Source of the DNA: a virus
Taxonomy: Duplodnaviria > Heunggongvirae > Uroviricota > Caudoviricetes
Length of the DNA stretch: 4,073 nucleotides
Reading direction: 5' to 3' (one strand)
Virus record (IMG/VR): IMGVR_UViG_2695420380_000014
Span: 1-4,073 of that record
Shown: piece after piece, positions 1 to 4,073 of the stretch
How positions within the stretch are numbered: the stretch's first letter is position 1
Layout of the letters: the number at the start of each line of letters is the position of its first letter
Made by a program: the position numbers and the translations under genes
The notes under the pieces: generated by a model
Seen by the model: only the letters and a program-made list of their open reading frames with translations
Databases searched by the model: none
What the model was told of the DNA's origin: nothing

Positions 1-40
1 ACTGCGAGTGATGAATAAATGTCCCAGGTTCTTCACTCAG

Positions 41-70
41 GCCTGCACAGTGTGCAGGCTTTCTTTTTTT
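41..70 (+). terminator. Rho-independent terminator candidate for a plus-strand gene ending at or before position 18
   Basis: Near-perfect palindrome gcctgcaca-g-tgtgcaggc (41-59) followed on the plus strand by the T-rich run tttcttttttt (60-70). An open frame ends at TAA 16-18 (last codons T-A-S-D-E), about 22 nt upstream. On the minus strand the hairpin is not followed by a U-tract. Confidence 0.55.
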
Positions 71-195
71 CAGATTTCACCTACAACAGTGGCTTCATAA
101 CTGGTAATCATGTTTTTCTCCTTAATTAAGGTTGAGCGAACCCCTGCCATTGCTGGCATATAAGAATGAAACCGGATATTTATTACGGAACTGTT

Positions 196-387
196 TTAAA
201 GACCTGCCGGGATTTCGTTATTATCATGGTGAATAACTTTATCGACCGGATAACAGTCACCGGGAATTTTCTGTTTCGCTGCGGCAGTCATACATTCTTT
301 CATTGAGCTGTATACGCCAGTAACCATGTCAACCGGTTCACCGGAAACAAGAAAAACCGTCAGAACGAGTGCAAATACTGTATTCAT
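196..387 (-). CDS. Small hypothetical protein (63 aa) with hydrophobic N-terminal segment (signal peptide or membrane anchor) and two Cys
   Basis: ATG at 385-387 preceded by AAGGA with 8-nt spacing. The start overlaps the stop of the upstream ORF in an ATGA arrangement. Translation MNTVFALVLTVFLVSGEPVD... has an uncharged hydrophobic N-terminus, then a polar domain with Cys in KECM and GDCY. Stop TAA at 196-198. The frame is also open back to ATG 441, but that start has a poorly spaced SD. Confidence 0.5.
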   Translation of the reverse strand: MNTVFALVLTVFLVSGEPVDMVTGVYSSMKECMTAAAKQKIPGDCYPVDKVIHHDNNEIPAGL

Positions 388-572
388 TGTGCACATCCTT
401 TTGGCATCAGACGTAAACGAGCCAGCATTGAAACAATGCATATTTTATTTAATGACTCCCGTTCGTGTTTTCTCTTGTTAATGGCATCTTCAGTAAATAC
501 CGTGTTACTGATAGTGACACCAATTTCAAAACAACCTTCAGACGTATTAACGTTTGGTAATAACGTCTCCAT
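384..572 (-). CDS. Small hypothetical protein (62 aa), hydrophilic and basic, first gene of a two-gene coupled pair
   Basis: ATG 570-572 preceded by GAGGA about 8 nt upstream. It lies 10 nt downstream of the stop of the Rha 3' fragment. Stop TGA 384-386 overlaps the next ATG. No recognisable domain by eye. Confidence 0.45.
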   Translation of the reverse strand: METLLPNVNTSEGCFEIGVTISNTVFTEDAINKRKHERESLNKICIVSMLARLRLMPKGCAQ

Positions 573-582
573 TATTGCGTCC

Positions 583-678
583 TCAACAATGAATTTTGAG
601 TAATTGTTCCACAGTCATATTTTTAATTGCGCCCCGGTTAACAAGAGTCCATCCCTGTTCTTCCAGATAAAACCGGAA
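583..678 (-). pseudogene. Orphaned 3' end (31 codons) of a Rha-family phage regulatory gene, cut off from its 5' part by the IS1/IS3 block
   Basis: Minus-strand translation FRFYLEEQGWTLVNRGAIKNMTVEQLLKIHC* is in frame with, and nearly identical to, the C-terminal region of the Rha-like CDS at 2333-2917. The frame is broken at the IS1 left end (679/680). Confidence 0.7.
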
Positions 679-679
679 A
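599..679. repeat. 81-bp direct repeat, copy 1 (abuts IS1 left end)
   Basis: Read base by base against 2382-2462: identical except position 660 (c) versus 2443 (t). The next base (680 and 2463) is g in both copies, so the repeat could be counted as 82 bp. Confidence 0.9.
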
Positions 680-702
680 GGTGATGCTGCCAACTTACTG
701 AT
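680..702. repeat. IS1 left terminal inverted repeat (IRL)
   Basis: GGTGATGCTGCCAACTTACTGAT at the left boundary of the element; imperfect inverted match to 1425-1447. Confidence 0.9.
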
Positions 703-734
703 TTAGTGTATGATGGTGTTTTTGAGGTGCTCCA

Positions 735-1010
735 GTGGCTTCTGTTTCTATCAGCTGTCCCTCCTGTTCAGCTACTGACGGGGTGGTGCGTAACGGCAAA
801 AGCACTGCCGGACATCAGCGCTATCTCTGCTCTCACTGCCGTAAAACATGGCAACTGCAGTTCACTTACACCGCTTCTCAACCCGGTACGCACCAGAAAA
901 TCATTGATATGGCCATGAATGGCGTTGGATGCCGGGCAACTGCACGCATTATGGGCGTTGGCCTCAACACGATTTTACGTCACTTAAAAAACTCAGGCCG
1001 CAGTCGGTAA
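735..1010 (+). CDS. insA: IS1 InsA (transposition repressor / N-terminal part of InsAB' transposase), 91 aa
   Basis: Translation [43 protein letters not shown]...LKNSGRSR matches IS1 InsA as I recall it, including the zinc-finger-like CxxC...CxxC and the HTH region. Confidence 0.95.
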
Positions 1011-1432
1011 CCTCGCGCATACAGCCGGGCAGTGACGTCATCGTCTGCGCGGAAATGGACGAACAGTGGGGCTATGTCGGGGCTAAATCGCGCCAGCGCT
1101 GGCTGTTTTACGCGTATGACAGTCTCCGGAAGACGGTTGTTGCGCACGTATTCGGTGAACGCACTATGGCGACGCTGGGGCGTCTTATGAGCCTGCTGTC
1201 ACCCTTTGACGTGGTGATATGGATGACGGATGGCTGGCCGCTGTATGAATCCCGCCTGAAGGGAAAGCTGCACGTAATCAGCAAGCGATATACGCAGCGA
1301 ATTGAGCGGCATAACCTGAATCTGAGGCAGCACCTGGCACGGCTGGGACGGAAGTCGCTGTCGTTCTCAAAATCGGTGGAGCTGCATGACAAAGTCATCG
1401 GGCATTATCTGAACATAAAACACTATCAATAA
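929..1432 (+). CDS. insB: IS1 InsB frame (167 aa as conventionally annotated; expressed as InsAB' fusion by -1 frameshifting)
   Basis: Translation [53 protein letters not shown]...HYLNIKHYQ matches IS1 InsB. It overlaps the insA 3' end in the -1 frame. Confidence 0.95.
986..992 (+). other. IS1 programmed -1 ribosomal frameshift motif (AAAAAAC)
   Basis: A6C heptamer inside ttaaaaaactc near the end of insA, at the position where IS1 produces the InsAB' transposase. Confidence 0.8.
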
Positions 1433-1447
1433 GTTGGAGTCATTACC
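1425..1447. repeat. IS1 right terminal inverted repeat (IRR)
   Basis: ...ATCAATAAGTTGGAGTCATTACC; its reverse complement GGTAATGACTCCAACTTATTGAT is an imperfect match to the IRL. Confidence 0.9.
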
Positions 1448-2336
1448 ATTTTGCACAGGAGTCGCTGAAAAATACGCGTTAATCGAACAATGGCGACAAC
1501 AATTTCCCATTGAAGCGATGTGTCAGGTATTTGGTGTATCCAGGAGCGGTTATTACAACTGGGTACAGCATGAACCCTCAGACAGAAAACAAAGTGATGA
1601 GCGGCTAAAACTGGAGATTAAGGTGGCACATATCCGCACTCGCGAAACATATGGAACCCGGCGGCTCCAGACGGAGCTGGCAGAGAATGGCATCATCGTT
1701 GGTCGTGACCGACTGGCACGTCTTCGTAAGGAGCTAAGGCTACGCTGTAAGCAGAAACGCAAGTTCAGAGCGACTACGAACTCGAACCACAATCTGCCAG
1801 TTGCGCCAAATCTGCTGAACCAGACGTTCGCTCCTACAGCACCAAATCAGGTCTGGGTGGCGGACCTGACGTATGTTGCCACACAGGAGGGATGGTTGTA
1901 CCTCGCTGGCATCAAAGATGTTTATACGTGCGAAATTGTCGGCTACGCCATGGGAGAGCGCATGACAAAAGAGCTGACAGGTAAAGCCCTGTTTATGGCG
2001 CTCAGGAGCCAGCGCCCACCTGCCGGGCTAATCCACCACTCTGATCGAGGTTCACAGTACTGCGCATACGATTACCGGGTCATACAGGAGCAGTCTGGTC
2101 TGAAAACATCAATGTCGCGTAAAGGTAACTGTTACGACAACGCTCCGATGGAAAGCTTCTGGGGAACGCTGAAAAATGAGAGCCTGAGCCACTATCGTTT
2201 TAATAACCGGGATGAAGCCATCTCAGTAATACGGGAATACATTGAGATTTTCTACAATCGTCAGCGTCGTCACTCTCGTCTGGGGAATATCTCCCCGGCA
2301 GCCTTCAGGGAAAAATATCATCAGATGGCTGCTTAA
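1448..2336 (+). pseudogene. IS3-family transposase OrfB (DDE integrase catalytic domain), 5'-truncated, lacking orfA and the frameshift window
   Basis: Translation from 1448 (...AEKYALIEQWRQQFPIEAMCQVFGVSRSGYYNW...) parallels the N-terminus of IS3 InsF as recalled ([32 protein letters not shown]). DDE motifs are visible: VWVADLTY, HSDRGSQY, ESFWGTLKNE. The only in-window start for this frame is a TTG at 1434, which lies inside the IS1 IRR. Stop TAA at 2334-2336. Confidence 0.85.
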
Positions 2337-2379
2337 AAAAAGAACAAATGGTAGTGTCCGCTATTGCCAGTACACCTCA
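1448..2379 (+). mobile_element. IS3-family insertion sequence remnant (right part only: orfB plus right end); left end and orfA replaced by IS1
   Basis: Begins immediately after the IS1 IRR. Encodes an rve-type DDE transposase frame. After the orfB stop there are about 40 bp ending in ...CCTCA (2375-2379), consistent with the CA-3' terminus typical of IS3-family ends. The exact right boundary (2377-2381) is uncertain. No IS3-type left end or orfA is present in the window. Confidence 0.8.
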
Positions 2380-2917
2380 AAAGTAATTGTTCCACAGTCA
2401 TATTTTTAATTGCGCCCCGGTTAACAAGAGTCCATCCCTGTTTTTCCAGATAAAACCGGAAAGTCTCCAGGGTACAGACCAGTGCGCCATCAGGAACGGT
2501 TTCGGTGAATTCGACATTGCCGAATTTGTCGAAGTGAACAACCAGAGTGCGACCATCACCCGGAATCATCTTGTCAGCAGGTGGGGTGTTATTCTGGCGC
2601 AGTTCGGCCTCCATGCGGTCGAACTCAGCAATGTAGGCTTCTTTGAATGCAGCGGCTTTTTTGCCAGTGAAGCCCATAACCAGGAAAACGAAGCCGTTTT
2701 TGGTGATTTGGTACATTGGGAGTTTGCGCCCGATTGAGTCGGTGTATTCGCTCGCTTCAAAATTGAGGGCAGTAAATTTATCTGAGCATTCAATATTTGC
2801 GATGGCACGTAACACATTGTCGTGTCGTTTGTGGAAGAACTCTGCAACCGCAACAGACGTAGTGACAGCGCGACCGTTTTCTACGGTTACACAAGGGTGA
2901 GAAAGGGTAGTAGCCAT
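2333..2917 (-). CDS. Rha-family phage regulatory protein (Phage_pRha-like N-terminal domain), with its native C-terminal 4 residues replaced by a 15-residue tail read from the IS3-family end
   Basis: ATG 2915-2917 preceded by GGAGG with about 8-nt spacing. The N-terminal region ...CVTVENGRAVTTSVAVAEFFHKRHDNVLRAIANI... carries the FxKRHDNVLR motif I associate with Rha-family regulators. The frame runs into the IS end (...MTVEQLL|LRCTGNSGHYHLFFF*). The frame is also open upstream to ATG 3211 (see findings). Confidence 0.75.
   Translation of the reverse strand: MATTLSHPCVTVENGRAVTTSVAVAEFFHKRHDNVLRAIANIECSDKFTALNFEASEYTDSIGRKLPMYQITKNGFVFLVMGFTGKKAAAFKEAYIAEFDRMEAELRQNNTPPADKMIPGDGRTLVVHFDKFGNVEFTETVPDGALVCTLETFRFYLEKQGWTLVNRGAIKNMTVEQLLLRCTGNSGHYHLFFF
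2382..2462. repeat. 81-bp direct repeat, copy 2 (abuts IS3-family right end; part of the Rha-like CDS)
   Basis: Identical to 599-679 except one base (2443 t versus 660 c). Confidence 0.9.
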
Positions 2918-3081
2918 GATGGCAGCCTCCGCGATGAATTTGATTAACTCACCACCGGAGGTAGCAATCTCATGGGTGGTGAGACGTACAGGGTTGCTAC
3001 AACCGGTCATCACGGAACCCGGCCAGTCTTGCGACTGCCCCGCACGCCCCACCATAATTTGAATGTGGCTGTGCATTACGC

Positions 3082-3106
3082 ATAAAAAAACCGCCTGAGC
3101 GCGGTT
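3082..3106 (-). terminator. Intrinsic terminator-like hairpin on the minus strand, upstream of the Rha start
   Basis: Minus-strand sequence aaccgc-gctcag-gcggtt (6-bp stem, 6-nt loop) followed by seven T (plus-strand A-run 3084-3090). It lies inside the stop-free region between ATG 3211 and ATG 2917. Confidence 0.5.
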
Positions 3107-3275
3107 ATGCGCCGTGAATGACTTCGGGGTAGCAATCCCGGCACCCGTTTTATGAGGTGCAGGTGCACTATAATTCCACCCGTTCTGGTTTTCAATAGCT
3201 ACATTCAACATTTTCTCTTTCCTTTCATCACCGAAGTGAACTTTGTTGATGCGGTGCCTGGTGCCTCCAGGTGAC

Positions 3276-3296
3276 GTTAACCAGTTAACAATTAAC
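3276..3296. promoter_or_regulatory. Cluster of three (G)TTAAC motifs; candidate operator or protein-binding site in the divergent intergenic region
   Basis: GTTAAC-ca-GTTAAC-aa-TTAAC, with repeats starting at 3276, 3284 and 3292. Each GTTAAC is self-palindromic. It lies between the minus-strand Rha region and the plus-strand small gene. Confidence 0.3.
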
Positions 3297-3612
3297 GCCG
3301 GAATAAGGGATTTTCCTTACTGTTTTAACTGTTCCGCGTGCGCTGAGCCGCATTCACCGCATCACAAAATTCACTTTAAAAAGGGCGGACATCAGCCAGC
3401 AATTAAACCGATGCCGCCAACTGGTACTTCACACAGCAATGTCGTTATTTACAACCGGAGGCGCACTCCCACCATTTAAATTTAACAGACAAGACCGACT
3501 CTTTATGGATACCGGAAATGCGCCTTCGTGTTGTGCCCGGTTTTATTTCACCACCTCCGGGCTTTGGTGGTATCTTTACTGAAGTTCTCACACAACCAGT
3601 AAGGAAATGAAT

Positions 3613-3903
3613 ATGCCAACGTATCTCGCCAGAGTAGAACTATATAATGCTGAGCCAGAGGATTACGAAGGGCTTCATAAATATATGCTCTCACTAGGAT
3701 TCAGGAGAACGATCCCCCATGGAGATGGTTCGTATAATCAACTCCCGGACGGAACTTATGTTTCCGAAAAGGGCGGTGATATTTATCAAATTCGCAGCCA
3801 GATATCTGACTATGCAGACCGACTATCCAGGTATCGCGCGTCTGTTTTTGTTTGCGAATTCAGTCAATGCGCATGGTATTTATACCCCGCCAAGACCCGG
3901 TGA
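3613..3903 (+). CDS. Small hypothetical protein (96 aa), tentatively GhoS/DUF2622-like
   Basis: AAGGA at 3601-3605, 7 nt before ATG 3613 (the ATG at 3607 is too close to the SD). Translation MPTYLARVELYNAEPEDYEGLHKYMLSLGFRRTIPHGDGSYNQLPDGTYV... shows by eye a residue pattern (TY...Y....L...M....F...I....G...QL) resembling E. coli GhoS as I recall it. This is a memory-based resemblance only. Stop TGA 3901-3903. Confidence 0.5.
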   Translation: MPTYLARVELYNAEPEDYEGLHKYMLSLGFRRTIPHGDGSYNQLPDGTYVSEKGGDIYQIRSQISDYADRLSRYRASVFVCEFSQCAWYLYPAKTR

Positions 3904-4073
3904 ATATCCTGTACGGCCTTCTGCTTTGTAGAAGGCTTCTTCGCTATCATAATCGCCAGATTCCAGCGCTTCTTTAGCCAGCCAGATGCGTGCCCCAGTG
4001 CCTGCATTTGGCTCCAGTTGCTGGAGGCGTTTTGCATCTTCTAAATAGCTGCGCTTAATACCGCTACACTTTT
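3880..4073 (-). CDS. 3' end (64 codons) of a hypothetical protein gene that extends beyond the right edge of the window
   Basis: The minus-strand frame is open from the window edge to TAA at 3880-3882: ...KCSGIKRSYLEDAKRLQQLEPNAGTGARIWLAKEALESGDYDSEEAFYKAEGRTGYSPGLGGV*. It overlaps the 3' end of the plus-strand small gene by 24 bp. No family recognised. Confidence 0.45.
   Translation of the reverse strand, partial: KCSGIKRSYLEDAKRLQQLEPNAGTGARIWLAKEALESGDYDSEEAFYKAEGRTGYSPGLGGV

Follow-up and report, generated by a model that had tools for sequence, protein, structure and literature searches.

The two small overlapping genes at positions 196-572 of the 4,073-nt stretch of viral DNA analysed here (hereafter the window) are very probably a Shigella sonnei allele of dicB-ydfD, the gene pair at the distal end of the early-left ('dicBF') operon in Qin-like lambdoid prophages. 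An initial annotation made from the sequence alone had placed a gene pair at exactly these coordinates, and two ORFs are indeed found there, both on the minus strand. It had recognised neither product, an assessment that must be revised: by Pfam and NCBIfam matches and by identity to the Escherichia coli K-12 proteins, the products are those of the named and experimentally studied genes dicB and ydfD. The pair thus belongs to two known families in a known arrangement and is itself already known. Its genes and signals are:

384..572, minus strand: dicB, 62 aa, assigned by PF05358, NF049927 and alignment with K-12; product METLLPNVNTSEGCFEIGV...
196..387, minus strand: ydfD-family gene (DUF1482), 63 aa, assigned by PF07358, phrog_1092 and alignment with K-12; product MNTVFALVLTVFLVSGEPVD...
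384..387, minus strand: ATGA stop/start overlap of dicB and ydfD, read directly from the sequence
580..584, minus strand: GAGGA Shine-Dalgarno sequence of dicB, read directly; it overlaps the Rha stop codon (583-585)
396..400, minus strand: AAGGA Shine-Dalgarno sequence of ydfD, read directly; it lies within the dicB coding sequence

The sensitive homology search that had been proposed for both products assigned each of them to a family. The 62-aa protein matches Pfam PF05358 (E = 2.5e-38, 130 bits for a cutoff of 27) and NCBIfam NF049927 (CellDivInhibDicB, 132.7 bits for a cutoff of 100), in both cases over residues 1-62 of 62. It is identical to DicB of E. coli K-12 MG1655 at 58/62 positions (93.5%), the differences from the Qin (Kim) protein being K2E, P24T, Q36H and L40S, and its exact sequence, found on 4 contigs, is deposited as Shigella sonnei DicB (P0241). 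It also has the other hallmarks of the DicB family, namely a length of about 62 aa and a gene that immediately precedes ydfD in a lambdoid prophage's early-left operon. The K-12 Qin gene shares with it the leader, the Shine-Dalgarno sequence, the position upstream of ydfD, the 4-nt overlap and the length of 62 aa.

The 63-aa protein matches Pfam PF07358 (DUF1482, E = 7.7e-23, 80.6 bits for a gathering cutoff of 25) and, over residues 1-63 of 63, phrog_1092; an NCBIfam search of this protein matched no model. Orthology to the K-12 MG1655 lysis protein YdfD is indicated by 47/63 identical residues (74.6%) and by the shared position and overlap. Both proteins have 63 aa, a hydrophobic N-terminus, two cysteines, a QKIPG.CYPVDKVI core and the same place in the operon, and the 16/63 positions at which they differ cluster at residues 21-28 and 37-38. 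The family has a paralogue family, YebW. The exact sequence of the window YdfD occurs on 382 contigs, and NCBI/RefSeq labels this allele 'DUF1482 family protein' only. At homologous E. coli loci, RefSeq lists 'cell division inhibition protein DicB' beside either 'DUF1482 family protein' or 'lysis protein YdfD'.

The translation signals described in the initial annotation are all present. GAGGA lies 7 nt from the dicB ATG and AAGGA 8 nt from the ydfD ATG, and the dicB stop TGA (386..384) shares bases with the ydfD ATG (387..385), producing the claimed ATGA overlap. Likewise, the 63-aa product has the hydrophobic, uncharged N-terminus and the two cysteines attributed to it: residues 1-16 carry no charge, the Kyte-Doolittle maximum over 11 residues is 3.17 (residues 4-14), and the cysteines occupy positions 32 and 45. 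The window holds 51 ORFs of at least 30 aa, so that ORFs in the size range of both genes are common by chance, and the case for real genes must therefore rest on comparative evidence.

For this comparison, 90 loci were fetched (4 annotated records, 6 species-representative genomes and 80 viral contigs). Lack of conservation of either ORF had been named as an outcome that would speak against the pair; both are retained, a full dicB lying immediately upstream of ydfD with a CAATGA junction at 88/90 loci. The other two loci are truncated, in one case by IS1, and the junction is present in every fetched locus that carries the pair. In a subgroup of 20/90 loci, dicB is two codons shorter, with a TGA as its stop. 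The dicB leader of 24 nt is conserved at 89/90 loci, with either Rha or DicF as the upstream neighbour. Median pairwise dN/dS is 0.35 for dicB (32 unique sequences) and 0.24 for ydfD (37 unique sequences), and third codon positions are the most variable in both alignments; as judged from these sequence comparisons, both genes are evolving under purifying selection. The family matches, the frames and junction kept across the loci and the dN/dS values together bear out the proposal that these are genuine, translationally coupled prophage genes.

At least 80% of window positions 150-600 is carried by 4,022 of 5,426 complete E. coli genomes, often in several copies, and the pair is found in deposited genomes of temperate phages such as Tritos and mEp460. 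The six loci from the scan of species-representative genomes come from Escherichia or Shigella except one (L009), on a contig binned as Veillonella parvula, whose dicB-ydfD has an E. coli-like sequence and is most likely a mis-binned E. coli prophage. With a few DicB database entries from Citrobacter and Salmonella added, the family looks confined to Escherichia/Shigella and close relatives.

The same loci bear on the start codon of ydfD. RefSeq Shigella records give a protein of 66 aa that begins at an ATG 9 nt upstream of the 63-aa start (window 394-396, minus strand). This upstream ATG, the 66/67-aa start, is present at 60/90 loci and missing from the other 30/90. Since the AAGGA is essentially invariant over the 90 loci (a single CAGGA) and the ATG of the 63-aa frame is invariant as well, the comparison supports the coupled 63-aa start over the 66- or 67-aa starts of many RefSeq records. 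Because so many loci lack the upstream ATG, the start is probably placed too far upstream in many of the 66-, 67-, 81- or 85-aa proteins in the databases.

The functions of both genes have been studied in K-12. There, the operon ydfA-ydfB-ydfC-dicF-dicB-ydfD has one promoter, dicBp, under repression by the CI-like protein DicA; the study that detected a ydfABC-dicF-dicB-ydfD transcript of 1,608 nt found no promoter inside the operon (PMC10448788). K-12 DicB binds MinC, and the complex is targeted via ZipA to the septum and depolymerises the Z-ring, upon which division stops and cells filament; the interaction with MinC also blocks DNA entry of ManYZ-dependent, lambda-type phages (PMC6832061). 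DicB is itself toxic (PMC5069750). According to the account of Masuda 2016 given in PMC8835842, expression of K-12 YdfD lyses nearly all cells and co-expression of DicB or SulA prevents this lysis, which suggests that YdfD lysis needs ongoing division. One laboratory has reported that YdfD binds and inhibits IspG, an enzyme of the MEP isoprenoid pathway, and that extra IspG or its product relieves the lysis (PMC8835842); the toxicity of ydfD was confirmed independently (PMC9782134). By analogy with these orthologues, the window alleles would inhibit division, exclude phages and lyse cells. The categories that the initial annotation had guessed at, superinfection exclusion, toxin-immunity and lysis, come close to what is reported for the K-12 proteins, DicB excluding ManYZ-dependent phages, YdfD lysing cells and DicB rescuing them. 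A role as an accessory of a lysis cassette (holin, antiholin or spanin) was also considered and rejected on grounds of location: the immunity region and exo/int flank the pair, which is part of the early-left operon and not of the late lysis cassette.

Given the ATGA overlap and the AAGGA within dicB, translation of ydfD would follow that of dicB. Such coupling would tie YdfD to DicB synthesis, so that no lysis protein would be made without the division block that blunts it. Kil of lambda and Rac and Icd of P1 are, like DicB, small early- or immunity-region proteins of temperate phages that block FtsZ-ring function; unlike them, DicB acts via MinC and ZipA.

In K-12 Qin, dicB is preceded by a long untranslated region with DicF, whereas in the window it is preceded by a Rha-family gene and, unlike its K-12 counterpart, has IS elements between itself and the operon promoter. 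The flanking features of the pair are:

70..111, minus strand: remnant (13 aa) of the gene usually found after ydfD, left by a 234-bp in-frame deletion relative to loci L011 and L003
583..679, minus strand: 3' remnant (97 bp) of a Rha-family gene, cut off by IS1; it aligns with the terminal part of the uninterrupted Rha gene of locus L012
680..1447, plus strand: IS1, 768 bp; NCBIfam transpos_IS1 on both frames, terminal inverted repeats read directly
1448..2380, plus strand: truncated IS3-family element (IS600-like), transposase part only; NCBIfam transpos_IS3, 354 bits
2381..2917, minus strand: main part of the Rha-family antirepressor gene; PF09669 (E = 9.2e-32) and TIGR02681 (115 bits)
2972-3059, minus strand: C4 antisense RNA; 79 bits, above the Rfam threshold
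3084-3160, minus strand: isrK; 64.8 bits, above the Rfam threshold

The pair had been described as lying downstream of a Rha gene. This is true of the 3' remnant at 583-679, which adjoins dicB; the main part of Rha, at 2381-2917, lies beyond the IS block. Locus L012, an intact IMG/VR relative that is 99.5% identical, has a single continuous Rha gene, with a DicA-like repressor and ydf-like genes upstream of the pair. More generally, the E. coli Rha-dicB-ydfD loci (e.g. CFSAN029787) and L012 share with the window the order isrK, C4 RNA, Rha, dicB, ydfD and a nucleotide identity of 98-99.5%, but their Rha gene is continuous, whereas the window has an IS insertion, an 82-bp duplication and a deletion in the gene that follows ydfD. 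The duplicated segment is the 3' end of Rha, repeated directly at 599-680 and 2382-2463 with 1 mismatch on either side of the IS block, a pattern consistent with recombination between IS1 copies located in separate prophage copies, not with a simple insertion. The element next to IS1 is 99% identical to IS copies in L012 and its terminal sequence ends at 2380; by this end sequence, the element at 1448..2380 is IS600-like.

It had also been proposed to check whether the pair is conserved together next to Rha genes. The two genes do stay together, as described above, but adjacency to Rha is found at only 5/90 loci, the window included, where a Rha-family gene ends 10 nt before dicB and its stop codon falls within the conserved dicB leader. 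At 50/90 loci, the upstream neighbour is DicF, at a distance of about 175 nt from dicB.

Further upstream, the C4 RNA and isrK directly precede Rha, forming an antirepressor-control module inside a dicBF-type operon that resembles those of P1 immI and Gifsy-1 isrK-anrP. A DicF-like RNA at 3383-3433 (minus strand) scores 28.6 bits, below the Rfam threshold of 48, and keeps a terminator hairpin with a U-tail (MFE −23.8 kcal/mol, z −3.4); its targets may differ from those of K-12 DicF, from which its 5' part departs. Between this RNA and isrK lies a weak match to the STnc100 sRNA (3242-3371, minus strand, 33.7 bits for a threshold of 47). For an ORF of 98 aa at 3607-3903 (plus strand), the match to phrog_8894 is strong and that to the YmfI phage family weak (52.8 bits, where the cutoff is 140).

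On the other side of the pair, the full-length relative of the 13-aa remnant has 91 aa and belongs to the NCBIfam PRK09790 / phrog_4778 family. The deletion junction falls at 81/82, within the remnant ORF, which has lost 78 codons and still has a strong AAGGAG site. The plus strand has a strong intrinsic-terminator-like hairpin with a T-run at 39-70, oriented convergently to the dicB-ydfD operon; read on the minus strand, it has no U-tail.

These rearrangements bear on whether this copy is expressed. IS1 exerts polarity on downstream genes whichever way it is oriented, and here it sits between the upstream part of the operon and dicB. Since 1.7 kb of IS1 and IS600-like DNA, antisense to the operon, separates the pair from the operon remainder and would cut it off from its promoter, the pair is probably transcriptionally orphaned and silent in this contig. 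A simple consensus scan of window positions 1-900 found no minus-strand sigma-70-like site, which is weak negative evidence. Expression from an outward promoter at the IS1 end, or by read-through, is possible.

The pair could then be a decaying, functionless relic that lost its promoter to the IS elements and is drifting towards pseudogenes, a reading that is compatible with the dicB-ydfD identity and differs from it only on present-day function. There is damage on both sides, where IS1 and the truncated IS600-like element split Rha immediately upstream and the gene after ydfD is cut to 13 codons, and at a related E. coli O121 locus dicB itself is truncated by IS1; yet in the window both frames, both Shine-Dalgarno sequences and the overlap are intact. 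A similar opposition holds for the proteins. The window DicB, whose exact sequence was found on 4 contigs only, differs by two substitutions of its own, one of them at an almost invariant site, whereas its YdfD is identical to the sequence on 382 contigs, and two substitutions are too few to indicate relaxed selection (2.5 non-synonymous and 1.5 synonymous changes between the dicB genes of the window and L011). L40S, which this DicB carries together with P24T, affects a residue whose conservation across the family is at least 90%; since S40 occurs naturally in a divergent subgroup, this substitution is not evidence enough for a loss of DicB function. On balance, we consider it somewhat unlikely that the pair is such a relic.

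Distinctly less likely is a two-part alternative, in which YdfD is a compact soluble alpha/beta mini-domain and, separately, the S. sonnei copy is re-wired, not dead. In its second part, the pair, orphaned from dicBp, encoding DicB with L40S and read from an outward promoter borne by an IS element, may have an altered balance between division arrest and lysis. In its first part, which rests on modelling, the hydrophobic N-terminus of YdfD may be a core beta-strand, neither in the membrane nor exported. Structure prediction, proposed for both proteins at the outset, gave with AlphaFold a two-helix DicB model of low confidence (pLDDT 64.9) and a best YdfD model with a mean pLDDT of 82.6 and a pTM of 0.63, three of the five YdfD models being near 55. 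In this best model, which is moderately reliable, a strand at residues 4-12 pairs with residues 18-26, followed by a helix at 29-39 and short strands. A structural neighbour search with the YdfD model returned no significant neighbours, and no solved structures related by sequence to DicB or YdfD were found.

The N-terminus of YdfD, which has a single hydrophobic stretch of 11-14 residues and no lipobox cysteine after it, could be a membrane anchor, a signal peptide or a buried strand. Were residues 1-16 a Sec signal peptide with cleavage following V-S-G, the product would be a periplasmic peptide of 47 aa, with a disulfide between C32 and C45. The uncharged run has small residues at −3 and −1 before E17, as such cleavage would have it, and of the two cysteines C32 is invariant and C45 nearly so; however, no positive charge precedes the hydrophobic core, and the best AlphaFold model, again only moderately reliable, uses residues 4-12 as a strand of a compact domain. 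Moreover, the C-terminal domain alone, when made in the cytoplasm, is reportedly still toxic, and the reported target IspG is cytoplasmic (PMC8835842). We therefore regard export as very unlikely, and the published data speak rather for action in the cytoplasm or at the membrane.

It is even harder to see the pair as a true toxin-antidote module in which DicB binds YdfD directly and translational coupling sets their stoichiometry. Both the conservation of the coupled arrangement at 88/90 loci and the abolition of YdfD lysis by co-expressed DicB (Masuda 2016, as cited in PMC8835842) would suit such a module. However, the unrelated division inhibitor SulA rescues equally well in the account given in PMC8835842, which points to protection by division arrest rather than by binding of YdfD, and this indirect protection argues against a classical toxin-antitoxin pair. 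The toxicity of DicB itself (PMC5069750) and the Pfam search of both proteins, which revealed no autoregulatory DNA-binding domain, also speak against it, and we hold this reading to be highly improbable.

Finally, the possibility that the two frames are one frameshifted gene, which the initial annotation had named as a refutation of its proposal and which two proteins carrying both domains in one chain might recall (P0126, 108 aa, and P0143, 92 aa), has next to no chance of being right, as these fused forms are rare singletons in single-member clusters, whereas 88/90 loci and K-12, where both products have been characterised, keep a 62-aa and a 63-aa frame apart, each with its own Shine-Dalgarno sequence.

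The correct label for the pair is hence dicB-ydfD rather than a cargo pair without a name. As a discovery it carries little weight: work on dicB dates back to the 1980s and on ydfD to 2016, genomes in which the pair is annotated number in the thousands, and most E. coli and Shigella genomes carry it. For workers on these genes, the useful points are the 63-aa start of ydfD and the two operon contexts in which the pair occurs, one with DicF upstream and the other with an isrK/C4/Rha antirepressor module upstream.

What the first reader, a model, noticed from the sequence alone, without database searches (positions are those of the whole stretch)
2333..2917. Rha-family regulator gene is split in two: a 5' part with an IS-derived tail and a separate 31-codon 3' fragment
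The 2333-2917 frame encodes the Rha-like N-terminal domain but ends in 15 residues read from the IS3-family terminus. The authentic C-terminus (...TVEQLLKIHC*) survives as the fragment at 583-678, upstream of the small-gene pair. The two repeat copies also differ by one nonsynonymous base (GAA versus AAA, Glu versus Lys), which suggests the copies diverged after duplication or came from two alleles.
Basis: partly seen in the sequence, partly recalled or inferred. Interest (0 to 1): 0.4.

Follow-up and report, generated by a model that had tools for sequence, protein, structure and literature searches.

The report
Assembly chimera of three prophage genes
The "split" Rha regulator gene is almost certainly a false join in a draft Shigella sonnei assembly, which stitched together pieces of three near-identical prophage gene copies that lie far apart in finished genomes, so it is not a new biological structure.

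Summary
A 194-codon ORF (2333-2917, minus strand) has a Phage_pRha domain and a 15-residue tail read from an IS600 end. A 31-codon rha 3' fragment lies at 583-678. An 82-bp direct repeat (599-680 / 2382-2463) differs at one base.

The arrangement is very probably not real. The window is a whole 4,073-bp contig of a draft Shigella sonnei assembly. The tool's copy of that record has an N at position 1448, exactly where IS1 meets the interior of IS600.

Finished S. sonnei genomes hold three rha paralogues at separate loci:
- Locus 1 has an intact gene, 100% identical to window 2382-4073, ending ...TVEQLLKIHC* just before dicB.
- Locus 2 has a copy cut by IS600. It supplies the window's IS600 junction and tail.
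- Locus 3 has a copy split by a simple IS1 insertion with a 9-bp target duplication. It supplies the window's IS1 junction and the GAA codon.

The window's 292-aa product occurs on only three draft scaffolds of at most 5.6 kb, and those sister scaffolds also carry Ns and disagree beyond the shared junction. The authentic products occur on about 100-120 contigs each, including complete chromosomes. Every switch between loci falls in a 38-91 nt identical stretch. The underlying biology is ordinary IS decay of prophage genes.

The parts
70..159 (-). Remnant of a conserved 91-aa ORF (MITSYEATVV...GEI*). Relative to all relatives, 234 nt (78 codons, in frame) are missing at the window 82/83 junction.
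   Evidence: Window 1-82 and 82-680 match L013 7938-8019 and 8253-8851, and the stretch between is absent from the window.
196..441 (-). DUF1482 (ydfD-like) gene downstream of dicB. Gene callers start it at 396, giving 66 aa.
   Evidence: Pfam DUF1482, E 1.5e-22. Gene tables.
384..572 (-). dicB (62 aa). This allele is a mosaic: locus-3 bases at 454, 455, 501 and 503 sit in a locus-1 background. It occurs on only 4 draft contigs.
   Evidence: Pfam DicB, E 2.5e-38. Allele table. Exact look-ups.
583..678 (-). The 31-codon rha 3' fragment (FRFYLEEQGW...TVEQLLKIHC*). The same protein fragment is the real remnant of the IS1-split rha_C at locus 3 of finished genomes. Here its IS1-proximal part carries the locus-3 base and its distal part carries locus-1 bases.
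599..680 (.). Repeat copy 1 (R). The C at 660 (GAA, Glu) is the locus-3 allele. Positions 607 and 610 carry locus-1 alleles.
680..1447 (+). Complete IS1 (768 bp; InsA and InsB domains). No 9-bp target duplication flanks it in the window. Its junction with R is an exact 50-mer match to locus 3 of S. sonnei 53G, where a 9-bp duplication (TTTCCGGTT) is present.
1448..1448 (.). Scaffold join. This base is N in the tool's copy of the source record (CXCT01000263.1). It is the first base after the IS1 end.
   Evidence: Sister scaffolds have Ns at comparable joins.
1448..2379 (+). IS600 (IS3 family), positions 333-1264 only. The left 332 bp and any target duplication are missing. The right inverted repeat ends at 2379.
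   Evidence: 99.4% over 932 bp. Pfam rve and HTH_21.
2380..2381 (.). Two bases (AA) between the IS600 end and R. They match rha genes that end ...LLSLK* and the locus-2 junction. They do not match the KIHC-type gene.
2382..2463 (.). Repeat copy 2 (R). It is identical to R in locus 1 and in locus 2.
2333..2917 (-). The 194-codon ORF: 179 native Rha residues (identical to the intact locus-1 gene) plus 15 residues and a stop from IS600. An SD sequence (GGAGG) lies upstream of the ATG at 2917.
2972..3059 (-). C4-type antisense RNA gene immediately upstream of rha.
   Evidence: Rfam RF01695, 79 bits against a gathering score of 45, E 5e-15.
3084..3160 (-). isrK-type RNA. It overlaps a weak match to the C4 a1/b1 target family.
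   Evidence: Rfam RF01394, 64.8 bits against 50. RF03163 scores 20.6 bits, below threshold.

Best explanation
The window is a repeat-induced chimera made by a short-read assembly and scaffolding pipeline. It is not a gene that an IS split in the cell.

Shigella sonnei carries three paralogous rha genes in three prophage remnants. They share an identical or near-identical 3' segment (R, about 82-92 nt).
- Locus 1 (next to ttcA): rha_B is intact. It is 183 aa from the ATG at 2917, ends ...KIHC*, and is followed by dicB and a DUF1482 gene.
- Locus 2 (next to mod/gal): rha_A is cut 9 nt before its ...SLK* stop by the right end of IS600. Its 5' end is also truncated, at an IS600 fragment.
- Locus 3 (Qin-like, next to ynfE): rha_C is split by a simple IS1 insertion with a 9-bp target duplication. 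This leaves IS1-R'(Glu)-KIHC*-dicB'.

The assembler could not span R. The path from dicB of locus 1 entered R and left into the IS1 of locus 3. The path from the rha_B body of locus 1 entered R and left into the IS600 of locus 2. Read extension ran outward through the multi-copy IS sequences. On one side it stopped exactly at the outer end of IS1. The scaffolder then joined the two dead ends with a single N at window 1448.

Shown: the three loci, the exact junction matches, the N, and how often each product occurs. Inferred: the steps inside the pipeline and k = 35.

The real gene most likely acts as a Rha-type phage regulator or antirepressor. It probably sits under a C4 antisense RNA, as ant does in the P1 immI region. 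That functional reading is inferred from family membership and gene order only.
For: 1. The window equals the whole contig CXCT01000263.1 of GCA_001249045.1. The tool's copy has N at window 1448, the first base after the IS1 terminus.

2. In finished genomes L013 (CP032523.1) and L016 (UGZB01000001.1), window 2382-4073 matches at 100% and window 82-680 at 99.2%. The two matches overlap in a single R, with no IS between them. The gene there is intact and ends KIHC*.

3. The window's R-IS600 junction 90-mer is exact in locus 2 of UGZB01000001.1 (L023). It is absent from locus 1 of the same record (L016). The two loci are about 1.15 Mb apart and inverted.

4. The window's IS1-R junction 50-mer, including the GAA base, is exact in locus 3 of S. 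sonnei 53G (L035). There IS1 has a 9-bp target duplication, TTTCCGGTT. L037 has locus 3 uninterrupted, reading ...FYLEEQGW...KIHC*.

5. Exact-protein counts:
- intact 281-aa product: 122 contigs, longest 5,039,992 bp;
- rha_A with IS600 tail (160 aa): 99 contigs, longest 5,039,992 bp;
- the window's 292-aa product: 3 contigs, longest 5,635 bp;
- the reciprocal 149-aa product: 9 contigs in the cluster table (the look-up read 10), longest 20,190 bp.
All contigs carrying the last two products come from FT** and CX** WGS projects.

6. Sister scaffolds share the rha_B-R-IS600 sequence but disagree beyond it. They carry Ns at the joins. In L029, L032 and L033 the N sits at the last base of R.

7. 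The left flank is a locus 3 / 1 / 3 / 1 mosaic. Every switch falls in an identical stretch of 38-91 nt. None falls between variant sites less than 35 nt apart. Contigs L010 and L011 begin 34 nt inside R, which suggests k = 35.

8. The window's DicB allele exists on only 4 draft contigs of at most 4,073 bp.

9. A published Velvet + SSPACE + GapFiller pipeline, applied to 299 S. sonnei assemblies, states that these greedy tools can make false joins and that joins are written as N (PMC5320598).
Against: - I could not see the reads, so a real recombinant in this isolate is not excluded.
- One sister contig (L028, 8 kb) shows the reciprocal combination (rha_A-R-KIHC-dicB) without any N.
- The swapped arrangement appears in at least two backgrounds that differ by SNPs. 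That could equally mean recurrent recombination.
- That the source assembly was made with the pipeline of PMC5320598 is an inference. So is k = 35.
- The window has A where the tool's copy of the record has N. I assume the window's base is a substitute for the N.
Confidence: 0.86

Rival explanations
1. The arrangement is real in this isolate. Homologous recombination or gene conversion among the three rha paralogues, through the shared R segment, put the IS600 junction of locus 2 on the rha_B body and the IS1 junction of locus 3 on the locus-1 dicB flank. Only the IS1/IS600 link (the N) would be unresolved.
For: - Loci 1 and 2 are inverted relative to each other in UGZB01000001.1. A crossover in R would therefore give both swapped products. 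Both are seen in drafts: the 292-aa and the 149-aa product.
- L028 shows the 149-aa arrangement in 8 kb without any N.
- Four drafts share the mosaic dicB allele, which could mark a clade.
Against: - Neither swapped product occurs on any contig longer than 20 kb. The unswapped products occur on complete chromosomes.
- Scaffolds place the dicB flank and the rha_B flank collinear and within a few kb. That fits an intact locus 1. It does not fit a 1.15-Mb inversion.
- L006 holds three mutually incompatible rha-R combinations in one scaffold, including a B/A/B mosaic body.
- Switch points respect a threshold of about 35 nt.
- Nearly every such scaffold has Ns at the joins.
Confidence: 0.1
2. One reading: one Rha gene was interrupted near its 3' end by a composite IS1/IS600 insertion. 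The event duplicated 82 bp of the target, and the copies then diverged by one base.
For: The window read at face value. The reconstructed protein is identical to a real intact protein.
Against: - Target duplications are 3 bp for IS600 (recalled) and 9 bp for IS1 (seen in L035), not 82 bp.
- In the window, IS1 and IS600 each lack a target duplication, and IS600 lacks its left 332 bp.
- Bases 2380-2381 (AA) do not match the KIHC-type target. They do match the SLK-type gene of locus 2.
- The GAA base is the native allele of rha_C, not a later mutation. No other homologue has Glu at this site: of 149 homologues with the motif, 132 have Lys and 17 Gln.
- The IS1/IS600 junction is an N.
Confidence: 0.03

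Closest known systems
Rha family phage regulatory proteins (Pfam PF09669; prototype rha of phage phi80, recalled from memory)
   Same: The ORF has a full-length Phage_pRha domain well above threshold. It is collinear with hundreds of annotated Rha proteins of E. coli, Shigella and Salmonella prophages up to the conserved ...NMTVEQLL.
   Different: Nothing differs in the real gene, which is an ordinary member. Only the 15-residue IS600-encoded tail is unusual, and it belongs to a different paralogue.
IS-mediated pseudogene formation in Shigella (IS1 and IS600 insertions)
   Same: Finished S. sonnei genomes really do have rha_C split by IS1 with a 9-bp target duplication, and rha_A truncated by IS600.
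   Different: In the window these junctions are attached to the wrong paralogue, and the two ISs are joined to each other through an N.
Repeat-induced false joins in Velvet/SSPACE/GapFiller draft assemblies (PMC5320598)
   Same: There is a single N at the join. One piece ends exactly at an IS terminus. Switches occur only in identical stretches longer than the inferred k-mer. Sister scaffolds are inconsistent.
   Different: I have no direct proof that this pipeline made the contig, and the reads were not available.
P1/P7 immI module (c4 antisense RNA upstream of icd/ant) and the Gifsy-1 isrK region (recalled from memory)
   Same: C4 and isrK RNA genes, both above Rfam gathering scores, lie directly upstream of rha on the same strand. 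A C4 loop (GTAGCAA) is complementary to TTGCTAC both upstream and downstream of C4.
   Different: The downstream gene is a Rha-domain protein followed by dicB, not icd/ant. Regulation was not tested.
dicBF operon of the Qin prophage (E. coli K-12)
   Same: dicB and the DUF1482 (ydfD-like) gene follow rha. A weak DicF-like match lies upstream at 3383-3433.
   Different: The DicF match is below the gathering score (28.6 against 48). An isrK-C4-rha module sits between the DicF-like site and dicB.

Membership tests
Rha family (Pfam Phage_pRha) | Phage_pRha domain above the curated cut-off | tested here: met
   109.7 bits against a cut-off of 29.9, E 1.1e-31, profile positions 1-90 of 91. The intact locus-1 protein gives the same result.
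Rha family (Pfam Phage_pRha) | Full-length collinearity with intact annotated members, including the C-terminal region | tested here: met
   The 120 best homologues cover 90-92% of the 194-aa query, that is residues 1 to about 179, and none covers the tail. They end 3-4 residues after TVEQLL.
Gene disrupted by a simple IS insertion | The two flanks are contiguous in the uninterrupted allele, apart from a target duplication of the size typical for that IS | tested here: not met
   The duplication is 82 bp, not 3 or 9 bp. The IS600 flank AA does not fit the KIHC-type allele. Neither IS has a target duplication in the window. Locus 3 of strain 53G does meet this test for IS1.
IS600 (IS3 family) | High identity to IS600, with its terminal inverted repeat and transposase domains | tested here: met
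   99.4% over positions 333-1264. The right end is ...CCAGTACACCTCA. Pfam rve and HTH_21 match.
IS600 (IS3 family) | Complete element with both ends and a target duplication | tested here: not met
   The left 332 bp are absent. The element stops at the N-marked join.
IS1 | A 768-bp element with InsA and InsB | tested here: met
   Window 680-1447. Pfam Zn_ribbon_InsA, HTH_Tnp_IS1 and DDE_Tnp_IS1 match. It is 100% identical to the IS1 at locus 3 of 53G.
Assembly or scaffolding false join | An unresolved base or gap at the join | tested here: met
   N at window 1448 in the tool's copy of the record. Sister scaffolds have Ns at the analogous joins.
Assembly or scaffolding false join | The component junctions map to separate loci in finished genomes, and the joined arrangement is absent from finished genomes | tested here: met
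   Neither junction is found in 5,426 complete E. coli genomes.
Assembly or scaffolding false join | Read pairs or long reads of the same isolate contradict the join | not testable with these tools
C4 antisense RNA (RF01695) | Covariance-model score above the gathering threshold | tested here: met
   79 bits against 45 at 2972-3059, minus strand.

The most novel reading that the evidence does not exclude
This S. sonnei isolate, and a few relatives, might truly carry a three-way recombinant among paralogous prophage rha modules. Exchange through a 38-91 nt shared segment would have moved IS junctions between loci up to 1.15 Mb apart. The result would be a near-complete Rha regulator with an IS600-encoded 15-residue tail, uncoupled from dicB.
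Probability: 0.1. Interest if true: 0.25.

Novelty: not a real feature. Interest (0 to 1): 0.08.

Why it matters
The value is mainly cautionary. The contig is a public record, and its 292-aa chimeric product has its own RefSeq protein accession (WP_052993438.1). Pseudogene, IS-insertion and pan-genome counts for Shigella that use such scaffolds will therefore include junctions that do not exist.

The finding also gives a compact recipe for spotting this class of artefact:
- a direct repeat far longer than any target duplication;
- IS copies without target duplications;
- an N at an IS terminus;
- allele mosaics whose switch points respect the k-mer length.

The real biology underneath is already well known in kind: three paralogous isrK-C4-rha modules in S. 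sonnei, one intact and two inactivated by IS600 or IS1.

Tried and rejected
1. Simple IS insertion with a target duplication. Rejected: the repeat is 82 bp, neither IS has a target duplication, and IS600 is truncated.

2. A real IS1-mediated fusion of a Rac-like and a Qin-like prophage. This was my working model after comparing complete E. coli genomes. The left flank is 97.8% identical to rha-dicB prophages, and the right flank 92% to rha-ydaE prophages. I dropped it when finished S. sonnei genomes showed both flanks contiguous at 99-100% identity.

3. I first thought KIHC was not the authentic end of the 5' gene, because of the AA at 2380-2381. The dinucleotide is real, but it belongs to locus 2. 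The rha_B body itself does end in KIHC.

4. I first read the base at 660 as a private mutation or a sequencing error. It is the native allele of rha_C.

5. A scan of one genome per species for the IS600-rha junction found nothing. Neither junction occurs in 5,426 complete E. coli genomes.

6. Comparing the rha_A and rha_B bodies with E. coli types did not discriminate between them.

Full report
**1. The observation**

- ORF 2333-2917 (minus strand) encodes 194 aa. It has a full Phage_pRha domain at residues 19-103 (E 1.1e-31).
- Its last 15 residues (LRCTGNSGHYHLFFF) and its stop are read from the right end of IS600. IS600 positions 333-1264 occupy window 1448-2379 at 99.4% identity.
- A complete 768-bp IS1 lies at 680-1447.
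- An 82-nt direct repeat, called R here (599-680 and 2382-2463), flanks the two ISs. It is 81/82 identical.
- The left copy continues into ...TVEQLLKIHC* at 583-678, 10 nt upstream of dicB (384-572). A DUF1482 gene follows.
- The single mismatch gives GAA (Glu) in the left copy and AAA (Lys) in the right copy.

The 194-aa ORF holds 179 of 183 native residues. The '3' fragment' is therefore mostly a duplicate of what the long ORF already has, not a missing half.

**2. Why this is not a simple IS insertion**

- IS600 makes a 3-bp target duplication (recalled) and IS1 a 9-bp one (seen in L035). Here the duplication is 82 bp.
- Neither IS has a target duplication in the window.
- IS600 lacks its left 332 bp.
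- The two bases between the IS600 end and R (2380-2381, AA) do not fit a gene ending CTC-AAA-ATT-CAT-TGT (KIHC). They do fit genes ending CTT-TCT-TTA-AAA (SLK).

**3. Source of the window**

An exact-protein look-up showed that the window is the whole 4,073-bp contig CXCT01000263.1 of draft assembly GCA_001249045.1. The products are named Shigella sonnei by their sources.

The tool's copy of the record is identical to the window except for one base. It has N at window 1448, the first base after the IS1 terminus. So the IS1/IS600 junction is a scaffold join, not determined sequence.

**4. The three real loci**

Finished, N-free S. sonnei genomes show three rha paralogues.

*Locus 1*, beside ttcA (L013 = CP032523.1; L016 = UGZB01000001.1):
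- Window 2382-4073 matches at 100%, and window 82-680 at 99.2%.
- The two matches overlap in a single R with no IS between them.
- The gene is intact. It is 183 aa from the ATG that corresponds to 2917 (281 aa as annotated) and ends KIHC* before dicB.

*Locus 2*, beside mod/gal (L022 = strain 53G; L023 = UGZB01000001.1):
- A fragment of IS600 (positions 1-290) abuts a 5'-truncated rha_A.
- rha_A runs through R, then TT, then the IS600 right end. This gives a 160-aa product with the same 15-residue tail.
- The window's junction 90-mer is exact here and absent from locus 1 of the same record.
- The two loci are about 1.15 Mb apart and inverted.
- An intact SLK-ended relative of rha_A exists in S. 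sonnei (P0008).

*Locus 3*, Qin-like, beside ynfE (L035 = 53G):
- rha_C is split by IS1 with a 9-bp target duplication (TTTCCGGTT).
- This leaves IS1-R'-KIHC*-dicB'-DUF1482'-ydfE.
- The window's IS1-R 50-mer, including the GAA base, is exact here.
- In CP180280.1 (L037), locus 3 is uninterrupted and reads ...FYLEEQGW...KIHC*.

**5. The window is a mosaic of the three loci**

| Window positions | Source |
|---|---|
| 1449-2381 | locus 2 |
| 2382-4073 | locus 1 |
| IS1 and R down to at least 660 | locus 3 |
| 607-610 and 542-576 | locus-1 alleles |
| 454-503 | locus-3 alleles |
| 82-414 | locus-1 alleles |

Every switch lies in an identical stretch of 38-91 nt. No switch falls between variant sites less than 35 nt apart. 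Sister contigs L010 and L011 begin 34 nt inside R, as expected for a de Bruijn graph with k = 35 (inference).

**6. Frequencies**

| Product | Contigs | Longest contig |
|---|---|---|
| Intact 281-aa rha_B | 122 | 5,039,992 bp |
| 160-aa rha_A + IS600 tail | 99 | 5,039,992 bp |
| Window's 292-aa product | 3 | 5,635 bp |
| Reciprocal 149-aa product | 9 in the cluster table (10 read) | 20,190 bp |

The window's DicB allele occurs on only 4 draft contigs of at most 4,073 bp.

The sister scaffolds share the rha_B-R-IS600 sequence but disagree beyond it, and they carry Ns at the joins. In three of them (L029, L032, L033) the N sits at the last base of R. L006 contains three incompatible rha-R combinations, including a B/A/B mosaic body.

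A published pipeline (Velvet, SSPACE, GapFiller) was applied to 299 S. sonnei assemblies. Its authors state that these greedy tools can make false joins and that joins are written as N (PMC5320598). That this pipeline made the contig is my inference.

**7. Best explanation (confidence about 0.86)**

The assembler could not span R.
- The path from dicB of locus 1 left R into the IS1 of locus 3.
- The path from the rha_B body left R into the IS600 of locus 2.
- Extension ran through the multi-copy ISs. On one side it stopped exactly at the outer end of IS1.
- The scaffolder joined the two dead ends with one N.

The dicB flank and the rha_B flank end up collinear and close together. That is what read pairs across an intact locus 1 would produce.

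**8. Rivals**

- A real recombinant among the paralogues (about 0.10). One N-free sister contig (L028) and the fact that both reciprocal products are seen keep this open. Against it: neither product occurs on a long contig, the scaffolds are collinear, and the switch points follow the k-mer pattern.
The points in section 2, the native origin of GAA and the N all contradict it.

**9. What the real gene is**

It is an ordinary Rha-family protein.
- Homologues are collinear up to the conserved NMTVEQLL. They then end in 3-4 variable residues: SIK 51, KIHC 18, KFTR 13, RIK 12, SLK 7. Even the genuine IS600 tail at locus 2 therefore removes no conserved residue.
- Upstream on the same strand lie a C4 antisense RNA (79 bits) and an isrK RNA (64.8 bits).
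- The C4 loop sequence GTAGCAA is complementary to TTGCTAC both upstream and downstream of C4.
- This resembles the P1 immI arrangement (recalled). It suggests antisense control of rha and dicB, which was not tested.

**10. Verdict**

The split gene itself is very probably an assembly artefact. Interest is low.

Noticed in passing
window 2918-3211 (minus strand): The frame of rha stays open for 98 codons upstream of the SD-preceded ATG at 2917. Annotators call the long form (281-292 aa), and Pfam 'Ash protein family' (PF10554) matches residues 14-104 of it. That stretch coincides with the isrK and C4 RNA genes (2972-3160). Either the RNAs and a protein are co-encoded, or the extension, and perhaps the Pfam family, is a translation of conserved RNA genes. 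Some homologues are annotated at 184-185 aa without it.
   Followed up: partly
window 2956-2967, about 2926-2931, and 3129-3135 (minus strand): The C4 loop GTAGCAA is complementary to TTGCTAC both in the isrK region (3129-3135) and just 3' of C4 (2961-2967). The latter overlaps CCTCCG (2956-2961), which is complementary to the CGGAGG Shine-Dalgarno region of rha. This suggests a leader switch like the P1 a/b target system. It was not tested.
   Followed up: partly
window 82/83: Relative to all related loci (L006, L007, L009, L011, L012, L013, L016), 234 nt are missing. This removes 78 codons in frame from a conserved 91-aa ORF with no Pfam match (MITSYEATVV...LKGEI*). It could be a real deletion or another assembly fault. 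In L010 this region is a run of N.
   Followed up: partly
window 3383-3433 and 3242-3371 (minus strand): Sub-threshold Rfam matches to DicF (28.6 bits against 48, E 0.0024) and STnc100 (33.7 against 47) lie upstream of the isrK-C4-rha-dicB string. This fits a dicBF-type operon with an inserted C4-rha module.
   Followed up: no
window 454-503 (dicB): Four clustered bases (454, 455, 501, 503) carry locus-3 alleles in a locus-1 background. They give a DicB protein seen on only 4 draft contigs from CX** WGS projects. This is either a consensus chimera or a gene-conversion tract shared by a clade.
   Followed up: partly
L030 (FTTO01000248.1) about 1690-1790: In another S. sonnei draft, rha_B is cut inside R (product ends ...FYLEKL*). 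The adjoining sequence (TGGCCAGTTTTTGTTTACCACTTCA) resembles, from memory, an IS911-type end. An N follows about 100 nt later. It may be a real strain-specific insertion. The adjoining element was not checked with a tool.
   Followed up: no
L007 3489/3490 compared with L023 about 9710-9810: The draft L007 joins the IS600 right end directly to IS600 position 98. The finished genome has IS600-GAC-IS600(1-290) at that place. This is one more sign that IS-rich stretches of these scaffolds are unreliable.
   Followed up: partly
window 3607-3903 (plus strand): A conserved 96-98-aa ORF (MPTYLARVELYNAEPEDYEGLHKYM...) has no Pfam match. It is listed in 670 blocks of the contig collection, including complete E. 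coli and Shigella chromosomes. It always lies between the rha or kilR/ydaE region and DUF1391. Its function is unknown.
   Followed up: no
window 1448: The window shows A where the tool's copy of the public record has N. The A happens to equal IS600 position 333, so the window reads as seamless sequence although the record does not.
   Followed up: yes

Follow-up and report, generated by a model that had tools for sequence, protein, structure and literature searches.

The closest described systems are those of P4, P1/P7 and Gifsy-1. According to PMC10111431, the Bro-network gene eta of P4 contains both CI and seqA, and translation of eta prevents termination. IsrK corresponds to seqA, and C4 to CI (PMC3632133). 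In P1/P7, the immI operon has the order c4 antisense RNA, icd and ant1/ant2; c4-icd-ant of P1 is treated in PMC8198154. The Gifsy-1 locus of Salmonella comprises IsrK, orf45 (STnc1160) and anrP (Hershko-Shalev et al. 2016, PMC4825925). There, the first AUG of orf45 is nt 107 of the IsrK transcript, and cis pairing between IsrK and C4 was proven by compensatory mutations (PMC4825925). The sign of the control differs among these models: C4/CI represses in P1 and P4, while IsrK activates in Gifsy-1. An RNA of the isrK family would be expected to be a stable sRNA of ca 77 nt that binds Hfq, and a C4 antisense RNA to be freed from a longer transcript by processing (RNase P). Expression of IsrK has been shown only in Salmonella (PMC2330248).

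In the window, that is, the whole stretch of DNA that was analysed (4,073 nucleotides), region 3224-2915 of the minus strand very probably carries an RNA immunity module of the P4/P1/Gifsy-1 type, located before a gene of the Rha family (Bro-network, antirepressor-like). Judged from its sequence, the leader belongs to a known system, and its open frame is the counterpart of the nested eta and kil frames of P4. The elements are listed below from 5' to 3'.

3220-3224, minus strand: AAGGA, SD-like, 8 nt 5' of ATG 3211.
3209-3211, minus strand: start ATG of the long eta-like ORF, upstream of the internal promoter.
3167-3195, minus strand: sigma-70-like promoter TTGAAA-17 nt-TATAGT (P_isrK, counterpart of P4 PLE), with 10 of 12 consensus matches.
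3084-3160, minus strand: IsrK/seqA-type sRNA, 77 nt (Rfam RF01394).
3084-3106, minus strand: Rho-independent terminator of IsrK, with a 6-bp stem, a 6-nt loop and U7 (terminator scan and fold).
3060-3083, minus strand: spacer between IsrK and C4, with an in-frame AUG at 3076 (sequence and alignment).
2972-3059, minus strand: C4/CI-type antisense RNA, 88 nt (Rfam RF01695).
2957-2967, minus strand: b2 target UUGCUAC (2967-2961), then CCUCC (2961-2957) (complementarity and fold).
2926-2936, minus strand: a2 target CAUCGCGGA (2936-2928), overlapping the SD GGAGG (2930-2926) (complementarity).
2333-2917, minus strand: rha, short form, 194 codons as it stands (TIGR02681 and PF09669).

The first RNA matches the isrK model over its full length (positions 1-77 of 77) with 64.8 bits, for a gathering score of 50. 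Its transcription start is predicted at ca 3160, downstream of the promoter-like sequence. In a nine-way alignment, in which the window is compared with P4, Gifsy-1 and six further loci, three positions of the -10 hexamer (T, A and the final T) never vary. The RNA is composed of hairpin 1 (3160-3141), hairpin 2 (3140-3125), whose loop holds the b1 sequence UUGCUAC (3135-3129), and the terminator, with a remnant of a1 at ca 3121-3112 between hairpin 2 and the terminator. The minimum-energy fold (z = -2.0) contains the 5' hairpins and the terminator, and compensatory changes are observed in 10 of the 15 consensus pairs (24 sequences). A preliminary description of this leader had noticed a hairpin followed by seven U on the minus strand and had suggested, among other options, that it could end a short RNA. 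The hairpin (AACCGC-GCUCAG-GCGGUU, then the U run) is recovered by the terminator scan at 3106-3084 and folds with -9.2 kcal/mol (z = -2.3). It coincides with the 3' hairpin of the isrK covariance model and closes the predicted 77-nt sRNA, in agreement with that suggestion.

The second RNA, at 3059-2972, was missed in the preliminary description, as was the internal promoter (3195-3167). The match with the C4 model is also full-length (positions 1-87 of 87) and reaches 79 bits, for a gathering score of 45. The RNA folds with -44.5 kcal/mol (z = -4.2), a long closing stem surrounding two hairpins, and 14 of the 25 consensus pairs display compensatory changes (31 sequences). The loop of hairpin 2, UCCGUGAUG (3016-3008), forms the a' element, and the single-stranded GUAGCAA (3000-2994) the b' element. 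Folding of the whole leader (z = -5.0) reproduces the cis pairing of IsrK with C4. Both ncRNAs are already annotated at the homologous place in the GenBank phage record F039. In the Rfam scan of the leader, only isrK and C4 exceed their thresholds; c4-a1b1, STnc100 and DicF remain below. A riboswitch or another Rfam family in the leader was discarded on this basis. A tRNA/tmRNA scan of the window returned no genes.

The two recognition elements of C4 have complementary sites on both sides of the RNA. b2 is the perfect complement of b', and the b'-b1 and b'-b2 pairings both extend over 7 of 7 positions. The CCUCC sequence that follows b2 pairs with the SD of rha in the predicted fold. a' pairs with a2 at 9 of 9 positions, including one G-U. 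The a'-a2 duplex has an energy of -20.4 kcal/mol, matched by only 4 of 500 loop shuffles, and the b'-b1 duplex one of -15.9 kcal/mol, reached by 13 of 500. Taken alone, the energies of the b'-b2 and a'-isrK duplexes are unremarkable as compared to shuffled sequences (75/500 and 69/500, respectively). a1 is partly degenerate in the window, where 6 contiguous pairs are left at the expected site versus 8 of 9 in relatives. We then surveyed complementarity in 99 unique modules, representing 45 distinct (a',b') combinations. For about 25 different a' loops, a 9/9 complement is located at the SD position (+57 to +65) and isrK contains an 8/9 complement; b' has 6-7/7 complements at b1 and b2. Among related loci, the elements and their targets change together over about 25 specificity types. 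When the window is compared with its nearest relatives, changes in the paired sites are compensated. The many co-varying a'/b' types look like immunity specificities.

These pairings bear on how the leader would act. The preliminary description had proposed that the terminator is an attenuator controlling Rha expression. The terminator, the short RNA and a control of Rha are retained in our interpretation; in place of a classical attenuator, antisense pairing in cis and in trans is predicted. A purely cis-acting attenuator, in which translation of the leader ORF would switch the terminator at 3106-3084 with no trans-acting RNA, is hardly credible. Such a device would fit a terminator located within an open frame, 3' of a start codon, and in P4 translation of the leader does suppress termination (PMC10111431). 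However, on the transcript predicted from the local promoter (start 3160), the terminator comes before any start codon, as ATG 3211 is located 5' of the -35 box (3195). Moreover, the leader encodes no short peptide with regulatory codons, and no in-frame stop precedes rha. A full C4-type RNA in the region, with loops that fit two distinct pairs of targets and co-vary with them, also argues against a purely cis-acting device. Finally, the trans action of IsrK in Gifsy-1 and of C4/CI in P1 and P4 is proven (PMC4825925, PMC8198154, PMC3632133).

The isrK and C4 families are found in the same order and spacing in P4 (seqA, cI) and in Gifsy-1, where C4 is located inside orf45. In the nine-way alignment, the -10 box, isrK, C4, b2, a2 and the SD-ATG form the conserved blocks. 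The PLE-seqA-cI-seqC-kil region of P4 shows the same succession as the window: -10 box, isrK/seqA, spacer, C4/CI, b2/a2 (seqC) and GGAGGCTGCCATCATGGCTAC. In both cases, a long in-frame ORF begins 5' of the internal promoter, covers all RNA elements and encodes Phage_ASH, and a short gene begins at the conserved SD-ATG. In P4, eta (197 codons, ATG 8761 of the record) and kil (65 codons, ATG 8365) share one frame over the seqA-cI-seqC stretch, and the N-terminus of Eta matches PF10554 with 82.4 bits. Several differences are also observed. The downstream product is a 65-aa Kil/Icd-like peptide in P4 and a Rha domain in the window. The spacer between the terminator and C4 is 110 nt long in P4, as compared to 28 nt in the window, and b' is AUUCUCA instead of GUAGCAA. 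P4 is a satellite phage, whereas the window derives from a lambdoid Rac/Qin-like prophage. Finally, eta overlaps the stop of orf88, which provides translational coupling; coupling to an upstream gene is also present in SfV, ST64B, mEp460, phiP27 and L006. In contrast, ATG 3211 has no upstream partner and relies on its own AAGGA alone: the ORF list of the window contains no ORF ending at 3211, hence no coupling of the P4 eta type.

Gifsy-1 is a lambdoid prophage, as is the source of the window. In both, a 77-nt IsrK is equipped with a promoter and a terminator of its own, a C4-like RNA follows 24-25 nt 3' of IsrK, an AUG stands at the 5' edge of C4, and a Bro-network antirepressor-like gene begins 54 nt after C4. 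In the window, this AUG is at 3055, in frame, at nt 106 from the predicted IsrK start, and is the counterpart of the first orf45 AUG. In addition, the predicted pairing of the middle part of IsrK with C4 in cis corresponds to the experimentally proven helix b-I. Gifsy-1 differs from the window by 4 nt within C4. The main difference concerns the reading frames. The orf45 of Gifsy-1 is a uORF of its own, 45 codons long and in a different frame; its stop shares nucleotides with the anrP AUG (AUGA), and immediately upstream the frame is closed. The corresponding 46 codons of the window, from AUG 3055, continue in frame into rha, and the frame also extends upstream through IsrK. A separate uORF across C4 with its stop at the gene start is therefore not found here; there is no stop before rha. 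The downstream protein is ORF6N in Gifsy-1 instead of Rha, and the upstream neighbour is antQ instead of a DicF-like RNA.

The likeness with immI of P1/P7 resides in the design: a C4 RNA is co-transcribed with its own target, its a' and b' elements have targets upstream (a1/b1) and downstream (a2/b2, covering the ribosome-binding site of the next ORF), and the controlled product is an antirepressor-type protein. The window matches the C4 family of Rfam and, weakly, c4-a1b1. In contrast with P1/P7, no separate icd ORF is found between C4 and the antirepressor-like gene of the window, and P1 Ant belongs to a different protein family. In the P1-like RCS47, the frame is closed 18 nt 5' of the SD-ATG, so that there is no long ORF.

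As the preliminary description stated, the rha frame remains open upstream of ATG 2917 for 98 codons (294 nt, 2918-3211, minus strand), with no in-frame stop; the other two frames contain 6 and 7 stops. Reading of the sequence also confirms the SD-like AAGGA (3224-3220), 8 nt upstream of ATG 3211, and the GGAGG (2930-2926) ahead of ATG 2917. The resulting long ORF (2333-3211, minus strand) starts at ATG 3211 and has 292 codons for a protein of 292 aa. Its counterpart in E. coli FDAARGOS_944 is annotated by PGAP as the Rha CDS. Among species-representative genomes, the nearest are those of S. flexneri SFBU1023 and E. coli ECMA0423, with ca 90% identity over the rha-leader region. The AAGGA-ATG context, GATGAAAGGAAAGAGAAAATG, is kept 294 nt 5' of the SD-ATG in S. 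flexneri and E. coli relatives.

The preliminary description had left room for a chance open frame. In one sequence, a 98-codon open frame has a probability of ca 0.01-0.03. Among 27 distinct homologous modules from enteric bacteria, the same frame is free of stops in 24, despite four different lengths. The isrK +1 and the C4 AUG are 106, 145, 151 or 190 nt apart, all equal to 1 modulo 3, and a further 138 or 135 nt separate the C4 AUG from the ATG of the gene. Each of the other two frames has 0-6 stops. Because the frame is open in 24/27 modules of four lengths, chance is not a sufficient explanation. Moreover, the extension matches Pfam PF10554 (Phage_ASH) with 63.5 bits, well above the gathering score of 26, over residues 14-104 of the long ORF (window 3172-2900), and corresponds to eta of P4. 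The idea of a chance ORF was abandoned in view of the conservation of the frame across the length classes.

If the frame is conserved, one may ask whether the 292-codon ORF is simply the gene, encoding a two-domain Ash-Rha protein from ATG 3211, the hairpin and the RNA matches being incidental. The openness of the frame in 24 of 27 enteric relatives in spite of the length variants, the PF10554 score, the AAGGA at the proper distance (8 nt) and the annotation of the long ORF by PGAP/RefSeq and in several phage records would all agree with such a protein. However, the extension lacks amino-acid-level constraint. Its pN/pS ratio is 0.93 in the part from C4 to the ATG and 1.17 in the isrK part, versus 0.35 for the Rha domain, which served as a positive control for the pN/pS and codon-position tests in all three frames. 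The ratios of the extension are no lower than those of the off-frames, apart from one off-frame per test (0.77 and 0.66). Over codon positions 1, 2 and 3, the extension has 30/36/31 variable columns, with no third-position excess, as compared to 55/52/101 for the Rha domain at the same loci. The preliminary description had named a synonymous bias across homologs as the sign of a long protein; the extension does not show this bias. A conserved protein extension was rejected from these two measures in three frames. Other observations also argue against the two-domain protein: covariation is seen in the RNA stems and at the intermolecular sites, the ORF contains a promoter-like site, the homology shared with 225 phage records begins exactly at the isrK +1 and not at ATG 3211, and the most conserved block is the SD-ATG at 2917. 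Finally, Gifsy-1, F039 and the P1-like RCS47 have kept the RNAs with a broken frame. Altogether, we consider the two-domain protein very unlikely. Since the frame is maintained across lengths but shows no synonymous bias, it appears to be kept for being translated and not for its product.

The start of rha can be examined in the same light. The preliminary description favoured ATG 2917, partly because the Rha-type domain begins only after this Met. The domain indeed begins 8 residues downstream, as judged from TIGR02681 (114.8 bits, residues 8-109 of the short form) and PF09669 (108.6 bits, residues 117-201 of the long ORF). The choice is reinforced by the alignment of related loci, in which the SD-ATG at 2917 is the most conserved block. 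The GGAGGCTGCCATCATGGCTAC sequence found there is common to P4 kil and dozens of loci, and the C4 loop targets its SD. ATG 2917 is thus the predicted start under RNA control. ATG 3211 is located upstream of the internal promoter, so that the long form could be made only from transcripts that begin further upstream, as is the case for P4 eta.

By analogy with the experiments on P4, P1 and Gifsy-1, most transcripts would halt at the terminator and yield the 77-nt IsrK. Transcripts that read through would remain silent for rha, C4 being paired with a2/b2 and the SD either in cis, as in 'structure A' of Gifsy-1, or in trans after its processing. Such untranslated RNA would then be prone to premature termination. 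Two routes can be envisaged to switch rha on. In the first one, free IsrK, as in Gifsy-1, would either act as a competitor for C4 or change the folding of the leader. In the second one, ribosomes would translate through the leader. Only transcripts that come from the upstream DicF-like/dicB-type operon would include ATG 3211. Ribosomes that initiate at this codon, or at the orf45-like AUG 3055, would unfold the terminator, C4 and the SD hairpin. Expression would become insensitive to the RNA immunity, and an N-terminally extended Rha would be produced. Selection would act on the act of translation, not on the peptide. We tentatively propose, as a possibility that we rate below even chances, that in lambdoid and P4-like enteric elements the frame over IsrK-C4 is a 'translate-through' switch with a neutral peptide, by which ribosomes from ATG 3211 override the RNA immunity. 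The long frame is absent from several homologs that are functional or probably so, namely Gifsy-1, the P1-like RCS47 and two Oslovirus Stx2 phages, F039 and Stx2a_131990.

Along the minus strand, the DicF-like RNA is followed by isrK, C4, rha, the IS elements and dicB. In view of this order, operon transcripts would have to cross the leader. The operon is broken between rha and dicB by IS1 and a truncated IS3-family element, and the 3' end of rha is altered by an IS insertion at ca 2381. The module may be out of use in this prophage damaged by IS elements. A stronger version of this idea is that the module is an inactive relic, recognisable but no longer functional in a decaying prophage, with an open frame that was inherited and is not currently selected. 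Besides the IS elements and the altered end of rha, the degenerate a1 and the DicF-like RNA, whose score of 28.6 bits is below the Rfam threshold of 48, would be expected of a relic. These signs of decay have to be set against isrK and C4 that are full-length and above threshold, against a2, b1 and b2 sites that are fully complementary, including changes compensated with respect to the closest relatives, and against intact promoter hexamers, terminator, SD and almost the whole rha ORF. An inactive relic thus seems most unlikely, and we favour the reading of the leader as an immunity module of the P4/P1/Gifsy-1 type. A literature search for expression data on an IsrK-C4-rha module in Shigella or O157 gave nothing specific.

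The locus brings nothing categorically new; the modest gain is quantitative evidence of an open frame without selection on its peptide. It adds one specificity combination, a' CCGUGAUGA with b' GUAGCAA. For annotation, the 'N-terminal domain' (Phage_ASH) of many Rha, Ant and Bro-type proteins would correspond to translated regulatory RNA genes, two of them, and the functional, RNA-controlled start would be the downstream SD-ATG. If the translate-through switch is true, the Phage_ASH family of Pfam is the shadow of RNA genes and not a protein domain, and derepression of the prophage would override the RNA immunity, leading to the expression of an extended Rha and of the downstream dicB. More generally, a module of this type would decide whether the antirepressor-like protein is made, and would thereby govern the induction of the prophage or the restraint of a superinfecting relative.

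The window was searched against Rfam with the curated thresholds applied. Just two matches passed them, both located on the minus strand in the leader of rha. These are isrK and, downstream of it, C4 antisense RNA, each matched over the full model. A sigma-70-like site precedes isrK. The recognition elements of C4 (a' and b'), their sites in isrK (a1 and b1) and those just upstream of rha (a2 and b2) are included in the following list.

Features of the rha leader
3224-3220, minus: AAGGA, 8 nt ahead of ATG 3211
3195-3167, minus: sigma-70-like site TTGAAA-17-TATAGT; predicted start about 7 nt downstream, at isrK +1
3160-3084, minus: isrK (RF01394), full model, 64.8 bits for a threshold of 50
3135-3129, minus: b1, UUGCUAC, in the isrK hairpin-2 loop
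about 3121-3112, minus: a1, partial, 6 contiguous pairs left
3106-3084, minus: terminator hairpin AACCGC/GCGGUU with a 6-nt loop and U7, from the terminator scan
3059-2972, minus: C4 antisense RNA (RF01695), full model, 79 bits for a threshold of 45
3016-3008, minus: a', UCCGUGAUG, C4 hairpin-2 loop
3000-2994, minus: b', GUAGCAA, single-stranded
2967-2961, minus: b2, UUGCUAC, just 3' of C4
2936-2928, minus: a2, CAUCGCGGA, covering GGAGG 2930-2926

The elements reported in the preliminary description were all recovered at their positions. The minus-strand ORF runs from ATG 3211 to 2333 (292 aa). Its extension 5' of the GGAGG-preceded ATG 2917 measures 294 nt, or 98 codons, with no in-frame stop (the remaining two frames have 6 and 7), and the Rha domain starts downstream of Met 2917. 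The terminator hairpin has a predicted energy of -9.2 kcal/mol (z = -2.3). With its U-run, it forms the 3' end of the isrK match, in agreement with the short terminated RNA suggested earlier. The second RNA and the internal promoter had been overlooked, and the open frame underrated.

Both RNAs are supported by structure. C4 folds at -44.5 kcal/mol (z = -4.2 against shuffled sequences) and the whole 261-nt leader reaches z = -5.0. Relatives were gathered without regard to reading frame, by scanning viral contigs for a C4-core pattern, which gave 119 loci. On distinct sequences, 14 of the 25 C4 pairs and 10 of the 15 isrK pairs carried double changes that RNAalifold counts as compensatory. Homology to phages (225 records) spans about 3160 to about 2905, that is, the RNA module and the SD-ATG, and stops short of ATG 3211. 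At the homologous position, the GenBank record of Stx2 phage F039 carries the annotations "isrK Hfq binding RNA" and "C4 antisense RNA".

Two experimentally studied elements, satellite phage P4 and the Salmonella prophage Gifsy-1, also have both Rfam families, arranged in this order. The P4 counterparts of isrK and C4 are seqA and the CI immunity RNA; Gifsy-1 has, downstream of its isrK gene, a C4 match within orf45/STnc1160. IsrK and C4 are described as structural homologues of seqA and CI, respectively (PMC3632133, PMC4825925). In an alignment of nine sequences (the window, P4, Gifsy-1 and six loci of metagenomic or viral origin), the conserved blocks are the -10 box, isrK, C4, the downstream target region and GGAGGCTGCCATCATGGCTAC, which contains the SD and start codon. 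The downstream domain differs (Rha in the window, ORF6N in Gifsy-1, Kil/Icd-like in P4), consistent with the domain swapping described for the "Bro network" (PMC10111431).

The most informative result at the RNA level is intermolecular covariation. The a' loop is a 9/9 complement of a2, at a fixed distance downstream (+57 to +65), and a2 overlaps the Shine-Dalgarno of the next gene in related loci. The same loop is an 8/9 complement of a1, directly ahead of the isrK terminator. Element b', 3' of hairpin 2, is a 6-7/7 complement of both b1 and b2, the latter immediately 3' of C4. These complementarities hold over about 25 a' and about 10 b' sequences. In the window, the a'-a2 duplex is predicted at -20.4 kcal/mol, a value equalled by 4 of 500 shuffles. 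The guess of a control element for rha in the preliminary description was correct.

The closest relatives compared (S. flexneri SFBU1023, E. coli ECMA0423, E. coli FDAARGOS_944, Stx2a_131990 and L003, the closest viral relative) have the b' of the window but other a' loops, each with a matching a2. Thus, a' and b' act as separable specificity determinants. The b' GUAGCAA is common to the window, L003, an Stx2a phage and the relatives in S. flexneri and E. coli, which between them have three different a' loops with fitting a2 sites. The two elements reassort among related loci. About 25 a' types and no fewer than 10 b' types are present in 99 modules, which suggests that RNA immunity specificities are numerous. 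In the predicted whole-leader fold, b1 and a1 of IsrK pair in cis with b' and a' of C4, and the SD GGAGG pairs with CCUCC 2961-2957. This cis pairing is "structure A", proven by compensatory mutations in Gifsy-1 (PMC4825925).

The open frame also has a counterpart in P4. Residues 14-104 (window 3172-2900) match Pfam PF10554, Phage_ASH (63.5 bits), as does the N-terminus of P4 Eta (82 bits). Frame analysis of P4 gives a kil of 65 codons from the conserved SD-ATG and, in the same frame, an eta of 197 codons, which has its start ahead of the PLE promoter and covers seqA, cI and seqC. From the shared domain and these nested genes, the 98 codons of the window are the counterpart of the Eta-specific part, and ATG 2917, the start rightly favoured earlier, is that of the kil start. 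The leader has the defining, testable features of isrK, of C4 and of an eta-type nested Phage_ASH frame.

The chance open frame considered earlier is not supported. The frame is stop-free in 24 of 27 distinct enteric-type modules despite their differing lengths, and the remaining two frames contain 0-6 stops. An AUG at the C4 5' edge lies 106, 145, 151 or 190 nt from isrK +1, always 1 mod 3, and from this AUG to the gene ATG there are 138 or 135 nt. In SfV, ST64B, mEp460, phiP27 and locus L006, the long ORF and the stop codon of the preceding gene overlap, like eta and orf88 in P4; in the window, the long ORF is not translationally coupled to an upstream gene. The frame is shifted by an indel between C4 and the gene ATG in loci L004 and L115. 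It is closed just upstream of isrK (Stx2a_131990) or inside it (F039) in Oslovirus Stx2 phages and 18 nt ahead of the ATG in P1-like RCS47, and is not kept in most non-enteric modules. The RNA complementarities are retained in all these frame-broken cases and in Gifsy-1, where orf45 forms a uORF of its own, 45 codons long and in a different frame; in the window, the uORF is fused in frame to rha rather than terminated at the gene AUG. Public start annotations conflict: the long ORF is used by RefSeq/PGAP and in ST64B sb41, SfV orf37, mEp460 gp41 and phiP27 L16, whereas the F039 record annotates two ncRNAs and a short CDS.

Substitution patterns in the related loci (pN/pS in the frame named, then in the other two; variable columns by codon position)
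C4 to ATG, 46 codons: Ash frame 0.93; others 0.91, 0.77; columns 30/36/31
isrK part, 19 codons: Ash frame 1.17; others 1.09, 0.66; columns 15/15/13
Rha domain, same loci: in frame 0.35; others 1.22, 1.34; columns 55/52/101

By these sequence comparisons, the extension peptide is free of selection. The synonymous-biased conservation of a long protein, which the preliminary description had set against its own reading, is absent because pN/pS (0.93-1.17) reveals no selection on the peptide. This agrees with the remark of the Gifsy-1 authors that orf45 is conserved in nucleotide sequence and variable in amino-acid sequence (PMC4825925).

Two RNA genes with their structures, a promoter-like site, a terminator, a maintained frame, complementarities including SD occlusion and an ATG (3211) upstream of the promoter are all present in the sequence. 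The steps of the proposed mechanism were inferred from P4, P1 and Gifsy-1. Transcripts from the isrK promoter would mostly end at 3084, giving IsrK. Read-through RNA would bear C4, with rha kept translationally silent by the SD hairpin and by pairing of a' with a2 and of b' with b2. Free IsrK may compete for C4 or remodel the leader. Ribosomes that enter upstream would melt the terminator, C4 and the SD hairpin, and expression would escape RNA control. Their entry point could be AUG 3055, which is in frame and orf45-like, or ATG 3211 if the transcript originates farther upstream. In P4, full-length Eta is made only from an upstream late promoter, and termination is suppressed when it is translated (PMC10111431). 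The C4 antisense RNA of P1 keeps icd/ant from being expressed (PMC8198154); the leader described here has no icd ORF. Repression is the effect of C4-type RNA in P1 and P4, and activation that of IsrK in Gifsy-1. The class of classical leader-peptide attenuators was rejected for this leader.

The operon context fits this scheme. The minus-strand order is DicF-like RNA (3433-3383), isrK, C4, rha, two IS elements and full-length dicB (572-384), so operon transcripts would have to cross the leader to reach dicB. DicB, a cell-division inhibitor (PF05358, 130 bits, model 1-62 of 62), and a DUF1482 protein (196-441, minus) lie downstream of rha on its strand, past the IS block. This places rha and its RNA leader within a dicF-dicB type operon of a Rac/Qin-like prophage. 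The DicF-like RNA has a terminator-like hairpin of its own (3415-3388) and, at 28.6 bits, stays below the Rfam threshold, which is 48. In L003, a bona fide DicF (61.1 bits) occupies the corresponding position. The copy in the window, with a different 5' and central part, seems to be a diverged variant. Between it and ATG 3211, a weak STnc100 match (3242-3371, minus; 33.7 bits, threshold 47) may represent a structured spacer that is conserved in these operons.

In the IS block, IS1 (about 681-1448, InsA and InsB domains) abuts a 5'-truncated IS3-family fragment (about 1448-2381, HTH_21 and rve domains) that is 99.6% identical to S. flexneri copies. The flanks, 599-680 and 2382-2463, are an 82-nt direct repeat (99% identical) of the rha 3' end. 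Consequently, rha ends in 15 other codons in place of its last 4 (KIHC in relatives). The length of the repeat, far beyond that of a target-site duplication, suggests that two IS-bearing copies recombined. A divergently oriented 98-aa ORF (3607-3903, plus) has weak similarity to the YmfI family of phage proteins (NCBIfam NF051477, 52.8 bits, cutoff 140) and no Pfam match. At the left edge of the window (about 40-70, plus), the inverted repeat GCCTGCACAGTGTGCAGGC followed by a T-rich run, noticed by reading the sequence alone, looks like an intrinsic terminator.

The finding is genuine and has biological meaning, but it belongs to a system already described and curated, of which the locus is an uncharacterised member with its own a'/b' combination. 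Over the related loci (L001-L119 and L122-L131), PF10554 coincides with translated isrK, C4 and the a2/b2 sites, with pN/pS of about 1. From these patterns, the frame appears to be conserved for being translated and not for its peptide product. This evidence is the sole forward-looking point; if true, the Pfam family Phage_ASH would largely be a shadow of RNA genes.

Follow-up and report, generated by a model that had tools for sequence, protein, structure and literature searches.

GhoS (YjdK), the antitoxin of the Escherichia coli type V toxin-antitoxin system GhoST, is the comparison system for the small phage protein studied here. It belongs to PF11080 (formerly DUF2622), its structure is PDB 2LLZ, and a later paper by the GhoS authors names Arg28 as the residue most important for activity (PMC4010927). 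Two K-12 prophages offer genes that are closer in setting. In e14, ymfI and ymfJ overlap by 63 bp. In Rac, the gene order is kilR(-), kilS small RNA(-), sieB(+), ydaF(-), ydaG(-), racR(-), with a 4-bp overlap between sieB and ydaF. In P22, sieB is described as an exclusion gene expressed from the prophage (PMC10883804). A literature search found nothing on DUF2622, KilS or a sieB promoter.

We analyzed a 4,073-nt stretch of viral DNA (the window), which is a section of a Rac-like lambdoid prophage damaged by insertion sequences. Its gene content bears out the prophage location that a preliminary description of this DNA had given to the small gene. The following features are referred to throughout.

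About 735 to 1432: IS1 genes.
1434 to 2336: fragment of an IS3-family transposase gene.
2333 to 3211, minus strand: Rha/Ash antirepressor gene.
3383 to 3433, minus strand: DicF-like small RNA with terminator, in the shared upstream backbone at the position of the K-12 Rac small RNA KilS.
3535 to 3562: helix A, in which GCCCGG (3535 to 3540) pairs with CCGGGC (3557 to 3562), with compensatory variants.
3547 to 3576, plus strand: candidate sigma-70 promoter, with -35 TTCACC (3547 to 3552), an 18-nt spacer, TG (3568 to 3569) and -10 TATCTT (3571 to 3576).
3550 to 3571: helix B, in which ACCACC (3550 to 3555) pairs with GGTGGT (3566 to 3571), interleaved with helix A.
3585 to 3599, plus strand: conserved box TTCTCACACAACCAG between the -10 and the Shine-Dalgarno, identified from alignments as the short-form counterpart of TTCCACAGTCAA.
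3601 to 3605, plus strand: Shine-Dalgarno AAGGA, 7 nt before the ATG at 3613, read from the sequence and kept in position in homologous leaders.
3613 to 3903, plus strand: gene for a 96-aa YmfI-family (phrog_8894) protein with a predicted GhoS/Cas2-like ferredoxin fold.
3880 to 4073, minus strand: convergent gene, homologous to the N-terminal half of e14 YmfJ and running off the end of the window.

The DicF-like RNA was placed at the KilS position by alignment to the K-12 kilS/sieB intergenic region. It scores 28.6 bits against the Rfam DicF family, under the gathering score of 48, with its structure kept, and a terminator-like site lies within it at 3415 to 3388.

The open reading frame itself is listed as 3607 to 3903 (98 aa), and it exists as previously described. 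Its likely start is the second ATG at 3613; the resulting 96 aa agree with the 94–96 aa of its relatives. We found dN/dS values of 0.32 and 0.14 against relatives at 85% and 71% protein identity, respectively. Against more distant relatives, synonymous sites are saturated and pN is 0.29–0.37, with pS far above pN in every comparison. A profile of six close relatives found 938 clusters (50% identity) at E ≤ 1e-3, nearly all of whose members are stand-alone proteins of 92–100 aa; the reading frame is conserved at homologous loci under purifying selection. Across 100 family members at 30–40% identity, R7 and Y18 are invariant, while E9, L10, L21, H22, M25, P45, Y49 and W88 are nearly so. By these comparisons, 3613–3903 truly encodes a protein, one that belongs to the YmfI/phrog_8894 family of phages. 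PGAP leaves the intact reading frame without annotation in genomes that are 95.9% identical across the region. Frameshifted copies of the gene occur in databases, so some hosts can dispense with it.

Among the PHROGs profiles, the 96-aa protein matches phrog_8894 (E = 3.8e-38, residues 3–96 on profile positions 1–93 of 94), to which e14 YmfI also belongs (E = 8.6e-40). Its match to the NCBIfam model YmfI_phage (NF051477; E = 4e-14) scores 52.8 bits against an equivalog cut-off of 140 bits, which makes it a YmfI homologue and not an equivalog. Compared to the 96-aa protein, e14 YmfI is longer (113 aa, with an extra tail), and its gene adjoins xis/int rather than lying in a Rac-type early-left operon. 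A profile scan of genome contigs for the family gave three loci. Members of the family are found in phages or islands of Pseudomonas, Burkholderia, Xenorhabdus and Acidobacteriota.

The relationship to GhoS is more distant. The preliminary description had noted, by eye, a resemblance to the GhoS family and had suggested a Pfam search, which for the 96-aa protein itself returned no PF11080 match at E ≤ 1 (gathering cut-off 21 bits; E. coli GhoS scores 138.8 bits). The resemblance does hold through its relatives and through the fold: 47 of 100 family members match PF11080 at E ≤ 0.1 (best E = 2.4e-8), and P0041, P0057, P0056 and P0029 exceed the gathering score with 27.2, 24.2, 22.5 and 22.2 bits, respectively. 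Many members are labeled 'DUF2622' or 'type V toxin-antitoxin system endoribonuclease antitoxin GhoS' by NCBI and JGI. When the family profile was aligned to E. coli GhoS with hhalign, the two were in register at 14% identity (E = 1e-3, probability 21.7%), and at that probability the alignment sets the near-invariant His22 of the family against the catalytic Arg28 on helix 1 of GhoS. A search of PDB sequences with the family profile did not reach 2LLZ, and one with the 96-aa protein had no useful result. Judged by its relatives' matches, the 96-aa protein is distantly homologous to Pfam GhoS/DUF2622; the data supports a GhoS-like reading at the level of fold and superfamily, not of family membership.

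We predicted the structure of the 96-aa protein with AlphaFold2 from a 96-sequence alignment. The model (pLDDT 89.9, pTM 0.79) has the topology beta-alpha-beta-beta-beta-alpha-beta, and GhoS 2LLZ is its top PDB match by two methods, ranking first in Foldseek (E = 1.2e-3, TM 0.62). The comparison with the GhoS fold that had been proposed earlier therefore came out in favor of the resemblance. The predicted fold is ferredoxin-like, with GhoS and then Cas2 as the nearest solved relatives. Cas2 (SSO8090, 3EXC; SSO1404, 2IVY) and VapD are fold relatives at 9–15% identity; unlike these, gene 3613–3903 has neither a CRISPR array nor cas1 or vapX around it.

Its surroundings also differ from those of ghoS. 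Gene 3613–3903 is phage-borne and reverse-oriented and overlaps a convergent gene, with no ghoT downstream and no two-gene operon. Within 700 nt of the gene, the window contains no open reading frame of up to 120 aa with a 19-residue hydropathy window of at least 2.0, a measure by which GhoT itself scores 2.6. The only plus-strand frames that start downstream (3986–4048 and 3990–4058) have 20–22 codons and are non-hydrophobic, as the preliminary description had indicated. At 26 other loci, a GhoT-like hydrophobic frame was either absent, or scattered and inconsistent. The missing GhoT-like partner is thus confirmed in the window and in the flanks of 26 relatives. The term 'orphan', however, was misplaced: the whole YmfI/phrog_8894 family is without GhoT and has a recurrent reversed, convergent-overlap architecture of its own. 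As a separate observation, the raw sequence shows small hydrophobic peptides upstream of four long-form loci (L061, L066, L070 and L090), inconsistent between loci.

The 24-bp overlap with the convergent gene was correctly described; the minus-strand frame ends at 3880. Its product matches phrog_30817 (E = 3e-49) and phrog_12693 (YmfJ; E = 1e-17), and has 70 aa in locus L001. Because this partner is homologous to the N-terminal half of YmfJ, the locus is a ymfI/ymfJ-type pair, and e14 ymfI likewise has a convergent overlap with a YmfJ-type gene. A convergent overlapping partner is present at nearly all of about 65 loci on IMG/VR contigs. At about 60 loci, the partner is a frame of 51–149 aa that overlaps the 3′ end of the gene by 4–44 bp. 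In genomes of Salmonella, Citrobacter, Klebsiella, Kosakonia and Xenorhabdus, as on about 65 IMG/VR contigs, the phage operon around the family gene is on the other strand. The partners elsewhere fall into at least four unrelated N-terminal types, often with a Gly/Ser-rich tail at the end, and this variety rules out the partner as a single conserved 'toxin'. In enterobacterial partners the tail contains G-R-S/A/T-G, and the Arg codon varies by locus (CGT, CGC, CGA, CGG or AGA), which hints at constraint at the protein level. A search of PADLOC-DB 2.0 gave no family at E ≤ 0.1 for the 96-aa protein, YmfI, YmfJ or three partner types.

Genes of the family occupy a few kinds of position. In the window and in L016–L020, it is the early-left operon, with the repressor/N side to one side of the gene and kil/kilR/gam to the other; in L003–L009, the gene lies between antiterminator Q and the holin; and in e14, it adjoins xis/int. 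We found that window positions 3372–3571 align almost base for base with the DNA upstream of K-12 sieB, through helices A and B, and that the two sequences diverge right after GGTGGT, the 3′ arm of helix B. Like the gene studied here, sieB has this orientation in the slot, which is bounded by the kilS/kilR side and ydaF; sieB is convergent with the next gene and overlaps it. The proteins differ: SieB has 162 aa, and the 96-aa protein has no Pfam SieB match. A 59-aa or 77-aa hypothetical gene takes this place in other E. coli prophages, behind upstream DNA that matches window positions 3212–3617 at 85% identity. Since this upstream DNA is shared by sieB and other genes, gene 3613–3903 fills an interchangeable cargo slot. 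Judged by these alignments, it occupies the K-12 Rac sieB slot, on the opposite strand to the early-left operon.

The preliminary description had also pointed to nested inverted repeats upstream of the gene that could form alternative stem-loops in a structured leader. All three repeats are present in the window, with a correction of one base to the coordinates of the second repeat, the arms of helix B; the third pairs GATACC (3508–3513) with GGTATC (3569–3574). As 6-mers, they are not beyond chance within a single sequence. The predicted folding energy of positions 3500–3625 is -29.5 kcal/mol, compared to -28.0 ± 3.3 kcal/mol for shuffles (z = -0.44), and the reverse strand is no better, so RNA folding of the window sequence does not support a structured leader. 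Comparison between phages gave a different outcome for two of the repeats: helices A and B are conserved with compensatory changes across 21 distinct leaders, but the third repeat is not conserved: in locus L001, which is 95.9% identical, a G>A in it has no compensating change.

The pairs vary while the pairing is kept. Helix A occurs as GCCTG/CAGGC, GCCGGG/CCCGGC, GCCCGG/CCGGGC, GCTGGG/CCCAGC and GCCTT/AAGGC, and helix B as CCAC/GTGG, CCAT/ATGG, TCAC/GTGA, CCCTC/GAGGG, CCCTG/CAGGG and CAGGG/CCCTG. Changes on both sides affect 4 of 7 pairs in helix A and 7 of 7 in helix B. The layout (A5′, T-rich loop, B5′, A3′, B3′) is kept in phages whose family proteins are only 31–50% identical. We tested covariation on homologous arms extracted by hand from the 21 leaders and joined by dummy TATATA linkers. 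In this alignment, which leans towards structure because pairing guided the choice of arms and the sequences share ancestry, 86.7% of cells pair, compared to 70.8% in shuffles; two-sided changes affect 11 of 14 pairs, compared to a shuffle mean of 5.6; and the covariation score is 0.387, compared to 0.126 (0 of 500 shuffles reach the observed value in each case). Shifting the 3′ partners by 1–3 columns lowers pairing to 32–47%. RNAalifold recovered just 3 pairs from a plain MAFFT alignment of the leaders, as differences in loop length put the columns out of step.

The arms adjoin one another: both gaps, from B5′ to A3′ and from A3′ to B3′, measure 0–2 nt. Interleaved, contiguous arms make helices A and B more likely to be alternatives than a compact pseudoknot, and we consider that they are probably not formed simultaneously. 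An H-type pseudoknot is unlikely, as the 0–2 nt gaps are too short to span helix A; linkers of this length fall below what a pseudoknot with such a helix needs by the usual structural rule of thumb. Two of the three stem pairs proposed earlier stand as evolutionarily real, interleaved helices, but the conserved leader is not specific to this gene. An argument for plus-sense helices from 9 G-U versus 0 A-C appositions was set aside; most of these lie at poorly conserved outer positions. Rfam 15 gave nothing in window positions 3500–3612 on either strand, or at the long-form leaders of L020, L051, L065 and L094.

The helices are followed by conserved elements in one of two arrangements. In the short form, present in the window, at e14 ymfI and at two other E. 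coli cargo genes, helix B leads directly into TGgTAT(C/G/A)(T/C)T and then a single box, TTCTCACACAnCCAG. Outside the window, the short-form leaders read TGgTATGCT or TGgTATACT; e14 ymfI has helix B, TGgTATGCT and the TTCTCACACA box. The long form, found in most relatives, has the box in two places (about -35 and about +1): after the helices come CTTTCCACAGTCAA, an SD-like AAGGAA, a -10-like hexamer, a second TTCCACAGTCAA and the real Shine-Dalgarno. The T, A and final T of the hexamer, which begins 17 nt after TTTCCA, are invariant and constitute a -10 signature. As read from the alignments, the second box could pair with the Shine-Dalgarno through TTCC/GGAA, and elsewhere through TCTC/GAGA or ATCC/GGAT. 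By reading, long-form loci also show a minus-strand intrinsic terminator 15–25 nt beyond helix A. We discarded the idea of a conserved mini-ORF upstream in the long-form leader, since neither its start nor its frame is conserved.

The candidate sigma-70 promoter of the window is based on this alignment, in which 27 long-form leaders all have T-A-n-n-n-T at the corresponding position; a consensus promoter scan of the window did not list it. The promoter and helix B overlap, with helix A further upstream. Because the helices overlap the likely -35 and -10, they may lie outside the 5′ UTR of the gene's mRNA.

We surveyed the module by an exact 14-mer scan of IMG/VR, analyzing 120 loci among the matches listed. 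Of these 120 loci, 65 have the double-box form; among the matches listed, only 15 of the 65 stand before a family member and 50 before other small open reading frames. Proteins of eight cargo genes were scanned, and seven match a PHROG family, all of 'unknown function' (25023, 17494, 4852/2945, 27767, 1244, 19636 and 9414), while one matches none. The interleaved helices are kept in 32 of 39 distinct upstream regions among the matches listed, 24 of them with cargo from outside the family. One such locus that we examined (L145) is likewise reversed, with a convergent overlap, in an early-left operon. The leader had been described as belonging to this gene; instead, the same module precedes sieB and dozens of unrelated small reading frames. 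The stems are, by this survey, part of a generic, cargo-independent module.

We propose that gene 3613–3903 is an accessory ('moron') gene of the YmfI family in the sieB slot, expressed in the lysogen and directed at RNA, an overall explanation in which we have moderate confidence. Confidence is high for the identity statements taken together. The gene would be transcribed from its own sigma-70 promoter, with the -10 TATCTT at 3571–3576; having its own promoter, it would probably be made in the lysogen while the surrounding operon is repressed. Once the operon is derepressed, convergent transcription would run antisense through the gene. In K-12 after DNA damage, ymfJ rises by about 4–5 log2 units, late, and ymfI by just 1–2 (PMC11002266), a difference that, in our analysis, fits separate control of the two strands. 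Because of its fold and the conserved polar residues R7, E9, Y18, H22 and Y49, the protein would most likely bind or cut a specific RNA; we put forward this activity only tentatively, and with more doubt than belief. Its role would be exclusion or regulation for the prophage, and not the action of a classical type V antitoxin.

A true type V antitoxin, that is, a GhoS orthologue cleaving the mRNA of a toxin encoded elsewhere or unrecognizable, would account for GhoS as the top fold match and for the GhoS or DUF2622 names that NCBI gives to many family members. We consider it very unlikely. Those names were propagated by HMMs and are not experimental, the 96-aa protein has no PF11080 match of its own, and no GhoT-like frame adjoins the gene in the window or in 26 relatives. 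This gene is also monocistronic and reversed and does not head a two-gene operon. Moreover, the family extends to phages or islands of Pseudomonas, Burkholderia, Xenorhabdus and Acidobacteriota, and we know of no ghoT in any of these groups. Even less credible, to the point of being negligible, is a non-functional frame whose DNA is kept only as the antisense part of a minus-strand transcript leading to the DicF/KilS-like RNA. The missing PGAP call in near-identical genomes, the frameshifted database copies and the adjoining small-RNA-like features on the minus strand would agree with it, but purifying selection at the protein level with saturated synonymous sites, a large family with a confident common fold, and residues that are invariant across 30–40% identity all argue for a working protein.

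The protein could instead act in trans as a guardian RNase that destroys lysogen read-through transcripts of lethal downstream genes (kil, kilR, dicB or holin). By position alone, the neighborhood is suggestive: the next gene in the operon direction is a holin at 5 of 5 loci between Q and the lysis genes, KilR in L017 and L018, and the two-TM YmfH in e14, with kil, kilR or dicB within a few genes in L002, L016 and L019. The target of GhoS itself is an mRNA for a small membrane-lytic protein (PMC4010927). Yet these sites attract accessory genes in general, so that adjacency to killer genes may be meaningless; unrelated cargo genes occupy the same slot, and the next gene in the window is the Rha/Ash antirepressor, not a killer. 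We therefore regard this possibility as improbable, although less so than an anti-defense protein or 'antitoxin mimic' aimed at toxin-antitoxin or abortive-infection systems of the host. That the gene is small, phage-borne and in a variable region, and that its product has an antitoxin-like fold, would suit the latter, but its orientation and its own candidate promoter suggest expression in the lysogen and not in early infection, known systems in PADLOC gave no match, and the broad host range comes without a common known target. A bolder combination, to which we likewise assign a low probability, is that the YmfI family is a GhoT-less guardian branch of GhoS and that the upstream element is an undescribed cis-regulatory cargo-slot cassette. 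The cassette would consist of two interleaved covarying helices and the duplicated TTCCACAGTCAA box around a promoter, and would mark a universal slot in which lambdoid phages carry genes expressed in the lysogen, sieB among them.

Under the explanation that we prefer, a YmfI-family accessory gene in the sieB slot, the analysis sets a large phage-borne family (938 clusters at 50% identity) apart from true GhoS. Its members lack the defining toxin partner, and their GhoS names have therefore probably been propagated too far. Cargo in the sieB slot is interchangeable, and the control module in front of it is shared and strongly conserved; such slots have often carried defense or exclusion genes. 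Small uncharacterized proteins of phrog_8894, 25023, 17494, 27767, 1244 and 19636 are thereby brought together behind one module. The covarying, interleaved helices, which have no Rfam match, could be a new regulatory RNA or DNA element. If the guardian reading were true, the family would represent the logic of a type V antitoxin applied to the prophage's own killing genes.

Two RNA families were matched above their Rfam gathering scores on the minus strand of the window, immediately upstream of the coding region for the Rha/Ash antirepressor; weaker matches are listed with them.

2972-3059, minus strand: C4 antisense RNA, 79 bits (gathering score 45)
3084-3160, minus strand: isrK, 64.8 bits (gathering score 50)
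3121-3173: c4 target a1/b1, a weak Rfam match
3242-3371, minus strand: STnc100-like match, 33.7 bits, sub-threshold, adjoining the DicF-like RNA
3383-3433, minus strand: DicF-like RNA with terminator, 28.6 bits in Rfam, below the gathering score of 48

Both the C4 antisense RNA and isrK fall inside the 292-aa ORF at 2333-3211, and therefore the true antirepressor start may be farther downstream than the ORF's own; our guess is a start near 2916, where the ORF reads M-ATTLSH. Together with the antirepressor gene, the two RNAs look like an antirepressor control unit of the P1/P7 immI type or the Gifsy isrK type, here in a Rac-like prophage. The DicF-like RNA retains the helix and differs in its 5′ seed; with its terminator, it aligns with the K-12 Rac gene b4833, which is annotated as 'small RNA KilS'.

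We found that the antirepressor gene's 3′ end is present twice in the window, within an 82-nt direct repeat that flanks IS1 and the IS3-family transposase fragment on both sides.

599-680 and 2382-2463: the two repeat copies, 99% identical
607-617 and 2390-2400, plus strand: exact copies of the module box, TTCCACAGTCA, inside the repeat

Because 82 nt is much longer than the usual target-site duplication, the repeat suggests that two copies with different interruptions recombined. The exact box copies fall among the antirepressor's C-terminal codons; 0.06 matches to TTCCACAGTCA are expected by chance per window, and the two repeat copies count as one event.

At the 3′ end of the target gene, the convergent partner proteins share a C-terminal G-R-S/A/T-G-S... 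tail, while their N-terminal parts are unrelated. Related loci with such partner genes are as follows.

L001 6681-6893, L016 5268-5516 and L019 5268-5570, minus strand: partner genes with this tail
L003 6285-6506, L006 6282-6491 and L008 6285-6524, minus strand: partner genes with this tail

The stretch coding for the tail sits immediately past the target stop codon. Its Arg codon varies by locus (CGT, CGC, CGA, CGG or AGA), which suggests that the peptide, rather than the DNA, is under selection.

The surroundings of family members in Pseudomonas and at L019 are as follows.

L013-L015 4001-4288: Pseudomonas family member in a chromosomal island
L019 4239-4532, plus strand (97 aa), and 4513-4782, minus strand (89 aa): second convergent small-gene pair, 20-bp overlap

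The Pseudomonas member follows a same-strand gene of 279 aa, and no convergent partner is called there. With a large AAA_15/AAA_21 ATPase, AlpA/PyocinActivator and DUF3987 genes nearby, its setting resembles a defence island. Neither gene of the second L019 pair is a family member; the pair lies directly left of the family pair, an arrangement that resembles a tandem of two cargo cassettes.

In complete E. coli genomes, the intact ORF (6408-6704 in L001, the 95.9%-identical locus) goes without PGAP annotation, and its convergent neighbour is called a pseudogene. Several database proteins (P0004, P0007, P0009 and P0011) are frameshifted or truncated versions. Of the 5,426 complete genomes of E. 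coli, only 17 contain at least 80% of window 3212-4073, while 4,677 contain part of it.

Among the IMG/VR matches of CTTTCCACAGTCAA listed (L103-L222), the double-box promoter module precedes other small ORFs (54-136 aa) in at least 50 phage contigs. Seven of the eight cargo proteins scanned match PHROG families of unknown function (25023, 17494, 4852/2945, 27767, 1244, 19636 and 9414). The ORFs behind the double-box module provide a ready-made list of putatively co-regulated cargo genes.

What the first reader, a model, noticed from the sequence alone, without database searches (positions are those of the whole stretch)
3880..4073. Unrecognised convergent gene running off the right edge
A minus-strand frame is open for at least 64 codons from the window edge to a stop at 3880-3882, and it overlaps the end of the GhoS-like gene. 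The acidic, Ala/Glu-rich C-terminus matches no family I recognise. Its identity may define the function of this neighbourhood, and a convergent overlap can allow antisense interference between the two genes.
Basis: seen in the sequence. Interest (0 to 1): 0.35.

Follow-up and report, generated by a model that had tools for sequence, protein, structure and literature searches.

The report
IS630-cut fragment of ymfJ-like prophage gene
The open frame at the right edge is the tail of a small prophage gene of unknown function (a relative of E. coli YmfJ) that an IS630 insertion sequence has cut in two, so it is an ordinary disrupted gene and not a new long gene.

Summary
A minus-strand frame is open for 63 codons to a TAA at 3882-3880, and it overlaps the end of the 98-aa plus-strand gene by 24 bp. 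It is not a long gene running off the edge. Window 3880-4043 holds codons 14-67 of a 67-codon gene that is intact in Rac-like prophages of E. coli and Salmonella Typhi CT18. The gene belongs to PHROG 30817. Its first ~44 residues are the N-terminal module of E. coli K-12 e14 protein YmfJ, whose function is unknown.

Window 4044-4073 is the terminal inverted repeat of IS630, inserted at its classic CTAG target with a TA duplication. The other junction occurs in four other contigs. The nine codons at the edge (KCSGIKRSY) are IS630 DNA read out of the transposase frame. In full IS630 copies that frame stops 62 nt further on.

The family is truly coding (pN/pS 0.22). It sits in the early-left operon between the repressor and kil. 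In 54 of 75 related loci it converges on a YmfI-like gene, and the 3' ends overlap by 4-63 bp in 52 of these. The 98-aa neighbour has a GhoS-like fold. The finding is ordinary and of low interest. The only open question is what the YmfJ/YmfI pair does.

The parts
3880..4043 (-). 3' fragment (codons 14-67 plus the TAA stop) of a 67-codon ymfJ-like early-left prophage gene. The TA at 4042-4043 is the IS630 target dinucleotide.
   Evidence: About 99% identical to the intact genes in L001 and L003. Residues 10-63 match phrog_30817 profile positions 14-67 of 67, E 3.7e-38. Closest relatives show 1 mismatch in 163 nt.
4044..4073 (-). Terminal inverted repeat at the transposase-distal 3' end of an IS630 element. 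It holds the last two transposase codons and the TAG stop (4072-4064, a different frame from the finding). The finding's frame reads it as KCSGIKRSY plus the first base of codon L14.
   Evidence: Window 4043-4073 is 31/31 identical to the ends of IS630-family elements in 203 E. coli records. It aligns with L002, L005 and L090. The 'KV*' matches the transposase C-terminus ...GLAKV*.
3607..3903 (+). Convergent partner gene. It encodes a 98-aa YmfI-like protein with a GhoS-like ferredoxin fold (phrog_8894).
   Evidence: phrog_8894 E 3.8e-38. NCBIfam YmfI_phage 52.8 bits, below the 140-bit cutoff. blastp to K-12 YmfI E 1e-8 to 1e-10. AF2 model pLDDT 88.6. Best PDB fold match is GhoS 2LLZ, E 4.5e-4, TM 0.63.
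3880..3903 (.). 24-bp overlap of the 3' ends of the two convergent genes.
   Evidence: The same 24 bp is present in 17 of 20 loci of the 67-aa subfamily. Other subfamilies overlap by 4, 18, 30, 42 or 63 bp. No terminator or inverted repeat lies in or near the overlap.
3388..3415 (-). Terminator-like hairpin with a T-run. It is the first such site downstream for leftward transcription, which would therefore run antisense across the whole 98-aa gene.
   Evidence: Consensus scan only. It is not evidence of function.

Best explanation
The frame is the promoter-distal 54 codons of a 67-codon gene from the early-left (pL-type) operon of a Rac/e14-like lambdoid prophage. The gene was split between codons 13 and 14 when IS630 inserted into a CTAG site and duplicated the TA.

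Shown:
- The window ends 30 nt into the IS630 terminal repeat.
- A near-identical contig stops 1 nt after the window edge, as assemblies typically do at IS copies.
- The start codon and residues 1-13 are missing from this side. These residues include invariant I10 and A11 and near-invariant M1, L6, H8, L12 and L13.
- The nine codons at the edge are IS630 DNA read out of the transposase frame.
- The intact family is real coding sequence under purifying selection. It has a conserved ~44-residue two-helix N-terminal module shared with E. coli K-12 e14 YmfJ, followed by a variable tail.
- The family gene lies after the CI-like repressor and before kil/gam/exo.
- It usually converges on, and overlaps the 3' end of, a YmfI-like gene with a GhoS-like fold.

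Inferred:
- Here the fragment is a pseudogene, cut off from its promoter by the 1.15-kb IS.
- In intact phages the protein is made only after repressor cleavage. In K-12, e14 ymfJ is induced late in the SOS response and YmfJ protein was detected.
- I think the protein most likely acts as a small soluble helical-hairpin binder or regulator early in induction.
- Leftward transcription through the gene probably also runs antisense into the ymfI-like gene and silences it (an excludon).
- The biochemical target is unknown.
For: - The intact 67-aa gene is present in L001 and L003 at the same position, and identity breaks at window 4043.
- Window 4043-4073 is 100% identical to IS630 ends. The IS630 copy in L090 is 1153 bp long with a 343-aa transposase ending in KV*.
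- CTAG sits exactly at the break in 14 of 22 uninterrupted relatives, including the closest ones.
- The reciprocal junction (codons 1-13 + TA + the other IS630 end) occurs in four IMG/VR contigs, L087-L090.
- The CTAG/TA preference of IS630 is documented: Tenzen & Ohtsubo 1991, cited in PMC6811581 and PMC2170065.
- L027 (1 mismatch in 799 nt) ends 1 nt past the window edge.
- Splicing in full IS630 copies puts an in-frame stop at position 4135-4137.
- Family membership: phrog_30817; alignment with K-12 YmfJ; 108 representative clusters in 1.84 billion proteins; pN/pS 0.22.
- Operon position: L001, L003, e14, phage phiES15 and Stx phage 75/02.
- Expression: PMC11002266. Excludon listing: PMC12288877.
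- Partner conservation: 54 of 75 loci.
Against: - The source molecule cannot be followed past 4073. That the rest of IS630 and codons 1-13 lie beyond the edge in this genome is inferred from other contigs.
- In L090 the IS630 that carries junction A is followed by unrelated LRR-type sequence. At least one genome therefore has a rearrangement at this IS, not a simple insertion.
- No function has been shown for any family member.
- The structure model is only moderately confident (pLDDT 72; the tail is below 50) and has no structural neighbours.
- The excludon role comes from an RNA-seq-based list for K-12, not from a functional test, and nothing was measured for this locus.
Confidence: 0.9

Rival explanations
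1. An intact, longer gene of an unknown family continues beyond the right edge of the window.
For: The frame is open right up to the window edge.
Against: The last 30 nt are the IS630 inverted repeat. No homologue covers the first nine residues. The native gene has 67 codons. Full IS630 copies put an in-frame stop 62 nt past the edge.
Confidence: 0.02
2. The fragment is still expressed as an IS630-phage fusion protein. An ATG preceded by GGAGG lies inside the IS630 3' end, 10 nt beyond the window. It opens the same frame and would give a 67-aa hybrid, MGWQKCSGIKRSY + LEDAKRL..., translated from transposase read-through transcripts. Those transcripts would also run antisense into the ymfI-like gene.
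For: Splicing in the IS630 copies L005 and L002 gives this ORF. The same IS630 end in L090 carries CCCCGGAGGCAAACATGGGC and reads out of the element without a stop. The transposase gene and the fragment point the same way.
Against: The ATG lies outside the window and its presence is inferred from other copies. The hybrid lacks half of helix 1 and seven conserved positions (M1, L6, H8, I10, A11, L12, L13). Nothing shows that IS630 transcription reads out of the element. An open outward frame has a substantial chance probability.
Confidence: 0.06
3. The frame is a chance ORF, and the region matters only as the 3' UTR or antisense partner of the 98-aa gene.
For: A stop-free run of 63 codons has P about 0.04 by composition. 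Another 57-aa ORF exists in a second minus-strand frame.
Against: Protein-level conservation spans Escherichia, Salmonella, Hafnia, Serratia, Cronobacter, Aeromonas and Pectobacterium phages. pN/pS is 0.22 with pS 0.65. YmfJ protein was detected by proteomics (PMC11002266).
Confidence: 0.02

Closest known systems
YmfJ (b1144), an uncharacterised protein of E. coli K-12 cryptic prophage e14, and PHROG 30817/12693/2982/32391
   Same: The N-terminal ~44-residue module is the same (MNE..LKHVIALLLEDAKRLQQ.EPNAGTEARI..AK.AL). The gene sits leftward of a CI-like repressor. It converges on and overlaps a ymfI-type gene.
   Different: YmfJ has 102 aa and an unrelated C-terminal half, and overlaps ymfI by 63 bp. 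This subfamily has 67 aa with a short, probably disordered acidic/Gly tail and a 24-bp overlap. It follows a DUF1391 (ydaF-like) gene instead of following the repressor directly. The window copy is truncated at codon 14.
IS630 insertions at 5'-CTAG-3' in Shigella (for example fliC in S. sonnei, PMC6811581)
   Same: The terminal repeat is identical, the target is CTAG and TA is duplicated. The surrounding prophage also carries IS1 and IS600.
   Different: Only 30 nt of the element are in the window. The rest is inferred from other copies.
Convergent excludons ymfI-ymfJ and sieB-ydaF of E. coli K-12 (ExcludonFinder, PMC12288877)
   Same: The gene families and prophage position are the same: a rightward gene embedded against the leftward early operon, with overlapping 3' ends.
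   Different: No transcript data exist for this locus. Here the leftward promoter has been separated from the overlap by IS630.
GhoS/GhoT type V toxin-antitoxin system
   Same: GhoS (2LLZ) is the best structural match for the 98-aa neighbour. Many of its homologues are named DUF2622 or GhoS in databases.
   Different: The window protein gets no PF11080 hit. The small partner is a soluble, acidic helical hairpin on the opposite strand. It is not a hydrophobic GhoT-like membrane peptide lying downstream in the same operon.

Membership tests
YmfJ N-terminal module family (phrog_30817 and relatives) | Significant sequence match to the family profile | tested here: met
   phrog_30817 E 3.7e-38, with residues 10-63 matching profile positions 14-67 of 67. 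39 homologues found. Aligns with K-12 YmfJ.
YmfJ N-terminal module family (phrog_30817 and relatives) | Complete ~44-residue module with all invariant positions (I10 A11 L14 E15 D16 Q21 P25 N26 A27 G28 T29 A31 R32) and a start codon | tested here: not met
   Residues 1-13 are replaced by IS630-derived KCSGIKRSY. I10 and A11 and the ATG are absent. Positions from L14 onward are all retained. The window copy is therefore a truncated member.
YmfJ N-terminal module family (phrog_30817 and relatives) | Location in the early-left operon, downstream of a CI-like repressor and upstream of kil and the recombination genes | tested here: inconclusive
   Met in intact relatives. In the window the upstream side is IS630 and the sequence ends. 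The downstream side (Rha, DicB) is consistent.
YmfJ N-terminal module family (phrog_30817 and relatives) | Convergent YmfI-like partner with overlapping 3' ends | tested here: met
   24-bp overlap with the 98-aa gene. A partner is present in 54 of 75 related loci.
IS630 (window 4044-4073) | Terminal inverted repeat sequence | tested here: met
   31/31 identity to the ends of elements annotated as IS630 family transposase in 203 E. coli records. Aligns with L005 and L090.
IS630 (window 4044-4073) | Insertion at the TA of CTAG, with TA duplication | tested here: met
   Uninterrupted relatives read CTCC-TA-GAAGAT. The window has ...GCAGCTATT-TA-GAAGAT. Contigs L087-L090 have CTACTCC-TA-AATAGCTGCG. 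The target preference is taken from Tenzen & Ohtsubo 1991 as cited in PMC6811581.
IS630 (window 4044-4073) | Transposase gene of the Tc1/mariner-IS630 superfamily | not testable with these tools
   Only the last two codons and the stop (KV*) are in the window. The full 343-aa ORF is seen only in other copies. The near-identical contig ends 1 nt past the window.
GhoS/GhoT type V toxin-antitoxin (considered for the gene pair) | GhoS-type ferredoxin-like fold in the larger protein | tested here: met
   Foldseek best hit is 2LLZ GhoS, E 4.5e-4, probability 1.00, TM 0.63, using a model with pLDDT 88.6.
GhoS/GhoT type V toxin-antitoxin (considered for the gene pair) | Pfam PF11080 (GhoS) sequence match above threshold | tested here: not met
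   The window protein has no PF11080 hit at E<=1. Only 6 of 13 diverged homologues hit weakly, best E 0.0012.
GhoS/GhoT type V toxin-antitoxin (considered for the gene pair) | Small hydrophobic membrane toxin (GhoT) encoded downstream in the same operon | tested here: not met
   The small partner is on the opposite strand. It is charged and predicted to be a soluble two-helix hairpin. Neither protein hits PADLOC.
GhoS/GhoT type V toxin-antitoxin (considered for the gene pair) | Antitoxin cleaves the toxin mRNA | not testable with these tools
   This needs RNase assays.

The most novel reading that the evidence does not exclude
The conserved pairing of a YmfJ-module gene with a convergent, 3'-overlapping gene for a GhoS-fold (YmfI-like) protein may be an undescribed prophage switch module. 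In this reading, the GhoS-like putative RNase is made in the lysogen and destroys leaky early-left transcripts. After repressor cleavage, strong leftward transcription through ymfJ silences the RNase gene by antisense collision. YmfJ would be either the RNase's protein antagonist or the harmful product being kept in check, making the pair a type V-like toxin-antitoxin or commitment device. The window would then hold a copy of the module inactivated by IS630.
Probability: 0.1. Interest if true: 0.5.

Novelty: already known. Interest (0 to 1): 0.14.

Why it matters
For this window it matters little. The finding resolves into an annotation point: a small hypothetical prophage gene, split by IS630, in a prophage that also carries IS1 and IS600. 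Gene callers and readers should not extend this frame past the contig end.

The wider by-product is modest but usable. The YmfJ N-terminal module forms a compact phage family, mostly from enterobacteria, of 108 clusters. It is under purifying selection. It is placed directly after the immunity repressor and is usually locked tail-to-tail with a GhoS-fold gene. This gives a concrete, testable handle on two long-unannotated K-12 y-genes, ymfI and ymfJ.

Tried and rejected
- An exact 51-nt scan of genome contigs for the phage/IS630 junction found nothing. No complete E. coli genome carries this junction.
- Pfam, NCBIfam and PADLOC give no family for the small protein.
- A PDB profile search gave 0 hits. 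Foldseek against PDB gave 0 hits. BFVD gave only E>7. There is therefore no structural clue to function.
- I checked whether Rac YdaG is the K-12 counterpart. It is not, as the sequences are unrelated. The K-12 relative is e14 YmfJ.
- No terminator or inverted repeat lies in the overlap, and no sigma-70-like promoter was found in 3200-4073.
- A literature search for DUF2622, ymfI or GhoS-like found nothing on the E. coli proteins; the listed ymfI papers that name the gene concern the unrelated B. subtilis one.
- The PDB sequence search with the YmfI-like profile gave only noise. The GhoS link appears only at the fold level.
- An N-type antiterminator role was considered from the operon position and rejected on composition. 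The protein has no arginine-rich motif and a net negative charge. This is my own inference.

Full report
**Observation.** On the minus strand, window 4071-3883 translates without a stop into KCSGIKRSYLEDAKRLQQLEPNAGTGARIWLAKEALESGDYDSEEAFYKAEGRTGYSPGLGGV, followed by TAA at 3882-3880. The other two minus-strand frames contain stops. The plus-strand 98-aa ORF spans 3607-3903, so the two genes converge and share 24 bp (3880-3903). A 63-codon open run has only about a 4% chance probability at this composition, so whether it is a gene has to be decided by homology.

**What the DNA is.** Window 3323-4042/4043 is 97-99% identical to a stretch of Rac-like prophages in 17 complete E. coli genomes. In FDAARGOS_943 (L001) the order is RecE, YdaE, Rha, [98-aa gene], [this ORF], DUF1391 (ydaF-like), HTH repressor, Cro/CI-like, YdaT, and so on. 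The exact 98-aa protein is also encoded in Salmonella Typhi CT18 (L003). There a 67-aa gene is called on the opposite strand at the same place, overlapping it by 24 bp. That gene reads MNETELKHVIALLLEDAKRLQQLEPNAGTEARIWLAKEALESGDNDSEEAFYKAEGRAGYSPGLGGV. The native gene is thus complete at 67 codons. It starts 1 nt after the stop of the DUF1391 gene, behind an AGGTGAG Shine-Dalgarno-like sequence.

**Where the window departs from it.** Alignment with L001 and L003 shows identity up to ...GCATCTTCTA and then complete divergence. The divergent 31 nt (4043-4073) are 100% identical to the ends of elements annotated as IS630 family transposase in 203 E. coli records, including Nissle 1917. They align with the end of ISEc33 in L002. 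The IS630 transposase ends ...GLAKV*, and its last codons K-V-stop occupy window 4072-4064, in a different frame from the finding. The nine codons nearest the edge (KCSGIKRSY) are therefore IS630 inverted-repeat DNA read out of frame. Codon L14 (TTA, 4044-4042) is a hybrid of one IS base and the target TA.

**Insertion signature.**
- Fourteen of 22 uninterrupted relatives, including those with only 1 mismatch in 163 nt, read CTCC-TA-GAAGAT at the break. This is a CTAG site.
- The window reads ...GCGCAGCTATT-TA-GAAGAT.
- A scan of IMG/VR for the predicted reciprocal junction found four contigs (L087-L090) that read ATGAACGAGACAGAATTAAAACACGTTATCGCTCTACTCC-TA-AATAGCTGCGCGG. That is codons 1-13, the TA, and the other IS630 end.
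- Three of these contigs stop inside the IS.
- L090 contains the full 1153-bp element with a 343-aa transposase.
- IS630's preference for the TA of 5'-CTAG-3' is documented (Tenzen & Ohtsubo 1991, cited in PMC6811581 and PMC2170065).

**Can the sequence be extended?** Not in the source. An IMG/VR contig (L027, UViG_2690316286_000019) differs from the window by 1 base in 799, and it ends 1 nt beyond window position 4073. A database protein named 'hypothetical protein, partial [Shigella flexneri]' starts at exactly the same residue, LEDAKRL. Assemblies evidently break here because IS630 is repeated. I spliced two independent IS630 copies onto the window edge. In both, the finding's frame reaches an in-frame stop at position 4135-4137, 62 nt past the edge. 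The same splice reveals an ATG at position 4083, preceded by GGAGG, which would give a 67-aa IS630-phage fusion. I keep that as a low-probability rival, because it lacks half of helix 1 and nothing shows read-out transcription.

**Is the family real, and what is it?**
- The fragment hits phrog_30817 (unknown function) at E 3.7e-38. Residues 10-63 align to profile positions 14-67 of 67. It also hits three related PHROGs through the shared N-terminus.
- Pfam, NCBIfam and PADLOC have nothing.
- Homologues from Escherichia, Shigella, Salmonella, Citrobacter, Hafnia and Serratia share a ~44-residue N-terminal module followed by unrelated tails of 0-70 residues. So do Cronobacter, Aeromonas, Serratia, Pectobacterium and Stx phages.
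- The invariant positions are I10 A11 L14 E15 D16 Q21 P25 N26 A27 G28 T29 A31 R32.
- The K-12 member is e14 YmfJ (b1144, 102 aa), whose first 40 residues are this module. Rac YdaG is unrelated.
- An exhaustive profile search found only 108 representative clusters among 1.84 billion proteins, nearly all with the module at the N-terminus.
- Across 42 distinct module sequences, pN/pS is 0.22 with pS 0.65, which is clear purifying selection.
- AlphaFold2 predicts two helices (3-23 and 29-42) joined by the invariant EPNAGT loop. The 67-aa tail is disordered. Mean pLDDT is 72.
- No sequence or fold neighbour exists in PDB or BFVD.

**Genomic role.** In L001, L003, e14, the inducible Cronobacter phage phiES15 and Stx phage 75/02, the gene lies on the repressor's strand, after the repressor. 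A DUF1391 gene or another gene sometimes sits between them. The gene lies before kil, gam and the exonuclease genes, so it is an early-left operon gene. In K-12, ymfJ mRNA rises late in the SOS response (log2 fold change about 4.8) and YmfJ protein was detected. The authors attribute this to CI-like repressor control (PMC11002266).

**The neighbour and the overlap.**
- The 98-aa protein is phrog_8894. It scores below threshold on NCBIfam YmfI_phage, and blastp relates it to K-12 YmfI at E 1e-8 to 1e-10.
- It has no Pfam GhoS hit itself. Relatives are named DUF2622 or GhoS in databases, and 6 of 13 diverged homologues touch PF11080 weakly.
- A confident model (pLDDT 88.6, pTM 0.80) has GhoS (2LLZ) as its only significant PDB neighbour: E 4.5e-4, TM 0.63. 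'GhoS-like' is therefore right at the fold level.
- Among 75 IMG/VR loci with a family gene and enough downstream DNA, 54 have a convergent YmfI-like gene. In 52 of them the 3' ends overlap.
- The overlap depends on the subfamily: 4 bp (47-55-aa forms), 18 bp (58 aa), 24 bp (67 aa; 17 of 20 loci), 30 bp (91 aa), 42 bp (115 aa) and 63 bp (102-aa YmfJ, as in K-12).
- The tail-to-tail arrangement is conserved, while the 24-bp length is specific to this near-identical subfamily.
- There is no terminator or hairpin in the overlap. The first terminator-like site for leftward transcription lies at 3415-3388, beyond the whole 98-aa gene.
- ExcludonFinder lists ymfI-ymfJ, and the positionally equivalent sieB-ydaF, among convergent excludons in K-12 RNA-seq data (PMC12288877). 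It was not tested here. In this window IS630 has moved the leftward promoter 1.15 kb away.

**Mechanism and confidence.** I am confident (about 0.9) that the feature is an IS630-split, probably dead copy of a ymfJ-like early gene. For the intact family my best inference has low confidence. I think it is a small soluble helical-hairpin protein, made only after repressor inactivation, that binds a protein partner. Transcription through it probably also silences the GhoS-fold gene by antisense collision. A type V-like relationship with the GhoS-fold protein is the most novel reading not excluded. However, the pair fails two GhoST criteria: it has no membrane toxin, and it is not a co-directional operon.

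**Verdict.** The object is ordinary and already represented in databases as a hypothetical or partial protein. Interest is low.

Noticed in passing
window 2972-3059 (-) and 3084-3160 (-): There are Rfam matches above the gathering score to C4 antisense RNA (79 bits) and isrK Hfq-binding RNA (64.8 bits). Both lie inside or upstream of the long Ash+Rha ORF (2333-3211, -). This looks like a P1/Gifsy-type c4/isrK-antirepressor immunity region next to the finding.
   Followed up: no
window 599-680 and 2382-2463: An 82-bp direct repeat (99% identical) of the 3' end of the rha gene flanks a block made of IS1 (679-1447) and the 3' 932 bp of IS600 (1448-2379; 99.9% identical to IS600 in L001). This is far longer than a target duplication. 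It suggests recombination between two IS-carrying prophage copies.
   Followed up: partly
window 196-441 (-) and 384-572 (-): A DUF1482 protein and a full-length DicB cell-division inhibitor (Pfam E 2.5e-38) are encoded at the left end. The prophage therefore mixes Qin-like and Rac-like early genes.
   Followed up: no
beyond window 4073 (inferred); L090 reverse complement 5835-5970; L005 1531-1600: The 3' end of IS630 carries GGAGG-N5-ATG in a non-transposase frame, and this frame reads out through the terminal repeat without a stop. In L090 it continues in frame for ~45 codons from the ATG (~32 past the IS end) into a leucine-rich-repeat-like sequence. In this window it would fuse to the ymfJ fragment. 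This could be chance or an outward-reading fusion frame.
   Followed up: partly
L090 reverse complement 5876-6713: The IS630 copy that carries the ymfJ codon 1-13 junction is followed on its other side by unrelated AT-rich LRR-type sequence, not by the ymfJ 3' fragment. At least one genome therefore has an IS630-mediated rearrangement or a chimeric assembly at this site.
   Followed up: no
L089 reverse complement ~6700-6790: In this variant the DUF1391 gene (…GVFPNQDGTF) is fused directly to ymfJ codon 8 (HVIALL) just before the IS630 junction. This is an additional deletion in that isolate.
   Followed up: no
L001 6636-6761 (corresponds to window ~3958-4083): RefSeq/PGAP marks the intact 67-aa ORF of FDAARGOS_943 as a pseudogene 'missing C-terminus'. 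The likely reason is that its reference proteins are the longer YmfJ-type variants. The variable tails of this family mislead homology-based pseudogene calls.
   Followed up: partly
proteins P0247-P0258: In a minority of representatives the YmfJ module sits at the C-terminus of 95-140-aa proteins instead of at the N-terminus. These could be mis-called starts or real fusions.
   Followed up: no
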